Source: Syntrophales bacterium
GTDB taxonomy: Bacteria > Desulfobacterota > Syntrophia > Syntrophales > UBA2210
Length of the DNA: 64,000 bases
NCBI GenBank assembly: GCA_963666365.2
Contig: CAXXNF010000002.1
Location: 1,120,001 to 1,184,000 of the forward strand
Reading direction: 5' to 3'
The position numbers were made by a program, and so were the translations under genes. How positions within the stretch are numbered: position 1 is the first letter of the stretch; each line of letters opens with the position of its first letter. Shown piece after piece: positions 1 through 64,000 of this stretch. The notes beneath the pieces were generated by a model, which saw only the letters and a list, made by a program, of their open reading frames with translations, had not been told where the DNA came from and made no database searches.

Positions 1-2
1 AA

Positions 3-299
3 TTCAAGAAGGAAGGCGGCAGGGATTCTTATTTTCGGTATATCAAGGAATCCGGTCCCTATGTCGAGGGAGTCGGCGCCAAGGTGTTGTATTTCGGAAA
101 AGCCAATGAGCTGCTTCAGGGAACGGAAGATTGGGATATCTTGATGCTTGTTCAGTATCCGTCACGCAAGGCGTTTCTTAAAATGGCCAACGATCCGGGC
201 TACCTCAAGGTTCATGAATCCCGCGAGATCGCTTTGGAACGGGCCGTACTCTATGCGACAGACCCGGTGAAATTCAAAGCAATCTTTACTGAAAAATAA
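3..299 (+). CDS. DUF1330-like small protein, 5'-truncated by the window edge
   Basis: Frame is open from position 3 (FKKEGGRDSYFRYIKESGPYVEGVGAKVLYFG...). The WD-xx-LVQYPSRKAFL-x-M and GY...HESRE pattern is typical of DUF1330 proteins. Confidence 0.7.
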   Translation, partial: FKKEGGRDSYFRYIKESGPYVEGVGAKVLYFGKANELLQGTEDWDILMLVQYPSRKAFLKMANDPGYLKVHESREIALERAVLYATDPVKFKAIFTEK

Positions 300-372
300 T
301 GGAAGCGCAGTTATGTTTCCGGCTGAAAATCTTTATGATAGATGATGGAAACTATTACAAGGGAGGCTAAAT

Positions 373-2181
373 ATGGCAGGCGAATTTGATATGAACAGCG
401 CGTACGACAATCCTAACAATTTGGTCGATTTATTCGAGCAAAGCGTGGTCAAGTATCCAAACAACCGGCTTTTCGGAACCAAGAATCCGGCCTCCGATCA
501 GTATGAGTGGGTAACCTTCAAACAGGTGGCCGCACGGGTCGACAACCTGAGGGGCGGCCTGAATACACTCGGGTTGGAAAAAGGCGAGAAAGTCGGCGTC
601 ATTCTCAACAACTGCACGGAATGGTTTATATGCGAGCAGGCGGTACATGGCCTGGGCGGGGTACTGGTCCCCATGTATCTGCAGGAACTACCCAAAGTCA
701 TTCAGTATATTGTTGCCGATGCTGAAGTGAAGTATTTGTTCGTCCGCGATATCGGCGTTTACGAAAAAATAAAGAATTTTAAAGGAGAAATTCCCACGCT
801 CAAGGATATTTTCCTGGTCTGCGGCGAGGGTGAAAATTCCATGAACGCCCTGGAAGAAACGGGCAAAAACAATCCTGCGCCGTCCATCCAGCCTTCATGG
901 TCGGATCTGGCCAACATCGTCTATACCTCGGGCACTACAGGCGATCCTAAGGGCGTGATGCTTTCTCACGGAAGTCTGACCTTATGTGCGCGATGCGGTG
1001 TTGACATGTTTGGTCTAGACGAAGCCATGCATGTCGTGGCGATTCTTCCCTGGGCGCATGTCTTTGGCCTTTCCGCCGATCTCCACGACTACATCCACTG
1101 CGGAGGCGGCATCGCCTTTGCCGAATCGGTCGACAAGCTGGTCCAGAACTTTCAGGAAGTGAAACCCACGGGACTCTCCGTCGTTCCCCGTATTGTGAAT
1201 AAAATCTATGATACCGTTCAAAAGGGTGTAGCCGCCGACCCGACCAAGAAGCAGTTTTTCGACGCGGCCATAGCGGAGGCGGTAAAGAATCGGGATCTGC
1301 CTGAAAAAACAAAAGAATTCAAAGATTACGATGCATTGGTCTTTTCCCAGGTCCGCAATGTCTTCGGCGGCAATCTGAAATTCTTCGTCACCGGCAGCGC
1401 ATTGATGAAACCGGAAATCGCACTCTTTTTTAAAGATATCGGTCAACCGACCTTTGACGGCTACGGGCTCACGGAAACGGGACCCACACTTGCCATGAAC
1501 TCGCCCAAATACGGCAACAAATACGGCACAGTGGGAAAAGTCGTAAAGAACATGCATGTGGTGATCGACAAGTCGCGCGTGGGCGAGGACAGCATCGACG
1601 GTGAAATTATCGCCTACGGCGCGCACGTGATGATGGGCTATCACAATAAACCCGAGCAGACGGCAGAAGTCATGATGGCTGATACATGGAACGGCTTTCC
1701 CGGCATCCGCACCGGAGACAGGGGCTGGATCGACGAGGAGGGCTATCTCCATATCACCGGCCGCTTCAAGGATGAATACAAACTGGCCAACGGCAAATAT
1801 GTGCATCCCGAAGGTATCGAAAACGAAGCGAAACTGCTCGGCTATATTTCGAACATCATGCTCTACGGCGACGGCAAGGATTATAATGTGGCCATCGTTG
1901 TTCCCGACTTTGCCGAACTTAAGGCGAACCCAAGCATCAAGCCTCTCCTGAAAGAGACGCTGAAAGATTCGCTCACGGAAAAGGCGCTGCAAGAGCGACT
2001 TTCCGAGGATATTATTGCCCATCTTCGCAAAACCTATGGCGGCTATGAAGTACCGCAGAAGTTCCTCTTCATTGCAGAAGATTTTACGGTGGAAAATGGC
2101 ACGCTGACCCAGACAATGAAACTCAAACGGCCCCTGGTGCTGAAAAAATATGGCGAAGAGCTGGAGGCCCTGTATACATAA
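373..2181 (+). CDS. long-chain fatty acid--CoA ligase (AMP-binding, FadD15/ACSL-like)
   Basis: YTSGTTGDPKG P-loop, GYGLTET, RTGDRG, C-terminal LTQTMKLKR; SD GGGAGG upstream. Confidence 0.9.
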   Translation: MAGEFDMNSAYDNPNNLVDLFEQSVVKYPNNRLFGTKNPASDQYEWVTFKQVAARVDNLRGGLNTLGLEKGEKVGVILNNCTEWFICEQAVHGLGGVLVPMYLQELPKVIQYIVADAEVKYLFVRDIGVYEKIKNFKGEIPTLKDIFLVCGEGENSMNALEETGKNNPAPSIQPSWSDLANIVYTSGTTGDPKGVMLSHGSLTLCARCGVDMFGLDEAMHVVAILPWAHVFGLSADLHDYIHCGGGIAFAESVDKLVQNFQEVKPTGLSVVPRIVNKIYDTVQKGVAADPTKKQFFDAAIAEAVKNRDLPEKTKEFKDYDALVFSQVRNVFGGNLKFFVTGSALMKPEIALFFKDIGQPTFDGYGLTETGPTLAMNSPKYGNKYGTVGKVVKNMHVVIDKSRVGEDSIDGEIIAYGAHVMMGYHNKPEQTAEVMMADTWNGFPGIRTGDRGWIDEEGYLHITGRFKDEYKLANGKYVHPEGIENEAKLLGYISNIMLYGDGKDYNVAIVVPDFAELKANPSIKPLLKETLKDSLTEKALQERLSEDIIAHLRKTYGGYEVPQKFLFIAEDFTVENGTLTQTMKLKRPLVLKKYGEELEALYT

Positions 2182-2248
2182 CATGCGCTAGTACTGTCAG
2201 TTTCTGCACATTAGGCCCCCTTTTCCGGAGGCGGGCACACAAGACAAC

Positions 2249-2287
2249 ACACCCCTCCCTTTTACACAGGGCGGGGTGTATTTCTTT
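2249..2287 (+). terminator. putative intrinsic terminator after the CoA ligase
   Basis: Imperfect hairpin ACACCCCTCCCT/AGGGCGGGGTGT followed by ATTTCTTT. Confidence 0.5.
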
Positions 2288-2399
2288 CCATGACGCACAA
2301 AATGATTTTTAATGATTATCCCGAATAAATCTGATACAAACTACCGTTCACATAACCTTTAAGTGCAGAACTCACAGGGAATCTGCAGGGAGAATCAGC

Positions 2400-3290
2400 G
2401 TGTTTAAATCAGGCTTCGTGGGCATAATCGGAAGACCCAATGTGGGGAAATCAACGCTCCTTAACACCATCATTGAAGAAAAGATCTCCATTACCGCCCA
2501 TAAACCCCAAACAACGAGAAACAGAATTACGGGCATCAAAAACGTCGAAAACGGTCAATTTGTGTTTATCGATACCCCGGGCATTCATAAGGGCACGTCG
2601 TCTCTCAACCACTACATGGTGACCACAGCCATCAATACCCTCTCAGATTCGGACTTGATTCTGTTTATCGTGGAAGCGCAAAGCGAACTCGATCAGAACG
2701 ACCGCTTTATCGTCGAAGTCCTTCGCGACATAGCAACACCGGTGATACTTGCGATCAACAAGATCGATCTGGTGAAAAAGGAATTGTTGCTTCCCATGAT
2801 CGATCGGTTGAAGGACCTCCATGCATTTCGAGAGATCATCCCGCTTTCCGCCGTCAAGGGGTTCAATGTCGACACATTGCTCGGGCAGATATGGAAGATT
2901 CTCCCCGAGGGCCCTCCTTATTTCCCCGAAGACATGATGACCGACGTGACCGAGCGGTTTCTCGCGCAGGAAATGATCAGGGAGAAAATCACCCTTCTCT
3001 CTCATCATGAGATTCCCTATTCCACGGCGGTAACCGTGGATACGTTCAAAGAAGACGAAACAAGAAATCTGATCAAAATTCAGGCCGCCATTACGGTGGC
3101 AAAAAAGTCACAGAAAGGCATCATCATCGGAAAGCAGGGGGCCATGTTGAAACGAATCGGCACACAGGCGCGACAGGATATGGAGCGCTTTTTCGGCGCC
3201 CGAGTGTACCTGGAGCTGTTTGTAAGGGTCAGCAAGGACTGGACGGACGATGCTCGCATGCTGTCTGAATTGGGGTACAAGATAAAATGA
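2400..3290 (+). CDS. era: GTPase Era
   Basis: GRPNVGKST, PQTTR, DTPG, NKID and KH-domain GIIIGKQG motifs. Confidence 0.97.
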   Translation: MFKSGFVGIIGRPNVGKSTLLNTIIEEKISITAHKPQTTRNRITGIKNVENGQFVFIDTPGIHKGTSSLNHYMVTTAINTLSDSDLILFIVEAQSELDQNDRFIVEVLRDIATPVILAINKIDLVKKELLLPMIDRLKDLHAFREIIPLSAVKGFNVDTLLGQIWKILPEGPPYFPEDMMTDVTERFLAQEMIREKITLLSHHEIPYSTAVTVDTFKEDETRNLIKIQAAITVAKKSQKGIIIGKQGAMLKRIGTQARQDMERFFGARVYLELFVRVSKDWTDDARMLSELGYKIK

Positions 3291-4621
3291 AACCGATTGT
3301 GGCAATAGTGGGCAGGCCGAACGTGGGTAAATCCACCCTTTTCAACCGCCTCTCCGATACCAAAAAAACAATCGTCATCGATCAGCCCGGGGCCACCCGC
3401 GATCGAAATTACGGAGATGCATACTGGAACGGCAGAGATTTTATAGTTATCGATACCGGTGGTTTTGAACCGGTTTCCAAGGAACAGATGCTCGTACAGA
3501 TGCGCCGTCAAACGAATCTTGCCATAGAAGAGGCCGATGCCATTATATTTCTTCTTGACGGCCGGGAAGGCCTGACACCGTCCGATACGGAAATAGCCCA
3601 TCTTCTGAGAAAAACAGAGAAGCCGGTTTTTTATGCCGTGAACAAGACCGACAATGCAGCACAGGAAGCGCAGGCCTACGATTTTTACCGCCTCGGGATC
3701 GATAAGCTCTATCCTGTATCTTCACAGCATGGTCTCGGCGTCGCGGACATGATGGATGACGTGGTGGCGGCGCTTCCGGAGCGGGACGAAACGGAAGAGG
3801 AACTGCCTACAGAGGAAAGAATAAGAATCGCCGTAATTGGAAAGCCGAATGTGGGCAAATCATCGCTCATCAACAAAATCCTCGGTTATGAACGGACGGT
3901 GGTCACCCCCATCCCCGGCACCACCAGGGATACCGTGGACACTCCTTTCGAGATGGGGGACAGGAAGTTTACCCTCATTGACACGGCGGGTATCAGGAAA
4001 AAAAGTAAAATCAGTCTCAAGCTGGAACAGTACAGCGTGGTGGAAGTCATGAAGACTCTGGACCGATGCGACATCGCGCTGATAATGATCGATGCCGGGG
4101 AGGGGGTGACCGATCAGGATACAAAGATTGCCGGTCTTGCCCATGAGCGCGGCGTAGCAAGCATTCTTATTATTAATAAGTGGGACCTGATAGAAAAGGA
4201 CAACACCACAATCGGCGCCTATGTACGGCATGTGAAAGACAGTCTCAAATATCTCGACTTTGCGCCGATTCTTTCCATTTCGGCACTCACGGGACAGCGG
4301 GTCCAGAAAATCTTCGACCTCGTGGAAAGGGTGTACGACCAGTACACCAAGCGAATCACCACGGCGCAGTTAAATCTCAAACTTGCCGAATTCGTGCAAC
4401 GTATGCCGCCTCCCCGATACCGACAGAGGGCCAACAGCCTTGTCTATGCAACACAGGCATCAATCAAGCCGCCTACGTTCATCATTTTTGCCAAGGAACC
4501 AAAGGCAATTCATTTTTCTTACGAGCGATATCTCATGAACAGACTGCGTGAAGAATGTTCCTTTGAGTACACGCCCCTTCGAATAAAATTCAGAAAAAAA
4601 GAAGGTAAGGAAAAAGGATAA
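3287..4621 (+). CDS. der: ribosome biogenesis GTPase Der (EngA)
   Basis: Two tandem G domains (GRPNVGKS, GKPNVGKS; DTGG, DTAG); ATGA overlap with era. Confidence 0.97.
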   Translation: MKPIVAIVGRPNVGKSTLFNRLSDTKKTIVIDQPGATRDRNYGDAYWNGRDFIVIDTGGFEPVSKEQMLVQMRRQTNLAIEEADAIIFLLDGREGLTPSDTEIAHLLRKTEKPVFYAVNKTDNAAQEAQAYDFYRLGIDKLYPVSSQHGLGVADMMDDVVAALPERDETEEELPTEERIRIAVIGKPNVGKSSLINKILGYERTVVTPIPGTTRDTVDTPFEMGDRKFTLIDTAGIRKKSKISLKLEQYSVVEVMKTLDRCDIALIMIDAGEGVTDQDTKIAGLAHERGVASILIINKWDLIEKDNTTIGAYVRHVKDSLKYLDFAPILSISALTGQRVQKIFDLVERVYDQYTKRITTAQLNLKLAEFVQRMPPPRYRQRANSLVYATQASIKPPTFIIFAKEPKAIHFSYERYLMNRLREECSFEYTPLRIKFRKKEGKEKG

Positions 4622-4625
4622 ACTT

Positions 4626-5789
4626 ATGCCGGGAAAAGTCGCTGCACTCACAGGCGCCTGTATCGCACTGCTGATTATGATCAGGGCACTGCCCTCGACA
4701 GCCGCCGAATGGCCCGATGCACTCAGGATAGGCATATACCTGCCCATGACAGGCCCTGCCTCCGACTCGGGCCGTAAGCTTTATGCAGGAATTTCCATCG
4801 CCCATGAAACAAAACCCGCCCTGGCTGAGGGTGTTTCTGTTGAGCTGGCGCTTATCGACACGGCAGGAGACGTGAAGCAATCGCTGGAAGCGGTCAGAAC
4901 GCTTCTCAATGAAAATAAAGTGTGCGTAGTTATCGGCGAGGCCGGAGAAAGAACTACCAGGGCTGCAAGCATAATCACCGAACAGCGGAAAATTCCTATG
5001 ATAACCCCCGCCGTCACATCATCGAATCTCACGGAATCGAGAAATTATCTGTTCCGCACCTGTGTTTCCGATGCCTTTCAGGTTCACACCATCGCGCGTT
5101 ATGCCCTCGAAACGCTTGAAGCCCGCAGGGCTTCCATACTCATTGATATCACCAGCGAGGCCAGCATAAATATGGCGGAGAGCTTCAAAAATAGTTATAC
5201 GGAAAAGGGCGGCGCCGTTGCTTCGCTTGCCTATTGCGCATCCGGCGATCAAGATTTCACCCTGCAGATTTCTTCTTTCATGGCTTCGAAGCCGGACTTT
5301 CTGTTCCTCCCCCTTTCTTACCCCGAAGTGATCGGATTCAACAAAAAGGCCCGGGAACTTGGTTTTACCCTGCCGACCTTTATACTTCCCGGCGCCGATC
5401 CGAGCCTGCTTGTTGCGAAAGGGGGAAATTCCCTGGAAGGCATCATGTTTTTGGCTCATTTCAGTCCCGATGCGTCCGCAAGCGAGCGGGACAAGGCCTA
5501 TACGGATGAGTTCAAGAAAAAGAAGGGGTACCGCCCGGGAATACTGGAAATTCTGGGCGCCGATGCCTATTTTGTGGTGCTGGACGCCGCTGAGCGGGCA
5601 CAGTCCGCGGATGGGAAGGACATAAAAAACGCCCTTGCACACACCCGCCAATTCCCCGGACTGTCCGGCCCGATTTCACTTGGAAAGGACGGGAATGCAC
5701 ACAAAAGCTCCTTTCTTGTTCAGATCAAAGAGGGCCAGCTTAAATACTTGAAAACAGTGGGGGCTCAATTGGCGGAGCAGGGCAATTAA
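4626..5789 (+). CDS. branched-chain amino acid-type ABC substrate-binding protein
   Basis: Signal peptide, RIGIYLPMTG, YLFRTC-x-SD, FPGLSGPI; LivJ-like periplasmic fold. Confidence 0.85.
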   Translation: MPGKVAALTGACIALLIMIRALPSTAAEWPDALRIGIYLPMTGPASDSGRKLYAGISIAHETKPALAEGVSVELALIDTAGDVKQSLEAVRTLLNENKVCVVIGEAGERTTRAASIITEQRKIPMITPAVTSSNLTESRNYLFRTCVSDAFQVHTIARYALETLEARRASILIDITSEASINMAESFKNSYTEKGGAVASLAYCASGDQDFTLQISSFMASKPDFLFLPLSYPEVIGFNKKARELGFTLPTFILPGADPSLLVAKGGNSLEGIMFLAHFSPDASASERDKAYTDEFKKKKGYRPGILEILGADAYFVVLDAAERAQSADGKDIKNALAHTRQFPGLSGPISLGKDGNAHKSSFLVQIKEGQLKYLKTVGAQLAEQGN

Positions 5790-5790
5790 T

Positions 5791-6498
5791 CTATACTCCC
5801 AGGTAGGCTTTCCTCACTGCTTCATTTTCCAGAAGATTCTCTGCGGAATCGGAAAAAGCCACGACCCCGTTTTCAATCACGTACCCTCTGTGTGCCACCT
5901 TTAAGGCAAGATGTGCGTTCTGTTCGACGAGAAAAATCGTCGTCTTCTGTTCACTGTTTATTTTTTTAATGATATCGAATATCTGCCTTACCACGAGCGG
6001 CGCAAGCCCCAGCGACGGCTCGTCAAGCAGAAGGAGACGGGGGTTCGCCATTATAGCCCTCGAAATGGCAAGCATCTGCTGTTCACCGCCGGAAAGAGTC
6101 CCCCCCGCCTGATGTCTTCTCTGCGCCAGAATCGGGAAAAGGTGAAACACATATTCCATATCCCTCTTGACCTGTATCGCGTCCCTCCTCAGAAAGGCGC
6201 CCATATCCAGATTTTCCACTACCGACAGATGGGGAAATATATGTCGTCCTTCGGGAACCTGGCAGATGCCGCGCGACACGATCTCGTGGGGCGCCAATTC
6301 ATGTATCGGCTCTCCCATAAAAATAATCTCTCCCGAACGGGGCGGCGCCACGCCGCAAATTGACATCAGTGTCGTCGATTTTCCGGCCCCGTTTGCCCCT
6401 ATGAGCGTTATCATTTCCCCTTCCGGTATTTCTATAGAAACTCCCTTGAGCGCCTCGATGCCCCCATAAAAGGTATGTATGTCCCGCAACTCAAGCAT
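5791..6498 (-). CDS. livF: branched-chain amino acid ABC ATPase LivF
   Basis: GANGAGKST, LSGGEQQMLAI, LLLDEPSLGLAP. Confidence 0.93.
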   Translation of the reverse strand: MLELRDIHTFYGGIEALKGVSIEIPEGEMITLIGANGAGKSTTLMSICGVAPPRSGEIIFMGEPIHELAPHEIVSRGICQVPEGRHIFPHLSVVENLDMGAFLRRDAIQVKRDMEYVFHLFPILAQRRHQAGGTLSGGEQQMLAISRAIMANPRLLLLDEPSLGLAPLVVRQIFDIIKKINSEQKTTIFLVEQNAHLALKVAHRGYVIENGVVAFSDSAENLLENEAVRKAYLGV

Positions 6499-7310
6499 CA
6501 GATCAGTTCATCTCCCAGATAGGCCTTGATGACAACGGGATTGCGCTTGATTTCCTCCGGGCTCCCTTCAGCTATTTTTCTTCCGTAATCAACTACATAT
6601 ATTCTTTCCGAGAGGCTCATAACCAATTTCATGTCATGCTCGATTAAAAGAATCGAAATTCCCTCCCTCCTGCGTATGTCCCTAATGAGCGCTACCAATT
6701 CTGCAGTCTCCTGCGGATTCATGCCCGCGGCAGGTTCATCAAGAAGCATCAAAAATGGTTCGGTGGCCATCGCCCGGGCTATTTCGAGACGCCTTTGAGC
6801 CCCATAGGGGAGGTTTTTGGCGAAGTCGTTCACATAGTCTGCAAGACCCATTTTCTCCAGGATAGCATAACTCGCGTCAACAATACGCCGTTCTTCTTTC
6901 CTTGTCCCTCTTCCCTTGAAAACGGCGCCGACAATGCCCGTTTTTGTTCTGCAATGTCTGCCTATCATCACATTTTCAAGGACAGTCATATTTTGAAACA
7001 ATCGAATATTCTGAAAGGTTCGCGCAAGTCCCCTTTCGGTCACCTGGTTTGGTTTCAGTCCATTGACACGCCGCATCCTGCCGTCTGGACGCCCGGCAAT
7101 AAAAACATCGCCATCGGTGGGCTCGTATATCCCCGCGACGCAATTGAAAAATGTCGTCTTTCCAGCGCCGTTCGGTCCGATAAGCGCAACAATTTCCCCT
7201 TCCTTCACATTAAGATCCACCTCGTCCAACGCCCGAAGGCCGCCAAAGTTCATTCCCAGATTGCATACCTGCAATATCGAGTCATGTTCGCCGCCGGAAC
7301 CGGTCTTCAT
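6498..7310 (-). CDS. livG: branched-chain amino acid ABC ATPase LivG
   Basis: GPNGAGKTT, RTFQNIRLF, LPYGAQRRLEIARA, IEHDM. Confidence 0.93.
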   Translation of the reverse strand: MKTGSGGEHDSILQVCNLGMNFGGLRALDEVDLNVKEGEIVALIGPNGAGKTTFFNCVAGIYEPTDGDVFIAGRPDGRMRRVNGLKPNQVTERGLARTFQNIRLFQNMTVLENVMIGRHCRTKTGIVGAVFKGRGTRKEERRIVDASYAILEKMGLADYVNDFAKNLPYGAQRRLEIARAMATEPFLMLLDEPAAGMNPQETAELVALIRDIRRREGISILLIEHDMKLVMSLSERIYVVDYGRKIAEGSPEEIKRNPVVIKAYLGDELI

Positions 7311-8518
7311 TGAACTTTCCCTTCATATTTATAGGTTTTCCTGACATCGCTCACGATACCGCCCGGTCTGAATACCATCATCACCACAAGCAGGGCGCCG
7401 AACATCAGCATTCTGTATTCGGAAAATGCGCGCAGATATTCAGGCAATAAAATCAGCACAAGCGCGCCGAGAATCACGCCTATTACCGAGCCCATTCCCC
7501 CCAGCACGACAATGCAGAGAATAATGATCGATTCCCATATGGTAAAACTTGCCGGATTTACAAAGGTTGTTTTTGCCGCAAACACAACGCCGCCCATTCC
7601 GGCCCAGGTAGCCCCCAGGGCAAAGGCGGTCAGTTTCGTTTTTGCCTTGTCTATGCCCATGGCCTGGCAGGCAATTTCATCTTCTCTCAGGGCAATCCAT
7701 GCCCTGCCGATCCGGGAATCCTGAAGGCGTTTGACGACAAAGATCGTCAACAGGCACAGCACCACTACAATATAATACATATACACAGCCGCACCGTGAA
7801 GGGACAGCTCAATGCCAAAAAATGACGGCCGGGGTATATTTGCTATTCCGCTTGGACCAAAAGAAAATTCGTTCCAGTTTTCCAGGATGATACGTATGAT
7901 TTCGCCAAAGCCGAGCGTTACAATCGCCAGATAGTCCCCGCGCAGTCGTAATACCGGAAATCCAAGAACAATGCCGAAAAACGCTCCCAGCAACGCGCCT
8001 ATGGGCAGTACCATCCAGAATGTGAACCCGAAATGATAGTTCAACAGTGCATAGGCATAGGCGCCGACGGCGTAGAACGCAACATATCCAAGATCGAGCA
8101 GTCCCGCCAAGCCAACTACTATATTAAGTCCCAGACCGAGCATCACATATATGAGTGCGGTAATGATGATATTGGTTTGATAGAGGGACACAACATGAGG
8201 AAATATGACGATAACGATGCCGGTGACAATCACAACGGGGAGGAATAGTTTTTTCTTTTCCGCCGCGAGCGATATAAAAGATGTGTGTAGTGCGTTTACT
8301 TCGAATGCACCGCTGATTCCCAGCTTTTTTCGCTCGAGAAGGTACCGCCACAAAAATGAAAGTACAAAGCTTCCCACACCGACCACGATCATGTTTTCCC
8401 AGCGCCATTCGACGAGCTTCTCAATCGGATTGACGCGGATCACCATTAGGGGAAATGTCAGAAACACGAACCACAGCGATACGTATATTGATTTTTTAAT
8501 TTCAGATAATTTAAACAT
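7307..8518 (-). CDS. livM: branched-chain amino acid ABC permease LivM
   Basis: LGLNIVVGLAGLLDLGYVAFY, LRLRGDYLAIVTLGFGEI. Confidence 0.93.
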   Translation of the reverse strand: MFKLSEIKKSIYVSLWFVFLTFPLMVIRVNPIEKLVEWRWENMIVVGVGSFVLSFLWRYLLERKKLGISGAFEVNALHTSFISLAAEKKKLFLPVVIVTGIVIVIFPHVVSLYQTNIIITALIYVMLGLGLNIVVGLAGLLDLGYVAFYAVGAYAYALLNYHFGFTFWMVLPIGALLGAFFGIVLGFPVLRLRGDYLAIVTLGFGEIIRIILENWNEFSFGPSGIANIPRPSFFGIELSLHGAAVYMYYIVVVLCLLTIFVVKRLQDSRIGRAWIALREDEIACQAMGIDKAKTKLTAFALGATWAGMGGVVFAAKTTFVNPASFTIWESIIILCIVVLGGMGSVIGVILGALVLILLPEYLRAFSEYRMLMFGALLVVMMVFRPGGIVSDVRKTYKYEGKVQ

Positions 8519-8619
8519 TTACAAAACCAGCAATAAACAACCAGTAACGAACGTTACAAGAAGTGCTTGTATACAATGTATCACCCTACTTCTCTTGCCT
8601 TGCATACTTTTCTTACGTT

Positions 8620-9522
8620 TTACACCTTTGTGTGCTCAGCGCGCCCGAGTATGCCGGCCGGCCTCAAAATCAAAATCAGGACAAGAATTATAAAGGCAAA
8701 CACATCCTCATAATCGCTCGATACGTATCCGGTGGCAAAACTTTCCGTCCAGCCGAGAATAAAACCGCCCAGCACGGCGCCGGGAATACTGCCGATTCCG
8801 CCCAGCACGGCAGCCACAAAGGCTTTAATACCCGCAATAAACCCGATGTAGAAGTTGATCATCCCCACATGCGAGGCAATCAAAACACCCCCGATTGCCG
8901 CCGTAGCCGAACCCACTATGAAGGTAACCGAAATAACCGTATTGATATCAACTCCTAGAAGCATGGCCATAACCCGGTCTTGCGACGTGGCGCGCATCGC
9001 CTTTCCTATCCGGGTGAATTTGATCAAAAATGTCAGCAGCGCCATGACCACCGCCGTAGTGGCAAGAATCACCACATCCGTGGACCCTATAATATGGGCG
9101 TAGGGTTCCATAAACTCAAATTCCGGTATAAGATTTGGAAAGGGGAGAAAATCTGAGGTCTGGGCAAGCAGCACGTAATTTTGAAGAAAAAGTGACATTC
9201 CTATCGCGCTGATCAGTGCGGAAAGACGCGGCGCCCCGCGCAGGGGCTTGTAGGCGATTTTTTCTAAGGTAAAACCATAGGCGCTAGAGTATATTACCGC
9301 CACAAGACCCGCAATAAACAGTATTGCGATTGTGTTCATGCCCATGAGCGTGAGGACGGAAATGACGATCAATGCCGTAAAGGCGCCTATCATGTAAATT
9401 TCACCATGGGCGAAATTGATCAGTTCGATGATTCCATAGACCATTGTATAGCCGAGCGCGATGAGGGCGTAAATACTGCCGCGCGTTGACCCGCCTAAAA
9501 ACAGTTCCAGGAAATATTCCAT
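8620..9522 (-). CDS. livH: branched-chain amino acid ABC permease LivH
   Basis: GSIYALIALGYTMVYGI, INFAHGE, AAVLGGIGSIPGA. Confidence 0.93.
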   Translation of the reverse strand: MEYFLELFLGGSTRGSIYALIALGYTMVYGIIELINFAHGEIYMIGAFTALIVISVLTLMGMNTIAILFIAGLVAVIYSSAYGFTLEKIAYKPLRGAPRLSALISAIGMSLFLQNYVLLAQTSDFLPFPNLIPEFEFMEPYAHIIGSTDVVILATTAVVMALLTFLIKFTRIGKAMRATSQDRVMAMLLGVDINTVISVTFIVGSATAAIGGVLIASHVGMINFYIGFIAGIKAFVAAVLGGIGSIPGAVLGGFILGWTESFATGYVSSDYEDVFAFIILVLILILRPAGILGRAEHTKV

Positions 9523-9679
9523 AGTCTTTCCGCGTTCCTCTCATTATATTTTCCAGCCCGGCCCGCGCACTGATGCTTGGGACTCTCTGCAACGGCGCCC
9601 TTAAAAAAAAAGGGGCCAGACCACACCCGCCTGCCCCCTGCACACACTTCTCGGCCACTCACAAAAACGGCGCCCTAAA

Positions 9680-10816
9680 TCAGCGTGGCGTAACTTCTAC
9701 ATAGGCGCCGTCTTTCACCTGATACATCGTAAAACCGATTCCCACTGCGTCGCCCTTCTCATCGAATTTGATTCTTCCGAGCGGGGTGTCCACATATTCG
9801 GTTTTTAACACCTTCGCTACCGCTTCATAGTCGGGAGAACCCGCTTTTGCAATCGCATTCAAGAGCGCCTGCGTTGCCGCACAGGCATTCAGAAAAAAAG
9901 CCCCCGGTTCATCGCCGTAGGTATCTTTGTGCGCCTTAATAGCCGCCTGAGCCAGTGGGTTTCCGGTCGTATCCCGGGGGCCGGTGGCATAGACGCCCTC
10001 GGCATATTTACCTGCTACCTTGATGAATGTATCGTCCTTGACTCCGTCATCTGAAATAAAATACGTCTTCATGCGCTTTTTTCTCATCTGCATAACGATT
10101 CTCGAGGCCTCCGGGTGATACCCTCCGAATATCACCGCCTCCGCCCCTGAACGCCTGATTTTCTGCACAACGGCTGAATAATCCACGGCGCCTGGGGTAA
10201 CCCCTTCAAACAACACGACCTTAGCATCGGGCTCTTTTTCAAGAAAGGCCTTTGCAAATTCGGCCAATCCCTTCCCGTAATCGCCCTTGTCGTGCAGTAC
10301 TGCAATTTTTCTGACCTTCAGTACTTTAAGAGTAAAATCAACTTCCATACGCGCCTGCGCGTCGTCCGATGAAATGGTCCTGAAAAAATTGGGATATTCG
10401 CCGCTCTGGGTCAAGGGAGGATTCGTCGCCGACGGAGACATGCAAATCACGTTTTCATCCCGGTAAATGGCCAGTGCGGCCTTTGTGGAGCCGCTGCAGA
10501 TATGTCCGATGACAACGTCCACATGCTGTGAAACGAGTTTCGTTGCCGTATTTGTGGCCACCTCGGGCTTACAGACATCGTCTTCGACCAGCAGTTCCAC
10601 CTGTGTACCGAGAATGCCCCCCCTGGCGTTGATCTCGTTCACGACCAGTTCGGCTGCTCTGACGGAGGGCAAACCGTAGGATGCCAGATCACCGCTATGG
10701 GCGCCGGCAACCCCCACTTTGATTGTTTCCGCTGCGTGAGCAGTGCCGCCGATCGCCACAAACAGCGCTATCGCCGTCACCATCGATGAAAATATTTTGA
10801 AAGTAGTGGTTCTCAT
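9680..10816 (-). CDS. livK: branched-chain amino acid ABC substrate-binding protein LivK/LivJ
   Basis: Signal peptide, EDDVCKP, GHICSG, SPSATNP; first gene of the liv operon. Confidence 0.88.
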   Translation of the reverse strand: MRTTTFKIFSSMVTAIALFVAIGGTAHAAETIKVGVAGAHSGDLASYGLPSVRAAELVVNEINARGGILGTQVELLVEDDVCKPEVATNTATKLVSQHVDVVIGHICSGSTKAALAIYRDENVICMSPSATNPPLTQSGEYPNFFRTISSDDAQARMEVDFTLKVLKVRKIAVLHDKGDYGKGLAEFAKAFLEKEPDAKVVLFEGVTPGAVDYSAVVQKIRRSGAEAVIFGGYHPEASRIVMQMRKKRMKTYFISDDGVKDDTFIKVAGKYAEGVYATGPRDTTGNPLAQAAIKAHKDTYGDEPGAFFLNACAATQALLNAIAKAGSPDYEAVAKVLKTEYVDTPLGRIKFDEKGDAVGIGFTMYQVKDGAYVEVTPR

Positions 10817-10887
10817 GAGTATCGATACATTTCAACCGCACCATGAATTTTTAAACAAACGCCCGTGATGTGCGTCAGCGGGCCGCT

Positions 10888-12081
10888 TCAGACCAGCATC
10901 TTTACGGCCTGTGCCATACGCTGCAATCCCTCTTCAATCTGCGCCATCGACGTCGCATAGGAGAGACGAATGTAACGATCGGCCCCGAAGGCGATGCCGG
11001 GAACAACTGCAATACCCGCAACATCAAGCAGATAGCTTGCGAATGAATTCGAATCCTTCACAAGGTGTTCCCCGAAAGATTTCCCATAGAGCGAAGACAC
11101 ATTGGGGAACACATAAAAAGCGCCCTGAGGCTCAGTACATCGCACGCCCGGCATATTGTTCAGCGCGGCCACGATATAATTTCGTCTTTTTTTGAACTCT
11201 TCCACCATGGCTTCCGTTGCGCTTTGTGCGCCGGTGAGCGCCGCTACGGCCGCCTTCTGCGATATTGACGTCGGATTAGACGTATTCTGGCTTTGTATTT
11301 TTGCCACCGCGGCAATGATTTCCTGCGGTCCGGCGGCATATCCTATCCTCCATCCGGTCATCGAATGAGACTTTGAAACACCGTTTACTACCACCGCCCG
11401 GCTCATCATCTCCTCATCTACGGTTACGACATTCGAAAACCGGTATCCATCGTAGACGATCTTCTCGTAAATATCGTCGCTTATTACCGTAATCGAGTGT
11501 TTTTTAATGACATCGGCCAGAGCCTTCAGCTCTTCATCCGTGTAAGCCGCGCCTGTCGGATTAGAAGGACTGTTCAAAATAACAGCCCTGGTCTTCCCCG
11601 TGATCGCCTGTTCCAGCGCATCGGGGGTCACCTTGAATTGATCGGTTTCTCCCGTTTCAAGAATAACCGGTGTGGCATCGGCCAGAAGCACGATATCGGG
11701 GTATGATACCCAGTAAGGCGCCGGGATAATCACCTCATCCCCCTTGTCGAAAAGAGCCTGTGCGAGATTGTAGATCGTATGCTTCGCCCCACAGGAGACC
11801 ACCACCTGGGACATTTCATAGGAAAGCCCGTTGTCATTCCGCAATTTTTCAATAATGGCCTTTTTAAGTTCGTCTATACCGCCTACGGGGGTGTATTTTG
11901 TAAAACCCTCTTCAATCGCCTCTATCGCCGCGTGCTTGATGTGATCCGGGGTATCGAAATCCGGTTCACCGGCGCCGAAGCTCAGAATATCCTTTCCTTC
12001 CGCACGCAAGGCAGCTGCCTTCGCCGTAACCGCGAGCGTAGGCGATGGTTTGATTCTCCCTACACGATCCGCAAGTTTCAT
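10888..12081 (-). CDS. aspC: class I/II PLP-dependent (aspartate) aminotransferase
   Basis: GEPDFDTP, NSPSNPTG, SDDIY, SKSHSMTGWRIG (PLP lysine). Confidence 0.9.
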   Translation of the reverse strand: MKLADRVGRIKPSPTLAVTAKAAALRAEGKDILSFGAGEPDFDTPDHIKHAAIEAIEEGFTKYTPVGGIDELKKAIIEKLRNDNGLSYEMSQVVVSCGAKHTIYNLAQALFDKGDEVIIPAPYWVSYPDIVLLADATPVILETGETDQFKVTPDALEQAITGKTRAVILNSPSNPTGAAYTDEELKALADVIKKHSITVISDDIYEKIVYDGYRFSNVVTVDEEMMSRAVVVNGVSKSHSMTGWRIGYAAGPQEIIAAVAKIQSQNTSNPTSISQKAAVAALTGAQSATEAMVEEFKKRRNYIVAALNNMPGVRCTEPQGAFYVFPNVSSLYGKSFGEHLVKDSNSFASYLLDVAGIAVVPGIAFGADRYIRLSYATSMAQIEEGLQRMAQAVKMLV

Positions 12082-12128
12082 TTCTTTTGGCCCTCACTTT
12101 ATTATGTGTTGGTGGAATGTTCTCACTT

Positions 12129-12650
12129 TTAACACCTGTCTTTTCTTTTCCTGGAACAGCCTTCCCTCAAAAGGGGGAATTTTTCTTTTAACAGTTGCAG
12201 CACATCATCGGGAACCAGCCCGCGCACCGAGCCTCCGAAACTTGCCGCTTCCTTGATGATGCGGGAATTACAATAAAACCACTTGGAGCCGGTCATCAGA
12301 AATACCGTTTCTACCTGGCGGTCAAGTCTCCGGTTAATCAAGGCCAGCTGAAATTCATACTCGAAATCCGACATTGCCCTCAGTCCCCTCAGGATGACCG
12401 TTGCATCAACCGTTTCAAGATAGTCGACCAGGAGACCGGTATAGCTTCCCACTTCCAGTTTCGGGTTGTCTCCTATGAGCTGCCTGATCATCTCAATACG
12501 TTCTTCCACAGTAAAGAGCGCCGATTTTGTCGGATTGTTACCGATTGCAATAATGATTTTGTCAAATATCCTCAAGCCCCGGTTGATGATGTCGACGTGC
12601 CCGTTGGTGATCGGGTCAAAAGACCCCGGATATACCGCTACTTTACCCAT
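12129..12650 (-). CDS. coaD: pantetheine-phosphate adenylyltransferase
   Basis: YPGSFDPITNGH, RGLRAMSDFEYE. Confidence 0.97.
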   Translation of the reverse strand: MGKVAVYPGSFDPITNGHVDIINRGLRIFDKIIIAIGNNPTKSALFTVEERIEMIRQLIGDNPKLEVGSYTGLLVDYLETVDATVILRGLRAMSDFEYEFQLALINRRLDRQVETVFLMTGSKWFYCNSRIIKEAASFGGSVRGLVPDDVLQLLKEKFPLLREGCSRKRKDRC

Positions 12651-12692
12651 TGCACAACTCCTTACACAGTTGATTGGAACAGATTAGAGGCC

Positions 12693-13253
12693 TTACCGCG
12701 AGCCGCCTGCGAAAGGCCTGAAAAATGTGAGCGCTGTATCTCCATATCTTCGCTGCTCTGTCAATTGAAAAGTGCCTCCATGGATACATTCTTCTCTGAC
12801 GGAGTGCTCTACAATAAACAGACCTTCTTCCGCAAGCAATTGATCCATGCCGGGTATATGCAGTATCTTTTCTGCATATCCCTTTTCATAGGGGGGATCG
12901 GCAAAAATAACCTCAAAACATTCCCTGCGATTTCGAAGGAGGGGAACTGCCTTTTCCACGGGTGCGACAATAATTTCGAAACCATGCTCAAATCCGCAAC
13001 GCTGAATGTTGTTTCGTATGGCTTCGGCATGCCTGCGCCTTTGTTCCACAGAGACCACCGCGTCGGCGCCTCTGCTCATGGCCTCTATGCCGACATTGCC
13101 CGTTCCGGCAAAGAGGTCGAGAAAACGCACACCCTCCAAGGGACCGATAATATTAAAAAGCGATTCCTTAAGTCTGTCGGTCGTTATCCTGATGCAGTCG
13201 CTCTTCGGGGCAACAATATTCCTGCCCTTGGCCTTTCCTCCAATTATTTTCAT
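12693..13253 (-). CDS. rsmD: 16S rRNA m2G966 methyltransferase RsmD
   Basis: MKIIGG, LDLFAGTG, DPPY. Confidence 0.93.
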   Translation of the reverse strand: MKIIGGKAKGRNIVAPKSDCIRITTDRLKESLFNIIGPLEGVRFLDLFAGTGNVGIEAMSRGADAVVSVEQRRRHAEAIRNNIQRCGFEHGFEIIVAPVEKAVPLLRNRRECFEVIFADPPYEKGYAEKILHIPGMDQLLAEEGLFIVEHSVREECIHGGTFQLTEQRRYGDTALTFFRPFAGGSR

Positions 13254-13256
13254 GTA

Positions 13257-14276
13257 TCAGGACAAGTAATCCTTTATGAGAATCTCCGCTATCTGAACGG
13301 CATTGAGGGCCGCCCCTTTTCTGATGTTGTCCGAGACAACCCACATATTGATTCCGTTGGCAATCGATTCGTCTTCTCTGATCCTCCCCACGTAGGTATC
13401 GTCTTTCCCCGCCGCATCAATGGCCAGCGGATATTCGAATTTTGCCGGATTATCAACCACGGTGACACCGGGGGCTTTTGAAAGAAGCTCTCTCACCTCG
13501 GAGGCAGTAATTTTCTGTTTTGTTTCGATATTCACCGATTCAGAATGGCTGAAAAATACGGGCACCCTCACGGTCGTGGCGGTAACGGCAATGGCGGGAT
13601 CATGAAGAATCTTTCTTGTTTCATTGACCATCTTCATTTCTTCCTTGGTATAGCCGTTTTCTAGAAACACGTCGATGTGGGGAAGACAGTTAAAGGCGAT
13701 TCTGTGAGGATAGACCTTCGCCTGCGGTTCCTTGAAACTCATGAGATCCCGGGTCTGCTGTTCCAGTTCCTCTATTGCCTTTTTTCCTGTACCGGAAACC
13801 GCCTGATAGGTTGAAACAACAATCCTTTTAATGCCTGCTGCATCGTATATCGGCTTCAAGGCCACGATCATCTGTATCGTGGAACAGTTGGGGTTTGCAA
13901 TAATATGTTTCGCTTTGTACAGGCCGATATCCTCAGGATTTACTTCAGGTACGACAAGTGGTATTTCAGGAACCATTCTGAAAGCGCTTGTGTTGTCGAT
14001 AACCACACATCCCGCCTTTGCCGCCGCGGGGGCAAACCGTTCACTGATGCTGCCGCCCGCCGAAAACAACCCTACCTGCATTCCTTCAAAGGATTCCTCC
14101 GTAAGAATTTCCACCGGCCAGGCCTTCCCCCTGAATTCCATCTCTTTTCCCAGAGATCGCTCCGACGCCAGAAACTTTACCCTGTTTACAGGAAAATTCC
14201 GTTCTTCAAGGATTTTAGTCATCTCATTTCCGACAGCGCCTGTTGCACCCACTACGGCCACATTATACTTTTTCAT
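13257..14276 (-). CDS. asd: aspartate-semialdehyde dehydrogenase
   Basis: GATGAVG, ANPNCST, DNIRKGAALNAVQIAE. Confidence 0.97.
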   Translation of the reverse strand: MKKYNVAVVGATGAVGNEMTKILEERNFPVNRVKFLASERSLGKEMEFRGKAWPVEILTEESFEGMQVGLFSAGGSISERFAPAAAKAGCVVIDNTSAFRMVPEIPLVVPEVNPEDIGLYKAKHIIANPNCSTIQMIVALKPIYDAAGIKRIVVSTYQAVSGTGKKAIEELEQQTRDLMSFKEPQAKVYPHRIAFNCLPHIDVFLENGYTKEEMKMVNETRKILHDPAIAVTATTVRVPVFFSHSESVNIETKQKITASEVRELLSKAPGVTVVDNPAKFEYPLAIDAAGKDDTYVGRIREDESIANGINMWVVSDNIRKGAALNAVQIAEILIKDYLS

Positions 14277-14362
14277 TGTCTACTTCTTTCACTCCCCATT
14301 CTTAGAGTTATAGGCCTCAAGACATCTTGCGGCTTTTATCGCCTCGCAGATCCGCCGGCCTT

Positions 14363-15130
14363 TTATCGCAACTGTTCATCCTCCTGGTCTCTGTGAACCT
14401 TTTTATTCGCCATCTTGCAGAGCGTCCATGAAGGACCTGAAATACTGTATCCGACGGCGACGGCAAAAAATACTATTTGCGGCTCAAGCACGACGAAAAC
14501 AAATATGAGCACGATAAGCACAAAGGTCATAAAAGGCTTTCGCGCAAAAAAATTCAGATCTTTAAAGCTGTAGTACTTGATGTTGCTTACCATGAGTAAC
14601 GATAAAAAAAACATCGCCGTGGGAATCGAGGGGTGATGAAAGGTCCCCTTGCCTCCCAGAAAATTAAAAAACAGTATGGTCGTCGCAATCACAAGCGCCG
14701 CAGCGGGAATGGGAAGCCCGTTGAATATCTTGCTGTCGACACTGGCAATTTGTATGTTGAATCTCGCCAGTCGCATGGCGCCGCAGGCAACAAAAAGAAA
14801 CGCGATAAGCCATCCATACCGTCCGTAGGGCGAAAGCGCCCAGTTGTAGGCAATAATTGCAGGAGCAACGCCGAATGACACAAGGTCCGAAAGTGAGTCG
14901 TATTCCACGCCGAATCTGCTGGTCGTATTGGTGAATCGAGCAATTTTCCCGTCCAGCCCATCCAGCACACAGGCGATAATGACCAGGATTGCCGCACGAT
15001 GAAAATTACCGTCGATTGAAGATATGATCGCATAAAACCCGCAGAAGAGGCTTCCTGTCGTAAAAAGATTGGGCAGGATATAAATGCCCTTTTTCATACC
15101 GTCACGCTCACCCTTTTCATGCATCCTCAT
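14363..15130 (-). CDS. pssA: CDP-diacylglycerol--serine O-phosphatidyltransferase (alternative start 15097)
   Basis: LPNLFT, DGLDGKIAR...FGVEYDSLSD CDP-alcohol phosphotransferase motif; adjacent to psd. Confidence 0.93.
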   Translation of the reverse strand: MRMHEKGERDGMKKGIYILPNLFTTGSLFCGFYAIISSIDGNFHRAAILVIIACVLDGLDGKIARFTNTTSRFGVEYDSLSDLVSFGVAPAIIAYNWALSPYGRYGWLIAFLFVACGAMRLARFNIQIASVDSKIFNGLPIPAAALVIATTILFFNFLGGKGTFHHPSIPTAMFFLSLLMVSNIKYYSFKDLNFFARKPFMTFVLIVLIFVFVVLEPQIVFFAVAVGYSISGPSWTLCKMANKKVHRDQEDEQLR

Positions 15131-15774
15131 GGCAGCCTCCCTATCGCTGTCGCGCCCGCCTTAACCTTGTCTCCCACGGTCACAAGGATCTCCGTATCCA
15201 CCGGAGCAAACACTTCCAATCGCGATCCGAACCGTATCAGACCGAACCGCTCCCCCTTTTCAAGTCTCATTCCTTCCTTTTTCCAACATACAATGCGTCG
15301 TGCCACGAGACCGGCAATTTGTATGACAAGAATATCTCTTCCATCATCCCTTTTTATGACAACGGCGTTTCTCTCGTTTGAAAGGGACGCCTTGTCCAGG
15401 TTGGCCGAAAAAAATTTGCCCTGTCGGTAACTGATTCTCCCTACGATGCCGGCACAGGGCGACCTGTTGACATGAACGTTGAAAATATTCATAAAAATAC
15501 TGATTTTTTTGAATCGGCCAGGGAACAATTCTCTTTCTCCTTCTGCCTCTTCGATTTTAAGAATGCGTCCATCGGCCGGAGACACCAGAAGATCCGCTCC
15601 GGATGGAATTTTCCTCTCGGGGTTCCGAAAAAACCACAGCACATAGAGGGCAGCCAGGGCGAAGAGAAGGCCAGCCCAGGCAAAGGAAAACAAAGTTGCC
15701 GCGACGGCAACAAGGGCAAGAGGCACAAAAAAACGCATTCCATCGAGGGCGATCGGAAATTCAGTTTTCTTCAT
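15127..15774 (-). CDS. psd: phosphatidylserine decarboxylase proenzyme
   Basis: FFRNPER, SPADG, HVNRSP, RFGSR self-cleavage motif; start set at MKKTEFPIA. Confidence 0.92.
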   Translation of the reverse strand: MKKTEFPIALDGMRFFVPLALVAVAATLFSFAWAGLLFALAALYVLWFFRNPERKIPSGADLLVSPADGRILKIEEAEGERELFPGRFKKISIFMNIFNVHVNRSPCAGIVGRISYRQGKFFSANLDKASLSNERNAVVIKRDDGRDILVIQIAGLVARRIVCWKKEGMRLEKGERFGLIRFGSRLEVFAPVDTEILVTVGDKVKAGATAIGRLP

Positions 15775-15838
15775 ATTATCCACCGTTTCATCTATATCGT
15801 CCCACCGGGAACAGGACACCCTCTTCTCGATGCCGCCT

Positions 15839-16525
15839 TTACTCGCGCTGCCCGCCTTCCGCATAGGATGATCTCAAATAGTGCGGCATTACCGTTAGTG
15901 CACTGAGCCTATCACCAGACTCGTATTTTTTCAATCCTATAACTCCCACTGCACTCGCACGGATATTATTGTCCGCAGGGCCTGCAAAATGAATCTTTTC
16001 TGCGAGTGTTTCTTTGAAATAGTCTGCGTAGGCGACGGCACCTTCACCTACAAAACACATCTTCCCGTCAATTTTATCAATGAGGGCCTGCGGGGTAATG
16101 ACCATCTCTTCACCCACTCTTTGCGGTATCTCACCCGATCGCGGTTCGTAACAGGCCGCATATAGTTCGCCTCTTCGCGCGTCCAGCATCGCACAAATCG
16201 GCATATTTTCCTCACGCACATTCATCGCAAGCGCATCAAGCGACGACACCGCCACCACGGGCTTGTTATGGGCAAAGGCGAGCCCTTTCACGGATCCGAT
16301 ACCGACCCTGAGTCCCGTGAATGAACCGGGACCGACGGTGCATGCCAAAAGTTCTATATCGGAAAGTGCTATCTCCGTCAGTGACAGCGCCGCTTCTATG
16401 GCGGCAAGTGTCGTTTCTCCATGCTGCCGGTCCGTGGTGAGGGCAATTTCAACCAGCACCCTTTTGTAATTCAGAATCGACAGGGACATCCCCCGTGAAG
16501 CTGTGTCGAGAGCCAGGATGAGCAC
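15839..16525 (-). CDS. tsaB: tRNA threonylcarbamoyladenosine biosynthesis protein TsaB
   Basis: LALDTAS, GPGSFTGLRVG, DARRGE. Confidence 0.95.
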   Translation of the reverse strand: MLILALDTASRGMSLSILNYKRVLVEIALTTDRQHGETTLAAIEAALSLTEIALSDIELLACTVGPGSFTGLRVGIGSVKGLAFAHNKPVVAVSSLDALAMNVREENMPICAMLDARRGELYAACYEPRSGEIPQRVGEEMVITPQALIDKIDGKMCFVGEGAVAYADYFKETLAEKIHFAGPADNNIRASAVGVIGLKKYESGDRLSALTVMPHYLRSSYAEGGQRE

Positions 16526-16528
16526 GGA

Positions 16529-17599
16529 TCACTCTCCTCCTGTGAGTTTGACGATATCGTTATAGGTGACCCAAAACATTAGCACTATGAGCAGGAAAAA
16601 TCCCACCTGTTGCGCTGCTTCACGCCATTTCGGCTTTATTTCCCTCCTGGTGATCAACTCGATGAGATAAAACATGATATGCCCCCCGTCGAGTACCGGA
16701 ATGGGTAATAAATTGAGCACTCCCAGATTTACACTGAGAATTGCCATAAAAAAGAGAAAGGGCACAAATCCCTGACGGGCGTAATCTCCCGACATCTTCG
16801 CAATGAATATCGGGCCGCCCAATGTCTTCGGGGAGATTACCCGCTGCACTATTTTTACCATGCTTATGTAGGTAAGTTTTATAAACCACCAGGTCTGGGC
16901 GATCCCCTCGGCGACAGCTCGAACGGGATTGAGCCTTTCGATATGCGTCTCCGATGAAATGCCGATGCCGATCGCATATGATTCCGACTTTTCCCCAAAA
17001 ATATTGGATCGTTCCGTGGTACGGGGCGTGACGATAACATCCAGAATCCGGTCTTCCCGCTCTATGACTATCTTGAGGCTGTTCCCCCCGCTGGCACTTA
17101 TTATCTCGGAAAGTTCGGACCATTTTTTGATCTCTCTGTCATCGATCCTGAGAATCCTGTCTCCCTCCTTCAGCCCTGCTTCGTAGGCCGGACTGTTCTC
17201 CATGACAGTACCTACTTGAGAGGTTGACACGGGAACGCCGATCGAATAAATCAGAGCAAAGGCGACGAAGGCAAACAGAAAATTAAAAATCGGACCGGCC
17301 ACCACGATGGCCATTCGTTTTATCACCGATTGATTGAGGAAGGACCTTTTTTCATCTTCCGGAGATAATTTCTCGCCGTCGGATTCGCCCAGAAGTTTCA
17401 CATAGCCACCGAGGGGAATGATCGACAGCACATATTCAGTCTCGCCGATTTTCCTGCCTATGATTTTCGGTCCGAAGCCGAGAGAAAATTTAAGAACGCC
17501 CACCCCGATGCGCTTGGCAACAATGAAATGTCCAAACTCATGGACAAAAATAAGCACGCCAAGCAAAATAATTACCGATACGATATTAATGCCAATCAA
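16529..17599 (-). CDS. rseP: RIP metalloprotease RseP
   Basis: HEFGH, PDZ domain, NLLPIPVLDGG. Confidence 0.96.
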   Translation of the reverse strand: MIGINIVSVIILLGVLIFVHEFGHFIVAKRIGVGVLKFSLGFGPKIIGRKIGETEYVLSIIPLGGYVKLLGESDGEKLSPEDEKRSFLNQSVIKRMAIVVAGPIFNFLFAFVAFALIYSIGVPVSTSQVGTVMENSPAYEAGLKEGDRILRIDDREIKKWSELSEIISASGGNSLKIVIEREDRILDVIVTPRTTERSNIFGEKSESYAIGIGISSETHIERLNPVRAVAEGIAQTWWFIKLTYISMVKIVQRVISPKTLGGPIFIAKMSGDYARQGFVPFLFFMAILSVNLGVLNLLPIPVLDGGHIMFYLIELITRREIKPKWREAAQQVGFFLLIVLMFWVTYNDIVKLTGGE

Positions 17600-18765
17600 C
17601 GATTTTCCTGTATCCTTTCAATAATTTTACCCGTCTCCACCCGCGCCCGCCGGTCCGCCTCGAGAATATCTTCTATAGTGCTCGAGTTACGGGGCGTATG
17701 TCTCTGAAGGGCCTCCCCGATAATTTCAGCAATGTCAAGAAAACCTATCACGCCTGAGATAAAGGCATTGACGGCGACTTCATTCGATGCATTCAAAACC
17801 GCCGGTGCGGTTCCGCCGACACGCGCCGCCCGGCATGCAAGGTCCAAGCTCATGAATTTTTCCCTGTCCGGCGCGAAAAAGTCCAGCGTTCCCACTTCGC
17901 ATATATTGAGGTTGCAATGTTCGCTGAAAAGCCGGTCCGGATAGGACAGTGCATATGCTATGGGGACTCTCATATCGGGGACGCCCAGTTGCGCAATGAT
18001 GGAACCATCCACATACTCCACCATGGAGTGAATGATGCTCTGGGGGTGAATCACCACATCGATCTTGTCGACGTCAACGGAAAAAAGCCACATGGCTTCT
18101 ATAATCTCCAGCCCTTTGTTCATCATCGTCGCCGAATCGATGGTGATCTTCGGTCCCATTTTCCAGTTGGGATGTTTCAGCGCTTCTTCAACTGTCACCG
18201 CTCCGAGTTCATCAACGGCCCTGTGAAGAAAGGGCCCTCCCGAAGCGGTAAGAATTATTCTGCGCAGGCTTTTTGTTGTGTGGCCTTCAAGACACTGAAA
18301 AATTGCGCTGTGTTCACTGTCCACGGGAAGCAATGCCACGTTCTTTGCCCGTGCCTTTTCCACTACGATACCGCCTGCCATAACCAGTGTTTCTTTGTTT
18401 GCCAGTGCAATATCCTTACCGGCATCGATTGCGGCAATCGTAGGCAGAAGCCCCGCGGCTCCGACCATGGCGGAAATCACCGTCCGCGTCTCGTTCAGTG
18501 TCGCCACCTCATTGTACCCTTCAGCCCCCCATAGGATCTTCGTCGGGTTCGAGGGTCCGAGCCTTTCGCGCAACCGTGCCGCTTCGTCCTCGTCAATGAC
18601 CGCCGCCGCCGATGGTCCGAAGCGTTCGATTTGTTCAGCAAGCAGCGCAACATTACGATACGCCGTAAGCCCTGCCACACGAAAATGCGACGGGTTGGCT
18701 GCAATCACGTCCAGGGCGTTTCTGCCTATGGATCCTGTTGAACCGAGTATGGATATATCTTTCAT
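17596..18765 (-). CDS. dxr: 1-deoxy-D-xylulose-5-phosphate reductoisomerase
   Basis: LGSTGSIG, LANKE, LPVDSEHSA, MGPKITIDSATMMNKGLE. Confidence 0.97.
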   Translation of the reverse strand: MKDISILGSTGSIGRNALDVIAANPSHFRVAGLTAYRNVALLAEQIERFGPSAAAVIDEDEAARLRERLGPSNPTKILWGAEGYNEVATLNETRTVISAMVGAAGLLPTIAAIDAGKDIALANKETLVMAGGIVVEKARAKNVALLPVDSEHSAIFQCLEGHTTKSLRRIILTASGGPFLHRAVDELGAVTVEEALKHPNWKMGPKITIDSATMMNKGLEIIEAMWLFSVDVDKIDVVIHPQSIIHSMVEYVDGSIIAQLGVPDMRVPIAYALSYPDRLFSEHCNLNICEVGTLDFFAPDREKFMSLDLACRAARVGGTAPAVLNASNEVAVNAFISGVIGFLDIAEIIGEALQRHTPRNSSTIEDILEADRRARVETGKIIERIQENR

Positions 18766-19568
18766 GGCAACATGAACAGCTTATAATAATATACAAAGGG
18801 AGCGATAAAAAGCAGTGAATCCAGGCGGTCCAGCACTCCGCCATGGCCGGGGAAAAGGGTTCCCGAATCTTTCCTCCCCGACGCTCTCTTGATTGCCGAT
18901 TCGCAGAGATCTCCCAGCTGGCCGAAAATGCTGCCCAGAAATCCAAGCATGGCGGCATGCATCCAGGGAACCTGCTGTAAAAAGAGGAATGAAAAGACGA
19001 CACAGACAATCACCGCTCCGGCAATTCCTCCCAATGATCCCTCGACTGTTTTGCCTGCGCTGACCGATGGAATAAGTTTTCGCCTTCCCCAGGTCCGTCC
19101 CGCGTAGAAGGCGAAGACATCACTGGCAAAGGCAATTAGTACGAGAAAGAAAATCCATTCTCTCCCCTTCTCATCATCTCTCACCAGAATAAAATAGGAC
19201 ATCATCAGCGCCACATAGAACACGCCGAATATCACCTTCACGGGAGCGTCAATGTTCGCCGGATAGGTCCGTATTTTGAGCAAAAAGAGAATGAAGACAC
19301 CTATCACCACAAAGGTAGAGAGTGCAATGACAAGCTCGAGACCGCCCACAAAGGCCGCCGCCATGACGAGAAATCCCGCAACGAGCGTTTCACTCTTTTC
19401 CTTTGGCATGCCTTCGGAAAAGACCATTGCGTTGTATTCACCAAGTCCGAGCAGGGCCAGTGCAGCAATAAAGAGGGCAAAAACAAGCTTGGTGCCCAGT
19501 ATAACGACACAGAGAATAACGGGCAGTGCAACGGCAGCCGTTATCCATCTTTTTGCATGAGAATTCAT
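18762..19568 (-). CDS. cdsA: phosphatidate cytidylyltransferase
   Basis: KTVEG, GDLCESAIKR..KDSG..PGHGGVLDRLDS. Confidence 0.95.
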   Translation of the reverse strand: MNSHAKRWITAAVALPVILCVVILGTKLVFALFIAALALLGLGEYNAMVFSEGMPKEKSETLVAGFLVMAAAFVGGLELVIALSTFVVIGVFILFLLKIRTYPANIDAPVKVIFGVFYVALMMSYFILVRDDEKGREWIFFLVLIAFASDVFAFYAGRTWGRRKLIPSVSAGKTVEGSLGGIAGAVIVCVVFSFLFLQQVPWMHAAMLGFLGSIFGQLGDLCESAIKRASGRKDSGTLFPGHGGVLDRLDSLLFIAPFVYYYKLFMLP

Positions 19569-19572
19569 AATG

Positions 19573-20310
19573 TCAGTTCCTTGACAACTGATCGCTGGTC
19601 AATCCGAACCGCCGTTCCCGTCTTTGATAGTCGACAATGGCCTCAATGAACGAATCTCTTGAAAAATCGGGCCATAGCACGTCGACAAAATAGAGTTCCG
19701 TGTAGGCAATCTGCCAGAGCAGAAAATTACTTATTCTGTATTCGCCGCTGGTCCTGATCAGAAGATCGGGATCAGGCATACCGGCCGTGTACAGATATTT
19801 CGAAAACGTCTCCTTATCAATGCGTTCGGGATTGAGTGCGCCCGTTTCGCAGTCCTTCATCATGCGCCGCACCACCTCGACGATCTCGTCTCTGCCGCCG
19901 TAGCTGAGGGCCAACGTAAGCACCATATCGCCATTATGCTTCGTTTTTTCCAGCGTATCCCTCAGCACCTCCCCTACGCGGCGCGGGAGGGCATCGATGT
20001 CGCCGATGGTCGAGAGCCGTATGCCGTTGTCCACCATTTCCTGCAGCTCCGCCTTGAGGTAGTCTTCAAGCAACGACATCAGTGCACGCACTTCATCCTT
20101 GGGACGAGACCAGTTTTCCACTGAAAAGGCATAGAGTGTGAGAAAATTAACCCCTAATTCCCTGGCGGTTCTCACCACGCTCCGCACCGCATCGGCGCCC
20201 TTTTTGTGCCCTATGAGCCTTCTCAGTGCGTTTTTTTTTGCCCACCGGCCATTTCCATCCATAATGATCGCGACATGCCGAGGGAGTCTATCCTTGTCGA
20301 TTCTATGCAT
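19573..20310 (-). CDS. uppS: undecaprenyl diphosphate synthase
   Basis: HVAIIMDGNGRWA, FSVENWSRP, RTSGEYRISNFLLWQ. Confidence 0.97.
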   Translation of the reverse strand: MHRIDKDRLPRHVAIIMDGNGRWAKKNALRRLIGHKKGADAVRSVVRTARELGVNFLTLYAFSVENWSRPKDEVRALMSLLEDYLKAELQEMVDNGIRLSTIGDIDALPRRVGEVLRDTLEKTKHNGDMVLTLALSYGGRDEIVEVVRRMMKDCETGALNPERIDKETFSKYLYTAGMPDPDLLIRTSGEYRISNFLLWQIAYTELYFVDVLWPDFSRDSFIEAIVDYQRRERRFGLTSDQLSRN

Positions 20311-20431
20311 ATAAATCCTATATCCACAAAATAATTAACAACATCGGAGTGGTGTATCATAGCACGACGCCATTTTCAATCTATCTTTGGAGGCACCGTC
20401 CACGATGTCATCCTTCCTGCACGGCCTGAGC

Positions 20432-20461
20432 ATAAAGAAAAAGGGAACCGAGGTTCCCTTT
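20432..20461 (-). terminator. intrinsic terminator after frr
   Basis: Perfect inverted repeat AAAGGGAACC-ga-GGTTCCCTTT, with a T-rich tail on the minus strand. Confidence 0.75.
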
Positions 20462-20486
20462 CCTGACCTGTACACCATGACCGGCA

Positions 20487-21044
20487 TTAAATCTCCATTA
20501 TCTCGGCTTCCTTTGCGGCCATCACCTCGTCGGTTTTCTTTATGTACTCGTCGGTTATCGTTTGCACATCCTCCTGGTAATCATGAAGGTTGTCCTCTGA
20601 AATATCTCCGTCCGTTTTCAGTTTTTTCAGTTCATTGTTTGCATCGCGGCGTGAGTTTCGGACCTGGATTTTGCATTCCTCCGCCATTTTTTTGACGATT
20701 TTAACCAATTCTTTTCGTCGCTCCTCAGTTAAAGGCGGGATAGATATCCGAATAATTTTTCCGTCATTTGAAGGCACCAATCCCAGTTCCGATTTCTGTA
20801 TCGCCTTTTCAATGTTTCCAAGGGCGCTCTTGTCCCATGGTGAAATGACGATCATCTGGCTTTCCGGTACGGAAAGTGTGGCCACTTGATTCAGAGGAGT
20901 CGGCGCACCGTAATAATCCACTTTTATCCCGTCAAGCAACGCGATGGAGGCGCGGCCGGTTCTTACTTTGTGCAGCGACTTTTGAAAAAATTCAACGTTG
21001 CTTTCCATGTTCTGGCGTAGTTCTTCAAAAATCAGTTCCGTCAT
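20487..21044 (-). CDS. frr: ribosome recycling factor
   Basis: [27 protein letters not shown]. Confidence 0.98.
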
Positions 21045-21763
21045 GTCTCACTCCCGACAATTGTTCCGACATTTTTCCCACACACCACATCCCGAATATT
21101 GCCTTTTTTTTCAAGATTAAAAACGATAAGGGGAAGATTGTTGTCCCGGCACAGCGATATCGCCGTCGCATCCATTACTTTTAAATTCCGCGCCAGCGCC
21201 TCGGTATAACTGACCCGATCGAACATCACCGCATCCCGGCATGTTACAGGATCCTTGTCGTAGACCCCATCAACCTTTGTCGCCTTGAGCATCACATCGG
21301 CATTTATTTCCAGCGCCCGCAAGGACGCCGCCGTGTCGGTGGTGAAGTAGGGATTTCCCGTTCCCCCCGCAAAAATGACCACTCTTCCAGCTTTCAGGTG
21401 CTTTATAGCCCTCTCTCTCACGAAAGGTTCGGCTATGCGCATCATTTCAATTGCTGAAAGAATTCTTACGGGGATTTCTCGTCGTTCAAAGGTTTGCTGA
21501 AGGGCAATACTGTTCATTACCGTTGCCAGCATACCCATGTTATCGGCCGACGCTCTGTCAATACCATGGGAGGTCATTTCCACCCCCCGATAGATGTTGC
21601 CGCCGCCGATCACGATGCCGATCTCCACCCTCATTTCGACGAGAGCGCTTATTTCGTCGGCAATAAATTCCAGAACGGCCATGTCGATGCCAAAGGATTT
21701 TTCTCCCAGCAGCGCCTCTCCGCTCAGCTTCAGAAGAACCCTTTTGTACACCGCCTTTTTCAT
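21041..21763 (-). CDS. pyrH: UMP kinase
   Basis: [27 protein letters not shown]; start set at MKKAVYK. Confidence 0.97.
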
Positions 21764-21823
21764 TGCCTGCCCGTAAGAAGCGACCGGCTGCATTGGCCGG
21801 CCCTTCATCAGAAATACCGCCGT

Positions 21824-22423
21824 CTAGAGTTCTTCACCCAGCTGGAATCGTGCAAAACGCCTTACGATTATATTCTCACCGGAATTGGCGATCATGCCGT
21901 TCACAAGATCGCGTACAGTTATATTCGTGTCTTTAATGAATTTCTGATCGAGAAGACATACTTCCTCATAATATTTTTTCAGTTTGCCTTCGATAATTCT
22001 GTCCATTATTTTTTCAGGCTTCCCTTCCTGAAGGGCCTGGCTCCGATATATTTCCTTTTCGCTTTCAAGTTCCTTTTCCGGGATATCTTCGGGTCGCACA
22101 TATTTGGGGTTGGTCGCCGCGATCTGCATGGCGATATCCCGGGCCATTGTCTTGAAGTTATCCGTTTTTGCGACAAAATCCGTCTCGCAATTTACTTCCA
22201 CCAGAATGCCTATTCTTCCCTCCATGTGCACGTAGGATGCAACCATGCCTTCCTTCGCTGCACGGGAAGAACGCTTTGTCGCTGCCGAAAGACCTTTCTT
22301 TCTCAGATACTCAACAGCTTTATCAAAATCGCCGTCAGAAGCGGTCAGCGCTTCTTTGCAATCCATCATTCCGGCGTTTGTCTTGTCACGCAATGCTTTT
22401 ACCTGTGATGCTGAAATAGCCAA
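21824..22423 (-). CDS. tsf: elongation factor Ts (short 199-aa form)
   Basis: LRDKTNAGMMDCK, EVNCETDFVA; TTG start. Confidence 0.96.
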   Translation of the reverse strand: MAISASQVKALRDKTNAGMMDCKEALTASDGDFDKAVEYLRKKGLSAATKRSSRAAKEGMVASYVHMEGRIGILVEVNCETDFVAKTDNFKTMARDIAMQIAATNPKYVRPEDIPEKELESEKEIYRSQALQEGKPEKIMDRIIEGKLKKYYEEVCLLDQKFIKDTNITVRDLVNGMIANSGENIIVRRFARFQLGEEL

Positions 22424-22424
22424 T

Positions 22425-23258
22425 TTACTCTACCTCCTCCGTTATTTCCTCGACTTCTTCATGACCCCTGTCATCGGTTTCCTGATGTTCGGCATCTTTT
22501 GTCTCCACGCTTTCCGGCACATCCTGTTCTTCTTCAGAGTTGTCTTTGTCGCTTTCGGCCTGAACCCGCTCTTCAAATCGACGCTTGCCCTCTTCCACTG
22601 CATCGGCCATCTTTGAAGAAAACAGCTTTATTGCACGAATTGCGTCGTCGTTTCCTGGAATCACATAGTCAATATCATCGGGGTCGCAATTTGTATCGAC
22701 TATCGCCACGATCGGAATTCCCAGCTTGCGCGCCTCCTTTACGCCGATCACTTCCCTCTTCGGATCTATCACAAAGAGCACTCCGGGCAGTTTTTCCATG
22801 TAACGAATGCCACCGAGTACTTTCTGCAGTTTCTCACGCTGCTTCTGCAGCTTCAGTATCTCTTTTTTCGGGAATGCATTGACGCTTTCATCCTCAAACA
22901 TCTGATCATATGTATTCAACTGATCGATGCTTTTCTTGATTGTCACAAAGTTAGTGAGCATGCCGCCAAGCCATCGCTGGTTTACATAGGGCATCCCGCA
23001 TCGTTCCGCTTCCGCCTTTATCGATTCCTGGGCCTGACGCTTTGTGCCGAGAAAGAGAACATTCTTTCCCGAAGCAACCGTACCTGTAATAAATTCATAG
23101 GCAACTTCAAATAACTGTACCGTTTGCTGCAGATCAACGATGTAGATTCCGTTACGGGCGCCAAAGATGTACGGTTTCATCTTCGGGTTCCAACGGTTTG
23201 TCTGGTGACCGAAATGGACACCGGACTCAAGTAGCATTTTCATTGAAATATGGGCCAT
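22425..23258 (-). CDS. rpsB: 30S ribosomal protein S2
   Basis: [28 protein letters not shown]; acidic tail. Confidence 0.98.
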
Positions 23259-23385
23259 GCGTTTCTCCTTTCGCTGTTTAAACCTCCACCCATTTTTTAT
23301 TTATTCCCGTAACTTCTCACTCAAAGCAACAGCGGGAACAGATCGGGTGTGTGTTTTGTACTACGCGGTCGATCGAACTACCACA
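23259..23385 (-). promoter_or_regulatory. rpsB 5' leader (S2 autoregulatory, t44-like) with extended -10 promoter
   Basis: Minus strand reads TGTGGTAGTT (extended -10-like), then ACACACCCG...GGGTGGAGG...AAAC and SD AAGGAG, resembling the conserved rpsB leader. Confidence 0.55.
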
Positions 23386-23456
23386 TGCACTGCAAATAAT
23401 CAAGGCAAAAAAATCTCTGATATTCCTCACGTAAAGGGGGAATATGCACTCAGTCA

Positions 23457-23855
23457 TTACAGAATTTTTTTGCCGGCCTCAGATCCGCCTTCAACTATAT
23501 ACACGCTGGCAATCTTACACAGGATCGCCGACTTTGGATTAATCGTAGCCTTGATACTGTGCACCCACTCAACATTCTCTTTGAACACCTCATCGTCGGT
23601 ATGAATAGTCACATCACCCTTGATCTGGAATCCACCCTTCTCACCCCACCAGGCAAGTGCTATCCGAGGATTCTCTTTCATATTCTTCAGCGTCTTGTCA
23701 AAAAATTGGTCCGAGATGAGCAATCTCTCGTCATCCAGGAACTTCAATGCACCAACAGGCACCACATTCGGCATACCATCCTTTGTCGCCGTTGAAAGAA
23801 ACGCCAGTTTTACCGATTTCAGACTCTCTTTGATTTCTTCCGTCACTTGAACCAT
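23457..23855 (-). CDS. pyridoxamine 5'-phosphate oxidase-like FMN-binding protein
   Basis: LSTATKDGMPNVVP, KTLKNMKENP, GFQIKG. Confidence 0.85.
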   Translation of the reverse strand: MVQVTEEIKESLKSVKLAFLSTATKDGMPNVVPVGALKFLDDERLLISDQFFDKTLKNMKENPRIALAWWGEKGGFQIKGDVTIHTDDEVFKENVEWVHSIKATINPKSAILCKIASVYIVEGGSEAGKKIL

Positions 23856-23898
23856 AAAGCTTTCCTCCCGTGAATAGGTAAGTTCATACTAATTTCTC

Positions 23899-24306
23899 TT
23901 ATAGTACGGAATGTATTTTTGCCACCAGGTCCTCAATTACAACCGGTTTTGCGACAAATATACGTCCCCCCATGTCGCCGGTCTCATTTTCCTTTATAAT
24001 GGACGTGACGAATATGATGGGAATGGCGGCGGTTGATGGATTCTCCAGCAATTCTTCCGCCACCTCGGCGCCCGACATGCCGGGCATTACGATATCGAGG
24101 AGAATGCAGTCCGGTCTTTCCTCCTTCGCCAGTTGTATCCCGGCGCGCCCGTTGTGGGCCACAAGCACCTCGAATTCATAGGATGATTGATTTCCTTCTC
24201 TTCGCAGGAGACGATCAATAAAGCTCTTGCGCGTTTCCAGGGTTTTTTTTATTCCCCGGCAGAAATCTTCTTCGTCATCGACCACCAGTATCTTTTTCAC
24301 CGCCAT
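23899..24306 (-). CDS. single-domain response regulator
   Basis: ILVVDDE, LLDIVMP, FVT, AKP; start set at MAVKK with SD AGGAGG. Confidence 0.9.
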   Translation of the reverse strand: MAVKKILVVDDEEDFCRGIKKTLETRKSFIDRLLRREGNQSSYEFEVLVAHNGRAGIQLAKEERPDCILLDIVMPGMSGAEVAEELLENPSTAAIPIIFVTSIIKENETGDMGGRIFVAKPVVIEDLVAKIHSVL

Positions 24307-24385
24307 CGCATCCTCCTTCTTGTGCAAGAAACTCGGATCATCATAATGAAGCCCTATCAAATATGCACTCCCTGTCCTCCGAACA

Positions 24386-27300
24386 TCAGGATTCCCGGGA
24401 CTCAGTCCTCCCGGCTGAATCGACGGGGAATTCGATAATAAAAGAGGCGCCCCCCCATTCGTTATTCTCCGCCCATATGCTCCCGCCATGATCTTTCACA
24501 ATTCCATAGGTGATTGAAAGTCCCAACCCCGTTCCCTTCCCCTGCTCCTTGGTGCTGTAGAAGGGATCGAAGATCAGCCTCAGATCCTTTTTTTTAATCC
24601 CTGGTCCCGTATCGGCAATTGTTATGCGAAGGCAGTGTCCGGACCCCGAAGAGCAGCCTTCGGTGCGTACAAACAATTCTTTCCGCCCCCTGCCCTCCAT
24701 GGCATCGAAGGCGTTTGAAAAGAGGTTAATCAGCACCTGTTCCATTTTTTTCCTGTCCAGTTCGATTGACGGCAGGTTCGGCTGGCACGCAAGATGGCAG
24801 GTGATGCCGTCCAGCCTCATCTGGGGGGAACAGAGTTTTACCACATCCTGAACAACCTCATTGATATTATCCGCCTGCACCTCCTTTTTTGAAATACGCG
24901 AAAACTCCCTCAAATTCTCGGTAATCGCCACGACACGATTTACCTGCTCCATACAGATATCCAGTTCCTCGATCACCTCGGGTGAAAGTTCTTTCATTGT
25001 CTTTAGAAGCTGCAGTTCCAGGGATATTATTCCCACAGGATTGAGAATTTCATGGGCGACTCCCGCCGAAATACGACCGAGAGAAGTAAGCTTTTCGGAT
25101 TGAAGCAACTGATTTCTCGCATTTTCCAGTTCCCTGTCGACCCGTTTCCTTTCCGTAATATCCTGAAGTATGCCTACTGTGCCCACAGTAAGGCCTTTTT
25201 CATCCATCATCGGCACGACCTCGTGATAGACCTCGACAGGCGTACCATCCCGACCGATGAATGAACATTCCACACTCCTTTGTGTTCCCTCCTGCACAAC
25301 CGTTTGAAGCAGTTCCGATGCGACTGACCTGTTGTCGGTAGTGAATAATTCAAGAAAATCTTCATACGTCCCCTGAAATGTCTCCTCTTCAGCGCCGACA
25401 ATGCGCAGAAACTCCCGGGAACAGTATACTTCATCTGTCGCTCGTTCCCACTCCCAACTTCCGATTTTTGCAATTTTCTGTGCCTCGTCGAGGCTCTTGC
25501 GAATCTTTACAATCGACGCCTCCATTGCCTGCTGGGAAGTGACATCCAGACAATGGGCGATGTAGCCCAGGAAGTTTCCCTTGCTGTCGTAACGCGGCGT
25601 ACCTTCGCTCAGAAGCCAGCGATACTCGCCGTCGTATCTGCGCAGGCGATAGGTGATGTTGAAAGATTCGCGCCTGTCGAAGGCATTTTCATACACCATA
25701 AGAAGGCGATCAAGATCTTCAGGATGGACGCTTGACATCCACCCGTCTCCCAGATCCTCATCGAGGGTATGACCGGTAAATTCCCGCCATGTCCGGTTTA
25801 AATAATCGCGCTTTTTGTCCCTGCCGGAGGTCCATATCAGGGCTCTGCCTGAATCGGCCAGGGTGCGGTAACGATACTCTGCTTCCTGCAGACGCCTTTC
25901 GACTTCTTTTTGCTCTGTAACATCGCGCACCACGCCTCTGAATCCTCTGGGGGTGCCCATCGCATCCCGGATGAGCGAAACGGACATATCCCGCGACTGC
26001 ACTGTTCCGTCCTTCGTTATTACGCTGTAATTCGCCATAAGAGCGGGAATACCCGTGCGGTAGACGCTGTTATATATCACGAATACTTGCCCGGCTACTG
26101 CTTCGGTCATGTATTCGCGGTAATTCATCCTGTACAGTTCTTCCGGCGTACACTTGTGCATTCGTGCCAGTGCATCATTGATAAAAGTGTAATTTCCCTT
26201 GAGGTCGGTTTCGAAATACCCCTCCTTAATCTCGTCAAGTATGGAGCGGTATCGTTCTTCACTCGCTTCGAGTAGTTTGAGCGCATGCCGTTGAAGAGTA
26301 ATATCCTCGTATATAAGCTGAAAACAGGTCTCGCCGCTCCATATAATTTCTTTTCGCCATACCTGAAGATGCCCTACCTCGCCGCTTTTTCGCACAATCT
26401 CGATTTCATACTCCGAGGGAACCTCCTCGCCGCGGGCACGCTTCTCTTTTCTGGCCAGATGTTCGAGATAACTCTCGACGGTGTAACGATCCGCAACAGT
26501 AGTCTCGCGCCAGTCTTCAATACTTTCGTATCCGAACAAACCCTGAAGTACTCTGTTCACATAGAGGGTTTCCCCTGTTTGCGATACAATGCGGACGCCC
26601 AGGGGAGATTCGTCCAGCGACAACCGGAAATTTTTCTCACTGCTTTGAAGCGCGGCAATGGCCTGTTGCTGGTCGAATTCGGCCCGTTTCCGATCGGAAA
26701 TATCCCGGCTCACTCCGGAGAACCCCACCACAGCACCTTTGTCGTCCCGTATCGGCGCCGCGCTTATTTCCATCCAGACCCGGCTCCCATCACGGTGTAA
26801 ATGCTCCGCCTCTATGACCATGTGATCATCTTCATGCTCACCTCTCATAAGTTTTGTAAAGGCATCGATCACATGCTGTCTGATTTCAGGCGGGTGACTG
26901 TCGTGTATCGTCCGCCCCCTTGCCTCTCTGGAAGAAAATCCCAGCAACCGCTCCACCGACGGCGATATGAAATCGTAGGTCATGGTATTCAAATCAAAGG
27001 TCCAGACAATATCACTCGCATTCTCCACCAGAAAACGGTACCGTGCCTCGCTGACACGAAGACCCTTCAACAGAGCTTCACCTGCGAGTTCCGCCCGTTT
27101 CCGGTCGTCAATATCACGCATGACGCCATGAATGCCGATGAGTATTCCCCGCTCGTCGCGCATCCCCGCTACCACCACTTCGTTCCACCGGGTAGTGCCG
27201 TTTTTGTGATAGTATTCCACATCGAGGGTGATGGTTCTGTTCGGATCGACATTGCCGGCTGCCTCCCGTTCAAGCTCATATGCCATTACCTCTCGTATAT

Positions 27301-27619
27301 GGGATAACGATGCAGGGGTTATCTGTTCGGTCACGTCCTGGGCCTTGCGCTCTTCCGGGGTGAAGCCAAGCACCCGCTCAATGGCAGGACTTACGGAGAG
27401 GGTCCGAAGATTAAGGTCCTGGGTCCACATGACATCGTTCAACCTATCGGCGAGCAAATGATGCCATGCGTCGGCTTTCTTTAATTCCTCGATTTCCGCC
27501 TTTGATTGAGACAGCGCTGCCCGCAGCGCCGATTCCGATTGCTTCAATTCTTCTACACGAGTTTCAAGCAGAGATATTTTTCTGAGCAGCGCCTCGATGT
27601 TTCTTTCTTCCTCTTTCAT
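24386..27619 (-). CDS. soluble multi-PAS sensor histidine kinase
   Basis: N-terminal coiled coil, about six PAS/PAC repeats (RDI/DIT ends), H-box GVAHEILNP, N/G/F boxes (NAFDA, DTGPG, GTGLGL). Confidence 0.93.
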   Translation of the reverse strand: MKEEERNIEALLRKISLLETRVEELKQSESALRAALSQSKAEIEELKKADAWHHLLADRLNDVMWTQDLNLRTLSVSPAIERVLGFTPEERKAQDVTEQITPASLSHIREVMAYELEREAAGNVDPNRTITLDVEYYHKNGTTRWNEVVVAGMRDERGILIGIHGVMRDIDDRKRAELAGEALLKGLRVSEARYRFLVENASDIVWTFDLNTMTYDFISPSVERLLGFSSREARGRTIHDSHPPEIRQHVIDAFTKLMRGEHEDDHMVIEAEHLHRDGSRVWMEISAAPIRDDKGAVVGFSGVSRDISDRKRAEFDQQQAIAALQSSEKNFRLSLDESPLGVRIVSQTGETLYVNRVLQGLFGYESIEDWRETTVADRYTVESYLEHLARKEKRARGEEVPSEYEIEIVRKSGEVGHLQVWRKEIIWSGETCFQLIYEDITLQRHALKLLEASEERYRSILDEIKEGYFETDLKGNYTFINDALARMHKCTPEELYRMNYREYMTEAVAGQVFVIYNSVYRTGIPALMANYSVITKDGTVQSRDMSVSLIRDAMGTPRGFRGVVRDVTEQKEVERRLQEAEYRYRTLADSGRALIWTSGRDKKRDYLNRTWREFTGHTLDEDLGDGWMSSVHPEDLDRLLMVYENAFDRRESFNITYRLRRYDGEYRWLLSEGTPRYDSKGNFLGYIAHCLDVTSQQAMEASIVKIRKSLDEAQKIAKIGSWEWERATDEVYCSREFLRIVGAEEETFQGTYEDFLELFTTDNRSVASELLQTVVQEGTQRSVECSFIGRDGTPVEVYHEVVPMMDEKGLTVGTVGILQDITERKRVDRELENARNQLLQSEKLTSLGRISAGVAHEILNPVGIISLELQLLKTMKELSPEVIEELDICMEQVNRVVAITENLREFSRISKKEVQADNINEVVQDVVKLCSPQMRLDGITCHLACQPNLPSIELDRKKMEQVLINLFSNAFDAMEGRGRKELFVRTEGCSSGSGHCLRITIADTGPGIKKKDLRLIFDPFYSTKEQGKGTGLGLSITYGIVKDHGGSIWAENNEWGGASFIIEFPVDSAGRTESRES

Positions 27620-27841
27620 TCATCCCCCCGGGAAATGCACCCTAACAACCTGTACTCGCTCACATTAATTCAATTTTTCACAATAGCGCCGCGATGTCAA
27701 GGACTACATTGCCACCATTGTCGCCTATGAACCACTTCACAGGAATGGAGCAACAAACATTCAAGGATACTGCCGCAATTGCCGATATGGATTTTATTGA
27801 GCATACGATCGATTGTATCTGTCCTTTGTGGAGTTGTAGAA

Positions 27842-28303
27842 ATGCAAAAAGGAATCGTTGAATATATCGAAAGTTTGTATATTTTTGATGGCTTAAGGGG
27901 CAATGAACTGGCATTTACCGCAAACTTGATGGAAATTGAGTATTTTCAAAAGGATGAAATTATTTTCAAAGAAGGAGATAAAGGCGATTCGGTCTGTTTC
28001 GTTATTGAAGGTATCCTTGAAGTCATAAAAAACAACACTGCGGGAAAGAATGTAGTGATTGCTGAATTTTCAAAGGGTCACTCCATCGGTGAAATGGCCC
28101 TTATCGACAGCTACCCCAGGTCAGCCACCGTAAAGGCGCGTACAGGCGGATATCTTGTAAAGCTGACGAAACATAAATTCGAGACAATCCTGCAAGAGCG
28201 ACCCGGCACGGGAATCAAGATTCTCAAGGGAATTGCGCGCCTTTTAAGTCTTAATCTTCGCCGGACATCGGGTCATCTCGCTGAAGTGCTGTCCTCCTCC
28301 TGA
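27842..28303 (+). CDS. cyclic nucleotide-binding domain protein
   Basis: IFKEGDKG, GEMALI..PRSATV; no HTH domain. Confidence 0.88.
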   Translation: MQKGIVEYIESLYIFDGLRGNELAFTANLMEIEYFQKDEIIFKEGDKGDSVCFVIEGILEVIKNNTAGKNVVIAEFSKGHSIGEMALIDSYPRSATVKARTGGYLVKLTKHKFETILQERPGTGIKILKGIARLLSLNLRRTSGHLAEVLSSS

Positions 28304-28316
28304 AAGATAGCCTACG

Positions 28317-28341
28317 AAAGGCCTAGTCGACGAGGCCTTTT
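28317..28341 (+). terminator. putative intrinsic terminator
   Basis: AAAGGCCT-8 nt loop-AGGCCTTTT directly after the stop codon. Confidence 0.55.
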
Positions 28342-28639
28342 ATCGCGTTTCTCACCCCATGCATTCCTCCATCTTTGAAGGCGTGTCCATTCACCGGCAA
28401 GAATCTGCAAATCTCCTGCCGGTCAGACGATTCCCGGTCTTTCTTGCATAAAGGGATAGTCGGAGAGTTTCTCTTTTGACATTCGGCACATTACTTAGTA
28501 TAGCCTTCGGCAGCAGGCTCAGGCTTCAACGATTGAAGATCCCTGAAAAATCAAATAGTGTCCCTTCCCCTAAGGGACTGAAGATACCGTGATTTTTCGA
28601 GAGTTCATCATCGATACTATTTTCAGGAGGAACTACACG

Positions 28640-29695
28640 ATGGCTAATACCGGTGCATCCAAAGTGATGACGACCGCGGAAGCGATCAGCCGATTCGTCC
28701 ACGACGGCGACAGCGTCATATGCGGCAATTATACGGAGGGGCTGCCGTTCAGCCTGATTTTTGAAATTATTCGACAGAAAAAGAGGGGGCTTACCTATTA
28801 CAGTCAGTCCGGTTCGGCCGATGCGGAATTCATGGTGGCCGGCGATTGCGTTGACAGGATGTGCTCCGCCTTTATCCATAAGTGGGGGGGACGCGGCGCG
28901 GGCAGCATGGTTGAACGGTATCAGCGGTCAGGAAAAATTCAGGTAGAGGACTATTCAAATTTCACCTACAATGCCCGACTGGCGGCCGGCGCCTTCGGCT
29001 ATTCCTGTATGCCAGTGCTCCCGGCAATCATGTATTCCGATGTGTTCAAAATTAGAGGATACATGGGGGACCGGAAATTCGGCACCATCTCCTGCCCCTT
29101 TACCGGCAAAACGCTTCCCGTAGTCCCCGCGGCAAATCCCGATGTATGTCTGTTGCATGTACAGAGGGCGGATAAATTCGGCAACGCCCAGCATTGGGGA
29201 GGCCTTGGATCGACCGTGCATGCCTGTATGGCCAGCAGGAAGATCATCGTCACCTGTGAAGAACTGGTGGACAGCGATATCATAAAATCCAGCCCCCATC
29301 ACACGATCGTTCCCGCCTTCAGGGTCAACGCCGTAATAGAGGAACCTTACGGCTGCCATCCTTCGGAGCTGCCCGGGTACAGAAACCCCGACCGGGCAAT
29401 GTACAATCTGATCAATAACACCTTCTTCTCAGAGGAGGGCCTCACATCGATGTTTGATGAATGGATCTACAATCTTCCGGACCGTCACGCCTATATTCAG
29501 CATTACATCGAGGTATTCGGATCGGAGATGCTGCATCGTTATCAGGCAAAGTCATACTACTCCGCTCCTGCGAACTACGGCATCGCCTTCGAGTCGGCCT
29601 GGGACAACAATGGGATTTCCCTTGACCTGGGTGTCGACATGCAGGGACTGGACGCACTTGTGGAGCAGAAAGGAGAGCTGGTCAATGTTAAGTAA
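28640..29695 (+). CDS. family I CoA-transferase subunit A (glutaconate CoA-transferase GctA-like)
   Basis: AEAISRFVHDGD, RLAAGA.G, HVQRADKFGN, PYGCHP; SD AGGAGG before MANTG. Confidence 0.82.
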   Translation: MANTGASKVMTTAEAISRFVHDGDSVICGNYTEGLPFSLIFEIIRQKKRGLTYYSQSGSADAEFMVAGDCVDRMCSAFIHKWGGRGAGSMVERYQRSGKIQVEDYSNFTYNARLAAGAFGYSCMPVLPAIMYSDVFKIRGYMGDRKFGTISCPFTGKTLPVVPAANPDVCLLHVQRADKFGNAQHWGGLGSTVHACMASRKIIVTCEELVDSDIIKSSPHHTIVPAFRVNAVIEEPYGCHPSELPGYRNPDRAMYNLINNTFFSEEGLTSMFDEWIYNLPDRHAYIQHYIEVFGSEMLHRYQAKSYYSAPANYGIAFESAWDNNGISLDLGVDMQGLDALVEQKGELVNVK

Positions 29696-30515
29696 AAAAA
29701 TCACCAAGCAGGAACTGTTGATCATTACCGCAGCGCGGCAGATACATGACAGAGACGTGGTGGTCCTGGGCGTAGGACTCCCCATCCTTGCCGGCGCCAT
29801 CGCCAAGCAGACCCATGCGCCTGACGCGGTGCTCCTGATGGAATCGGGAATTATCGATTTCGAACCCTGCATCCTGCCCACGAACGTAGCCGACGCCACC
29901 TGCACCAGGGGATACGGATGCGCCATGGATCTCTTCAGCGTCTTTACCACAATTACCTACGCAGGATACCTCGACAAGGCCTTCCTCGGCGTGGCACAGA
30001 TCGACAAGTACGGCAACATCAACACCTCCTACCTGGGACCGCCCCCCTACTCCCAGCGAATTACCGCCGCGGGAGGCGCTCCGGAATTTTATTCCTATGC
30101 AAAGGAAAGCATCCTGACGATGAAAGGGACTGGATTTGTTGAAAAACTCCCCTATTTAACTTCGCCCGGCTATCTGGGAGGAGGCAACGAACGTGATGAA
30201 TCAGGGTGCTTTACGCCGGGGTCGGGGCCGAGCGTTCTGATCACTCCCAAGGGGATGTTCAAATTCGACAAGGAAACGAAGGAGATGTATCTCGATGCGC
30301 TCTTTCCCGGGGTATCGGTAGAAGATGTCAAGCGCGACATTCCCTGGGATCTGAAGGTGGCCGACACTATCCATGGATTTCCCGTACCTCATGACGAGGA
30401 GGTTGAAATTCTGCGAAAAATATCGCCCCGCGATTCCTTCTCCAACACGACCGCTCTCGAACTGGTACAGGCGCATTACGCCCGGAAAATAGCTGCAAAA
30501 AAAGCGGCTTCATAA
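29685..30515 (+). CDS. family I CoA-transferase subunit B (GctB-like)
   Basis: LGVGLP, MESG (catalytic Glu), AQIDKYGNIN, GGAPE; overlaps the subunit A stop. Confidence 0.82.
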   Translation: MLSKKITKQELLIITAARQIHDRDVVVLGVGLPILAGAIAKQTHAPDAVLLMESGIIDFEPCILPTNVADATCTRGYGCAMDLFSVFTTITYAGYLDKAFLGVAQIDKYGNINTSYLGPPPYSQRITAAGGAPEFYSYAKESILTMKGTGFVEKLPYLTSPGYLGGGNERDESGCFTPGSGPSVLITPKGMFKFDKETKEMYLDALFPGVSVEDVKRDIPWDLKVADTIHGFPVPHDEEVEILRKISPRDSFSNTTALELVQAHYARKIAAKKAAS

Positions 30516-30711
30516 TAACTGAACACATGGGACAGGTCGTGCAATCACACAATGCTGCATTGTACGGCCCGCCCATGGCATTGAAGTTTTCCAATTTCAA
30601 AAAGTCTGTTTCAAAAAGACTTGATAAATAATTCACATTTCTACAGAATGAAACAGCCCGTGTAAATGCATGTATCCTCACATAATTTTGATCAGGAAGG
30701 AGGGGTCTCGA

Positions 30712-31053
30712 ATGGAACAGTCTGTTCCTTCAAAAAAGTCCGCAATGATAATCTACATTCTCTACCTTGCGGGAATTGTTTTTCCTCTCACGAGCATCGT
30801 CGGCGTCATCATGGCCTACATTTACATAAGCGATGAACAATCGTGGCTGAGGTCACACTACCATTTCCAGATCAGAACCTTCTGGATCTCAGTTCTGTTA
30901 ATGGTTGCAGGGGTACTGACCTCATCGGTCTTCATCGGTTTTGTGATCCTCCTGTTCTGGTTAATCTGGATGATAGTACGGTGCGTCAAAGGTCTGAGAG
31001 CGCTTCAAAGAGGAGCGGAACATCCCAATCCGACGGGGTGGCTCTTTGACTGA
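30712..31053 (+). CDS. small membrane protein (DUF4870-like)
   Basis: Three hydrophobic segments; SHYHFQIRTFW and RCVKGL motifs. Confidence 0.7.
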   Translation: MEQSVPSKKSAMIIYILYLAGIVFPLTSIVGVIMAYIYISDEQSWLRSHYHFQIRTFWISVLLMVAGVLTSSVFIGFVILLFWLIWMIVRCVKGLRALQRGAEHPNPTGWLFD

Positions 31054-31122
31054 GATTCGTGGCAGATGGATCGGCACATTTCAACTGTTTTGATGACTTC
31101 ATCACATGAGGTTGGCTGAATC

Positions 31123-32031
31123 ATGTTCTCATTTCTCCCGGGCACGTTACTTGGAATAACCTGTGTGGGTTTCGTGATTCTCAATACCCTGTTCTGGGCT
31201 GTTCCGGTGCATGCCCTGGCCTTGACAAAACTTATTATCCCCTGCGAGGGCTGGCAGATCAGATGCGCCCGTTACATCATGACCGTGGTCAGAGGGTGGA
31301 TATGGGGCATTCTGGTATCATTGAAACTGACCCAGAAGGTGCAGTGGGACATCAACGATCTTTCGGGCATCAAGAGGGATGAATGGTATTTCCTCAACAG
31401 CAATCACCAGTCGTGGACCGATATCGTGGTGCTGCTGCGGACCTTCGGCAATGCAATCCCCTTTCCCAAATTTTTTCTCAAAAAGGAACTTGCCTGGATT
31501 CCTATTTTCGGCAGTGCCTTCTGGGCATTGGACTACCCCTACATGAAACGGTATTCAAAGAAGTTTCTTGACGCACATCCCGAAAAACGGGGCACGGATC
31601 TGGAAACGACAAAGAAAATGTGCGAGCGCTACCGTCACACGCCGGTTACAATCCTCAATTTTATCGAGGGGACGAGGTTTACACCGCAGAAACACAGCCG
31701 TCAGCACTCACCCTACCGGCGCCTCCTTCGCCCCAAGGCGGGGGGATTCGCCTTTGCCCTTAATGCGATGGACGGCAAGATCAAAAGGATGCTGGATGTC
31801 ACCATTGTCTACCCGGACGGTCCCCACACGTTCTGGGATTTTCTGTGCGGCCGCGTTTCACATATTATCGTACGGGTAAAAGAGAAGATAATACCCGATC
31901 GGTTTCTTCACGGCAACTATGCGAGTGACGCCGTTTTTCGCGAGGATTTTCAGATGTGGGTTGGCGATCTCTGGCACGCAAAGGACGAACTCATAGAAAT
32001 ACTTCTCAGGGGATATCGCGGCAGAGACTGA
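31123..32031 (+). CDS. yihG: acyltransferase, YihG-like (PlsC superfamily)
   Basis: NHQSWTD, FFLKKEL.W, EGTRF, PKAGG. Confidence 0.85.
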   Translation: MFSFLPGTLLGITCVGFVILNTLFWAVPVHALALTKLIIPCEGWQIRCARYIMTVVRGWIWGILVSLKLTQKVQWDINDLSGIKRDEWYFLNSNHQSWTDIVVLLRTFGNAIPFPKFFLKKELAWIPIFGSAFWALDYPYMKRYSKKFLDAHPEKRGTDLETTKKMCERYRHTPVTILNFIEGTRFTPQKHSRQHSPYRRLLRPKAGGFAFALNAMDGKIKRMLDVTIVYPDGPHTFWDFLCGRVSHIIVRVKEKIIPDRFLHGNYASDAVFREDFQMWVGDLWHAKDELIEILLRGYRGRD

Positions 32032-32097
32032 AGGGCGTGTATGCGGAATACTCTATGAGCCGCTATTGCCACAGAGAGATACGCTGCAGCGCATCGT

Positions 32098-34095
32098 TCA
32101 GACATCCAGCTCGAACACCAGCACCGAACGGGCAGGCAGGTATACTTTCAGCATATGGAGAGGGGCTGTGCCCGGATCGGGAAGGGAATAGAAGGTCATA
32201 GTGGAATCAACCAGGTCCTGGCCGCCGAACTTTCCGGCATCCGTATTCAGGACAATCCGGTAGGTTCCTGGTTCCACGGCAAAACCGTAGTCGGTGAACG
32301 ACACGGAGGGATTGAAATTGAAGGCACACACAAGGGGCCCTCGGTTGAAAACAAGCACCTGGTCTGACTGACGGGCAGCGACAAGGCGGGGTTTCGCCTC
32401 TTTGAGGATTTCATTACTCCCGAAAATGCGCAGCATCTCCCGGTCGAAAGCCCCGAGAAATTTGTATCTGAGGTCCGGATGATCGGCCAGGCGCCACTGC
32501 CTTCTCGCATAATGATAGGACCAGTTATTGCCCTCACGAGGAAAGTCGATCCATTCCGGATGCCCGAATTCATTTCCCATGAAATTCAGATAGCCTCCCC
32601 CGGCGGTGGCAATCGTCACCAGGCGGATCATTTTGTGCAAGGCCATGCCGCGATCGATAATCAGACTCGTACTTGCCAGATTCATGCGGTCATACATTTC
32701 CGGACCCATAAGACGGAAACTGATCGACTGGTCTCCCACAAGGGCCTGATCATGCGATTCAGCATAATTAATGGTCAGTTCATCATTGCGCTTCCGGGTA
32801 AGTTCGTAATACAGCTCCCCCACGTCCCAGAATTCATCGGGCCGTTCTTTTATCACCTTGATCCAGTAATCGGGCACACCCATTGCCAGGCGGCAATCAA
32901 AACCGAAGCCGCCGTCCTCGAACGGGGCCGCAACACCGGGCATCCCACTCATCTCCTCGGCGATGGACAGGCTTTGCGGATTCACCTGCTTGATTACCCT
33001 GTTTGCCAGCATCAGATAGGTAATTGCATCTTCATCCTGTCTACCGTCAAAATACATCGAATACTCAGTGAAATTCCGTGCAAGACCGTGATCCAGATAG
33101 AGCATACTGGTCACTCCATCGAATCGAAACCCGTCGAATCTGAACTCTTCGAGCCAGTAACGGCAATTCGAAAGAAGAAAATGCAGCACCTCATGTTTCG
33201 CGTAATTAAAACACAGGGAATCCCAGGCGCTGTGCAGCCGTCTCGCCCCCTCATGAAAATACTGTGAGGGGTTTCCGTCAAAACAGGCGAGGCCTTCGAC
33301 TTCATTCTTCACCGCATGCGAGTGGACCAGATCCATAATCACAGCCACCCCCCGGTCATGTGCGGCATCGATCAATGCCTTCAGATCTTCGGGCGTGCCG
33401 AAGCGGGAAGAAGGCGCGAAGAAGCTTGACACGTGATAGCCGAAAGATCCGTAATAGGGATGTTCCTGAACCGCCATCAACTGGATAGTATTGTAACCCC
33501 CCTCCACGATGCGGGGGAGCACATGCCTGCGGAATTCATTGAACGTCGCAATCCGTCCCTCCTCGGAGGCCATGCCCGCATGCGCTTCGTAAATAAGCGG
33601 CGGCCTGCCCGTTGTATCGATCCATTCGTTCCTCCACTCGTAGGGTTCATCGGGCGCCCAGACCTGCGCATTGAAAATCTTGGTAGTGTCGTCCTGGACA
33701 ACACGGTTCGCCCAGGCCGGTATCCGGTCCCCCTGTCCCCCCCTCCAATGAACCGAGAGCCGGTACAGATCCCCATGGTGAAGTGCCGTGATGGGCAGAC
33801 TGATTTCCCAGACGCCGTCGCCTCTTTTTTGAAGCAGGAAATCCTCCTGTTCCCGCCAACCGGTGAATTCCCCGATGAGATATATGGTCTCGGCATTGGG
33901 CGCCCATTCTCTGAATACCCACGCATCATCCCTTTTGTGCATCCCGAACCACAGGTGCCTCAACGCACACTCCTGAAGGTTTGCATGAGTGCCGATCAAT
34001 TCCCTTTCCTTTTGAAGCGCTCTTTCATGCCGGGCGGCAACCCAAAGGGCATAGGGCTCAAGCCATGGATCATTACGTACAATAGTGAGTTTCAT
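32098..34095 (-). CDS. glgB: 1,4-alpha-glucan branching enzyme (GH13, eukaryote/Bacteroidetes-like type)
   Basis: REWAPNA, EHPYYGSFGYHV, RFDGVTSM, AEEMSG, ESHDQA, NEFGHPEWIDFPR. Confidence 0.92.
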   Translation of the reverse strand: MKLTIVRNDPWLEPYALWVAARHERALQKERELIGTHANLQECALRHLWFGMHKRDDAWVFREWAPNAETIYLIGEFTGWREQEDFLLQKRGDGVWEISLPITALHHGDLYRLSVHWRGGQGDRIPAWANRVVQDDTTKIFNAQVWAPDEPYEWRNEWIDTTGRPPLIYEAHAGMASEEGRIATFNEFRRHVLPRIVEGGYNTIQLMAVQEHPYYGSFGYHVSSFFAPSSRFGTPEDLKALIDAAHDRGVAVIMDLVHSHAVKNEVEGLACFDGNPSQYFHEGARRLHSAWDSLCFNYAKHEVLHFLLSNCRYWLEEFRFDGFRFDGVTSMLYLDHGLARNFTEYSMYFDGRQDEDAITYLMLANRVIKQVNPQSLSIAEEMSGMPGVAAPFEDGGFGFDCRLAMGVPDYWIKVIKERPDEFWDVGELYYELTRKRNDELTINYAESHDQALVGDQSISFRLMGPEMYDRMNLASTSLIIDRGMALHKMIRLVTIATAGGGYLNFMGNEFGHPEWIDFPREGNNWSYHYARRQWRLADHPDLRYKFLGAFDREMLRIFGSNEILKEAKPRLVAARQSDQVLVFNRGPLVCAFNFNPSVSFTDYGFAVEPGTYRIVLNTDAGKFGGQDLVDSTMTFYSLPDPGTAPLHMLKVYLPARSVLVFELDV

Positions 34096-34203
34096 AGAAA
34101 TACAGTGTCTTGCGCATTCGTGTTTTTACCTGTCCCGGACAATAAAGCTCGAACAATACGATGCCTCTGTCCCTCTTCAGTCAGTTGAGGTCATCATGAC
34201 AGA

Positions 34204-35745
34204 TTACAGCTTTGTCGGCCAGCCTGCGAGGAGATGCCTGCCCATACCCTTGTTCTTCGAATCCCGTACAATCTTCAGCACCTTTATCAGGTAGTCGCGC
34301 GTCTCTTCCGGATGAATCACATCCTGAATACCATACATCCGTGCCGCCGGATAGGGGGACGAATCGGCCATCATCTTTTCGACCAGCTTGGTGCGTTCTT
34401 CTTCCGGAAGTCCCCCAAAGACCACGTCGGCACCGATCTGAGGATCCATGAAACTGATCTCGGCGGTGGGCCAGGCCACCATGAAATCGGCCCCTGCGCC
34501 GGCGGCGCACATGTTGACCAGGGCCTGCCCGTACCCCTTCCGGATCAGCACGGTAATTTTCGGCACCGTCACCTGGTAAAGCGCCTGTAGATTGTTCACG
34601 ACTCTGGCGCCGACCCGTTTGATTTCCGCTTCCTTGCCGGTAAGATGGCCCGGCGTATCCACGAAGAATATCAGCGGAATGTTGAAGGAGTCGCAATGGC
34701 ACATGAAGCTGGTCGCCTTTTCCAGGGCATCCGTGTCGGTGGCGCCTGCGTTGACGATGGGGTTGGTGGCAATAAATCCCACTGTTTCACCGCCGACCCG
34801 GGCGAGGCAGGTAATAAGCATTGTGCCGAAAAAGGGTTTGTACTCCAGAAATTCACCCCCATCGACAATGCATTCGATGATCTTGTGCATATCGTAGGAA
34901 CGACGTCTCCGTTCCGGCATAATGTCGAGGATCTTCTGCATGCGTTCTCCCGATCCGGAAGGGACCGGTCGTCTGGGAGGAAGCTCTTTGTTGTTCGACG
35001 GCATGTAATCGAGATACGTTCTGATAATGCGAAAACAGTCCTCTTCGTCTTCGGCAACCTGATCGGCCATGCCGGTGATCCTCGAATGGACTTCCCAGCC
35101 CCCCATCTCCTCGGCGCTGTACTGCTGACCAATCGCCTTCCCCAATGCCCTGGGACCGGAGACGGCGATGGACGCACCTTTGACGATAATGGTGAAATCT
35201 GCCAGGCAGGACTGCCAGTCGGGAACTCCGTGACAATCCCCCATTGCCGCCATCACATAGGGGACCTCCCTGAAATGGCTGTAACCCCAGCGGGCCATGT
35301 CGTCGCCCACACCGTGAAACAGCATTCGCCCCGAGTCCTGCAGATCGGGAATCCGCTGCCCTCCGGCCTCGCCGAGCCAGATCATGGGGATGCCGTATTC
35401 ATAGAGCTGTCGCTTCAGAATCCCCATTTTTTTATTGTTGATCATGGCGCTCGAACCCGCCAGGACCGTAAAGTCGTTGGCGAATATGCCCACCCTCCTG
35501 CCACTGATGGTTCCGTAACCGATCACCAGGCCGTCGGCGGGTGTCTTTCCCTCCATGCCTGGAATGTCGGATGCGCAGAGAGCGCCCAGCTCGAAAAAGG
35601 ACCCCTCATCAAGGAGTGTGCCGACTCGCTCCCGCGCCGTCAGTTTCCCCTTGTCATGCTGTTTCCTGATCTTTTCAGGACCGCCCTGGGCACGAGCCCT
35701 CTCCTTTCTCAACTCCATATCCTGAATCAATTCTTCAAATGCCAT
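34204..35745 (-). CDS. acyl-CoA carboxylase/decarboxylase carboxyltransferase subunit (alternative start 35772)
   Basis: GKLTARERV..LLD.GSF, DFTVLAGS, VDTPG, RKGYG, WPTAEI. Confidence 0.88.
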   Translation of the reverse strand: MAFEELIQDMELRKERARAQGGPEKIRKQHDKGKLTARERVGTLLDEGSFFELGALCASDIPGMEGKTPADGLVIGYGTISGRRVGIFANDFTVLAGSSAMINNKKMGILKRQLYEYGIPMIWLGEAGGQRIPDLQDSGRMLFHGVGDDMARWGYSHFREVPYVMAAMGDCHGVPDWQSCLADFTIIVKGASIAVSGPRALGKAIGQQYSAEEMGGWEVHSRITGMADQVAEDEEDCFRIIRTYLDYMPSNNKELPPRRPVPSGSGERMQKILDIMPERRRRSYDMHKIIECIVDGGEFLEYKPFFGTMLITCLARVGGETVGFIATNPIVNAGATDTDALEKATSFMCHCDSFNIPLIFFVDTPGHLTGKEAEIKRVGARVVNNLQALYQVTVPKITVLIRKGYGQALVNMCAAGAGADFMVAWPTAEISFMDPQIGADVVFGGLPEEERTKLVEKMMADSSPYPAARMYGIQDVIHPEETRDYLIKVLKIVRDSKNKGMGRHLLAGWPTKL

Positions 35746-35772
35746 GGTGTGTACACCTCTCCGTATATCCAT

Positions 35773-36522
35773 TTATAAACCAAGATAGCTTTTCCTTACT
35801 ATTTCATTGCCGAGCAGTTCTTCCGGGTTTCCTTCAGCCATAATCTGCCCTTGTGACAACACATAATTTCGCTTAGACAGGTCGAAGGCAAAACCGATGT
35901 CCTGTTCCGTCAATAGGACGGTAATGCCTAATTTGTGGACGTCCTTTATACGGTCGAACATGTCTTCCTTCACCTTTGGCGCCAGTCCGACCGATGGTTC
36001 ATCGACCATCAATAATCGTGCCTGCGACATTAAAGAACGTCCGATGGCCAGCATGGTTCTTTCGCCTCCCGATATGGTTCCGGAGACCTGATTTTGCCGG
36101 TCCCGAAGAACAGGGAACAACTGATAGACTTTGTCGAGGTTTTCATTGATCACCCTTTTATCTCTGCAAAGATAGGCGCCGGCCAAAAGATTTTCTTTGA
36201 CTGTCATTTCTCTGAAAGGTCTTCCTCTTTCAGGAGTCAGGACCAATCCTCTTTTGACAATTTCGGACGCTGGCAGGTGGTGTATTTCCTTGCCGTCGAA
36301 TTTTACGCTTCCCTCGATCGTTATTTTTCCTCCGACCGTACCTCGCATGATCTCTTTTTCCCATCGGACCAATCCCGATATGGACCGGAGCAGAGTCGTT
36401 TTCCCTGCGCCGTTGGGACCTACAAGGGAAATCATTTCACCTTCATTCACATGCAGGCTTACATTATTAAGCACCATCGCTTTATCGTAGAGAACAGTTA
36501 GGTTATGTACCTCAAGAAACAA
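35773..36522 (-). CDS. LivF-type ABC ATPase
   Basis: GPNGAGKTT, ISGGERTML, DEPSVGLAP; TEQD in place of VEQN. Confidence 0.88.
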   Translation of the reverse strand: MFLEVHNLTVLYDKAMVLNNVSLHVNEGEMISLVGPNGAGKTTLLRSISGLVRWEKEIMRGTVGGKITIEGSVKFDGKEIHHLPASEIVKRGLVLTPERGRPFREMTVKENLLAGAYLCRDKRVINENLDKVYQLFPVLRDRQNQVSGTISGGERTMLAIGRSLMSQARLLMVDEPSVGLAPKVKEDMFDRIKDVHKLGITVLLTEQDIGFAFDLSKRNYVLSQGQIMAEGNPEELLGNEIVRKSYLGL

Positions 36523-37291
36523 GTTCTTTTACCTCCTTCCCGATATAGGCCTCAATGACATCCCTGTTGTGAACCACCTCTTCAGGCGTTCCGGTGGCAA
36601 TGATCTTCCCGAAGTTAATGACGATGACCCTGTCGACAATTCTCATCAGTTCGGACAACTTGTGCTCGACTATCAGCATCGCCGGACCCTCACTGTGGAG
36701 CCTGCCGAATCGGCCTCCTTTGTGAAGTCTCTTTAACGAGTTTGCAATCAGTTTTGTTTCTGCTGGATTAAGGCCACCAAAAGGCTCGTCCAGCAGCAGC
36801 ATGTCAGGTTCGGTTGCAATTGCCCGTGCCAGTTCGAGCCGTTTGAGATCGCCATGAGACAGAATAGCGGCCTGTTCACGCGCCTGGTCTGCAATACCAC
36901 AAAATTCCAAAGCATCGTTTGCACGCAATTCCACCGTTTTCACCCATTCACCTTTTCTTCTGGAGCGAGGGCAAAGACATGAGACCATCACGTTTGCAAT
37001 CACAGGCAGATGGCGAAAGGGCTTTACTATCTGAAAAGTGCTTGCGATTCCCATGTTGACCGTTTTTGAAATCATCTGTCCCGTAATATCTTTCCCTCTG
37101 AAGCGAACCTTTCCCGATGAAGGTTTTAATATTCCCATCAGCATTCGAATAATCGTCGATTTACCTGCACCGTTCGGTCCAATGAGTCCCACCATTTCGT
37201 CTCGCCCGATTGAGAAACTCACTCCGTCAACGGCCCGCAGACCTCCAAAGTCCTTTGTCAGTTTTTCGACCTCCAAAAACGGTTCTCCCAT
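36512..37291 (-). CDS. LivG-type ABC ATPase
   Basis: GPNGAGKST, LSHGDLKRLELARA, VEHK. Confidence 0.88.
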   Translation of the reverse strand: MGEPFLEVEKLTKDFGGLRAVDGVSFSIGRDEMVGLIGPNGAGKSTIIRMLMGILKPSSGKVRFRGKDITGQMISKTVNMGIASTFQIVKPFRHLPVIANVMVSCLCPRSRRKGEWVKTVELRANDALEFCGIADQAREQAAILSHGDLKRLELARAIATEPDMLLLDEPFGGLNPAETKLIANSLKRLHKGGRFGRLHSEGPAMLIVEHKLSELMRIVDRVIVINFGKIIATGTPEEVVHNRDVIEAYIGKEVKELVS

Positions 37292-38986
37292 TTAATCCTC
37301 CTCAGACCTGATCTCTCTGCGCGATACTTTGCCTATATCGGTTTTGGGGATTTCACCGACAAAATCAATTATTCTCGGTATCTTGTAGTGCGCAAGCTTG
37401 CCCTTGCAGTATTCGATGATATTCGCCTCCGATACATGCCCCCGGGCATCACTTTCGAGAACGATAACCGCTTTTACATTTTGACCTACCTTTTCATCGG
37501 GCACGCCCACAACTCCGACTTCCTTAATGTCGGGGTGCTCTTTCAGAACTTCTTCGACTTCCCTGGCAAACACTTTGAGACCTTTGTATTTAATGAGATC
37601 CCTCTTCCGGTCATAAATATAAAAATATCCGTCTTCTTCCATGCGTGCAAGATCACCCGTCCTCCACCACCGCCGACCGTCTATAATCGCTTCGCATTCT
37701 TTCGTTGCTTCCGGATTATTCCAGTAGCCCCTGGTGACTTGCGGCCCGTCGATAACCAGTTCTCCCGTCTCGCCGACGGGAAGATAACGGTCTTCATCAA
37801 CATCAAGTATTGCCGCCAATGTGCTCGGCATGGGGATTCCGATGGAACCGTATCTCTGCTTGCCGAGTAAATTGGTATGCACTCCGTATGTTGCTTCCGT
37901 TAAACCATACCCTTCAGTGATCTTCGTTCCCGTTCGTTCTTCCCAGTCTCGTGCCGTAAATTCATGAAGCGAATCGGCGCCGCAATTGATATATTTCAGT
38001 TTCTTCCAATTCACTCTGTCGGTCTTTTCATAATCCTTCAACATTTCATACATCGTCGGTGCGCTCATGAAATAGGAGGCGCCGGACTTGACCATGGCAT
38101 TCAAGATGTCATCAACATCAGGGGTGGTTATTACCGTAAGGTCATAACCGCTGAAAAGGGCAATTATCATATTTGCCTGACCGCCGACGTGATAATAGGG
38201 CATAAAGTTGACAATCCCTTCCTTTCCATCAACGAGTTCGGTCGCGACTTCGCGACACTGGTAGTAGTTCGCTATTACGTTGTAGTGGCTGATCATCACG
38301 CCCTTCGGGGGTCCCGTTGTTCCACCGGTGTAATGCAGCGAGATAACATCTTCCGGGGGATCGATCGTAACGACGGGCGGATTCGGGTTATGTGCGGCAA
38401 TGAGGTCCTGAAGGCGGACGATCCCGCCCTTCTCATATATTTGAGGAGTGGGGGCGGCCATTTTCTGGTAGACCCCTCTCAATACGCTTTTCCCCATCAT
38501 TTTTTTTAATTTTGGAAGCGATTCCGATATATTGGTAAGAATAACATGTTCCAGTGCAATTCCCGTCCTCTCAAAACCTTCATACAATATATCCTGGCAG
38601 ATAATGCTCCTGGCGCCGCTATCGGTAAGTTGATGCTTGATTTCACTTGAAACATATACCGGGCTGATAGGCGTGACAATGATGCCAAGCTTGGCCGCCG
38701 CAAAAAAGCTTATGACAAATTCCGGGGAATTCAATAACAAAAAGGCTACTCTGTCCCCCTTTTTGAAACCGAGATCCGCAAACGCCGTTGCCAGGCGGTT
38801 TACCTTATCTCCCAGTTCTCGGTAGCTGATTTTGTTTCCGTAATATATGATGGCTGTTTTCTTATCCCATTTTTTCACCGCTGCATCAAATGCCTCACCT
38901 ATCGATATGGACGGCACTTCTATGTCCTGCCGCATTCCCGGAAGATAATGATCAAGCCAAGGTCTTTCTTCATATACTGACTTCAT
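37292..38986 (-). CDS. acyl-CoA synthetase (AMP-forming, FadD-like)
   Basis: YTGGTTGPPKG, EGYGLTE, RTGDLA, PKTDIGK. Confidence 0.9.
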   Translation of the reverse strand: MKSVYEERPWLDHYLPGMRQDIEVPSISIGEAFDAAVKKWDKKTAIIYYGNKISYRELGDKVNRLATAFADLGFKKGDRVAFLLLNSPEFVISFFAAAKLGIIVTPISPVYVSSEIKHQLTDSGARSIICQDILYEGFERTGIALEHVILTNISESLPKLKKMMGKSVLRGVYQKMAAPTPQIYEKGGIVRLQDLIAAHNPNPPVVTIDPPEDVISLHYTGGTTGPPKGVMISHYNVIANYYQCREVATELVDGKEGIVNFMPYYHVGGQANMIIALFSGYDLTVITTPDVDDILNAMVKSGASYFMSAPTMYEMLKDYEKTDRVNWKKLKYINCGADSLHEFTARDWEERTGTKITEGYGLTEATYGVHTNLLGKQRYGSIGIPMPSTLAAILDVDEDRYLPVGETGELVIDGPQVTRGYWNNPEATKECEAIIDGRRWWRTGDLARMEEDGYFYIYDRKRDLIKYKGLKVFAREVEEVLKEHPDIKEVGVVGVPDEKVGQNVKAVIVLESDARGHVSEANIIEYCKGKLAHYKIPRIIDFVGEIPKTDIGKVSRREIRSEED

Positions 38987-40088
38987 TTTTGGGCTTCCTT
39001 TCTTGCAATCCTTCTTTTCTTTTCATTTTTTCGGGATAAAGATCGGCTCTGCATGATCTGCATCGCTTTCGCCAGAATACGTTCACTAATTTGCAGCGAG
39101 GGCACTTGACCTCGATTTTGTCTAAGACCCACACAGTAATTCCCTCGGGCATAAAGAGCAGGGTAAAAATCAAAATTATGGCAAGAACCAAAAACCGTAT
39201 CTTTTCTCCCAGGTCGAAGAGGGAGAGAATCTCCGTCATGGGATAGAGAATAAACACGCCTGCAACCGCGCCATAGATGGTGCCAAGACCTCCAAATATC
39301 GACCAGAGAAGTGCGTTAAAGGAAAAGAAAAGCTCCAGTGTGGAAGGCCCGGCGATTCTCAGGTAGTGAGTATAGAGCCCACCGGCGATTCCTGCAAAAA
39401 AACCGCTTACCGCAAAGGCGAGCAGCTTGTATTTGGTGGTATTTATACCGGAAGTTCTGGCGGCAATCTCATCTTCTCTCAGTGCATGCAAAAGAATGCC
39501 TATTCGCAGGTATTTACTTCCTGCATCGGTAAACTTGTACATGACGAATATACACACGGTAAATGTGATGGCTATAATGTAATAGCTTACCACACGGGAC
39601 TTTGAAAAGACCGACACGCCGAAGAGTCCCAATTCGCCCCCGGTGACATCGGAAAATACAAATACCAGCCCGACAAGAATCAGAGGAAAAGACAACGTCA
39701 CGAGGGCAAGGTACATCCCCCGCAATCTGAGCGCCGGGATACCGACTATCAAACCGACGAGCACGGCGGCGACGGCCCCGATGGGAATGGTTATCCAGGG
39801 AGGCCAGTGCAGGTTAATATTTATGAATGCCGCCGCGTAGGCTGCTACACCGAAAAAAAGACCGTGGCCGAGATTCAATTGACCCGCGAATCCGGCCAGG
39901 ACGTCCCAGCTGGCTGCAAATATGGCAAATATGATGGCCAGGGTGACAATTCGAAGATAGTATGGTTCCTGCGTCACTACTGGTAAAAGGAACAGGCACA
40001 CAAAAAATATCAATGCAATAACCCGCCCCGGAATTGACAGCACCTCGCCTCGAAGCCACCGGTGAAACAAGTACAGATACCCTTTCAT
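38970..40088 (-). CDS. LivM-type ABC permease with C-terminal CxxC...CxxC extension
   Basis: GQLNLGH..FFG, LRLRGMYLALVTL, C-terminal CPRC-x10-CRSC. Confidence 0.85.
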   Translation of the reverse strand: MKGYLYLFHRWLRGEVLSIPGRVIALIFFVCLFLLPVVTQEPYYLRIVTLAIIFAIFAASWDVLAGFAGQLNLGHGLFFGVAAYAAAFININLHWPPWITIPIGAVAAVLVGLIVGIPALRLRGMYLALVTLSFPLILVGLVFVFSDVTGGELGLFGVSVFSKSRVVSYYIIAITFTVCIFVMYKFTDAGSKYLRIGILLHALREDEIAARTSGINTTKYKLLAFAVSGFFAGIAGGLYTHYLRIAGPSTLELFFSFNALLWSIFGGLGTIYGAVAGVFILYPMTEILSLFDLGEKIRFLVLAIILIFTLLFMPEGITVWVLDKIEVKCPRCKLVNVFWRKRCRSCRADLYPEKMKRKEGLQERKPKNEVSI

Positions 40089-40957
40089 AGCCGTTCCTCC
40101 TCAAAGATCACACCGAACAGGCCTTCTGGTCGTATCAGGAGTACAAGTACCATTACAACCATTGATGCGGCGCCTCCGAGAAAGGCGCCTCCGGGTATCA
40201 TAAAGACAACAATGCTTTCCGCGTAGCCCAGTATAAACGAGGCAACAACGGCGCCTCCGATGCTTCCCGCACCGCCCAATATAACGGCAGCCAGCACGAT
40301 GACGAGCGGTTGCCCCCACATGAGAGGGCTAATCATATAAATGGGGCCCATGACTGCGGCTGAGACGGCAGCGAGACCCACGGAAATCGCCATTACGATC
40401 ACGTAAATGCGTCGCACGTCGATGCCCATGAGATTTGCGATTTCGCTGTCCTGAGCCACGGCGCGTATCGCGTTTCCAAGCTTTGTTTTCGACAACATGA
40501 TCCACAAAATGATCAAAATCAGCATACTGAGGAAAAACGCAAATATATGTTGATATGAAACGTTTGTACCTCCAATATCCAGAAATCCCTCGGCAATGTG
40601 TGGAATTGCCCTGATTGTTCCGCCGAAAATCAGAAGAAGAATTTCCTGAAACAGCGATGCAATTGCCACGGCAATAATCATCACAGCGAATTCGTGTTCC
40701 TTTATTCGATCGAAAAAGAGATAGAAGCACAGTATGCCCAATATCACAGTCACAACCACCGCCAGGAGTATCGAAGGAAAGAGGGGGAGATGAAGCATGG
40801 AGGTCCCCACGAAGATCAAGTATGCCGATACCATGTAAAAGGCAGTGTGTGCCATATTAAGAATTCTGGCGACACTGAAGATGAGCGCAAAACCGACAGC
40901 CAGCAGTGCATATATTCCGCCCACGATCAATCCGTTAATAAGAATATTTAATAACAT
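40085..40957 (-). CDS. LivH-type ABC permease
   Basis: GGIYALLAVGFALIF, LNMAH, LGNAIRAVAQD, RPEGLFG. Confidence 0.88.
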   Translation of the reverse strand: MLLNILINGLIVGGIYALLAVGFALIFSVARILNMAHTAFYMVSAYLIFVGTSMLHLPLFPSILLAVVVTVILGILCFYLFFDRIKEHEFAVMIIAVAIASLFQEILLLIFGGTIRAIPHIAEGFLDIGGTNVSYQHIFAFFLSMLILIILWIMLSKTKLGNAIRAVAQDSEIANLMGIDVRRIYVIVMAISVGLAAVSAAVMGPIYMISPLMWGQPLVIVLAAVILGGAGSIGGAVVASFILGYAESIVVFMIPGGAFLGGAASMVVMVLVLLIRPEGLFGVIFEEERL

Positions 40958-41112
40958 TGATTAGATACCTCATATCAGATTGGAAGAAACTAACGGGTTC
41001 AGTAAAGCAAAACTCAGCACATATGCCCGTTCGCAAGATACAAGCCGATGGACTGTGCATGCCCTCTCTTTAGGATGCAAGAGAAGGCATACACATAAAC
41101 CGTTCCATTGAT

Positions 41113-42477
41113 TTATTTTTTACTCTTCCAGTATTCTTTTACCCAGGGAGGAACTTCATATTCAACCGCACCGTCAAGTTTTATTTTGTCCCAGCCCGAC
41201 GCCATACCGGCCGCGATCACCGCGGGGTGTATTTCGTTTCCATCGGGCCATATGGAGAGAAACTTGCCGTCGCGCCATTGAGCGGCGAACATGTAGGTAT
41301 AGTCGGGACCAACCATGAGATCATGCGGCCGCTCGTGATCACGCGGCGTAAAGGCGACGCGACCGATTGTACCCACGTAGTCAACTTTTTCCAGCACAGG
41401 AATCAATGCATCGCTGTCGAGAGTACCGGCCTTTTCGATGGCATCTTTCAGGTAAAAGAGCGCATCATAATTGATATTTGCCGTGTACATGGGTTCTTCT
41501 TTGTAACGTTCAACGAATTTATCCCAGAAGGGGAGAGATTTTTCGGAAAATTTGGCGCGAGGAGAGCCTGATGTTTCTTCATAATTACACATGCCTCTCG
41601 TACCGTCCCAATGTGACATTTTCCCTGCTTCAACATTGACTCCAATGAGACAGGCCGGTATTTTTAATTCTCCCCACTGTTTTCCGTAAATGTTTCCGAC
41701 CGGTCCGGCGCTCACCTGGTAAATTATGTGGGCGCCCGCCGATTTGATTGCTGAGAATTCGGCGGTAAGATTTGTTGCCTGCACACTGGGGCGCCACTCT
41801 CCTATTACCTCACAGTCCATTGCAGCAAAGAGCTTCTTTGCCAACTGAGCAATTGGGTCAATCCATATGGCCTTGTCCATAAGGAGCGCGACTTTCGGCT
41901 TTTTGATCCCAAGTTCCGACTTGATTTTTCCGACAGCAGTACTGATCTGAGCGAAGTAATTTAATGCCTGTGGAGTTGAGCAGACCCAAATTCTGAACCA
42001 ATATTTATATCGATCATAATCTTTTGCAATGCGCTTATTCAGCTCAGGATGCGTGCCGCCGGTCGCAAGATAGATCACCTTGTTGTCGGCCATGACTTCC
42101 TGCTGCGCCAATGTCCCCTGCGAACTGTAGCCGCCAAGAACAAAGTTGACCTTTTTGACTGATATGAGTTTTTCTATCGCACTGACCGCATCGGTCACGC
42201 TCAAAAAACAGTTGTCGTCCGCTACCACAACCTCATAATCGTATCGTTCACCTTTGATGACAACCCCTCCGGCGGCATTGATTTCATCCGCCGCCATTTC
42301 CGCTCCTTTTGCGATATGCTGCCCGACGACGAATTTCATAGGTGCGGAAACGCCTATTTTTATTGTTTTATTTGCGCTTGCATATAGATTGGATGGCTGG
42401 AAAACAACTACCATCGCCACAATAAGTAATGACAACTGAATAAGTTGACGGACCTTACACCTTCCCCTTCTGTTCAT
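41113..42477 (-). CDS. ABC substrate-binding protein (LivJ-like fold)
   Basis: Signal peptide, KIGVSAP, AADEINAAGG, YKYWFR. Confidence 0.85.
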   Translation of the reverse strand: MNRRGRCKVRQLIQLSLLIVAMVVVFQPSNLYASANKTIKIGVSAPMKFVVGQHIAKGAEMAADEINAAGGVVIKGERYDYEVVVADDNCFLSVTDAVSAIEKLISVKKVNFVLGGYSSQGTLAQQEVMADNKVIYLATGGTHPELNKRIAKDYDRYKYWFRIWVCSTPQALNYFAQISTAVGKIKSELGIKKPKVALLMDKAIWIDPIAQLAKKLFAAMDCEVIGEWRPSVQATNLTAEFSAIKSAGAHIIYQVSAGPVGNIYGKQWGELKIPACLIGVNVEAGKMSHWDGTRGMCNYEETSGSPRAKFSEKSLPFWDKFVERYKEEPMYTANINYDALFYLKDAIEKAGTLDSDALIPVLEKVDYVGTIGRVAFTPRDHERPHDLMVGPDYTYMFAAQWRDGKFLSIWPDGNEIHPAVIAAGMASGWDKIKLDGAVEYEVPPWVKEYWKSKK

Positions 42478-42795
42478 AGATTCATCCTCCTTTTTGTTAT
42501 GCTACATCCATTGCATCTCCTGTAACGTCATATTTTTACTTAACATCACCTGTTTTCTCATCATGCTTCATTTGTTTCATTTCAATACGATAGAATCCCT
42601 CCAATTGTATCCCTTAGTTAAGTCTTTATATTGAAAACTGTCAACATAAATTCAATATTATCATACATAGTAATCTCTTATACCCTGAAACAAAATACAA
42701 CTCTGTTGCCCGGTAACGTGAAAACAGGTAGTGTGCCTTCCTTCGCATCAAAAGCATTTCCGCTTTCAATAAACTGTGGATGCACAATCACGCTT

Positions 42796-43401
42796 TTATT
42801 TCTCAAGCCGGGACAATAGCGCTTTTATGGTTTCTCTTTGAGTGGCACACAGGATCGTGTGCAGGCCCTCCTCCGCCGCTCCGCGGACATACTCGGCCCT
42901 GTCATCCACAAAGAGCGACTCAGAGGGCGCGCATTCGAGCTTCTTGAGCGTCAGGCGGTAAATTCCCGCTTCGGGTTTGCATATCTTTTCCCTGCATGAA
43001 AAGGTTGCCATATCGAACATCCCGTAGTTGCACTCATAAAAATATTGAACGGCAGGCTCCTCGGTATTTGACAGAATCGCCGTCTTAAAACCGCGGGCCT
43101 TCAGTGATGCGGCCAGTGAAAACATTTCGCCCCTTGGGGAATAGGCCTGACGGAACGCCTCATTCCATAGCGAAGGGCTATTCGGTAGCGGTACGTGCAA
43201 CTCACCGCATACTCTTCGCCAAAACTCCTCTTCGGAAAGAAAACCTCCCTGAAATTCGAATGAATGCCGCGCATGCGCCTCTTGAAAGCGATCGACAGTC
43301 GTTCCCAACGCGGTACTGCAATAGGACAATAGACCGGGGACGGGGTCATCGATCAGGACGCCTCCCCAGTCAAATATCACCGATTTTATTGTATCTTTCA
43401 C
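42796..43401 (-). CDS. HAD-family phosphatase
   Basis: FDWGGV, LSNT, KPE, FVDD motifs. Confidence 0.85.
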   Translation of the reverse strand: MKDTIKSVIFDWGGVLIDDPVPGLLSYCSTALGTTVDRFQEAHARHSFEFQGGFLSEEEFWRRVCGELHVPLPNSPSLWNEAFRQAYSPRGEMFSLAASLKARGFKTAILSNTEEPAVQYFYECNYGMFDMATFSCREKICKPEAGIYRLTLKKLECAPSESLFVDDRAEYVRGAAEEGLHTILCATQRETIKALLSRLEK

Positions 43402-43473
43402 CTCTCAACTACTGCCCTTTTTCATCAGCCTGCCATGACATGGGGAACCCCTGTCCTTGACGGTGTTTTCCCT

Positions 43474-44286
43474 TCAGCCCTTCCCACGGGGATCACCAGG
43501 CAGGTAATAGCCGGTGACCTTTTTGTAGGCTTCCGATGTCCTGTTCCCCGGGATTCCGTCTATCTTCACGAAAATACCCGGGAATGTGTTCAACCATCGC
43601 TGAAGGTTTTCAGCGCTCGTGCTGCTGTCCGAAAGTGCCGACTTGTTCGTCGAATATCTCACAATCAGGGGTGCTGTGTCCGCTTTCACCAACGGCTGAT
43701 CTTCGAATTCCACGAATCCATGTTCCGCCATCCGTCTCAGCAGCACCGCCGCCCCGCATTGTCTGGAGACGGCGGTATCCGACCACGTGCCGTCGGATAC
43801 GTATTTCCCTTGCCGGTAGTGGTTTGAAAATCCCCATAGATAGGGGGACAGCACATAGGGGTGATAGAGGCGATAGCCCCACCCGTTGTAACGTTCCAGC
43901 TGATACAGGGTACCGGCGAGCCCCCAGTCGAGATGCGAATCGAGTTTTCTCAACGACAACGCGTCAAAGGCGCTTTCCTCCCAGATGAAGGGAGGATCGC
44001 CCTTTTTCGGCCGCCCTGCAGGCACGTGAACAGTGCGGCCGGTAAGCGGGTCGCCGTTGTGCAGATGACGTGCAAAATCAAGCCCCGCTTCCATAGTGTG
44101 GACCGCCGCAACAAAACCCCAGGGAACTCCTGCCTGCTCACTTACCTTCCGATACCGCGTTTCATGTGACTTCAGCTTCGCAACCAGGCCGTCAACAATG
44201 GCCGCTTTCTCGGGCCGAATACTGCAGGTGTCAAAAAGCTGCTCATAGTGTCGGCGCAGTGTCTCTGTAAATCGCACGGTTGCCAT
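43474..44286 (-). CDS. lysozyme-family protein (COG5526-like) with C-terminal peptidoglycan-binding-like segment
   Basis: H-x-ME, HLHNGDPL, LERYNGWGY, SPYLW, GKYVSDG; C-terminal LQRWLN...IDGIPG..T. Confidence 0.72.
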   Translation of the reverse strand: MATVRFTETLRRHYEQLFDTCSIRPEKAAIVDGLVAKLKSHETRYRKVSEQAGVPWGFVAAVHTMEAGLDFARHLHNGDPLTGRTVHVPAGRPKKGDPPFIWEESAFDALSLRKLDSHLDWGLAGTLYQLERYNGWGYRLYHPYVLSPYLWGFSNHYRQGKYVSDGTWSDTAVSRQCGAAVLLRRMAEHGFVEFEDQPLVKADTAPLIVRYSTNKSALSDSSTSAENLQRWLNTFPGIFVKIDGIPGNRTSEAYKKVTGYYLPGDPRGKG

Positions 44287-44333
44287 TAATTCACTCCCTT
44301 TTTATCTCGAAGAGAGCATGCGGGGCGGACGAT

Positions 44334-44846
44334 TCATAGATAGTATCCACTTCCAACGACCCATCCGAAGGGCTTGAAAAGAAGTACGTAGGACCGTTTA
44401 GGATGTGGTGCGGTTTCTCCCTTTTTCGAGAACAAATACTCGGTATAGCCGCCGCCGGCACCGCCAATTGCAAGAAACTTCTTGACATAACAGATGCCGT
44501 TGCTGTCCCTGTCCTCGAGGCGATTTCTCCCTTCCACATCGGTACGCCCGTAGAGTACCACGTTCACACCCTCTGTCGTGTCGGCCCAGAAATACCCTTC
44601 CGTCCCATACCTCAGATCGCGCAACAGATCGGCGCCGAGTTTTTTCGCCTCATCAAGTGTAAGTTCACCCCTCTGATGCTTTGCATAGAGCGCCTGAAGC
44701 ATGCTGACCGCAGTTTCCACCTCACACTTGATCAGCAGATCCTGTGCCGATGAACTCGCCCGCTCTTCAGCCTGCGACACCAGGGGCGCCCATAAAAGGG
44801 CAATCACAAGAAAGCCCGCCGCTACCGCTGTCAATGTCTTTTTCAT
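44334..44846 (-). CDS. stand-alone single Cache domain protein, exported
   Basis: Signal peptide, LRYGTEGYFW, GGGYTEY.F.K, KRSYV..F.PFGWVVGSG.Y. Confidence 0.8.
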   Translation of the reverse strand: MKKTLTAVAAGFLVIALLWAPLVSQAEERASSSAQDLLIKCEVETAVSMLQALYAKHQRGELTLDEAKKLGADLLRDLRYGTEGYFWADTTEGVNVVLYGRTDVEGRNRLEDRDSNGICYVKKFLAIGGAGGGYTEYLFSKKGETAPHPKRSYVLLFKPFGWVVGSGYYL

Positions 44847-45007
44847 GTGTGCGACCTCCTATATTTACTTTTTGTATGCTCGCTCTGATTCCGTAAATGA
44901 ATGAGCTGCCTGTATGTACTCGGATGGAACCGGAAATATTTTCTTCAGCAAGAGCAGGAATCCCACCATTGCACCCATTATACACACTATGAGCACTATC
45001 GCATACA

Positions 45008-46765
45008 TCACGCGTCTCCCTTACCCGTCCCGGCACTATGTACCTCCCTGTGCAGGATGCACTGCAAAACGGCCAGCGCACAGGTGTAGGCAGCCTCAAC
45101 CCCTTCATATCCCAGGCGGTTGCTCAACAAACTGGCTCTGATGTTATAGGGAGTATCCGAACTGTAGTGCAGGATCCCTATATCAAAGGCGCGCGTCGCT
45201 TCGATCCGGATCGGCTGCTGCCTGGGCGCCGGCCGGCCGTGCAAGTGCTCATAAAGAGCGGAAAGATAGGGACCTGCTTCCATTTCGATACCGGTAAAGT
45301 CCTCTTTGTGCAGGTGCTTGACGGAATCCCAATTGTGCAGAAATGTACCCCGCACTGTCACCGACTTCTGATCGTCAAACACGGCCATACTCCCGAGGTG
45401 TCCGACAAGATTCCGTACCGAAAAACAGTTTTTGAACATATAGCGATTTTGGGTGTGTTCGTCACTTATTTCCGAAGGGATCATAATATCCCCCAGGCGA
45501 CCAATCATGGCAGCGGATTTTCCCATAATGTACACGCCTCGTAAATCTTTCGCCCTGTCGGCAATCTGTGACATAATATAATAGGCTGAAAAACCAAGAG
45601 GATAATCGATATTCAGAATAATAGCCCGACTTTTTTTTAAAACACTTGAATAATTCCGGTTCAAACGCGGATCAATACGGTCCGGATCTATACGGCTCAC
45701 ATCTATGACTTGTGCTTCCTGATCGAGAAAATGTTCATGTCCGAAACGCTGCAGACCGGCCTTCGCTTCCATTTCCCTTTGGATCTTAAACAGATAGGGG
45801 TCGCTTTCCACATATTGTTTCTGAACATAATAATAGAAATTCAGTGCTGCTTCTCTGTCCTCTCTTCGGAGCCACTCCCATTTACGGGAAAGTTCCTTAT
45901 TACCGCTTTCGAGCGCATGGGTCATCAGTTCGTGACGATAGCGGTATGCAAATCCTGAAATAAGGTTGGCGAGGCTGTGCGTGTTACTGGAAACCAGGTA
46001 GAGCGGACGCTGTTCAATTCCGGCATCGCGAAAATGTTCCACAAGATTCATCCACCACCGTTTTACCGCTTTTTTGTACTCGTTGTGATCTGCGGAAAGC
46101 ATTTTTATCCGAAAGTTTTTCGGGGCTGATGCAACAGCTGCAATTTTTTTATCCCACTGATCTCCCCACACCTCCATCAGCATTTCGTAATCGCCGGTCG
46201 ATACCCCCAGGGCCGCTTTCAGGGCGCCGCCAATCGACGAGGCCTTTATGCGGCCATTTTTTACCTGTTCTATAAAGGTCAATCGGTTCAGGCGTACGTG
46301 CATTTTGTTCCATTCAATTTGAAAGGCGCACAGGGACGGAACTAAGTCATCTATGTCGGATATACTGGACGGACATACCGCAAGGGTATCGCGACCGTTG
46401 AACAGGGTCTTTCGTCGTCTGGCCTGCGCGGGCGCAGGTTCCCACGCATCGATGTCTTCATAACTATAGGCCCTGAACACATAATCTCCGGCCCCTATGA
46501 CCACTTGATTCACCAGTTCCATACAGTCAGGCAACCGCAATGCCGAGTAAAGAAACGCCGAAACTGTTACCGCCTCCGCCGCTGCATCGCGGTGCAGGCT
46601 GGAAGAGGCGGATCGATGGAAACTTTCGAGGCAATCTACGGTAATTTCACCCGCTCCACTGAGCAACGCATGATAGGCGTTCACGTACTGTTCGATCAGC
46701 CGGTCTTCCGCAAAAGAAGAAGAGCGTGTATCCGGTTTGATTTTCTGGAGTATTCTGTTAAACAT
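45008..46765 (-). CDS. conserved hypothetical protein (DUF6909-like) with nucleoside-phosphorylase-like C-terminal motifs
   Basis: 585-aa ORF; SSNTHS, DYPLG, MGKSA...GDIMIP, TVRGT.L.N, IEMEAGPY, SDTP. Confidence 0.65.
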   Translation of the reverse strand: MFNRILQKIKPDTRSSSFAEDRLIEQYVNAYHALLSGAGEITVDCLESFHRSASSSLHRDAAAEAVTVSAFLYSALRLPDCMELVNQVVIGAGDYVFRAYSYEDIDAWEPAPAQARRRKTLFNGRDTLAVCPSSISDIDDLVPSLCAFQIEWNKMHVRLNRLTFIEQVKNGRIKASSIGGALKAALGVSTGDYEMLMEVWGDQWDKKIAAVASAPKNFRIKMLSADHNEYKKAVKRWWMNLVEHFRDAGIEQRPLYLVSSNTHSLANLISGFAYRYRHELMTHALESGNKELSRKWEWLRREDREAALNFYYYVQKQYVESDPYLFKIQREMEAKAGLQRFGHEHFLDQEAQVIDVSRIDPDRIDPRLNRNYSSVLKKSRAIILNIDYPLGFSAYYIMSQIADRAKDLRGVYIMGKSAAMIGRLGDIMIPSEISDEHTQNRYMFKNCFSVRNLVGHLGSMAVFDDQKSVTVRGTFLHNWDSVKHLHKEDFTGIEMEAGPYLSALYEHLHGRPAPRQQPIRIEATRAFDIGILHYSSDTPYNIRASLLSNRLGYEGVEAAYTCALAVLQCILHREVHSAGTGKGDA

Positions 46766-48103
46766 CTATCCGAAATAATGATCGAGATTGAAAAGAAGCA
46801 TAAGTGCAATGGCATCAATTACAACCAGTTCAACGGATATCTGATTGGTTTTTCTGCAGGCCCACTTTACAATTGTCCAGCTCAGGCATCCCCAGATGAT
46901 TCCATGGGTAATGGAATGAGTTAAGGGCATGCTGATCATTGCCATAAAAAAAGGGATGGCATCGTCAAATCGTTCCCACCGGACATATATCAACGGCTTC
47001 AGCATGAAAACCCCCGCCAGCACCAGTATGGGCGCCGTTGATAACGGTGGAATCAGGGACAGAAGCGGCGACAAAAACATGAAAGGGAGAAATAGCAGCC
47101 CTGCCACCACGGCGGTCAGCCCTGTCCGCCCGCCTTCCCGTATGCCTGTGGAGGATTCAATATAGGCGGTAGCCGGGCTGGTTCCTATCAGCGCAGACGC
47201 GGTAACGCCGATGGCGTTTACCTTCAGCGAGCGTACTACATTCCTCGGATCACCCTCCTCATCAACAAGATCGCCTGCTTCACAGACGCCCACGCAGGTG
47301 GATAAACAATCAAAAAGACAGGTAAAGAGCAGCACAAACATGACAGGCCACAGAGAGAGCTTCGCTGCCCCGATTATGTCAAGACGCATGAAGAGGCTGA
47401 AATCGGGTGCGGCATACCACCCATCCCAGTGGATCACCGTCGCATGTCCTTGAGGAATAGCCTGCGCAATTCCCCAGAAACGTCCGATGGGCCACGCCAG
47501 CAATGTGGTTGCCAGAATGCCAAGAACAAAACTCCCACGCACTTTACGCACTACCAGCGCGGCAGTAATTAAAAAACCCGAGAGAAAGGTCAGCGTAGTC
47601 GCATCGAGTGAACCATAGGTCCAGCCCCCGGTATCGGCACTCATGATAAACCCTCCCGACTCAAGCCCTATCATGGCGATAAAAAGCCCAATCCCTCCGG
47701 CCAGTCCGTAACGAAGCATAGGAGGTATGGCGGCTAGCAACCGTTTTTTCCGGTCTATAATCATGAGCACTATAAAAATGAGACCTGCATAGAACACACA
47801 ACCCAGAGCCACCTCATAGGGTACGCCCTCCGAGCGCGATACGGCGTATACAAACAACTGATTTATCCCCATGCCGGGGGCCACGAGAATCGGATTGTTG
47901 GTGTATACACCCATGAGTATGCTGGTGAACGCGCTGACAATTACTGTCGCGGTCAGAACGGCGCCGTAGGGCATATCCGCCCCCCGGAGAATGGCAGGAT
48001 TCACTACAATTACATACATGCCTGACAAAAACGTGGTTACTCCGGCAAGCACTTCCGTCTTCACGTCCGTGCCGTTGTGCGTCAATTCAAAATAATCAGC
48101 CAT
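46766..48103 (-). CDS. NCS2/AzgA-family nucleobase permease
   Basis: EVLAGVTTF, VNP.IL, APGMG.N, YIESSTG..EGGRTGL. Confidence 0.9.
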   Translation of the reverse strand: MADYFELTHNGTDVKTEVLAGVTTFLSGMYVIVVNPAILRGADMPYGAVLTATVIVSAFTSILMGVYTNNPILVAPGMGINQLFVYAVSRSEGVPYEVALGCVFYAGLIFIVLMIIDRKKRLLAAIPPMLRYGLAGGIGLFIAMIGLESGGFIMSADTGGWTYGSLDATTLTFLSGFLITAALVVRKVRGSFVLGILATTLLAWPIGRFWGIAQAIPQGHATVIHWDGWYAAPDFSLFMRLDIIGAAKLSLWPVMFVLLFTCLFDCLSTCVGVCEAGDLVDEEGDPRNVVRSLKVNAIGVTASALIGTSPATAYIESSTGIREGGRTGLTAVVAGLLFLPFMFLSPLLSLIPPLSTAPILVLAGVFMLKPLIYVRWERFDDAIPFFMAMISMPLTHSITHGIIWGCLSWTIVKWACRKTNQISVELVVIDAIALMLLFNLDHYFG

Positions 48104-48172
48104 CGTATAGAGTATCACTTATATCCATTGAAGTGAGCAGCGGTTCGCCGAACCATGAGTATTCACAATCAT

Positions 48173-48502
48173 TTATTGTATGCTTGGGGGCACCTGGGTT
48201 ATGGGTGCGTTCTTCTTTATCGCCCCGCTCTGTTCCAAGGCAGCCATGATCTGCTTTAACTTGTTAAATAGATCGACGGCCGCATTGGGAGTGAGCACCA
48301 AACGGCACACCGGATACTGTCGCCCCGTCGGCGAATTGGGCGGTTTGGGCTCGTCCATCCGGATCGTGCAAAATTCGATTCGCATGGTGTGCCCGTCAAA
48401 GGTGAACGTGCGGGTGGAATCGGCAAAGGTCTCTGAAATTTCCGGCCTGTCTACAAATCGGATCTGCAGACTATGCGACTGTGGGGCATTCGGGCTTGAC
48501 AT
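48173..48502 (-). CDS. hypothetical protein
   Basis: 109-aa ORF with SD AGGAGG before MSSPNA; DRPEISETFAD and RLVLTP..A..L pattern. Confidence 0.6.
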   Translation of the reverse strand: MSSPNAPQSHSLQIRFVDRPEISETFADSTRTFTFDGHTMRIEFCTIRMDEPKPPNSPTGRQYPVCRLVLTPNAAVDLFNKLKQIMAALEQSGAIKKNAPITQVPPSIQ

Positions 48503-48703
48503 CAGGGATATCCTCCTTTTTTTTGACTCCTTCATATACCCACCGCAGCGCGTCATTTTCAACCATTTTATTGATGATCCCGCAGAAATTGCAGGGGGAA
48601 TAATTCTCGTCTTTATTGTACTTCCCCCCACAGGAGAAATTGTGTATGAAAGGGATCATGACATAATCCATCCCTTTGCAAAGCGGGAGTTAAAAATCGT
48701 GAT

Positions 48704-49645
48704 ATGGTGAATCGTCTGATCTTCCTGTTCATTCTCTTACTGTCGCCGGCAGGATTTCAGGCAACCGCCGTGGCTGACGTAGAAACGCCGTGGGCGGTCG
48801 AACTGCATGTGAAGCGTTACATCGGAAGCCACACCTCCTATGAATTCGGCAACCCCTTTCCGCCCTGTCAGGCGCCCTTGAGTCGACTGGAATTTCCCAT
48901 AGACACCTGGTGGGCAGGAGGTGAAGTGACGGGGCGATTCCCCCGCATCTCTCTGGGGGTTGAAATCATGAGAAACATAAACCGTGACTCCGACGGCGCC
49001 TTTGTCGATTCCGACTGGGATGACGAAAACGCCCCACAGGTCAAGACGATTTACTCACAGTCGGAATGCCGTATGGAACCGAGTTACATGATTTGCGGCA
49101 ACGTGGATCTGAAAATAGCGGACTGGATGGGGCTGCCGGCATGGTTCGATCTAAGACCGGTTGCCGGCATCCGCTGGCAGCGGTTCGAACTCATAGCCCA
49201 TGATGGCGAAGAATTCTTTCCGCTGCAGGAATCAATCCCGGGCGAAGGGATTCATTTCACGCAGACCTATCGGCAGTATTTTCTCGGCTTGAAAATGGAA
49301 TACAATCTGGAAAGGCATATCAAGACAGTGCCGCTCACACTGCTCTGTCAGATTGACTGGGCCTACGTCGAAGGCGACAACAGCGATCATCACTTACTCA
49401 GAGTGGGAAACCGCTGGACCTACGAGAAAACCCATGGAGAGGCGTGGCACATCTCTGTGGGAGCGAAAACCGGTCTGACCAAAAATGTGAATGTCACCGT
49501 GGAGGCGGAGTATCTCCGCATAACGACCCACGGGTCACACCGTTTGACCAACGAGATATTCGATATCGACATAGGCTTCGATCACGGGGTCAAGGTATAC
49601 TCGGAGCAGAAAAACATCATGTTCAGCCTGGAGTACCTGTTTTAA
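48704..49645 (+). CDS. omptin-family outer membrane protease-like beta-barrel
   Basis: Signal peptide, SRLEF, DSDW, DHHLLR catalytic-like motifs, C-terminal YLF. Confidence 0.75.
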   Translation: MVNRLIFLFILLLSPAGFQATAVADVETPWAVELHVKRYIGSHTSYEFGNPFPPCQAPLSRLEFPIDTWWAGGEVTGRFPRISLGVEIMRNINRDSDGAFVDSDWDDENAPQVKTIYSQSECRMEPSYMICGNVDLKIADWMGLPAWFDLRPVAGIRWQRFELIAHDGEEFFPLQESIPGEGIHFTQTYRQYFLGLKMEYNLERHIKTVPLTLLCQIDWAYVEGDNSDHHLLRVGNRWTYEKTHGEAWHISVGAKTGLTKNVNVTVEAEYLRITTHGSHRLTNEIFDIDIGFDHGVKVYSEQKNIMFSLEYLF

Positions 49646-49702
49646 GTACGGGGCACCCCCTCACCTCACCATCACAGCACGTGTGGTTCCCCTGCCTGCC
49701 CC

Positions 49703-50521
49703 CTATCGGTGGTGAGATGTCGTGGTGTGGCCGTGAGTGGTGGTCGTATCTTTGTCGCCCGTCGTTTCGACGACGGTAACAACAGCCGCGGCGGCAATAC
49801 CTGCAGCCGCCGCAACGGTTCCCGCCGTGATCCCCGCGGCCGTGCCTATGCCTGCAGTCGCTCCGGCCGCTCCAGCAGCACTTGCTCCCGCCCCGGCAGC
49901 ACCGGCGCCTGCGGCGCCCACTGCGGCTGCCGAAACAGCGATTGCCCCGCCGCTGATGACAGCGGTCTGGCCGGCAAATATCATAGTGGTTGCCAAAACG
50001 GCACCCGTTGTCGACAGCGCCGAAACAGCCATCTCACCTTCTGAACATATCACTGACACGGTTTCCTGATCATCATCATCGCTGACCACCACAAATTCAA
50101 ACCCCGTGCCCCGGACGCCGGCGACGGCGGTTCGTGAAGATACCTCAAAAATGGAATCCCCACCGATAAATTTCTTTACCATTGCATTAAGCTTACCGAC
50201 CGCCATGAAAAACATACCCTGGCGACTCCCGTCTTGAACAGTAAATTCCTTCACCTCGAATCTGGAATTAGGGGAAAGGATGACGGTACTTTCATCATTG
50301 AAAAGCAACGCAGTCGACGAATCCTTTTCTGTGATGATCACATCTTTCACTTCAATGGGCGAGTTAATGACAGGCCTTGTCCGCATACCCTCTCTTTGCA
50401 GGACAACATCCCCCGCAACAGCAGTAAAATGACCAACCGCTGCAGCCAGAAGCGGCGCAGGAACAAATAGTTGAAAAATCACAAGGCATGCGATGAATAA
50501 ATTTATTTTTTTTAACATCAT
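49703..50521 (-). CDS. FecR-domain exported protein with Ala/Gly-rich tail
   Basis: Signal peptide, D.IIT...S...L.F.D.S, TAVAGVRGT.F; low-complexity C-terminus. Confidence 0.78.
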   Translation of the reverse strand: MMLKKINLFIACLVIFQLFVPAPLLAAAVGHFTAVAGDVVLQREGMRTRPVINSPIEVKDVIITEKDSSTALLFNDESTVILSPNSRFEVKEFTVQDGSRQGMFFMAVGKLNAMVKKFIGGDSIFEVSSRTAVAGVRGTGFEFVVVSDDDDQETVSVICSEGEMAVSALSTTGAVLATTMIFAGQTAVISGGAIAVSAAAVGAAGAGAAGAGASAAGAAGATAGIGTAAGITAGTVAAAAGIAAAAVVTVVETTGDKDTTTTHGHTTTSHHR

Positions 50522-50560
50522 AGCGCCTCCTTCATGACCTTTTGCGCATTTGCCAAGGTT

Positions 50561-50743
50561 TTATTCCGTCGTAACTTCCTTTATGCATTCACCGCTGGCA
50601 AGAAAATCTATCATCTCCGGAGAATAATATTGCCAATCCCGGTGTATCGGATCAACCTGCCGAGGATCAAAATGTGTGTGTCGCGATTCGGCACATCCGT
50701 AAAGAACAAAAATCACCGCTACAAATATAAGATTTATTTTCAC
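50561..50743 (-). CDS. putative small lipoprotein
   Basis: GTG start after a purine-rich SD, hydrophobic leader and lipobox-like LYGC. Confidence 0.4.
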   Translation of the reverse strand: MKINLIFVAVIFVLYGCAESRHTHFDPRQVDPIHRDWQYYSPEMIDFLASGECIKEVTTE

Positions 50744-51025
50744 TGCCCTCTTCCTCGGCGCAATAACATAGGACAACATCATGCAAACCCCATATGCCCG
50801 TTCCCAAAGGTCAAATCACCAATTGCGGTTGCTCGTTAGGATACACAGCTCTCCACCACACAACATGGTTCTTACCCGTACCCCGCATGCAATTGGCCGA
50901 TTGTCCAATGTCAGCACTACGTGCATCAGTGCTGCCTGTGAATGTAACCTCGATTCCTCATGATATCAAGGAGAAAAAGCGTTCCTGTCGTGCTGTCAAT
51001 AATTATGCGCACTGTCCCCGACCTT

Positions 51026-51796
51026 AATTCCGGGGACAGTATACTTAATTCAGTGTTTCCCTTTCGGCCCCGGTTTTTGTTTCCGAACTACACGGTCAAT
51101 AACCTTCTCGACGTAATCAACAAATTGACTGCTTCCCAACGGCCTGCCTGTCCTCTCGTGTAAACGTAAGCGCTGCCCATCTTTATCTTGCACATCCAGC
51201 TTCAGGAACGAATGCCAGTCAGGTACAAGAGCAATTAACGGTTCAACTTTGATTAAATTGTCATCCTCTCCCCGTATGTGAGCACGAGCACTGCTCCACT
51301 TGTAATCCGCAGGCCTCGTCACAAGGCCCGCCCGAACGGGGTTCAACTCGATATATCGAGCAGCAGCAAGGAGATGCAGCTCGTCCATTGGGAAAGAAAA
51401 AAAGCGCTCCTGCCACAAGTGCCCGCGCCACTCGTGGCTGAAATTTATCATCCGCGTATATTGCCGGTGTGCTTCGCCAATCGCAAAGCGTAAGCTGTCA
51501 GACCGTGAGGGAACCGCAATGAGATGTACATGGTTCGGCATAAGACAGTATGCCCAGATTTCAACACTGTGCTGTGTGCATGACTGCCTCATAATGTTGA
51601 TATACTGCCGATAATCATTGTCAGAAAAAAAGTCTGCAGTCGCCGATTTCCCCGCTGAGTGATGTGATGGGGAACATCAGGAACAACAATCCGAGCCATT
51701 CGTCCCACTAATTCAGTGCGTCTCCTTTCAACTTCTGACTGTCAATAATTATGTATACTGTCCCCGGAATTTGGAAAGTATACTGTCCCCGGAATT
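51026..51796 (-). mobile_element. inverted-repeat-flanked HUH/Y1 (RAYT-like) transposase element, copy 1
   Basis: Inverted repeats at 51026-50 and 51747-71 (extra end copy 51777-96) enclose the transposase gene. Confidence 0.8.
51050..51708 (-). pseudogene. RAYT-like Y1 transposase, frameshifted
   Basis: 659 nt versus 660 nt in intact copies; one base missing next to the A7 run at about 51631 (AAAAAAAGTC vs AAAAAAATGTC). Confidence 0.85.
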
Positions 51797-51842
51797 AAGA
51801 CGAAATTACGAGCCCCCAGAATTACGCTGAATTATCCCGGAA

Positions 51843-52172
51843 TTACCCAGAATTATCGCCCCCAAAATTACTCTTATCTCGGGATTCACTTTCATCGGAA
51901 TATTCTCTTTTTTTAAACAATTCTTTCATGCATATTTTTAACGCACCTCCACCTATATTTGCTTTTGAAATAGCAGTTATCATGATAAGCAAGAAAAAAA
52001 ATATAGCAATTAATGGTATTGAAATATATTGAGGTAAGTAACTGCTTATAAAAATAATTAGTTTTCTGAATATCCAGACAATAAACCAAAAAGTAGGAAA
52101 TATAAGTAGTGCAACAAATACACCCGCTACAATTTTAACTATGCTGCTCAATTTTTCTTTTTTTGTGGGCAT
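51843..52172 (-). CDS. putative immunity protein for orphan toxin tip 2 (two TM helices)
   Basis: AT-rich small membrane ORF starting 8 nt after the orphan toxin stop; its 3' end runs into the AATTA tract. Confidence 0.65.
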   Translation of the reverse strand: MPTKKEKLSSIVKIVAGVFVALLIFPTFWFIVWIFRKLIIFISSYLPQYISIPLIAIFFFLLIMITAISKANIGGGALKICMKELFKKREYSDESESRDKSNFGGDNSG

Positions 52173-52180
52173 ATTATAAC

Positions 52181-52799
52181 CTATTTACAAGGAGATGATT
52201 TATTTTCATTGATATCTTCTTCGATTTTTTGAAAATAAAATAATAAAGGATCAAATGTTGTCCTTACTAATAAATCAGTCATACCTTGCCCAAGGCTGTT
52301 TGCTTTTACTTCCAAATAATCTCTTTCAGCATCAGAATATTCGTAGTGCCAGTCATACCAATTTGGTCCATGTTTTTTCCATTGCAGCCCCTCCGGATCC
52401 ACTCCGTTCACTGGATCGTTCATGCAGTATCCGTAGAGGTCGGTGCTGCCGCCGGCGAAGAGGATGGGGTCTTTGGCGGTCCAGCGGCCGGTGTCGGGAT
52501 CGTAGTCGCGGTGGCCGAATCTGATGAGGCTGGTGTCGCGGTCGTGGAGCCCCCCGGCAAAGCCGAAGGGAATCGCAAGTGTCGGGTTGCTGTCTGTGAT
52601 GATGGTGCCGAAACTGTCGTAGATGGTTTCTTTTACTATATTTCCGCTCTCGTCGGCAACTGTTTTGAGCGAGCCGACCTGATCATAGGCCAAATAGTAG
52701 GACCCGCCGCTTGTGGTCATGGCATAGGGCATTCTGCCGTCAGCATATTCAAAGCGCATGAGCAGGGCGTCGCTTCCATCATAGACGGCAAGCAGCCTG
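52181..52799 (-). pseudogene. orphan Rhs core fragment with alternative 67-aa C-terminal tip (cassette 2)
   Basis: About 0.41 kb nearly identical to 61390-61804; PVNGVDPEGL then unique QWKKHG...SSPCK; 5'-truncated at the repeat. Confidence 0.85.
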
Positions 52800-52828
52800 A
52801 TCTTAATTCCGGGGACAGTATACTTAAT

Positions 52829-53008
52829 TCAGTGTTTCCCTTTCGGCCCCGGTTTTTGTTTCCGAACTACACGGTCAATAACCTTCTCGACGTAATCAAC
52901 AAATTGACTGCTTCCCAACGGCCTGCCTGTCCTCTCGTGTAAACGTAAGCGCTGCCCATCTTTATCTTGCACATCCAGCTTCAGGAACGAATGCCAGTCA
53001 GGTACAAG
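52829..53008 (-). pseudogene. 3' part of RAYT-like transposase copy 2
   Basis: Encodes LVPDWHSFL...KPGPKGKH*, as in the other copies. Confidence 0.85.
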
Positions 53009-53135
53009 GTAAGCGTACGACCAACTCATATAGCAAAAGAATTTTACATGAAGTACGCTGTACCTAAAACCGGTACAGCCGGTGCTCTTTGATAATATGA
53101 TTACGGGATTCAACCGCCGGAATACGGTGCACTGA

Positions 53136-54746
53136 TTATTGTTTTCCCTGGATGATCAGGCCCCGTTCATCCCTGGGCACAGGCTTCCACTGATCGGGAA
53201 GCAGTTCCCGCAGGCGGTTTACGGGATGGCTCATGATCCGCCGAAGCATGTCGTCAAAGTACTCCCAGGGGTTGACGTCGCAGTTTTTGCAAGATTGAAC
53301 GAGACCCATATAAAGGGCCGCCGCCCGGCCGCCCCGTTCGCTGCCCACGAAGAGCCAGTTTTTTCGACCTACCGCTATGGGCCGAATGGCGTTTTCCGCC
53401 AGGTTGTTGTCGGGTCTTAACCGTCCGTCTTTCAGATAGCGGCAGAGCGCCTCCCGCTGATTCAGGGCGTAGTTGATGGCCGTCCGCAACGGCTCCGAGG
53501 GCGTCGTCCGGGGCCTCAGTTCCTCAATCTTTGCAAAGATTCCCTCAAGCAGCGGCGTTGCATGCGCCTGCCGGAAACGGCGCCGCTCCTCGGGCGTCAT
53601 CTCGGCACAGGGGGTCTCCACCTCGTGATAGAGCCGGGCGATGCGGGCAAGGATGTCCGTGGCCTCTTGAGGACGCGATGAAACCGCCTCGTCGAACTTC
53701 CGTCTGGTATGGGCCCAGCAACCCACTTCGATAATCTCTTCTTTTTTGAAAAGTTCGTCGTAGCCGCCGTAGGCGTCGGCATGGACGTACCCCTGGTAAT
53801 CATTGAGATACTCCAGTGGGCGCGTCTTGCTCCGATCAATGGAGAAGTCATAGGCCGTCAGCGGCGGTCCCGGACCGCCCCGCAGATAGACCCAGAGACG
53901 GGCCTTCTTTACCTTGCCGTTTCCCTTGACCTGCAGAGGAACGGGCGTATCGTCGGTAAAGAGCACGTCCCTCTCAAGGACGGCCTTTTGAAGCACTGTT
54001 TCCAAGGGACGAATGCTCTCATAGACCTGCATGAGCCAGCTGGTTTGGGTGGCCCGGGGAATGTCCACTCCTTCCCGCTCCAGAATGCTGTTCTGTCGGT
54101 AGAGAGGCAGATGATCGGCGTACTTGCTGACGATCAGATGAGAAAGCAGCCCCACGTCGGCTTTGCACTTGGCGATGGGGTGATCGGGCAGCGAGGCGGC
54201 GATGACGCCGGCGGTAGATTCCGATGCCTCCGGCAGCGCATACTGGGGCCGCTTGTAGACGTTGACGATCAGTCTCCCCGGCCGGTATTCCAGCTTCTCC
54301 GAGACTTCCACGGAAATGACCTTCAGGGGTGCGCCCGTGTCCGCATCGATCTTTTCATCCTCGGGCACGTCCAGCAGAATCTCCACCCGTTCGAGATGCT
54401 CCGGAATGGGAACCCGGCCGTGATGCCGGGAGGCCTTGCGGGGCTTCTTGACAGTCTCTGTGGCAGAAGCGTCTTCGAACTGTGCTTTCACCGCCGCATT
54501 CTGCTCTAATGATTGAAGCACCATGTCGTCGAACATCAGCTGACCGGGGTTGATCTTTTCGGACTTGCGGCCGTAGAGCCGTTTCAGCAGCTGTTCCATC
54601 TGATGCTGCAGGGTGGTCAACTGGCGCTGGGCGGATTCGAGCTTCTGGGTAAGCGCTTCGATCTGGGCATCCTTTTGGGCGGCAAATTCCAGAATCCAGG
54701 CAGCATCTTTTCGGTCGATAATCTCTTGTGCTTCCGTCAATATCAT
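53136..54746 (-). CDS. tnpC: IS66 DDE transposase TnpC
   Basis: LYGRKSEK, KYADHLPLYRQ, DDTP, CWAHTRRKF, DNNLAENAIR, GRKNWLF. Confidence 0.95.
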   Translation of the reverse strand: MILTEAQEIIDRKDAAWILEFAAQKDAQIEALTQKLESAQRQLTTLQHQMEQLLKRLYGRKSEKINPGQLMFDDMVLQSLEQNAAVKAQFEDASATETVKKPRKASRHHGRVPIPEHLERVEILLDVPEDEKIDADTGAPLKVISVEVSEKLEYRPGRLIVNVYKRPQYALPEASESTAGVIAASLPDHPIAKCKADVGLLSHLIVSKYADHLPLYRQNSILEREGVDIPRATQTSWLMQVYESIRPLETVLQKAVLERDVLFTDDTPVPLQVKGNGKVKKARLWVYLRGGPGPPLTAYDFSIDRSKTRPLEYLNDYQGYVHADAYGGYDELFKKEEIIEVGCWAHTRRKFDEAVSSRPQEATDILARIARLYHEVETPCAEMTPEERRRFRQAHATPLLEGIFAKIEELRPRTTPSEPLRTAINYALNQREALCRYLKDGRLRPDNNLAENAIRPIAVGRKNWLFVGSERGGRAAALYMGLVQSCKNCDVNPWEYFDDMLRRIMSHPVNRLRELLPDQWKPVPRDERGLIIQGKQ

Positions 54747-54798
54747 GAGCGGGCGTATAGCACATAACTATAATAATGTCAAGTGTTTATATTATTTT

Positions 54799-55140
54799 TT
54801 ATGCACATATTTTGTACCGTTTTCCCACTTTTTTCGGCACGATTCCCTCAAGGAGCATGGCCAGATCCCGGCGCTCGATATGACCGTCGCGGGACTGCCG
54901 GGAAGGCAGCACGAAGGACCCCTGCTCCAGACGTTTCAGCCAGATGGCCATGCCGTCGCTGTCCCAGTACAGGAGCTTCACCATGTTCCGCCGCCGGTTG
55001 ACGAAGACGAAGAGTGATCCCGAAAGGGGATCGGCGCTAAGTTCGGCGCGGACAATGCCGCACAGGCCGTCGAAGGACTTGCGCATGTCGCAGGGGCTGC
55101 GATAAAGATAGATGCGTGCCGATGCTGTCAGGCCGAACAT
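54799..55140 (-). CDS. tnpB: IS66 accessory protein TnpB
   Basis: DMRKSFDGL, LFVF.NRRR..VKLLYWD..G, KRLEQG.F. Confidence 0.95.
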   Translation of the reverse strand: MFGLTASARIYLYRSPCDMRKSFDGLCGIVRAELSADPLSGSLFVFVNRRRNMVKLLYWDSDGMAIWLKRLEQGSFVLPSRQSRDGHIERRDLAMLLEGIVPKKVGKRYKICA

Positions 55141-55439
55141 GGGGAACCATTATGAAGCGTTTCAATAACGGTGCGCAGGGTAACGGGATCGAAGCCGCGT
55201 TCCACTTCGATGGAAAGAAGCGGCCCCATGCAAATGCGAATGCCGGCATAGTCGGCCGTCGAGGATGCAAGTTCGATAAATCCCTGTTGTCCTTGCGGTT
55301 CAGTGAGTTTCCGGCGCCAGGAGTAGAAACTTGCCGTATTGATCTGATGCATCTGGCACCAGGCCAGACCGCTCATCCCGCTTGCGATCTGCCGCTCTAC
55401 GATGGCCGACCAGTGGGCGGTGCGTTCTTGTTGTGTCAT
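55128..55439 (-). CDS. tnpA: IS66 accessory protein TnpA
   Basis: W..IV..Q.ASG.S..AWC, FYSWRRKL; start set at MTQQER. Confidence 0.88.
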   Translation of the reverse strand: MTQQERTAHWSAIVERQIASGMSGLAWCQMHQINTASFYSWRRKLTEPQGQQGFIELASSTADYAGIRICMGPLLSIEVERGFDPVTLRTVIETLHNGSPCSA

Positions 55440-55529
55440 AGGGCATCCTCCAATCATGAAATGTGTTCATGACGGGAAGCTATAATCCAATGTGCGTTCA
55501 AGCGAAAGATGAGTTGGTCGTACGGTTAC

Positions 55530-56017
55530 GGTACAAGAGCAATTAACGGTTCAACTTTGATTAAATTGTCATCCTCTCCCCGTATGTGAGCACGAGCACT
55601 GCTCCACTTGTAATCCTCAGGCCTCGTCACAAGGCCCGCTCGAACGGGGTTCAACTCGATATATCGAGCAGCAGCAAGGAGATGCAGCTCGTCCATTGGG
55701 AAAGAAAAAAAACGCTCCTGCCACAAGTGCCCGCGCCACTCGTGGCTGAAATTTATCATCCGCGTATATTGCCGGTGTGCTTCGCCAATCGCAAAGCGTA
55801 AGCTGTCAGACCGTGAGGGAACCGCAATGAGATGTACATGGTTCGGCATAAGACAGTATGCCCAGATTTCAACACTGTGCTGTGTGCATGACTGCCTCAT
55901 AATGTTGATATACTGCCGATAATCATTGTCAGAAAAAAATGTCTGCAGTCGCCGATTTCCCCGCTGAGTGATGTGATGGGGAACATCAGGAACAACAACC
56001 CGAGCCATCCGTCCCAC
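55530..56017 (-). pseudogene. 5' part of RAYT-like transposase copy 2 (truncated by IS66)
   Basis: MGRMARVVVP...HVH...YIELNP...PLIALVP, then a stop supplied by the IS66 end. Confidence 0.85.
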
Positions 56018-56137
56018 TAATTCAGTGCGTCTCCTTTCAACTTCTGACTGTCAATAATTATGTATACTGTCCCCGAAATTTGATGGCGCCGAATAATTAT
56101 GTATACTGTCCCCGAAATTTCTGTCCCCGGAATTCTA

Positions 56138-56488
56138 TTAAAACCTTTTCTTTCTGTAAAAAAATATAAAAAAAATTCTAATGGGCCAAGCCAAGAAAAC
56201 CGCAATAAAAACGAAAATCGCGCTGATGTTTGGTATGGCTTTAATAAAGAATGAAGCCGCACCGTTAAGAAGAGTCAAGGTGGCCATCAAAAAGCATATA
56301 GCCGCTGCCAACCGATCCCCCATGTTTAAAATTTTTTTTTCTTTGAGATCAGGAAAGAAGAAATGGTCTATATCGAATCTATTTTTTATGATTTTTCCTT
56401 TGTTGTGCCAAATTCCTTCTATAAACATTAAACCGATCATAATCATAATAAAAGCAAGGATGGTGTTAATAGCTATAGGCGATGTCAT
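56138..56488 (-). CDS. putative immunity protein for orphan toxin tip 1 (three TM helices)
   Basis: AT-rich membrane ORF directly after the orphan toxin stop; its stop codon is 3 nt from a repeat end. Confidence 0.7.
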   Translation of the reverse strand: MTSPIAINTILAFIMIMIGLMFIEGIWHNKGKIIKNRFDIDHFFFPDLKEKKILNMGDRLAAAICFLMATLTLLNGAASFFIKAIPNISAIFVFIAVFLAWPIRIFFIFFYRKKRF

Positions 56489-56495
56489 ACCACTC

Positions 56496-58112
56496 TCACT
56501 TTCCACACGGCGATGATGAAGTCCTTATTGGTGTTGTAAAGTTAACTGGTAAACCTAACCCCAAGCCCAAACCAACTGAAACTCCATCGATATATTTTAA
56601 GGGATCATACCATGCTTTATTAGGATCAAACTCATTCCTTAAGGTGATCTGAGCACCACCATATCTGCCTGAACCAATCGCAATCGTTGACCCAGCTTGG
56701 TTACCTGTTCCACTTAAATCTGAGACACCCGCTGAAACACCAATATCTGCCCACACACCAGCCACGGCCTCAGGTTTTGGATCTGTCGCTACTAAATGAC
56801 CTGATGCATCTAAACTTGTTAGCTGTGAACCTACCGTGCCTCCAACTGCAACGGGCCAAGGGCCAGTCGGAGCATGAACACCAGCGTTATAAGAAAACAT
56901 CCATCGCCCCTCCGGATCCACTCCGTTCAACGGATCGTTCATGCAGTATTCGTATAGGTCGGTGTCGCCGCCGGCGAAGAAGATGGGGTCTTTGGCGGTC
57001 CAGCGGCCGGTGTCGGGATCGTAGTCGCGGTGGCCGAATCTGATGAGGCTGGTGTCGCGGTCATGGAGCCCCCCGGCAAAGCCGAAGGGAATCGCAAGTG
57101 TCGGGTTGCTGTCTGTGATGATGGTGCCGAAGCTGTCGTAGATGGTTTCTTTTACTATATTTCCGCTCTCGTCGGCAACTGTTTTGAGCGAGCCGACCTG
57201 ATCATAGGCCAAATAGTAGGACCCGCCGCTTGTGGTCATGGCATAGGGCATTCTGCCGTCAGCATATTCAAAGCGCATGAGCAGGGCGTCGCTTCCATCA
57301 TAGACGGCAAGCAGCCTGGTCAATCCGAGCCAGAGGTATTTTTCGATGATGACGCCATTGACTGCTTTGGCGATCCTTCGCCCCAGCGGATCATGAACGT
57401 AATCGATGGCGGTGCCGTCGGGAAGCGTGACGCCCATAAGTTCTCCCCGGCTGGAGTAGTCGTAGGTGGTGGTGTTTCCCGAACCATCTGTTCTGGTAGT
57501 CAGAAAGCCGTCCACGCTATACTGATAGGAAGTGTCCCCGACCGTCAGAAGGTGATCCTCGTCGGAGTAGGCGTAACTCCTGCCCGCAATCCCCCTCAGA
57601 CTGTTCATCTCATAGACCCTGACGCCGCTGAGATCATACTGGTATTCTTCCACCAAATTCCCGTTTTCATGCACTGTGCACAGCCGACCTGCGCAATCGT
57701 AACCATAATCGTAGGAGTTTGTTTCACCGCCGATGGTTTCCGTTTTTTCGATGATTCTCCCGTTGCTGTCCCGAACGGCGTGCCAGCCGGCTACCGGTTG
57801 GGAGGCAATGCTGCAGGTTTCCTCTTCTAATTCGCCATAGCCGTTATAGCTTCTCTCCACTGACAGATTGCCGTCAGCAACAGATTCGGGAAGACCGTTG
57901 CCGCTATTTCTGGCAATGGAGAATCGTCCCGCACCGGTAAGCAGACGATCCCTGTCATAGGAATATTCTTCCCTGTCGCCGGCATAGGCAACCCCAACAA
58001 GATTGAAGTCGCTATTGTAGGAGAAGCCGAGCGACTGCGCAATCGTACCGCTGTGATGCGCTTCGGTGACCAGTGTTCCGTCGTAGCTGTAGTCGATTGT
58101 CTCCGTGCCGCT
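56496..58112 (-). pseudogene. orphan Rhs core fragment with alternative 135-aa C-terminal tip (cassette 1)
   Basis: About 1.2 kb colinear and nearly identical with 61390-62598 (offset 4486); DPEGR then unique WMFSYN...SSSPCGK; frame is open to the repeat but has no native start. Confidence 0.88.
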
Positions 58113-58117
58113 AGGGG

Positions 58118-58291
58118 AATTCCGGGGACAGTATACTTAATTACTGACAGCCGGTAATTAAAAGACTGGCAGACCGTTGGGAAGCAATCAGTTTACAGAT
58201 AATGTTGAAAAACTGTTTGACCGTATGGTTCGCAGACAGAAGCCTTGGCCGAAAGGAAAAAATCTGAATTAAGTATACTGTCCCCGGAATT
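58118..58291 (+). mobile_element. 174-bp non-autonomous miniature derivative of the HUH element
   Basis: Perfect 25-bp terminal inverted repeats; interior is a diverged element leader fused to the diverged transposase 3' end (TGRPLGSNQFTDNVEKLFDRMVRRQKPWPKGK). Confidence 0.85.
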
Positions 58292-58492
58292 TGAATTATG
58301 TCGCTGGTCCAGTTTTGCCGGACCGGTTCCTCTTGAACAATTGTTGCCTTTGGGCAACAGTTTTTACTTTTGATTTGGTGAATTCCAGGGGCAGTAAATA
58401 AGTATGCTGTCCCCGGAATTAGCATAAATATGATTTGATAACAAGAGATTGAAAGGGGGATAGGAAGAAGTGCGATTTCTGGTGCGGTCACT

Positions 58493-58915
58493 TCATTGCC
58501 TTTTTATGAGCCATTCACCTCCCCGTTTGTACAGAATGAGGGGATTGTCCGATTGGTGTGTATTACCATATACTCTTACCCATCCTTCCGAGGGACATGA
58601 CCCCGCCCAGTATGTACGGATCGTATATTTACATTTTCCTTGACTCCCCTGGCTTTCCGTGGGTTTGACGCATTTGGTGCTTTTTGCCGGGACATACAGG
58701 TCGATGGGATTTCCCCACGTGCAATCGCCTATTCCGGATCCGCTTCCGCAAGGACTTCCACCGGAATCGACGCATATATATACGTGCCACCCTTTGCTCT
58801 CCGTATTTTTGATACAGATACCCGCCGATACGGTAGTAACCGACAGGAGTAAGATGATCAAAGGAATGGCCATATACCCGGTTATTATTCTTAATATTGG
58901 CGCGATCTTCATCAT
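58493..58915 (-). CDS. Cys-rich secreted hypothetical protein
   Basis: SD AAGGAGG, signal peptide ending VSA, 7 Cys in the mature part. Confidence 0.7.
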   Translation of the reverse strand: MMKIAPILRIITGYMAIPLIILLLSVTTVSAGICIKNTESKGWHVYICVDSGGSPCGSGSGIGDCTWGNPIDLYVPAKSTKCVKPTESQGSQGKCKYTIRTYWAGSCPSEGWVRVYGNTHQSDNPLILYKRGGEWLIKRQ

Positions 58916-59020
58916 TGATATCCCTCCTTTATTGGAAAATTAACCTTATTCCATCTTCCCCCTTTCTGTAAGTAATGTCCTTCTGAGAAGGTAATGTCAA
59001 GATAATTTTGACTATTTTGG

Positions 59021-59832
59021 AATTCCGGGGACAGTATACTTATTGGAATTCCGGGGACAGTATACTTAATTCAGTGTTTCCCTTTCGGCCCCGGTTTTTG
59101 TTTCCGAACTACACGGTCAATAACCTTCTCGACGTAATCAACAAATTGACTGCTTCCCAACGGCCTGCCTGTCCTCTCGTGTAAACGTAAGCGCTGCCCA
59201 TCTTTATCTTGCACATCCAGCTTCAGGAACGAATGCCAGTCAGGTACAAGAGCAATTAACGGTTCAACTTTGATTAAATTGTCATCCTCTCCCCGTATGT
59301 GAGCACGAGCACTGCTCCACTTGTAATCCGCAGGCCTCGTCACAAGGCCCGCCCGAACGGGGTTCAACTCGATATATCGAGCAGCAGCAAGGAGATGCAG
59401 CTCGTCCATTGGGAAAGAAAAAAAGCGCTCCTGCCACAAGTGCCCGCGCCACTCGTGGCTGAAATTTATCATCCGCGTATATTGCCGGTGTGCTTCGCCA
59501 ATCGCAAAGCGTAAGCTGTCAGACCGTGAGGGAACCGCAATGAGATGTACATGGTTCGGCATAAGACAGTATGCCCAGATTTCAACACTGTGCTGTGTGC
59601 ATGACTGCCTCATAATGTTGATATACTGCCGATAATCATTGTCAGAAAAAAATGTCTGCAGTCGCCGATTTCCCCGCTGAGTGATGTGATGGGGAACATC
59701 AGGAACAACAACCCGAGCCATCCGTCCCACTAATTCAGCGCGTCTCCTTTCAACTTCTGACTGTCAATAATTATGTATACTGTCCCCGAAATTTGATGGC
59801 GCCGAATAATTATGTATACTGTCCCCGAAATT
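59021..59832 (-). mobile_element. HUH/Y1 transposase element, copy 3
   Basis: Doubled repeats on both sides (59021-42, 59047-71; 59766-94, 59805-32). Confidence 0.82.
59071..59730 (-). CDS. RAYT-like Y1 (HUH) transposase, intact
   Basis: HHITQRGNRR, YCLMPNHVH (HUH), LWQERF, YIELNPVRA (catalytic Tyr), YKWSS. Confidence 0.92.
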   Translation of the reverse strand: MGRMARVVVPDVPHHITQRGNRRLQTFFSDNDYRQYINIMRQSCTQHSVEIWAYCLMPNHVHLIAVPSRSDSLRFAIGEAHRQYTRMINFSHEWRGHLWQERFFSFPMDELHLLAAARYIELNPVRAGLVTRPADYKWSSARAHIRGEDDNLIKVEPLIALVPDWHSFLKLDVQDKDGQRLRLHERTGRPLGSSQFVDYVEKVIDRVVRKQKPGPKGKH

Positions 59833-59837
59833 ACGCC

Positions 59838-60612
59838 CAGTATACTTAATTCAGTGTTTCCCTTTCGGCCCCGGTTTTTGTTTCCGAACTACACGGTCAA
59901 TAACCTTCTCGACGTAATCAACAAATTGACTGCTTCCCAACGGCCTGCCTGTCCTCTCGTGTAAACGTAAGCGCTGCCCATCTTTATCTTGCACATCCAG
60001 CTTCAGGAACGAATGCCAGTCAGGTACAAGAGCAATTAACGGTTCAACTTTGATTAAATTGTCATCCTCTCCCCGTATGTGAGCACGAGCACTGCTCCAC
60101 TTGTAATCCTCAGGCCTCGTCACAAGGCCCGCTCGAACGGGGTTCAACTCGATATATCGAGCAGCAGCAAGGAGATGCAGCTCGTCCATTGGGAAAGAAA
60201 AAAAACTCTCCTGCCACAAGTGCCCGCGCCACTCGTGGCTGAAATTTATCATCCGCGTATATTGCCGGTGTGCTTCGCCAATCGCAAAGCGTAAGCTGTC
60301 AGACCGTGAGGGAACCGCAATGAGATGTACATGGTTCGGCATAAGACAGTATGCCCAGATTTCAACACTGTGCTGTGTGCATGACTGCCTCATAATGTTG
60401 ATATACTGCCGATAATCATTGTCAGAAAAAAATGTCTGCAGTCGCCGATTTCCCCGCTGAGTGATGTGATGGGGAACATCAGGAACAACAACCCGAGCCA
60501 TCCGTCCCACTAATTCAGTGCGTCTCCTTTCAACTTCTGACTGTCAATAATTATGTATACTGTCCCCGAAATTTGATGGCGCCGAATAATTATGTATACT
60601 GTCCCCGAAATT
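59838..60612 (-). mobile_element. HUH/Y1 transposase element, copy 4 (tandem, downstream repeat truncated)
   Basis: 780-bp period relative to copy 3; only CAGTATACTTAATT of the downstream repeat remains. Confidence 0.8.
59851..60510 (-). CDS. RAYT-like Y1 (HUH) transposase, full length with WQERF>WQESF change
   Basis: 219 aa; differs from copy 3 by R>S and A>E. Confidence 0.9.
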   Translation of the reverse strand: MGRMARVVVPDVPHHITQRGNRRLQTFFSDNDYRQYINIMRQSCTQHSVEIWAYCLMPNHVHLIAVPSRSDSLRFAIGEAHRQYTRMINFSHEWRGHLWQESFFSFPMDELHLLAAARYIELNPVRAGLVTRPEDYKWSSARAHIRGEDDNLIKVEPLIALVPDWHSFLKLDVQDKDGQRLRLHERTGRPLGSSQFVDYVEKVIDRVVRKQKPGPKGKH

Positions 60613-60623
60613 ACGCCAGGATG

Positions 60624-60971
60624 TTATTGGAGCCTGTTTGTTGTTTTTATTATCCCCATTTTCATCAAAATATACATAAAAACAAAAAAGGTGGGCACAA
60701 AACTGCAAAGATAATAAGATCCTAATTTTTTCATTAGGCTTATATCTTCGACAAAAAACCATATAATCTTAACTGGAAACCAAATTGCAGCAAATCCAAA
60801 TAAAACAGGAAGAGCAATCCTCCATAATATGTCAAATCCATACAACCAAAAATTTCTTTGTCTTTTTTCAACAACAATATATTTTTTAAATTTATTTACA
60901 TAGACGAGCAAGGCGCTAACTCCTAAAGCCACCAGTATTGCAAAAAGACATACAATGATTTTAGCTGCCAT
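60624..60971 (-). CDS. putative cognate immunity protein of the main Rhs toxin (three TM helices)
   Basis: AT-rich membrane ORF 19 nt downstream of the toxin stop. Confidence 0.7.
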   Translation of the reverse strand: MAAKIIVCLFAILVALGVSALLVYVNKFKKYIVVEKRQRNFWLYGFDILWRIALPVLFGFAAIWFPVKIIWFFVEDISLMKKLGSYYLCSFVPTFFVFMYILMKMGIIKTTNRLQ

Positions 60972-60990
60972 AATTATATCTCACAATCAT

Positions 60991-63900
60991 TTAATAGTTA
61001 GCATTAGCATGAAGTGTCGTTGACACCCCTCCAGCTATAGCGCCACTGAAAAAGGCAGCATCAACAGCTACTGTTCCCCCTTTGAGCATAGCCGTGCCAG
61101 CACCTCCCCCAATAGCACCAGCTAATGCATTAATTGCAACAGAAAGTGTGTCAATATGACCGCACGGCTTTGAAATTTTTTGTCCAATTAGATCCGATGT
61201 TACTCCAACACCTGCCCCTATTGCCGCATTCACTAGAACAGATGAGCCAAACGATATTCCCGCCAAAGCTCCAACAGCGGCACCCATGAAAGCCCCTTTG
61301 ATAATACTTTCTCTCTTGAAAATTGCATCGGCAGTTCCAATTGCGGCACCCACAGCGGCACCAACTCCGGCAGCGGCCAAATTTATAAACAACCCCTCCG
61401 GATCCACTCCGTTCACTGGATCGTTCATGCAGTATCCGTAGAGGTCGGTGCTGCCGCCGGCGAAGAGGATGGGGTCTTTGGCGGTCCAGCGGCCGGTGTC
61501 GGGATCGTAGTCGCGGTGGCCGAATCTGATGAGGCTGGTGTCGCGGTCGTGGAGCCCCCCGGCAAAGCCGAAGGGAATCGCAAGTGTCGGGTTGCTGTCT
61601 GTGATGATGGTGCCGAAGCTGTCGTAGATGGTTTCTTTTACTATATTTCCGCTCTCGTCGGCAACTGTTTTGAGCGAGCCGACCTGATCATAGGCCAAAT
61701 AGTAGGACCCGCCGCTTGTGGTCATGGCATAGGGCATTCTGCCGTCAGCATATTCAAAGCGCATGAGCAGGGCGTCGCTTCCATCATAGACGGCAAGCAG
61801 CTTGGTCAATCCGAGCCAGAGGTATTTTTCGATGATGACGCCATTGACTGCTTTGGCGATCCTTCGCCCCAGCGGATCATGAACGTAATCGATGGCGGTG
61901 CCGTCGGGAAGCGTGACGCCCATAAGTTCTCCCCGGCTGGAGTAGTCGTAGGTGGTGGTGTTTCCCGAACCATCTGTTCTGGTAGTCAGAAAGCCGTCCA
62001 CGCTATACTGATAGGAAGTGTCCCCGACCGTCAGAAGATGATCCTCGTCGGAGTAGGCGTAACTCCTGCCCGCAATCCCCCTCAGACTGTTCATCTCATA
62101 GACCCTGACGCCGCTGAGATCATACTGGTATTCTTCCACCAAATTCCCGTTTCCATGCACTGTGCACAGCCGACCTGCGCAATCGTAACCATAATCGTAG
62201 GAGTTTGTTTCACCGCCGATGGTTTCCGTTTTTTCGATGATTCTCCCGTTGCTGTCCCGAACGGCGTGCCAGCCGGCTACCGGTTGGGAGGCAATGCTGC
62301 AGGTTTCCTCTTCTAATTCGCCATAGCCGTTATAGCTTCTCTCCACTGACAGATTGCCGTCAGCAACAGATTCGGGAAGACCGTTGCCGCTATTTCTTGC
62401 AATGGAGAATCGTCCCGCACCGGTAAGCAGACGATCCCTGTCATAGGAATATTCTTCCCTGTCGCCGGCATAGGCAACCCCAACAAGATTGAAGTCGCTG
62501 TTGTAGGAGAAGCCGAGCGACTGCGCAATCGTACCGCTGTGATGCGCTTCGGTGACCAGTGTTCCGTCGTAGCTGTAGTCGATTGCCTCCGTGCCGCTGG
62601 TAACGGATGCCACCTTTGTGCCGCACAGATAGGTATAGTGTATGCTTCCTTCCGGTGTAAGAACCTGCGTGAGCCGTGCGCCATCGTAGATATGTTCAAT
62701 CCGGTTTCCCGAGGGGAATGTGGTGCAGATAAGGCGCCGGTCTTTGTCATAGAGATAGCGATACGCCCCGCTGACAGGCGCCTGATAGAGCGAAAGATTG
62801 TTGACCCTGTTATAGTCGAAGATATGGCTGACGGAGGCGGGCGTCACAAGGGTTTCACGATTTCCATTTGCATCATAGCCGAAGTAAAGAACGCTATCGT
62901 CCGGCCGATAGAGGGCCGTCATCCGCCCTGCCGGGTCATAGTCATAGGTAGTGGTGAAACCCTGCGGATCGGTCCAGGAAGAGCAAAATCCTTCACCGTT
63001 GTAACTCCAGGTCATCTGCCGTGTTCCCTGTGTCAGAGATGTAAGCCTTTCTCGTCCATCGTAGCCGTAGAAGGTGTCAAAAAGACCGGGGACGCTGCTG
63101 CTTGTGATAAGAAGGGTTGCCGAGTCGTAGGCAGTGTTCGCGGTCCTTCCCTCCGGCGAGATTGCCGTCTTTTGTGACTGAATGACATCCTTTTCTAGAA
63201 CCGCAGCATTGCCGTTAACATTGACGGTTTCGGTAATCAGATCGAAAATCCCGTCGCTGTCGGTGTCTGCATACGATTTGCTCCGTTCGGTCGTCCGCTC
63301 CAACCCCGAGGGAGTGCGTTCCGTCATGGTCGTTATGTAAGGGTATTTATACTGCGGGTCCGTATCGTAGGTAAAGGCAAGATTCATTCCGCAGGACAGT
63401 GTCTTCTTTACCGAAAGACCGTCGGCCGATCGATTGAACAGAGTGGCGCTCCCGGTAGGATCAGTAATAATGGACGCGTATGCCCCTGTTGAATCAGTCC
63501 TATCCAGATAGGATGTCCTATTGCCTTCCGCCGTGAGAACATTGACAAGAACGGCCCCGTTTTCAAGGAGGGCTCGTTCATAATTCCAGCATCCGCCTTC
63601 TTCATCGAGTGCATCGGTAAGTCGACCGGTTGAATCGAAGAGGTGATCGAATCTGTTTCCCGACGGTTCCGTCTCGACGAGCAAAAGCCCCTCGGGCGTG
63701 TAATCAAAGGTGTAAACGGCGCCATCGGGACCTGTAACACCGGTAAGATGGTTGTGCTCATCTATAGTCAACGTGGTAATCAGCCCGTCGGAGGAGACAA
63801 TGGCCGTGGGAATGCCGTCTCCATCGCGTTGCAGTGCAACGACAGCGCCGAAACGGTCATAAATGGCAGTCAGGTTATTATTATCGTCGTATTCGAATCG

Positions 63901-63999
63901 GTACAGCATCACCCCAGTATCGGGATCTATTGTTTGTGTATGCAACCCCGCAGCGGACATAATATAGGCCATGCCGTCATTATCGACAAACACAAGGTC
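60991..63999 (-). CDS. YD-repeat/Rhs toxin, teneurin-like; N-terminus beyond the window; 132-aa Gly/Ala-rich C-terminal tip
   Basis: Many YD repeats; Rhs-associated core FGFAGGLHD...RDYDPDTGRWTAKDP; PVNGVDPEGL cleavage motif. Confidence 0.92.
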   Translation of the reverse strand, partial: DLVFVDNDGMAYIMSAAGLHTQTIDPDTGVMLYRFEYDDNNNLTAIYDRFGAVVALQRDGDGIPTAIVSSDGLITTLTIDEHNHLTGVTGPDGAVYTFDYTPEGLLLVETEPSGNRFDHLFDSTGRLTDALDEEGGCWNYERALLENGAVLVNVLTAEGNRTSYLDRTDSTGAYASIITDPTGSATLFNRSADGLSVKKTLSCGMNLAFTYDTDPQYKYPYITTMTERTPSGLERTTERSKSYADTDSDGIFDLITETVNVNGNAAVLEKDVIQSQKTAISPEGRTANTAYDSATLLITSSSVPGLFDTFYGYDGRERLTSLTQGTRQMTWSYNGEGFCSSWTDPQGFTTTYDYDPAGRMTALYRPDDSVLYFGYDANGNRETLVTPASVSHIFDYNRVNNLSLYQAPVSGAYRYLYDKDRRLICTTFPSGNRIEHIYDGARLTQVLTPEGSIHYTYLCGTKVASVTSGTEAIDYSYDGTLVTEAHHSGTIAQSLGFSYNSDFNLVGVAYAGDREEYSYDRDRLLTGAGRFSIARNSGNGLPESVADGNLSVERSYNGYGELEEETCSIASQPVAGWHAVRDSNGRIIEKTETIGGETNSYDYGYDCAGRLCTVHGNGNLVEEYQYDLSGVRVYEMNSLRGIAGRSYAYSDEDHLLTVGDTSYQYSVDGFLTTRTDGSGNTTTYDYSSRGELMGVTLPDGTAIDYVHDPLGRRIAKAVNGVIIEKYLWLGLTKLLAVYDGSDALLMRFEYADGRMPYAMTTSGGSYYLAYDQVGSLKTVADESGNIVKETIYDSFGTIITDSNPTLAIPFGFAGGLHDRDTSLIRFGHRDYDPDTGRWTAKDPILFAGGSTDLYGYCMNDPVNGVDPEGLFINLAAAGVGAAVGAAIGTADAIFKRESIIKGAFMGAAVGALAGISFGSSVLVNAAIGAGVGVTSDLIGQKISKPCGHIDTLSVAINALAGAIGGGAGTAMLKGGTVAVDAAFFSGAIAGGVSTTLHANANY

Positions 64000-64000
64000 G

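Follow-up and report, generated by a model that had tools for sequence, protein, structure and literature searches.

The IS200/IS605 and IS91/ISCR families share HUH single-strand chemistry, and ISCR/IS91 elements can carry flanking DNA. IS200/IS605 elements carry subterminal hairpins in place of inverted repeats, the enzymes of IS91/ISCR elements are of the Y2 rolling-circle type, and we know of neither family carrying Rhs tips. In E. coli Rhs elements, H-rpt insertion sequences (ISAs1 family) have long been known downstream of the tip, and to our knowledge no base-exact coincidence of H-rpt ends with orphan breakpoints has been reported. Jackson and colleagues reportedly described in 2009 how Rhs orphan arrays are formed by C-terminal displacement. 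Formation of such arrays by C-terminal displacement is also treated in the accessible portions of Poole 2011 (PMC3150448), Koskiniemi 2014 (PMC3967940) and Zhang 2012 (PMC3482391). TIRtrons, encoding TIRYT proteins, have repeats with a GGGGWSAS motif according to the available text of Di Nocera, De Gregorio & Rocco 2013 (PMC3733652), and they roughly correspond to TnpA-Y1 subclass 2.1 in that of Quentin et al. 2018 (bioRxiv 10.1101/279083). The accessible portions of these two papers do not mention Rhs; a preliminary description of the DNA analyzed here had mentioned that some such elements were noted near rhs genes, whereas "rhs" occurs 0 times in Di Nocera et al. 2013.

Within the window (the whole 64,000-nucleotide stretch analyzed), ORF calling, Pfam and a repeat search delimited a teneurin-like Rhs locus at 50998-64000. 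Present there are the 3' half of a main Rhs gene plus its immunity gene, two orphan tips truncated on the 5' side, each accompanied by an immunity gene, one small gene for a secreted protein, four element copies (two intact), one mini-element and extra ends. ORFs, Pfam and repeats agreed with the minus-strand order given in the preliminary description, from main Rhs through elements and orphans to element 1; its parts list, correct in order, had missed an IS66 element splitting element 2. Elements and ends alternate with cassettes, in a single orientation throughout, as follows.

60991-64000+, minus strand: main Rhs/teneurin-like toxin gene, 3' half (Pfam TEN_YD-shell 2.4e-42, RHS_repeat 2.4e-32)
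60624-60971, minus strand: putative main-tip immunity gene (115 aa), immediately following the toxin ORF
59838-60612, minus strand: TIRtron copy 4, with intact 219-aa TIRYT gene at 59851-60510 (Y1_Tnp 3.3e-14)
59047-59832, minus strand: TIRtron copy 3, with intact TIRYT gene at 59071-59730 (Y1_Tnp 5.4e-14)
59021-59045, plus strand: extra solo end repeat abutting copy 3 (repeat search)
58493-58915, minus strand: small Cys-rich ORF, 140 aa, between outward-facing repeats, with a signal-peptide-like start
58396-58420, minus strand: solo end repeat (repeat search)
58118-58291, no strand assigned: mini-element M1 (174 bp), its 25-nt inverted ends perfectly matched (inverted pair I17, 100%)
56496-58112, minus strand: orphan 1, core remnant and tip (ORF from first start codon, 56496-57860)
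56138-56506, minus strand: putative immunity gene 1, 122 aa, hydrophobic and membrane-like by eye
55530-56134, minus strand: TIRtron copy 2, upstream part, with 5' part of the gene and repeats at 56056-56080 and 56095-56119
53009-55529, minus strand: IS66-family element, 2521 bp, splitting copy 2 (Pfam)
55128-55457, 54799-55140 and 53136-54746, minus strand: IS66 genes tnpA, tnpB and tnpC, respectively (Pfam)
52805-53008, minus strand: TIRtron copy 2, downstream part, with 3' end of the gene and downstream repeat
52181-52802, minus strand: orphan 2, core remnant and 68-aa tip after VDPEGL (ORF 52181-52759)
51843-52172, minus strand: putative immunity gene 2, 109 aa, hydrophobic and membrane-like by eye
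51026-51796, minus strand: TIRtron copy 1, with upstream repeats at 51747-51771 and 51772-51796
50998-51026, no strand assigned: degenerate repeat copy facing copy 1 (family D6, 79%), the "empty back-to-back ends" of the preliminary description

The recurring element is 0.75 kb long; 25-nt inverted repeats containing GGGGACAG flank a RAYT-like HUH Y1 ("TIRYT") gene. In copy 3, the HUH motif lies at H60-V-H62 and the tyrosine at Tyr119; an alignment of 26 homologues shows no variation at H60 or Y119 and conserves H62 in at least 90%. TnpA-Y1 subclass 2.1 is characterized by a helix-turn-helix extension at the C-terminus (DnaA_C/HTH_23/HTH_28-like); here, the ~95 residues beyond the Y1 domain matched no HTH family in Pfam at E<=0.01. 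With its Y1 domain bearing HUH and Tyr, terminal inverted repeats that are not REP hairpins, GGGGWSAS motif and dispersed repeats, the element is of a known kind, the TIRtron/TIRYT (Di Nocera et al. 2013), and its initial identification as a RAYT-like HUH Y1 gene with motif-bearing inverted repeats stood up against Pfam, the repeats and that paper. Like published TIRtrons, it combines a RAYT-like Y1 gene, terminal repeats with GGGGWSAS and repeats scattered as singles, dimers or groups. Unlike them, it is present as four near-identical gene copies in one locus, together with mini-elements, and its ends coincide with Rhs cassette boundaries. Membership of IS200/IS605, judged on the repeats, was rejected since the ends are 25-nt inverted repeats; a RAYT/REPIN system was likewise rejected, there being four gene copies and a repeat without a GTAG-tagged hairpin, although some inverted doublets exist.

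To at most one mismatch, AATTCCGGGGAC occurs 17 times in the window versus 0.59 expected (0/100 shuffles reached 17), and 16 of these copies fall within 51026-60612. All four full-length gene copies of the genome are in this locus (99-100% identity). The locus, 16.9 kb out of a 4.0-Mb genome, also contains 17 of the genome's 60 repeat copies. The remaining 43 copies occupy 33 sites, 24 of them single and 9 pairs or clusters, and some of the dispersed copies are inverted doublets. Near other Rhs loci, solo repeat sites are not enriched (2/33 vs. 0.71 expected).

Copies 3 and 4, 99% identical, form a 780-nt tandem duplicate with a non-homologous junction, ...GAAATTACGCC joined to CAGTATAC.... 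Copy 4 carries upstream-end repeats at 60549-60573 and 60588-60612 and the outermost 11 nt of its low-coordinate (downstream) repeat are missing, copy 2 has a 14-nt partial repeat head at 56121-56134, and the gene of copy 1 is frameshifted, with residues 19-219 and 1-29 matching in different frames. The 25-nt arms around each copy are 96-100% complementary (I17, I19, I22). Mini-element M1, with a repeat copy at 58267-58291, is 86% identical to a second mini-element, M2, at window-equivalent 67641-67835, ~370 nt upstream of the main Rhs start. The IS66 element has the tnpA/B/C genes, inverted ends (GTAAGCGTACG...) and 8-bp target duplication (GGTACAAG, at 53001-53008 and 55530-55537) of its family and is a simple later insertion; another copy, whose TnpB and TnpC give identical Pfam scores, lies on contig C1.

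The whole main Rhs gene encodes ~2092 aa and extends 3.3 kb beyond the window, to window-equivalent 67269. Its product has a signal peptide, TTR and NHL domains (N-terminal Pfam TEN_NHL, TTR_TEN1-4), a YD shell and, after VDPEGL, a Gly-zipper-like C-terminal tip. The core remnant of orphan 1 (56907-58112) is 98.8% identical to main 61393-62598 and leads into a distinct, Gly-rich tip, and that of orphan 2 (52385-52802) is 99% identical to main 61390-61807; sequence comparison showed that homology among all three Rhs copies ends at the VDPEG codons. The YD shell, DPxGL core end, variable tip and 5'-truncated orphans identify an Rhs/YD-repeat toxin with orphan cassettes. The downstream genes are assigned a putative immunity function from position alone; the putative immunity protein of the main tip is hydrophobic, membrane-like by eye and matched no Pfam family. 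The Cys-rich ORF likewise matched no Pfam family and only unnamed clusters in the Atlas, and a near-identical copy was found in run X1 (Logan contigs).

In common with other Rhs orphan arrays, the locus has a full-length gene and, behind it, core remnants that lack their 5' part and bear new tips and immunity genes; similarity stops at the conserved ...DPxGL core end, and tips are presumably swapped by core recombination. It differs from those arrays in that a Y1 transposon end forms the 5' edge of each remnant and that every immunity gene is again followed by the element. The locus resembles H-rpt-bearing loci in having an insertion sequence as a component, but H-rpt encodes a DDE-type transposase. 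It is integron-like in that promoterless cassettes of one orientation, with a repeated site between them, lie next to an expressed position. Unlike integrons, however, it has no IntI, attI or attC, its repeat is part of an HUH transposon, and entry into the expressed gene would need homologous recombination; no phage-integrase domain was found by Pfam in the 16 region ORFs tested.

Each orphan core remnant stops 2-8 nt from an element's downstream end: the outer downstream end of copy 2 is 2-8 nt from the orphan 2 remnant, and the low-coordinate end of M1 is 5 nt from that of orphan 1. An element's upstream end follows each immunity gene within 3-46 nt, the stop codon of immunity gene 1 being 3 nt from the partial repeat head, and both orphan cassettes are flanked by directly repeated element copies. 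The repeat map and the alignment of cores against repeat coordinates thus bore out the earlier observations that outward-facing ends bracket cargo blocks and that both orphans break at element ends. Element 2 lies so close to both of its neighbors (3 nt on one side, 2-8 nt on the other) that it may simply have inserted into a very short spacer.

Since the 0.75-kb repeat is present four times and a nearly identical core segment three times, and short-read contigs break at them, such an array could arise from mis-joined repeats. We consider this artefact highly improbable: the genome is assembled in two contigs of 1.5 and 2.5 Mb, and every junction has unique flanks. In addition, 55400-59070 is covered by Logan contigs of run X4, each listed piece differing by 0-2 letters (none in 6/8), and run X6, from a separate study, has this sequence too, with the element 2/immunity 1 junction included. 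The one exception in X4, a piece with five differences, comes from the mini-element region of a 5.4-kb contig and most likely represents the upstream copy M2. None of the contigs listed bridges 58099-58166, and contigs cannot establish the array's long-range order. Contig joints at the locus came from other repeat copies or the main locus, plus one unexplained.

The explanation we favor, with about even confidence, is that the locus, which encodes a polymorphic toxin of the Rhs/teneurin-like type, belongs to the known class with C-terminal displacement, in which one expressed gene is followed by silent tips truncated on the 5' side, with immunity genes, and that its cassette boundaries were made by one IS-like TIRtron through insertion and recombination between its copies. 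A TIRtron would have landed in or beside rhs DNA; recombination between directly repeated 0.75-kb copies would then have trimmed the cores by deletion, 780-nt tandem duplication and possibly circle excision, leaving portable blocks of element, core remnant, tip and immunity gene. A stored tip would reach the expressed gene when its core remnant recombined homologously with the main core, the route taken in other Rhs loci. M1 and M2 share only 86% identity, as against 99% between the core remnants and the main core, so the history of the locus was not one simple duplication.

The junction of a Y1 element's downstream end, a truncated core and a different tip was also present in four further genomes, namely G038 (gap 2-3 nt, core remnant 65 nt), G413 (8 nt, ~60 nt), G312 (at most 8 nt, with a Y1 of the 325-aa class) and Planctomycetia MAG L014 (6 nt), which extended the proposed coincidence beyond this genome. 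Across six junctions, 2-8 nt separate the element end from the core boundary, the remnants range from 60 to 1206 nt in length, and the missing 5' core piece is absent from the element's other side (6/6). Against recombination, four of the five junction genomes now have one element copy, which would require that a second was lost.

These junctions also bear on active mobilisation, in which the Y1 enzyme would move the blocks as single-stranded DNA, either because the upstream end of one copy pairs with the next copy's downstream end (a composite element) or because the enzyme runs past its own downstream end (one-ended capture). Blocks inserted beside resident repeats would then form an integron-like or ISCR-like cassette vehicle. 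Nucleotide-level junctions in five genomes with differing Y1 subfamilies and Rhs families point this way, as do cassette-plus-element sizes of 1.3-2.7 kb. Repeat doublets or triplets with 14-nt partial heads beside full repeats, and the copy 3/4 junction, which breaks within the repeat between GGGGA and CAGTATAC, resemble repeated cutting and joining at one place. In the Planctomycetia MAG, five orphan core ends each lie <2.5 kb from a Y1 gene or mini-element and no full-length Rhs partner was found; the main gene may, however, simply be missing from that MAG. We nevertheless consider mobilisation doubtful. No cassette unit was found at a second site in this genome, contigs at the locus revealed no supported circle or excision joint and no recombination product or deletion variant, and the available text of Di Nocera et al. 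2013 (PMC3733652) gives no experimental account of TIRYT chemistry. Close TIRYT homologues have Rhs within 10 kb at only 2/78 loci (76/78 have none), and the element family is not dedicated to Rhs. Given these 2/78 loci, the existence of Y1-free arrays and the lack of observed catalysis, circle or excision, the integron-like capture and shuffling machine proposed in the preliminary description is unproven; neither integrase nor att-type site is present.

We also considered a passive sink, in which orphan regions are dispensable DNA collecting insertion sequences of all kinds, and Y1 elements inserted in short spacers, between an immunity gene and a pre-existing core remnant, have no cassette role. 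Consistent with this, IS66 is present in the locus, a second Rhs locus on contig C1 holds IS4-, IS21-, IS66- and IS5-like genes besides two Y1 elements, and solo repeats elsewhere in this genome show no Rhs enrichment. Orphan arrays with constant core remnants also occur with no Y1 genes between cassettes, in G014 (large) and in G169, whose remnants measure 136-142 aa. The six junctions argue against it, however, since core was never found beyond the element, and so does a survey of 80 Rhs loci fetched from a phylum sample (80 of 111 clusters from 150 matches listed, with 175 further matches outside). Y1 genes were present in 8/80 loci, giving 11 matches in 0.71 Mb versus about 0.5-2 expected from a background of ~0.7 per Mb in the same 401 genomes, itself a lower bound with at most seven candidates scored per genome. 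All eight were co-oriented with rhs, although the exact junction was seen in only two, which weighs against mobilisation. Among 414 ORFs near Rhs, Y1_Tnp (4 members) was the sole transposase family in any of three top-25 Pfam tallies, a result that favors both the recombination reading and mobilisation over a sink, and this genome's seven DDE transposase proteins had matches in 2/80 loci. We therefore judge the sink unlikely, slightly more so than mobilisation.

In the sample examined, Y1 elements are found on the downstream side of Rhs tips at a rate above chance; their placement past the core end is in part trivial, since the rhs gene itself occupies the 5 kb upstream. Together, these results indicate that an edge-to-edge arrangement of spare tips and a small, little-studied transposon recurs in unrelated bacteria, and that transposons of this family may contribute to assembling or moving such tips.

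The window corresponds to C2:1120001-1184000 in a genome of 4.0 Mb in two contigs (C1, C2), with 52% G+C. Its Rhs locus is marked by the repeat sequence AATTCCGGGGAC, which occurs 17 times in the window at up to one mismatch, against 0.59 occurrences expected (100 shuffles never gave as many), and all but one of the 17 copies fall between 51026 and 60612. ORFs, repeats and Pfam matches confirmed the order of parts along the minus strand that the preliminary description had given, with one omission, the IS66 element that splits the second copy of the mobile element.

Parts of the locus, read along the minus strand
60991 onward, past the window end; minus strand; main Rhs gene, a teneurin-like toxin gene (ORF, Pfam)
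60624-60971; minus strand; immunity gene of the main Rhs (by position after the toxin ORF)
After the main immunity gene; element copies 4 then 3, a 780-nt tandem duplicate
After copy 3; an extra end repeat, then a Cys-rich, secreted-looking ORF, then a solo repeat
58118-58291, after the solo repeat; mini-element M1
After M1; orphan 1 and its immunity gene, then element copy 2
53009-55529; IS66 element of 2521 bp, splitting copy 2 (TnpA/B/C by Pfam; 8-bp duplication GGTACAAG)
After copy 2; orphan 2 and its immunity gene, then element copy 1, then a degenerate facing repeat

The main Rhs gene encodes a 2092-aa protein that has a YD shell and, besides a signal peptide, domains of the TTR-like and NHL types; ~370 nt upstream of the start of the gene is M2, another mini-element, which shares 86% identity with M1. 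Beyond the conserved VDPEG, the tips of the main Rhs, orphan 1 and orphan 2 are all different. The three presumed immunity proteins, to which we assign that role from position, are small, hydrophobic and, by eye, membrane-like. A 116-aa ORF at 58141-58491 overlaps the mini-element and has no Pfam family, and was treated as not a gene. The DNA upstream of the main rhs gene and M2 (L002:3864-5822, equivalent to window positions 67864-69822) holds an ORF of 492 aa that belongs to no Pfam family, along with a pilin-like gene whose product has a methylation motif at its N terminus.

The element encodes a 219-aa product that matches Pfam Y1_Tnp and retains both the HUH histidines and the RYIELNP Tyr, residues that vary little or not at all among 26 aligned homologues. 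Its gene is flanked by 25-nt inverted repeats AATTCCGGGGACAGTATACTTAATT, the upstream end being a doublet spaced 39 nt. The earlier proposal of a Y1 element with inverted repeats and a GGGG-type motif was thus borne out, as GGGGACAG fits GGGGWSAS, the motif that Di Nocera et al. (2013) give for TIRtrons encoding TIRYT enzymes; TIRtrons and TIRYT are equated with subclass 2.1 by Quentin et al. (2018). Since both repeat motif and Y1 gene match these classes, the element is of a known kind. The suggestion in the preliminary description that such elements had been noted near rhs is not confirmed in Di Nocera et al. (2013), where the term "rhs" occurs 0 times. The gene of copy 1 is frameshifted and copy 2 is split, so that two of the four gene copies are intact.

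More than 8000 TIRYT homologues were found, the closest carrying names of Desulfobulbaceae and other Thermodesulfobacteriota MAGs, and a partial homologue (P0029) at 92% identity lies on a 3.8-kb contig. At least 123 stretches of metagenome sequence, drawn from many samples, contain the exact 25-nt repeat when two degenerate positions are allowed (loci L084-L205), and the Y1 proteins adjoining it are only 43-69% identical to that of the window; the repeat is therefore far more conserved than the gene. We know of no activity or role for TIRYT/TIRtron elements. Within the source genome, the concentration at rhs foreseen in the preliminary description stood for this locus, which holds all four full-length copies (99-100% identity) and 17 of the 60 repeat heads (16.9 kb; 19-nt head, up to 3 mismatches), and did not extend to the solo repeats elsewhere: the other 43 heads occupy 33 sites (24 singles, 9 pairs or clusters), of which 2 lie within 3 kb of the other seven Rhs loci versus 0.71 expected, which is not significant. 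The genome also contains other, diverged Y1 genes besides the TIRtron copies. One solo repeat (L003:3446; C1:27446) lies ~440 nt upstream of another full-length Rhs gene, and another (L004:7561; C2:1675561) ~1.25 kb downstream of the immunity ORF of another Rhs gene.

At base level, the element ends coincide with the points at which the rhs cores are truncated. The core remnant of orphan 1 (56907-58112, 1206 nt), which is 98.8% identical to main-gene positions 61393-62598, stops 5 nt from the outer end of M1, and that of orphan 2 (52385-52802, 418 nt), 99% identical to 61390-61807, stops 2 nt from copy 2 at its outer end, or up to 8 nt when the last, mismatched bases are left uncounted. On the far side of each element stands not the missing 5' core but the preceding immunity gene, its stop codon 3, 11 or 46 nt away. 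The elements might simply have inserted into short spacers of a dispensable region, an account that we consider quite unlikely. To assess recurrence, a search for Rhs core ends was crossed with a Y1 protein search in 41 relatives, and fetched loci were also inspected. The same junction was present in four further genomes and is thus not a one-off.

Element-end/core-remnant junctions in other genomes
G038, from another family of the order; TIRtron, 46% identical; gap 2-3 nt; remnant 65 nt, followed by a different tip with an immunity gene
G413; TIRtron; gap 8 nt; remnant about 60 nt
G312; 325-aa Y1 class with its own inverted repeats; gap up to 8 nt; core-end match
Planctomycetia MAG, locus L014; TIRtron, 59% identical; gap 6 nt; remnant 136 nt

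In L014, a mini repeat pair also lies 36 nt before the previous remnant, and across three loci of this Planctomycetia MAG (G436; L014, L289, L290) each of five orphan core ends has a Y1 gene or a mini repeat pair/mini-element no more than 2.5 kb away; a full-length Rhs partner was not found with that core-end query in this possibly incomplete MAG. In a 5.6-kb metagenome contig (L119), the exact 25-mer of the window sits in frame between two Rhs fragments; partial repeat heads immediately follow the preceding immunity gene, and the immunity gene of the orphan is itself followed by a different TIRtron. A close homologue of the element was not found in G001, of the same genus (best E 9e-34), and for the orthologous Rhs genes of G002, G003 and G008 (62-64% identity) the core end matched once per genome, on contigs where Y1 had no match. 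In G038, the second orphan (L206, contig C14, 7187-11666) duplicates the main tip, immunity gene and following spacer in diverged form (87-93%), and looks like a classical displacement event beside the TIRtron-bounded one.

A second Rhs locus of the source genome (L001; C1:724001-743900) comprises a 1906-aa main Rhs gene and a 789-aa orphan, with IS4-, IS21-, IS66- and IS5-like genes between them. Another TIRtron (L001:3826-4594, repeat AAAAGGGGACAGATTTATTTATT) ends 15 nt after the stop codon of the orphan toxin, with no obvious immunity gene between, and a third, truncated Y1 gene (residues 1-66) is fused ~20 nt upstream of the orphan. The IS66 elements at 53009-55529, inside copy 2, and at L001:8514-10850 have equal TnpB and TnpC Pfam scores, and IS66 therefore looks recently active in both orphan regions.

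To more quantitatively assess the association, we surveyed 401 genomes of the phylum with a 125-aa core-end query, which matched in 123 of them; 111 clusters were built among the 150 matches listed (there were 175 further), and 80 of the 111 were fetched with 5-kb flanks (0.71 Mb). With a profile built from the TIRYT alignment, 8 of the 80 Rhs loci proved to contain a Y1 gene or a piece of one (11 hits in total). The same profile gave at least 983 matches in the same 401 genomes, or at least ~0.7 per Mb, a lower bound because up to seven candidates per genome were scored; ~0.5 hits would thus be expected, or perhaps 2 if many lie beyond the scored candidates. Y1 genes were therefore enriched in this sample, whose counts include related, non-independent genomes. 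They were co-oriented with rhs in all eight loci, after the core end or between cassettes, a downstream position that is partly forced, as the 5 kb upstream of the core end is the rhs gene; co-orientation could also come in part from a shared bias relative to replication. As a control, seven DDE transposase proteins of the source genome matched 2 of the 80 loci. When 414 non-overlapping ORFs of 110-700 aa, taken from the 80 loci, were tallied by Pfam family, no transposase family other than Y1_Tnp appeared in the three top-25 lists; Y1_Tnp had four members in the first batch, and single-member families may fall outside such lists.

Four of the Y1-bearing survey loci were read at base level (L230, L264, L222, L271), and the exact junction was found in L230 and L264, that is, in two of the eight; the others have Y1 fragments after the last core end (L215, L223, L227) or a Y1 gene running into the contig end (L280). 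L222 was rejected, as no core remnant follows its element, as was L271 (genome G169), where a classical RAYT with GTAG-type REPs sits between orphans, >600 nt from the core boundary. The core remnants of G169 are of a uniform 136-142 aa, the classical kind, and three arrays in G014 (5, 5 and 3 orphans) have no Y1 gene between cassettes. Around TIRYT homologues of other species (52-66% identity), Rhs-like DNA lay within 10 kb in 2 of 78 loci (963 kb), and Rhs was near the exact repeat in 5 of 122 metagenome loci (469 kb; L085, L133, L119, L139, L149, with L085 and L133 apparently identical). The element is thus not dedicated to Rhs, and a family-wide Rhs link of TIRYT elements was rejected on these counts.

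That the array is an assembly artefact is highly improbable. Contigs of the public read run X4 tile 55400-59070 with 0-2 differing letters per listed piece, bar one that is most likely the upstream mini-element, and the junction of copy 2 with immunity 1 is also found in X6, from another study; over 55400-59070, the contigs of the four public runs examined (X4, X6, X7, X1) support the structure as assembled. In these same contigs, no supported case was seen of the circular cassettes or excision joints that the preliminary description had envisaged. Their joints are attributed to other repeat copies or, for 56119 to 56907, to the main locus; a skip in X7 from 56082 to 58271 has only 21 letters on one side, and the stretches uncovered in X6, X7 and X1 count neither way. 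One X4 contig (depth 7, 31 letters on the short side) joins 56906, the core-end boundary, to 59021, a repeat outer end, on opposite strands, a joint that has no counterpart in the assembly and falls outside these attributions. In the sediment metagenome run X1, the region of the Cys-rich gene (58296-59041) recurs with 1-4 differences per contig, adjoining repeat copies, and orphan 1 is covered by none of the contigs. This small gene may be a separate repeat-flanked cassette.

Our best reading, to which we give about an even chance, is that TIRtron insertion and recombination between copies built the cassette blocks. An IS-like TIRtron would have landed in or beside rhs DNA, and recombination among directly repeated copies would then have trimmed cores and duplicated units, the copy 3/4 tandem being one such product, to leave blocks of element, remnant, tip and immunity gene. 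If recombination between copies excised a block as a circle, its core remnant could let it back into the expressed gene; the main gene would then carry the tip of the block, and the old tip would end up behind the element, exactly the order seen; tip exchange itself would follow the known homologous route. Several features of the repeats hint at repeated cutting and joining at one place: doublets and triplets; partial heads of 12-14 nt (AATTCCGGGGACAG) directly beside full repeats (window 56121-56134; C1:200267-200311; C1:399382; C2:1216534), which look like footprints of breakage at one repeat position; and copy 4, broken between GGGGA and CAGTATAC at the edge of a short palindrome. Direct movement of the blocks by the Y1 enzyme, whether as a composite element or through one-ended capture, strikes us as possible yet rather unlikely.

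To our knowledge, the acquisition and storage of new tips in polymorphic-toxin loci are explained today only by homologous recombination. The recurrent base-exact junction ties the question of where truncated cassettes come from to that of the role of TIRYT, and the locus lends itself to testing, with its ends defined, two gene copies intact and three cassettes present. The kind of element is already known, as are Rhs orphan arrays and the presence of insertion sequences at Rhs loci. In the accessible literature searched, subscription journals lying outside it, we found no report of Y1-element ends repeatedly meeting the boundaries of Rhs core remnants to the base in two phyla, nor of the predominance of Y1 genes among mobile neighbors of Rhs tips that our sample shows; bioRxiv 10.1101/2024.07.17.603846 handles RAYT and rhs separately. 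A tentative and on balance unlikely extension is that RAYT-like Y1 elements, TIRtrons among them, serve to carry Rhs toxin tips in several phyla, the HUH enzyme mobilizing element, core remnant, tip and immunity gene as single-stranded DNA after landing in an rhs core and depositing them beside resident repeats downstream of another rhs gene, where the short remnant would let the tip recombine into the expressed gene. If true, polymorphic toxins would have a supply line driven by a transposon, and TIRYT enzymes would gain their first assigned biological role; if the link is only passive, Y1 elements would still be the commonest mobile neighbors of Rhs tips in the phylum sample searched, and would still shape the arrays by deletion and duplication.

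Follow-up and report, generated by a model that had tools for sequence, protein, structure and literature searches.

The 64-kb stretch of DNA analysed here (the window) contains, at the end of a transposase-bearing element, a tract of short repeats in which the pentamer AATTA recurs seven times within 78 nt of the + strand. How such a tract comes to stand at the tip of a mobile element, and whether the element's own enzyme, the replication machinery or a history of repeated insertions is responsible, is the question raised by this locus.

The tract and the adjoining element

The tract adjoins the outer end of a TIRYT/TIRtron element, i.e. an element of a known kind, in which a RAYT-like Y1/HUH transposase gene lies between inverted ends of about 25 nt carrying GGGGACAG (table 1); the end bordering the tract includes the complement of this word, which fits the GGGGWSAS box. 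The transposase matches Pfam Y1_Tnp (PF01797, E 5.4e-14) and PDB 4er8 (TnpA_REP, E 4.4e-5), scores 77.7 bits with the NCBIfam model REP_Tyr_transpos, just below its cut-off of 80, and shows H-V-H and Y-IEL-NP in its translation. The gene has been mobile recently and is multi-copy: the genome contains 18 matches to it, five of them within the window, and there are copies that are 98-99% identical; intact copies are bounded by inverted ends of 22-28 nt. In the copy beside the tract the reading frame is broken (residues 19-219 at 51053-51655, residues 1-29 at 51622-51708), and its element is 99.3% identical to that of an intact copy at 59047-59793.

Table 1. Positions of the features discussed, numbered within the window.
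Feature	Position	Strand	Description
Inverted end (TIR), 3' side of transposase gene	51026..51050	.	AATTCCGGGGACAGTATACTTAATT
Y1/HUH (RAYT-like, TIRYT) transposase gene	51050..51709	-	frameshifted
Complete inverted end, 5' side of transposase gene	51747..51771	+	AATTATGTATACTGTCCCCGGAATT
Rung 1, long	51772..51797	+	TGGAAA spacer (6 nt), perfect end copy (last 19 nt), extra A: GTATACTGTCCCCGGAATTA
Six short rungs	51798..51870	+	AGACGAAATTA / CGAGCCCCCAGAATTA / CGCTGAATTA / TCCCGGAATTA / CCCAGAATTA / TCGCCCCCAAAATTA
109-aa orphan ORF	51843..52172	-	downstream of Rhs/YD C-terminal fragment; immunity-like by position only
Sibling end	56065..56134	+	full end twice, at a distance of 39 nt, and a further short rung T-CTGTCCCCGGAATT
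End of gene-less derivative	58276..58298	+	one extra rung (GGAATT-TGAATTA at 58286-58298)
Two intact tandem elements	59047..60612	-	219-aa transposase genes at 59071-59730 and 59851-60510

The end sequence TACTGTCCCCGGAATT is present in two direct copies (51756-51771 and 51781-51796), which the tract follows. On the + strand AATTA starts at 51793, 51804, 51820, 51830, 51841, 51851 and 51866, the spacings being 11, 16, 10, 11, 10 and 15 nt. At the genome-wide rate of 0.57-0.72 AATTA per kb per strand, 0.05 occurrences would be expected in 78 nt, and the Poisson probability of at least seven is about 2e-13; the cluster is the only one with seven AATTA in the 4.0-Mb genome and the densest, the runners-up having five. 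The 141 AATTA on both strands of the window equal the shuffle mean of 141, so that the word is enriched at the tract only and not overall. Each short rung is a partial copy of the tip made of part of the C-run, two variable bases and AATTA, and this pattern (0-5 C, NN, AATTA) matches the tip ...GTCCCCGGAATT(A); rung by rung, the two bases before AATTA are GG, GA, AG, TG, GG, AG and AA. There is little doubt that the tract is a ladder derived from the element tip. The initial annotation, made from the letters alone, had quoted a tract that proved correct letter for letter, and had assigned it to the element end with units taken from the last bases of that end, an assignment that is supported; the innermost rung is a perfect 19-nt end copy. 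Logan contigs were available from four runs in two studies, and the three that span the ladder (51737/51742-52200) show seven rungs and 0 differences, although such contigs hide rare variants and low-level variation in rung number is outside their reach; the agreement between the two studies shows that the tract did not arise from the assembly of a single data set.

Other ends in the same genome carry related structures. Besides the sibling and gene-less ends of table 1, GAAATTACG comes after the ends at 59817-59832 and 60597-60612, as had been pointed out together with the small version at 58286-58298; each of the tandem elements has a doubled end, and ACGCC follows both right tips. The genome holds 51 tips in total, including hairpin doublets at C1:200274/200304, C1:1274038/1274101, C2:600009/600038 and C2:1356212/1356243, and ends are found apart from any gene too, singly, as dimers or in groups, in the manner described for TIRtrons/TIRYTs (PMC3733652). 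A further AATT lies within 30 nt outward of 19 of 44 primary tips; the corresponding figures are 2 of 44 for an interval 100-130 nt further outward and 12.1% for 5000 randomly chosen AATT sites. Six of the ten clusters in the genome with at least four AATTA within 80 nt abut ends of the element. Clear ladders are found elsewhere at C1:200304, C1:399389, C2:343404/343431, C2:1187822 and C2:1216541 (4 x CTGTCCCCGGAATTAC), and elements of this genome that are 99.3% identical have seven rungs in one case and none in the other.

Ladders at the ends of homologous elements

Among 78 homologous loci spread over many phyla, 56 yielded TIRs, and ladders equivalent to the one described here, for which the initial annotation had recommended a search, are present beside them. 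With an extra copy defined as a repetition of the tip 5-mer within 90 nt outward of the end, at least two extra copies are found at 33 of 97 ends (mock boundary, 8/97; far window, 4/97) and at least three at 18 of 97 (2/97 with either control), while 28 of 97 ends have none. Tip copies are, family-wide, far above the controls. The end box of the homologues is mostly GGGGACA(C/G/T), with GGGACAG or GGGGACG in a few, and the rungs always copy the tip of their own element, be it AACT, AATC, ATTG or ATTT (GGAACT, CGAATC, CGATTG, GATTT, CTATTT). Since the rungs follow the tip of each element, AATTA itself is no special word, and the earlier suggestion that AATTA or AATT is a specific cleavage word has to be abandoned. 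Both the size and the inner boundary of the rungs cluster: 76 of 111 rungs are spaced by 7-12 nt, and in 66 of 111 the inner boundary lies within the C-run or at its border, where the GGGGWSAS box has its edge. The innermost rung matches the tip over a greater length than the outermost in 24 ladders, over a shorter one in 4 and over an equal one in 6.

Arrays of this sort could also be generated by slippage or template switching that involves no enzymatic nick. A fork would stall at the inverted-end hairpin or at a bound protein, the nascent strand would realign on the C-run or another microhomology and duplicate the tip with a few flank bases, and minisatellite-like expansion would follow. 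This account, which we consider rather unlikely though far from negligible, draws on the C-run as the microhomology at which those 66 rung boundaries lie, on the many ends that are hairpin doublets and could stall forks, on several duplications that cross the junction and take in flank bases, and on blocks of rungs with common suffixes. The initial annotation had maintained that the tract is not a slippage-type repeat, and this stands as far as the spacings are uneven and the period is not constant; it is weakened by Tandem Repeats Finder, which assigns the four central rungs (51815-51857) to a degenerate array of period 10/21 with a score of 52-65, its core consisting of four degenerate copies with 78% matches. 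Slippage is harder to reconcile with a uniform period in just two of 34 ladders, with a final flank that is often not C-rich (L023, L062, L085, L099), with the confinement of the effect to the outer tip (33/97 against 8/97 and 4/97) and with rung sizes that cluster at 7-12 nt regardless of the tip sequence; furthermore, a very high local rate would be needed for the variation among near-identical copies.

This variation is best seen in the genome of one relative, G014, where four copies with 728-nt cores that are 99-100% identical have 7, 0, 5 and 0 extra rungs at their left ends, 0, 2, 3 and 2 at their right ends, and a fifth copy has 9, so that the number of rungs ranges from 0 to at least nine at cores of 99-100% identity. 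Every left tip reads GGAACT or AGAACT and every right tip GGAATT. With one exception, rungs agree with the tip beside them (left GAACT, right GAATT), and they contain site-specific flank bases (..CTCTG at L120, ..TTCGGGC at L125). Given this agreement and the local bases, the ladders were most simply made locally after insertion, the less simple account being that pre-existing sites were re-used. The L120 and L121 copies have in common their outermost rung and four flank bases; the flanks beyond are unrelated, and the pair is therefore unusable for timing rung addition. AATT as a palindromic target-site duplication was also considered and is unlikely, the left tip of G014 being AACT in 7/7 cases and the right tip AATT in 4/4, at different sites.

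The same copies bear on an improbable account, successive occupancy of a re-used landing pad, according to which elements would insert by tip-like sequence and then leave or be truncated, each leaving an end fragment behind. Rung dinucleotides do equal end variants found elsewhere, GA at 56065-60612, AA at C2:1356212/1356243 and AG in elements of other genomes (e.g. L028 and L031); rung 2 with ACG is identical to the tip and flank that the copies at 59817 and 60597 have; and the diversity of the rungs exceeds the 0.7% divergence of the resident element. AC directly after the tip is enriched (12/51 tips, about 6% expected), which is suggestive of some target preference; the resulting ..TTAC is reminiscent of the IS608 target word. 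The rungs of G014, with their fit to the adjacent tip type (one exception) and their site-specific flank bases, are at odds with successive occupancy, as is the chemically seamless excision of IS608-type Y1 elements (PMC6006769), from which no route to remnants of 5-15 nt is known. Nor was an empty or differently occupied allele found among the Logan contigs, the genome G001 and metagenome contigs: in G001, which belongs to the same genus, the flanking gene is 72% identical and homology ends at the insertion, a distance too great to fix the element boundary, and the unique 29-nt flank 51871-51899 had 0 exact matches in metagenome contigs. The tract had initially been taken for accumulated footprints of iterative transposase activity; of this, an iterative process tied to the element survives as the best reading, and excision scars appear, from G014, less likely than local re-copying of the tip.

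That the rungs form a functional array, selected as extra (iteron-like) binding or cleavage sites of the transposase or as a coding or terminator tail of the neighbouring ORF, is very improbable. AATTA is intact in 7/7 rungs, though the rungs were defined by AATTA, and the last nine codons and the stop of the ORF fall within the tract; set against this are rungs whose presence and number vary from 0 to at least nine among 99-100% identical cores, and the 28 of 97 ends with no extra tip 5-mer. Folded as single-stranded DNA, 51772-51875 does not outperform shuffled sequences (z = -1.04; 33/200 fold as well), and at E <= 1 nothing in Rfam matches positions 50900-52300. Among 60 relatives, none has a homologue of the ORF that might reveal a conserved tail, and a search of a 5.8-billion-protein collection returned the ORF itself alone.

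Proposed nicking and re-copying at the element end

The reading preferred here, with a probability of roughly 45%, is that the ladder is a by-product of the element's own enzyme, produced by local, repeated nicking and re-copying at the end. We infer the nick, with the strand and site at which it is made, the synthesis by a polymerase and the resealing, in the following order. The transposase would bind the GGGGACAG box and nick the strand that has the element tip as its 5' end (5'-flank^TAATTCCGGGGACAG), remaining covalently joined to the 5' phosphate of the tip while the flank keeps a 3'-OH. A host polymerase could then add a few bases to this 3'-OH, typically 7-12, until it meets the enzyme bound at the GGGGWSAS box. 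The new 3'-OH would resolve the tyrosine link and, with the old tip and the new short copy both kept, one rung would be gained; each new rung would enter beside the intact end, older rungs would shift outward, and slippage or unequal exchange among rungs may later remodel the array. TnpA_REP forms a Tyr-5'P link; the 3'-OH left behind 'can serve to prime replication' or may undo this link, and any oligonucleotide 3'-OH that is supplied can be joined (PMC8266576). It counts against the reading that the transposase gene adjacent to the tract is frameshifted: an enzyme made from the copies at 59071 and 59851 would have to act in trans.

Several observations are not accounted for by nicking and re-copying. 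Many rungs contain 1-6 bases of local flank, for instance CTG at L120, AGTTCA at C2:343431 and CCAA at window 59021-59062. Such bases would not be copied if the nick fell precisely on the tip, so that either it falls variably a few bases outside or plain tandem duplication contributes. The rungs at L120 and L121 form blocks with a common suffix, as slippage would give by copying from a neighbouring rung, and these count against the nick. Faithful recent re-copying of the tip does not predict the diverse dinucleotides before AATTA next to a resident element that is 99.3% identical to an intact one, and makes no specific prediction of the long rung that is usually innermost. The seven rungs identical in the contigs of two studies, in which ongoing change is not seen, also speak against this mechanism.

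In a stronger form, which is doubtful, the ladders would be an in-genome record of an HUH transposase nicking its own terminus with abortive nick-primed synthesis, each rung standing for a failed or idling cycle. If this is true, the start of a rung would mark the cut site and strand and its length the footprint to the GGGGWSAS box, and the cut site, polarity and activity history of a transposase class that spans phyla would be readable from genomes alone. The ladders might, in addition, serve as self-made landing pads that draw further insertions.

Relation to known systems and consequences

TIRtrons/TIRYTs (Di Nocera et al. 2013, PMC3733652) correspond approximately to TnpA-Y1 subclass 2.1 (Quentin et al. 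2018, PMC6006769), which has a conserved C-terminal extension with an HTH/DnaA-like domain. They share with the present element a RAYT-like Y1/HUH gene between long terminal inverted repeats with GGGGWSAS, here GGGGACAG. Unlike in these systems, the gene is here multi-copy and recently mobile. It has a C-terminal extension of about 80 aa beyond the Y1 core (the Pfam match stops at residue 121 of 219), in which no second Pfam family or HTH domain was detected at E <= 0.01. Both papers present the elements as widespread and known from sequence comparison; their accessible text gives no cleavage site, strand preference or transposition mechanism, and does not describe partial-tip ladders, which are likewise undescribed in the main texts searched on TIRYT, on RAYT with terminal inverted repeats and on HUH transposase duplications.

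REP/BIME sequences with TnpA_REP (RAYT) of E. coli and relatives are similar in their homologous enzyme and in the occurrence of short repeats genome-wide, and differ in that REPs consist of short hairpins with a GTAG tag that are cut at CT or CA, and go with a single-copy domesticated gene (PMC8266576). The present element, with its multi-copy gene and long TIRs in whose 25-nt end sequence GTAG is absent on direct reading, is thus not a REPtron (groups 2/3). With IS200/IS605 elements (IS608) it has in common the Y1 fold (PF01797), and single-strand cut-and-join chemistry would be expected here. Elements of the IS608 type lack TIRs, carry subterminal hairpins that differ between the two ends and excise seamlessly (PMC6006769, PMC8266576). 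Here, the ends are inverted copies of each other, and the NCBIfam model transpos_IS200 gives the transposase 22.8 bits against a cut-off of 55. Ladders are not known to us at IS200/IS605 elements.

Two more distant systems illustrate single steps of the proposed cycle. RepC of pT181, a tyrosine nickase, keeps a 10-12-nt adduct after synthesis slightly past the nick (review PMC5703833), and the adduct of RepC/RepC* starts at the nick site and is close in size to rungs of 7-12 nt; in contrast to the transposase, RepC initiates plasmid replication and belongs to another fold family, and it is inactivated by the adduct, whose re-insertion into DNA is not known. In prime editing, insertions resembling tandem duplications arise when 3' strands primed at a nick do not displace the 5' strand (PMC12571883): the 3' extension competes with the 5' strand that is retained, and the joining of both yields a short direct duplication at the nick; an engineered Cas9 nickase with a reverse transcriptase is at work there, in eukaryotic cells, and the analogy is one of geometry only.

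A tip-anchored signature at about one-third of the ends, in many phyla, leads to a concrete hypothesis on the cut site and strand of the enzyme, and with 0 to at least nine rungs at 99-100% identical cores the element ends are among the fastest-changing sequences of their genomes. If slippage alone were at work, the ladders would still be a useful hypervariable repeat class, mechanistically ordinary. Strain typing is also affected by variable ladders. For annotation, it matters that rungs can provide stop codons and C-terminal tails, as in the ORF at 51843..52172: its C-terminus reads ...SNFGGDNSG, the outer rungs encode its last nine codons and stop, in agreement with what had first been noticed in the letters, and the stop codon lies inside the fifth AATTA.

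Anatomy of the AATTA tract and its element

The tract, with its seven AATTA words (table), has exactly the sequence quoted in the initial annotation and adjoins a small mobile element, starting at its outer end. Reading outward, the words belong to one long and six short rungs, i.e. partial copies of the tip, the outermost bases of the element end. Each short rung is a partial copy of ...GTCCCCGGAATT(A), since it consists of AATTA preceded by two variable bases and, before these, a portion of the C-run; the dinucleotides preceding AATTA along the ladder are GG, GA, AG, TG, GG, AG and AA.

The word is not enriched over the entire window (141 occurrences counting both strands, while shuffles average 141) and, because its genome-wide density (4.0 Mb) is 0.57-0.72 per kb per strand, about 0.05 would be expected in 78 nt (Poisson P(>=7) about 2e-13). 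Indeed, the cluster of seven is unique in the 4.0-Mb genome, the next-best clusters holding five. Contigs from public runs of two studies carry zero differences over 51737/51742-52200, so that the tract is not an artefact of one assembly; no variation in rung number is visible in them, although contigs cannot reveal rare variants. An ORF tail does come from the tract, as previously proposed, the last nine codons and the stop of orphan ORF 51843-52172 (minus strand) being read from the outer rungs; this ORF has no homologue among 60 related genomes or 5.8 billion proteins.

Positions of the tract, of the transposase copies in the window and of example ladders elsewhere in the same genome (C1, C2)
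Feature	Position	Strand	Description
Seven AATTA	51793, 51804, 51820, 51830, 51841, 51851, 51866	+	one in each rung
Complete end	51747-51771		innermost part of the tract, reading outward
Long rung	up to 51797		6-nt spacer, final 19 nt of the end copied without mismatch, one extra A
Six short rungs	after 51797		in outward order AGACGAAATTA, CGAGCCCCCAGAATTA, CGCTGAATTA, TCCCGGAATTA, CCCAGAATTA, TCGCCCCCAAAATTA
Ladder-side transposase copy	51050-51709		frameshifted
Intact transposase copies	59071-59730 and 59851-60510		219 aa
TIRYT copy split by IS66-family element	52805-56134		transposase residues 160-219 at 52829-53011, residues 1-166 at 55520-56017
IS66-family insert			transposase 53136-54746, accessory ORFs to about 55457
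Ladder	C1:200304		CTGTCCCCGGAATTACG twice, then GAATTA
Ladder	C1:399389		GGAATTAC, GGAATTAC, CTGGAATTAC
Ladder	C2:1216541		CTGTCCCCGGAATTAC four times
Ladder	C2:343404/343431		CCCCTTAATT variant; rungs copy TTAATT

The transposase is of the Y1/HUH type (Pfam PF01797, E 5.4e-14), scores 77.7 bits against the NCBIfam model 'REP-associated tyrosine transposase', slightly under the cut-off of 80, and finds its nearest solved structure in E. coli TnpA_REP (4er8, E 4.4e-5). The gene is surrounded by inverted ends of ~25 nt, AATTCCGGGGACAGTATAC(T/A)TAATT ... AATTA(A/T)GTATACTGTCCCCGGAATT, in which the GGGGWSAS motif is present as GGGGACAG; 51 such tips occur in the genome, many as gene-less hairpin doublets. 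This architecture is that of the TIRtron/TIRYT class, described with its GGGGWSAS motif by Di Nocera et al. 2013 (PMC3733652), and most TIRYTs have been equated with TnpA-Y1 subclass 2.1 by Quentin et al. 2018 (PMC6006769). The element is, therefore, a member of a known, barely studied class. No description of ladders at TIRYT ends was found in the main texts of the papers searched, and 'duplication', 'target site' and 'truncated' are absent from PMC3733652; the present analysis contributes statistics for the whole family, the geometry of the rungs and a comparison of copies that are nearly identical.

Contigs from three other runs have one extra A in the A-run at 51624, within the frameshifted transposase copy, and may derive from sibling element copies. 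Genome-wide, among 49 distinct flanks the first base beyond the tip is A in 21 and the second is C in 21; in 12 of 51 cases AC comes directly after the tip, and many ends thus read ...AATTAC, which could reflect a target or cleavage preference.

Ladders across the transposase family

Clusters with at least four AATTA in 80 nt number ten in the window's genome, and six adjoin ends of a TIRYT element. An extra AATT lies within 30 nt outward of the primary tip at 19 of 44 tips; a control window placed 100-130 nt further out has one at 2 of 44, and among 5000 random genomic AATT sites the proportion is 12.1%. The ladder-side element is 99.3% identical to that at 59047-59793, whose end is doubled without short rungs.

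Transposase homologues are present in 36 of 41 related genomes, and a species-representative collection yielded 478 confirmed matches, from which 80 loci in many phyla were retrieved; inverted ends were found in 56 of the 78 having enough flank. The search for similar ladders beside homologous elements, suggested in the initial annotation, covered these 56 loci and 15 from relatives. Outside the end, an element's own tip was very often found repeated as a ladder, for example CGAATTAA five times at locus L023, CGGAATTA eight times at L062, CGATTG seven times at L069, CGAATC six times at L081, CCGGAACT five times at L085 and GATTT.. seven times at L090, with CTATTTTTG, CCTTTTATTT and others as further units. 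On such comparisons the ladder is a family trait, and the AATTA word itself is not what matters. Within 90 nt outward of 97 ends, at least two extra copies of a tip 5-mer were counted at 33, compared with 8 at a mock boundary 110 nt further out and 4 when the same 5-mers were sought in a far window; for at least three copies the figures are 18, 2 and 2. Both element ends are affected, 13 of the 33 being upstream and 20 downstream.

Rung spacing is 7-12 nt in 76 of 111 rungs (8 ends of the window's genome included). Of the 111 rungs, 66 have the inner boundary of the copy within or at the C-run, which forms the outer edge of the conserved GGGGWSAS box; this boundary lies before the C-run in 24 and beyond it in 21. 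The tip match is longer in the innermost than in the outermost rung in 24 ladders, shorter in 4 and equal in 6, some 'outermost' matches being probably due to chance. A frequent layout, found also in the window, consists of the intact end, one long rung (18-29 nt) and several short ones, and many rungs contain 1-6 bases of local flank.

Near-identical copies and the origin of the rungs

A relative's genome (G014) contains many element copies, of which L120, L122, L124 and L125 share 99-100% identical 728-nt cores and differ in their ladders. Within 104 nt, L120 has 7 extra rungs on the left and 0 on the right (one GAACT ~85 nt out being treated as chance and left uncounted), L122 0 and 2, L124 5 and 3, and L125 0 and 2, while L121 has 9 on the left, its right end not being found; four additional rungs lie beyond 104 nt on the left of L120. 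Left ends all have the tip GGAACT, apart from AGAACT in L122, and right ends all have GGAATT; rungs agree with the adjacent tip type, with L122 right as the one exception, and hold site-peculiar bases (..CTCTG in L120, ..TTCGGGC in L125). The simplest reading is that ladders are made locally after insertion, far faster than point mutation, rather than imported with the element. The left ladder of L120 is the longest seen (at least 11 rungs, about 160 nt), with blocks ending in ..CTCTG inside and ..CTCG outside.

The initial annotation saw in the tract the accumulated footprints of iterative transposase activity. In a close version, the site was re-used by successive elements and the ladder predates its present occupant. 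The dinucleotide spread of the window ladder far exceeds the 0.7% divergence of the resident element, and the dinucleotide also varies among otherwise near-identical copies (AG in L122; GA, AA and TT in the window's genome). This variation fits poorly with the origin favoured below and leaves room both for re-use by successive elements, which we regard as quite improbable, and for error-prone copying. The dinucleotide between C-run and AATT is hypervariable among otherwise near-identical ends (GG, GA, AA, TT, AG) at C2:1356212/1356243, C2:343404/343431 and L122; in hairpin doublets the arms remain complementary because both carry the same variant.

That the tract is not of the slippage type, as also stated initially, holds insofar as one uniform period is found in only 2 of 34 ladders of the family, but not entirely: in TRF the central part of the tract scores as an array of period 10, and rungs of L120 and L121 form shared-suffix blocks, so that slippage or unequal exchange among rungs certainly contributes. 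Slippage without a nick as the origin of the rungs is judged unlikely.

What the compared sequences establish is an apparently fast, local, tip-anchored and iterated partial reduplication that is peculiar to element ends of this transposase family. As to its mechanism, we tentatively favour, with a probability of roughly 0.45, an enzyme-linked nick-and-recopy origin. It draws on chemistry established for relatives: Y1/HUH enzymes cut single-stranded DNA, become tyrosine-linked to the 5' phosphate and leave a 3'-OH. This 3'-OH may either resolve the covalent link or serve as a primer for synthesis, and TnpA_REP joins any supplied 3'-OH (PMC8266576). The transposase bound at GGGGACAG would nick 5'-flank^TAATTCCGGGG..., a polymerase would extend the flank 3'-OH by a few bases until it met the bound protein, and the new 3'-OH would resolve the link; as the old tip would be kept along with the new short copy, a rung would be added beside the intact end. 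Such a nick-and-recopy cycle would explain the tip anchoring, the 7-12-nt sizes, the boundaries at the box edge and why inner rungs tend to be the better copies, as well as the ladders at both ends, because each strand has an element tip at its 5' end. The geometry is paralleled by pT181 RepC, which keeps a 10-12-nt adduct once synthesis passes the nick slightly (PMC5703833), and by prime editors, which give tandem-duplication-like insertions if displacement of the 5' strand by the nick-primed 3' strand fails (PMC12571883). The 1-6 flank bases in rungs fit this cycle less well and suggest either that the nick falls a few bases outside the tip, at a distance that varies, or that ordinary tandem duplication contributes. 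That the rungs have a selected function seems highly improbable.

Neighbouring arrangements

The two intact element copies at 59047-60612 are arranged head to tail. Where they join, ...GAAATT-ACGCC-CAGTATAC, the end of the second copy is missing its first 11 nt, and ACGCC also follows this copy; the pair looks like a 780-nt 'rung' formed by tandem duplication with the same tip as anchor. At 50990-51025, a solitary inverted fragment of the other end type (CTGTCAATAATTATGCGCACTGTCCCCG), with a 5-nt spacer to the left tip of the element, forms with it a 10-bp hairpin. The region 51000-64000 is an Rhs/YD toxin locus with orphan cassettes, in which the minus-strand unit is an Rhs C-terminal fragment, a small orphan ORF and a TIRYT element. 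Two Rhs fragments have their 5' limit exactly at an element tip (52804/52805 and 58117/58118), so that the orphan cassettes may owe their creation or shuffling to these elements.

Follow-up and report, generated by a model that had tools for sequence, protein, structure and literature searches.

Recurrent adjacency of TIRtron tips and truncated orphan cassettes in Rhs toxin loci

The outer tips of TIRtrons, elements that carry a Y1/HUH transposase gene, and the truncated 5' ends of Rhs orphan cassettes are associated in a real and recurrent manner, a link that we have not found in print. One example is presented by a 64,000-nt stretch of the genome of a Syntrophales bacterium (contig CAXXNF010000002.1, positions 1,120,001 to 1,184,000; the window), in which two orphans behind a main rhs gene each begin within a few nucleotides of such a tip (Table 1), and further examples come from other genomes and metagenomes.

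The locus has the organization of an Rhs/YD-repeat polymorphic toxin with silent orphan cassettes, the toxicity and immunity functions being putative. The main protein combines a signal peptide, teneurin-like TTR and NHL domains and a YD shell, and its core closes with ...DPEGL, a DPxGL-type motif that we take to be the conserved core end of Rhs/YD-repeat toxins, followed by a C-terminal tip of about 130 aa, glycine-zipper-like by a weak match, the sole one obtained for this tip. RHS_repeat and TEN_YD-shell domains are recognized in the main gene and orphan 1, and TEN_YD-shell alone in orphan 2. The core ends in ...VDPEGL, and identity among the three copies stops at one shared base (61390 / 56904-07 / 52385), past which the tips are mutually unrelated, each being followed by an ORF of 109-122 aa. 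No family was matched by the immunity candidate of the main tip or, in profile searches, by those of the orphans; for the main tip and its immunity gene a single homologue turned up, at locus L096, with no TIR behind it. Behind each toxin-immunity module of the window lies a TIRtron or a TIRtron-derived MITE pointing in the same direction as rhs. Beyond the window, some 360 nt upstream of where the main rhs starts, is a sister MITE of the same orientation (L001 7641-7827). All of these elements, four full copies and two MITEs, share one orientation and 97-100% identity. E1 and E2 form a 780-nt tandem repeat, with 3-nt microhomology at the joint. Lying between E2 and the MITE, the 140-aa ORF is a possible passenger; it matched no family, and the fetched loci contain no relatives of it.

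Table 1. Features of the Rhs locus, in window coordinates from high to low.
Feature	Position	Strand	Remarks
Main rhs/YD toxin gene	60991..64000, past window end (60991-67284 in genome terms)	-	2097 aa
Putative immunity gene, main tip	60624..60971	-	115 aa, small hydrophobic; putative from position
TIRtron E1	59838..60617	-	TIRYT gene 59851..60510 intact, 219 aa; left-end TIR doubled (60560-60573 and 60599-60612); right-end TIR cut after ...GTATACTG, at tandem joint with E2
TIRtron E2	59021..59837	-	TIRYT gene 59071..59730 intact, 219 aa; right-end TIR doubled (59021, 59047)
140-aa ORF	58493..58915	-	between E2 and MITE
Short inverted pair of TIR-like repeats, REPIN-like	58381..58420
MITE	58118..58291		two inverted TIRs enclosing a decayed TIRYT 3' end, from a related gene; orphan 1 adjoins outer tip
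5-nt spacer AGGGG, orphan 1 to TIR	58113..58117		from alignment
Orphan 1	56496..58112	-	core 56907-58112; unrelated C-terminal tip 56496-56906
Putative immunity gene, orphan 1	56138..56506	-	122 aa
TIRtron E3, left part	55530..56134	-	N-terminal 163 TIRYT codons, doubled left TIR; extra 14-nt partial TIR touching stop codon of orphan 1 immunity gene
IS66-family element inside E3	53009..55529	-	transposase 53136..54746; 8-bp target duplication GGTACAAG; one of 7 identical genomic copies
TIRtron E3, right part	52805..53008	-	last 59 TIRYT codons and right-end TIR; outer tip abuts orphan 2
Orphan 2	52181..52802	-	core 52385-52799/52802 (412-418 nt); unrelated tip 52181-52384
Putative immunity gene, orphan 2	51843..52172	-	109 aa
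Stutter of degenerate partial TIR-tip copies	51797..51875		before E4 left end; by eye; overlaps last codons of orphan 2 immunity gene
TIRtron E4	51026..51796	-	TIRYT gene frameshifted near codons 20-28
Degenerate TIR, left end of an additional, now lost copy	50985..51025		back to back with E4 right tip

As to the identity of the element, the repeat AATTCCGGGGACAG is the terminal inverted repeat (TIR) of a 780-bp TIRtron of the GGGGWSAS class, whose gene encodes a Y1/HUH tyrosine transposase (TIRYT), probably RAYT-like. The translation has a Y1_Tnp domain (PF01797, 52.8 bits against a cut-off of 23), with an HVH triplet and the Tyr within ...ARYIELNP... assigned by eye, and its best NCBIfam match, to the REP-associated tyrosine transposase NF047646, falls just under the curated cut-off (77.7 bits; cut-off 80). 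The 25-nt TIRs that flank all copies carry GGGGACAG, in agreement with the TIRYT motif in print, and homologous genes across phyla are flanked by GGGG[AT][CG]A[CG]: of 80 loci, 62 have it upstream and 50 have it downstream. Domain and TIRs together identify the element. As far as the available text of the descriptions goes, TIRtrons consist of a RAYT-like Y1 gene between TIRs carrying GGGGWSAS, and TIRs also make up a dispersed family of moderate abundance, whose members stand alone, in pairs or in clusters (Di Nocera et al., 2013, PMC3733652; Quentin et al., 2018, subclasses 2.1, 2.2 and 2.5, PMC6006769). Assignment to IS200/IS605 is rejected, as the IS200 model NF033573 scores 22.8 bits against a cut-off of 55 and the ends are mutual inverted repeats. 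Assignment to REPIN-RAYT, in which, as Bertels and Rainey reportedly described in 2011, a Y1 transposase goes with short dispersed repeats whose inverted pairs can form hairpins, is likewise rejected: a typical RAYT gene is present once and its REPs are self-palindromes bearing a GTAG-type tag, whereas here the gene is multi-copy, with four copies in one locus and paralogues elsewhere, and the 25-mer is, by eye, not self-complementary. With up to 2 mismatches, the 14-mer of the repeat occurs 17 times in the window, always between 51026 and 60612; shuffled windows give a mean of 0.65 matches, and none of 100 shuffles reaches 17. Mobility, with cleavage at the TIR tips, is predicted from the multiple copies, from the MITEs and from 59 genome-wide matches to the TIR 15-mer (up to 2 mismatches), some of them due to chance. 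Pairs of TIRs are able to fold into perfect stems of 25 bp, as at C1:200265-200313.

The joints are precise with respect to the element tips. In self-BLAST and base-by-base alignment, orphan 1 matches main positions 61393-62598 over 1206 nt (98.8%), with identity ending at 58112 and AATTCCGGGGACAG starting at 58118, past the AGGGG spacer, while positions 52385-52796 of orphan 2 match 61390-61801 over 412 nt (99.5%); compared with orphan 1, identity of orphan 2 runs up to 52799, with a mismatch at 52800 and matches at 52801-02, and the repeat starts at 52805. The gaps are thus 5 nt and 2-5 nt, and the alignments bear out the sequence-only reading of this DNA, according to which the orphans are truncated at different points, each at the repeat, and retain cores of different lengths. 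It had also held that the missing 5' Rhs part is absent beyond the elements, and a tblastn search of the genome with the whole 2097-aa main protein agrees: only the two orphan fragments were found in C2:1,170,000-1,181,000, so no 5' Rhs part lies across the elements in this locus. Between the stop codon of immunity gene 1 and the core of orphan 2, only 2-5 nt are not element-derived. By a rough estimate, with some 17 repeat copies in some 10 kb, an outer repeat end is no more than 5 nt away from about 1% of positions, which makes two independent chance coincidences unlikely. The search for a fixed distance or a target motif, proposed in the same reading, gave this outcome: the distance is small but varies, no microhomology is seen at the orphan joints, and no motif is shared on either the lost or the kept side of the breakpoints, the lost sequence being no more TIR-like than random gene positions (fraction scoring at least as high, 0.11-0.99).

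The same order of parts (immunity gene, TIRtron, right tip, truncated rhs core) is found again, independently, in genomes G042 and G144, in a metagenome locus (L116) and in a Nitrospiraceae contig (L031), with differing breakpoints and with several TIRYT subfamilies. In G042 the gap is 8 nt, 60 core codons are kept and the TIRYT is 63% identical; in L116 the gap is 2-4 nt and the TIRYT, of 335 aa, belongs to another subfamily; in G144, with a third subfamily, a YD-like frame starts, by eye, within about 15 nt. In L031 the gap is 5 nt and Rhs sequence lies on both sides of the element, including an N-terminal piece across it; this comes part of the way toward the arrangement that the sequence-only reading had named as contrary to its proposal, a 5' remainder across the element, with most of the core missing. 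A decayed element in L112-114 has its outer tip 6 nt from an orphan. The left and right sides of the elements are asymmetric: gaps at the right tip span 2-15 nt across the cases, while the left end lies 0, 11 and 46 nt past the immunity stop in the window, and 294 nt past it in L116, and spacers in arrays without the element measure 27-628 nt. The small right gap set against the variable left gap favours a joint specific to the element tip, and the gap figures speak against chance and against mere insertion into a spacer already present.

With near-duplicates removed and at least 1.5 kb of flanking sequence required, a TIRYT gene or remnant lies just behind the toxin-immunity pair in 16 of 44 related Rhs clusters (on the rhs strand in 14 of the 16), starting 354-1337 nt after the core end, and upstream of rhs in none of 29. 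No hidden core ends were found behind TIRYT in 19 loci scanned, and no TIRYT inside an intact core in 66 clusters or 30 usable order-level regions, only 3 of these 30 containing a TIRYT; most Rhs arrays elsewhere are without the element. Other arrangements are seen as well. One example is G014, where one joint is common to all 13 orphans and a TIR precedes 10 of them in a different geometry, its inner side facing the orphan across a leader of about 70 nt. Another example is the joints that fall inside the element and not at its tip (G000 C1:731005, L131, G001 L211). By eye, most tabulated TIRYT remnants retain only the N-terminal, left-end side, and 5 of about 11 orphan junctions in metagenome arrays are without a TIR. 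Orphans without the repeat at the 5' end exist in the same genome (C1:378-388 kb) and in related arrays, so the element is not needed to make orphans in general.

How might such joints have arisen? It is quite possible, if somewhat short of probable, that both orphan 5' ends were formed at the outer tip of the right end by the element's own strand-transfer chemistry. We infer catalysis by the transposase; the cleaved right tip would be joined to a site within the rhs core on the same strand, by either of two routes and in an order of events that is likewise conjectural. By one route the intervening DNA would be deleted, a tip-adjacent deletion that would trim either an older orphan or an rhs copy lying downstream; we know of no documented adjacent deletion by Y1 elements. 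The sister MITE upstream of the main gene and locus L171, where a module is followed by TIRYT remnants and then by a full-length rhs, plausibly represent pre-deletion states, though no sister strain turned up that shows an intermediate. By the other route a circle of core fragment, toxin, immunity gene and TIRtron would be closed and later enter the main gene by one core crossover, a route that corresponds to the tip-displacement scheme already in print. With about 99% identity to the main gene, the core pieces that were kept (1.2 and 0.41 kb) could serve as homology handles for RecA-dependent tip switching.

A rather unlikely alternative, yet a serious one, employs two ordinary steps: a second TIRtron or MITE inserts into a downstream rhs core, and RecA recombination with a co-oriented copy deletes the 5' part or, in a variant, frees a circle of element, core fragment, toxin and immunity gene that re-enters at another copy. 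The right-tip joint would then be a plain insertion joint, well-established processes would suffice, and the near-identical, co-oriented copies of the window, with the E1-E2 tandem and the back-to-back tip remnant (51025/51026) as signs that copies rearrange here, suit this scheme. It needs, however, a downstream rhs with about 99% core identity to the main gene, and two such genes in tandem would be unstable in themselves; the absence of TIRYT from the intact cores surveyed speaks against it; L031, whose flanking Rhs sequences it could accommodate, would take two insertions and one deletion; and alone it leaves unexplained why different TIRYT subfamilies share one position. Of the earlier claim that the element end made the breakpoints, then, the tie to the end stands on recurrence and gap asymmetry, while a one-step transposase joint, by adjacent deletion or one-ended capture, is not singled out, as insertion plus recombination yields the same product.

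A bolder extension of the transposase-made joint, which we consider doubtful, is that TIRtrons are the missing engine of Rhs tip displacement. The Y1 transposase would either close circles of core fragment, toxin, immunity gene and TIRtron at the right tip or excise and accept the DNA between two tandem TIRtrons. If true, this would provide a source for the circular intermediates, so far no more than postulated in the published model, and would amount to an HUH-transposon-driven cassette system for polymorphic toxins, with a logic comparable to integrons or ISCR capture.

More doubtful yet is that the orphans had been truncated beforehand by ordinary tip displacement and that TIRtrons favouring DNA behind immunity genes inserted later, their closeness being incidental. 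TIRYT genes are common at this position even where no orphan follows, the variety of subfamilies suggests repeated insertion, the partial TIR copies beside left ends suggest insertion next to existing TIRs, and some element-free spacers are as short as 27 nt. Against this, at least 5 independent cases share the small right gap and the wide range of left gaps, an asymmetry that random hits in spacers of 27-628 nt would not yield, and just 2-5 nt of non-element DNA lie between the stop codon of immunity gene 1 and the core of orphan 2. Improbable, too, is illegitimate recombination without a transposase, in which TIR secondary structure would stall replication or draw breaks, so that deletion ends cluster at the repeat base. 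The perfect stems, the joints within the element and the microhomology at the E1-E2 joint are in its favour, but the orphan joints lack microhomology, the right-end bias has no evident reason, and the TIRs of full elements are about 700 nt apart. An assembly artefact is extremely improbable even in a region of many near-identical repeats, at which short-read contigs of the probable source run break, because contig X15 from another organism's run matches the window from E4 up to 52799, spanning the E4 left end, immunity gene 2 and orphan 2, and the same architecture is found in independent assemblies.

Published Rhs orphan arrays consist of a full-length rhs and, behind it, silent cassettes, each made up of a 3' core fragment, a toxin and an immunity gene, for which tip displacement through circular intermediates and a single crossover was modelled (Jackson et al., 2009, PMC2935791). 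As here, the orphan cores are nearly identical to the main core. Koskiniemi and co-workers reportedly also treated such arrays and C-terminal tip displacement in 2014. Mobile elements between rhs pieces are known from E. coli, whose Rhs elements contain IS elements (H-rpt), and flanking DNA can be deleted or captured by the ends of certain elements, through IS-mediated adjacent deletion or one-ended transposition (IS91/ISCR); the transposases involved are of other families (DDE, or rolling-circle HUH) than the Y1 enzyme here, and we are not aware of any description of tip-precise recurrence with Y1 elements. In the available text of PMC2935791, circle closure and the 5' limit of the fragment are not specified, and its main text holds no occurrence of 'transposase' or 'insertion sequence', whereas here the limit falls at the tip of a Y1 element. 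The TIRtron descriptions, in their available text, mention no link to toxin loci (PMC3733652, PMC6006769), no 'Rhs' (Quentin et al., PMC6006769) and no experiments on TIRYTs, whereas here four TIRtron copies sit in one rhs locus, their tips bounding orphan cassettes.

In conclusion, the pattern hints at how spare toxin cassettes arise. The published model, in its available text, explains neither the truncated 5' ends of orphans nor the source of the circular intermediates (PMC2935791), and a recurrent, tip-precise joint with a Y1/HUH element offers a concrete, testable candidate for cassette origin, while TIRYT elements would gain a first genomic consequence. Should the link reflect no more than an insertion preference, the DNA behind immunity genes would still stand out as a hot spot for TIRYT elements.

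Both orphan Rhs cassettes, each consisting of a truncated rhs core and a tip, stop 2-5 nt short of the terminal inverted repeat (TIR) of a mobile element, as the sequence-only reading had described, and its account of the two junctions held in every particular under self-BLAST, base-by-base alignment and tblastn. In the base-by-base alignment, identity of orphan 1 to the main rhs/YD toxin gene ends at 58112, followed by AGGGG and by the repeat from 58118, and orphan 2 matches orphan 1 to 52799 and, after one mismatch, at two further positions to 52802, with the repeat starting at 52805. A tblastn search of the genome with the whole main protein found no further Rhs piece in C2:1,170,000-1,181,000 (C2 being the contig that carries the window, at 1,120,001-1,184,000). 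Allowing up to 2 mismatches, the window holds 17 copies of the 14-mer AATTCCGGGGACAG, every one within 51026-60612, compared to a mean of 0.65 copies in shuffled sequence, with none of 100 shuffles reaching 17. The order on the minus strand is main rhs, immunity, E1, E2, ORF140, MITE, orphan 1, immunity, E3, orphan 2, immunity, E4, where E1 to E4 are copies of the element and the MITE is its derivative. The three tips are not related to each other. Behind each lies a small ORF (109-122 aa) without a family match, which we take, from position only, to be a putative immunity gene. The core of orphan 1 differs from the main gene at 14 positions, 7 of them within 52 nt (56930-56981) beside the tip, and the core of orphan 2 at 3 of 415 aligned positions.

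Features of the Rhs array, with related sites in other loci
Feature	Position	Strand	Remarks
Main rhs gene	60991-67284	minus	2097 aa
Orphan 1 core	56907-58112		matches main gene 61393-62598; 98.8% over 1206 nt (self-BLAST)
Orphan 2 core	52385-52796		matches main gene 61390-61801; 99.5% over 412 nt (self-BLAST)
E1	59838-60617	rhs strand	780-nt tandem with E2
E2	59021-59837	rhs strand	780-nt tandem with E1
MITE	58118-291		adjoins orphan 1
E3	52805-56134	rhs strand	interrupted by IS66-family element
IS66-family element in E3	53009-55529		8-bp target duplication; one of 7 identical genome copies
E4	51026-51796	rhs strand	frameshifted
Degenerate left-end TIR of a lost copy	50985-51025		back to back with E4 right tip (51025/51026)
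Stutter sites, window	51797-51875, 56121-56134
Stutter sites, other loci	L178 3940-4003; L010 1250-1420; L194 about 1700-1790
X15 contig match points	L172 3799 / 8289		correspond to window 52799 / 57289

A shared target motif at the breakpoints, which the same reading had raised, was not seen by eye on either the kept or the lost side of any junction. A role for microhomology or for a pseudo-TIR was rejected as well. For four junctions, one of them at two alternative breakpoints, the element tip was compared with the 24 nt missing from the parental core, and this lost core scored no better than ordinary gene positions, with the fraction of positions scoring at least as high being 0.24-0.96 in semi-global, 0.24-0.94 in local and 0.11-0.99 in ungapped comparison. 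Orphan 2 has a counterpart in another organism, represented by the public run X15, for which the comparison rests on short-read contigs. One contig takes in E4's left end together with immunity 2 and tip 2 and stops exactly at 52799, the breakpoint of orphan 2, and a second begins 30 nt earlier, on uninterrupted core. These contig ends could reflect a branch of the assembly graph at this point, and both interrupted and uninterrupted forms of the core may be present in X15. The tip of orphan 1, immunity 1 and most of the main gene have no contig cover in X15, a gap that does not show them to be absent.

The main protein combines a signal-peptide-like start with TTR and NHL domains of the teneurin type and with a YD shell, and its tip of ~130 aa matches a glycine zipper weakly. 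Upstream, outside the window (C2:1,187,864-1,195,998; L001 7864-15998), are a gene of 492 aa that matches no family, several genes with prepilin-type N-terminal methylation motifs and a PIN/Phd-like pair; neither a T6SS nor a PAAR gene was seen along this stretch. Neither the 492-aa gene nor ORF140, the 140-aa ORF of the array, has relatives among the fetched loci. A scan of 50900-61100 for promoter-like sites (19, versus 12.5 +/- 3.7 in shuffled sequence) and terminator-like sites (12, versus 10.1 +/- 3.9) was uninformative. The only homologue of a window tip, in locus L096, is 61% identical in the tip and 38% in the immunity protein, and no TIR follows it within 327 nt, so that co-travel of tip, immunity gene and element was not observed there.

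The element is a 780-bp unit bounded by AATTCCGGGGACAGTATACTTAATT in inverted copies and encoding a 219-aa protein with a Y1_Tnp domain, whose best NCBIfam match is 'REP-associated tyrosine transposase' (77.7 bits, below the cut-off of 80), with 22.8 bits against the IS200 model (cut-off 55). It fits the published TIRtron/TIRYT class, whose TIRs are described as having GGGGWSAS in common (PMC3733652; PMC6006769). In TIRYT (transposase) homologues from many phyla (L012-L091; 55-66% aa identity), the TIR motif lies at a near-constant distance from the gene, with GGGGACA about 56 nt upstream and TGTCCCC about 20-30 nt downstream. Within the source genome, full copies at >97% identity are found at this locus only, all copies in the window lying on the rhs strand, and the TIR 15-mer has 59 matches when up to 2 mismatches are allowed, 17 at this locus, many in inverted pairs. 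A sister MITE, oriented as the one at orphan 1, is located ~360 nt upstream of the start codon of the main gene. The E1/E2 joint at 59838 shows a 3-nt microhomology (CTG) within the right TIR, joining the 780-nt tandem duplication, and the seven identical genome copies of the IS66-family element point to its recent activity. At the left end, some copies carry a 'stutter', a tandem series of incomplete TIR copies that all begin at the tip, comprise its first 8-25 nt and break off at varying points; the tip 8-mer is present in at least 3 copies in 7 of 80 homologous loci. The stutter suggests repeated events at the left tip, or insertion beside it, and we found no mention of it in the available parts of the TIRtron/TIRYT descriptions.

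No orthologous array was found among 40 relatives, whose Rhs cores reach at best 68-71% identity (G002, G003, G008), and the same architecture appears independently elsewhere. One example is G042, from the same family and a different genus, with a TIRYT 63% identical to that of the window elements, where main rhs is followed by a left-end stutter, TIRYT, the right TIR, an 8-nt gap and an orphan with only 60 core codons, with a second TIRYT remnant behind it. Another example is the metagenome locus L116, with main rhs, immunity, TIRYT and an orphan 2-4 nt past the right TIR, in which the TIRYT (335 aa) belongs to a different subfamily with Y1_Tnp and a DnaA-like helix-turn-helix, and the 17-nt TIRs are perfect. 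A third example is a Nitrospiraceae contig (L031), which has an Rhs signal peptide and two YD repeats at the left end, and then, past the right TIR, 5 nt, the last ~45 core codons, a tip and a small gene. The same contig holds a second 'mini-Rhs' (1856-2767), which shares the signal peptide and the first of the YD repeats, then has a 119-aa ORF (2030-2389) and closes with a core end; it too lacks the middle of the core, here without a TIRYT. In G144 (L194), a third TIRYT subfamily is followed by a YD-like frame beginning, by eye, within ~15 nt of the right TIR, and 6 nt separate the first orphan in L112-114 from the outer tip of a decayed element.

A metagenome sample of 80 loci with relatives of this core (59-72% aa identity) contains a TIRYT gene or fragment in 30. 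With near-duplicates merged into 66 clusters, 16 of the 44 with at least 1.5 kb downstream have one there, starting 354-1337 nt past the core end and on the rhs strand in 14 of the 16, and none of the 29 with at least 1.5 kb upstream has one upstream. Viewed from the element side, the link is rare, an Rhs core end being present in only 2 of 80 loci with homologues of the window TIRYT, and a scan of 19 loci for short orphans hidden behind TIRYT genes turned up core-end motifs only in main genes and orphans already known.

As to the origin of the joints, the gaps at the right tip, the outer end facing the orphan core, are always small (5, 2-5, 8, 2-4, 5 and about 15 nt), while the distance from the immunity stop to the left end is variable, at 0, 11 and 46 nt within the window and 294 nt in L116, and arrays without an element have spacers of 27-628 nt. 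These observations favour a process specific to the tip of the element, and on their basis we tentatively place first a joint that would be made at the right tip by the element's own strand transfer. The earlier proposal that the element end itself created the breakpoints is supported in outline by the small right-tip gaps and their recurrence, and the routes it named, adjacent deletion or one-ended capture, are candidates. Along one route, adjacent deletion at the right tip would trim a downstream rhs copy or an older orphan. Along another, a circle of core fragment, toxin, immunity gene and TIRtron would be closed at the right tip and would then enter the main gene via one crossover, as in the tip-displacement model outlined by Jackson et al. 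(PMC2935791); such a circle would need no unstable tandem of near-identical genes, and it explains the ~99% identity of the fragments. The sister MITE upstream of the main gene is a possible precursor state, as are the TIRYT remnants between module and full-length rhs in L171. The main rival, in which the element simply inserts into a core and RecA then recombines co-oriented copies, is judged less likely. Later insertion into existing spacers is improbable, since at random it would not yield the asymmetry of right and left gaps. Structure-induced illegitimate recombination is a quite improbable source of the joints, and misassembly hardly a credible one.

Strand transfer at the tip, if it operates, does not account for all orphans. 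In the same genome, orphans at C1:378-388 kb lack any TIR, as do, by eye, ~5 of 11 junctions in metagenome arrays. An order-wide sample of 201 genomes gave 40 regions, 10 of them truncated where the contig stops shortly upstream of the match, and only 3 of the remaining 30 have a TIRYT (L194, L211, L216). Some joints lie inside the element, as in L131, in L211 of G001 and at C1:731005 of the source genome, where an Rhs fragment is fused to a TIRYT at about codon 65. In this stretch (C1:727,840-731,271) the Rhs fragment has a 792-aa open frame, with the first ~65 codons of a different TIRYT upstream and a complete TIRYT paralogue downstream, whose TIRs also carry GGGGACAG. A different geometry is presented by G014 (L173-L177), in which 13 orphans in three arrays (C1:299-324 kb, C2:699-728 kb, C2:986-999 kb) have one common core start and an identical ~70-nt leader found nowhere else in the genome, which may be a cassette leader or promoter; in 10 of the 13 a TIR precedes the leader, its inner side toward the orphan.

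In the literature searched, with subscription journals outside its scope, we found no published link of TIRtron-type elements to Rhs orphans; a preprint covering both RAYT and Rhs handles each separately in the part available, and the accessible portions of the TIRtron/TIRYT papers (PMC3733652; PMC6006769) make no mention of biochemical work on TIRYTs; the supplements of the former list TIRYT genes and might include some beside rhs. Rhs orphan arrays and TIRtrons are each known, and their combination here appears to be new. Given the orphans without TIRs, the 3 of 30 order-wide regions, the joints inside the element and the geometry in G014, the link is no general rule; it is a recurrent one, concentrated in this clade of Rhs.
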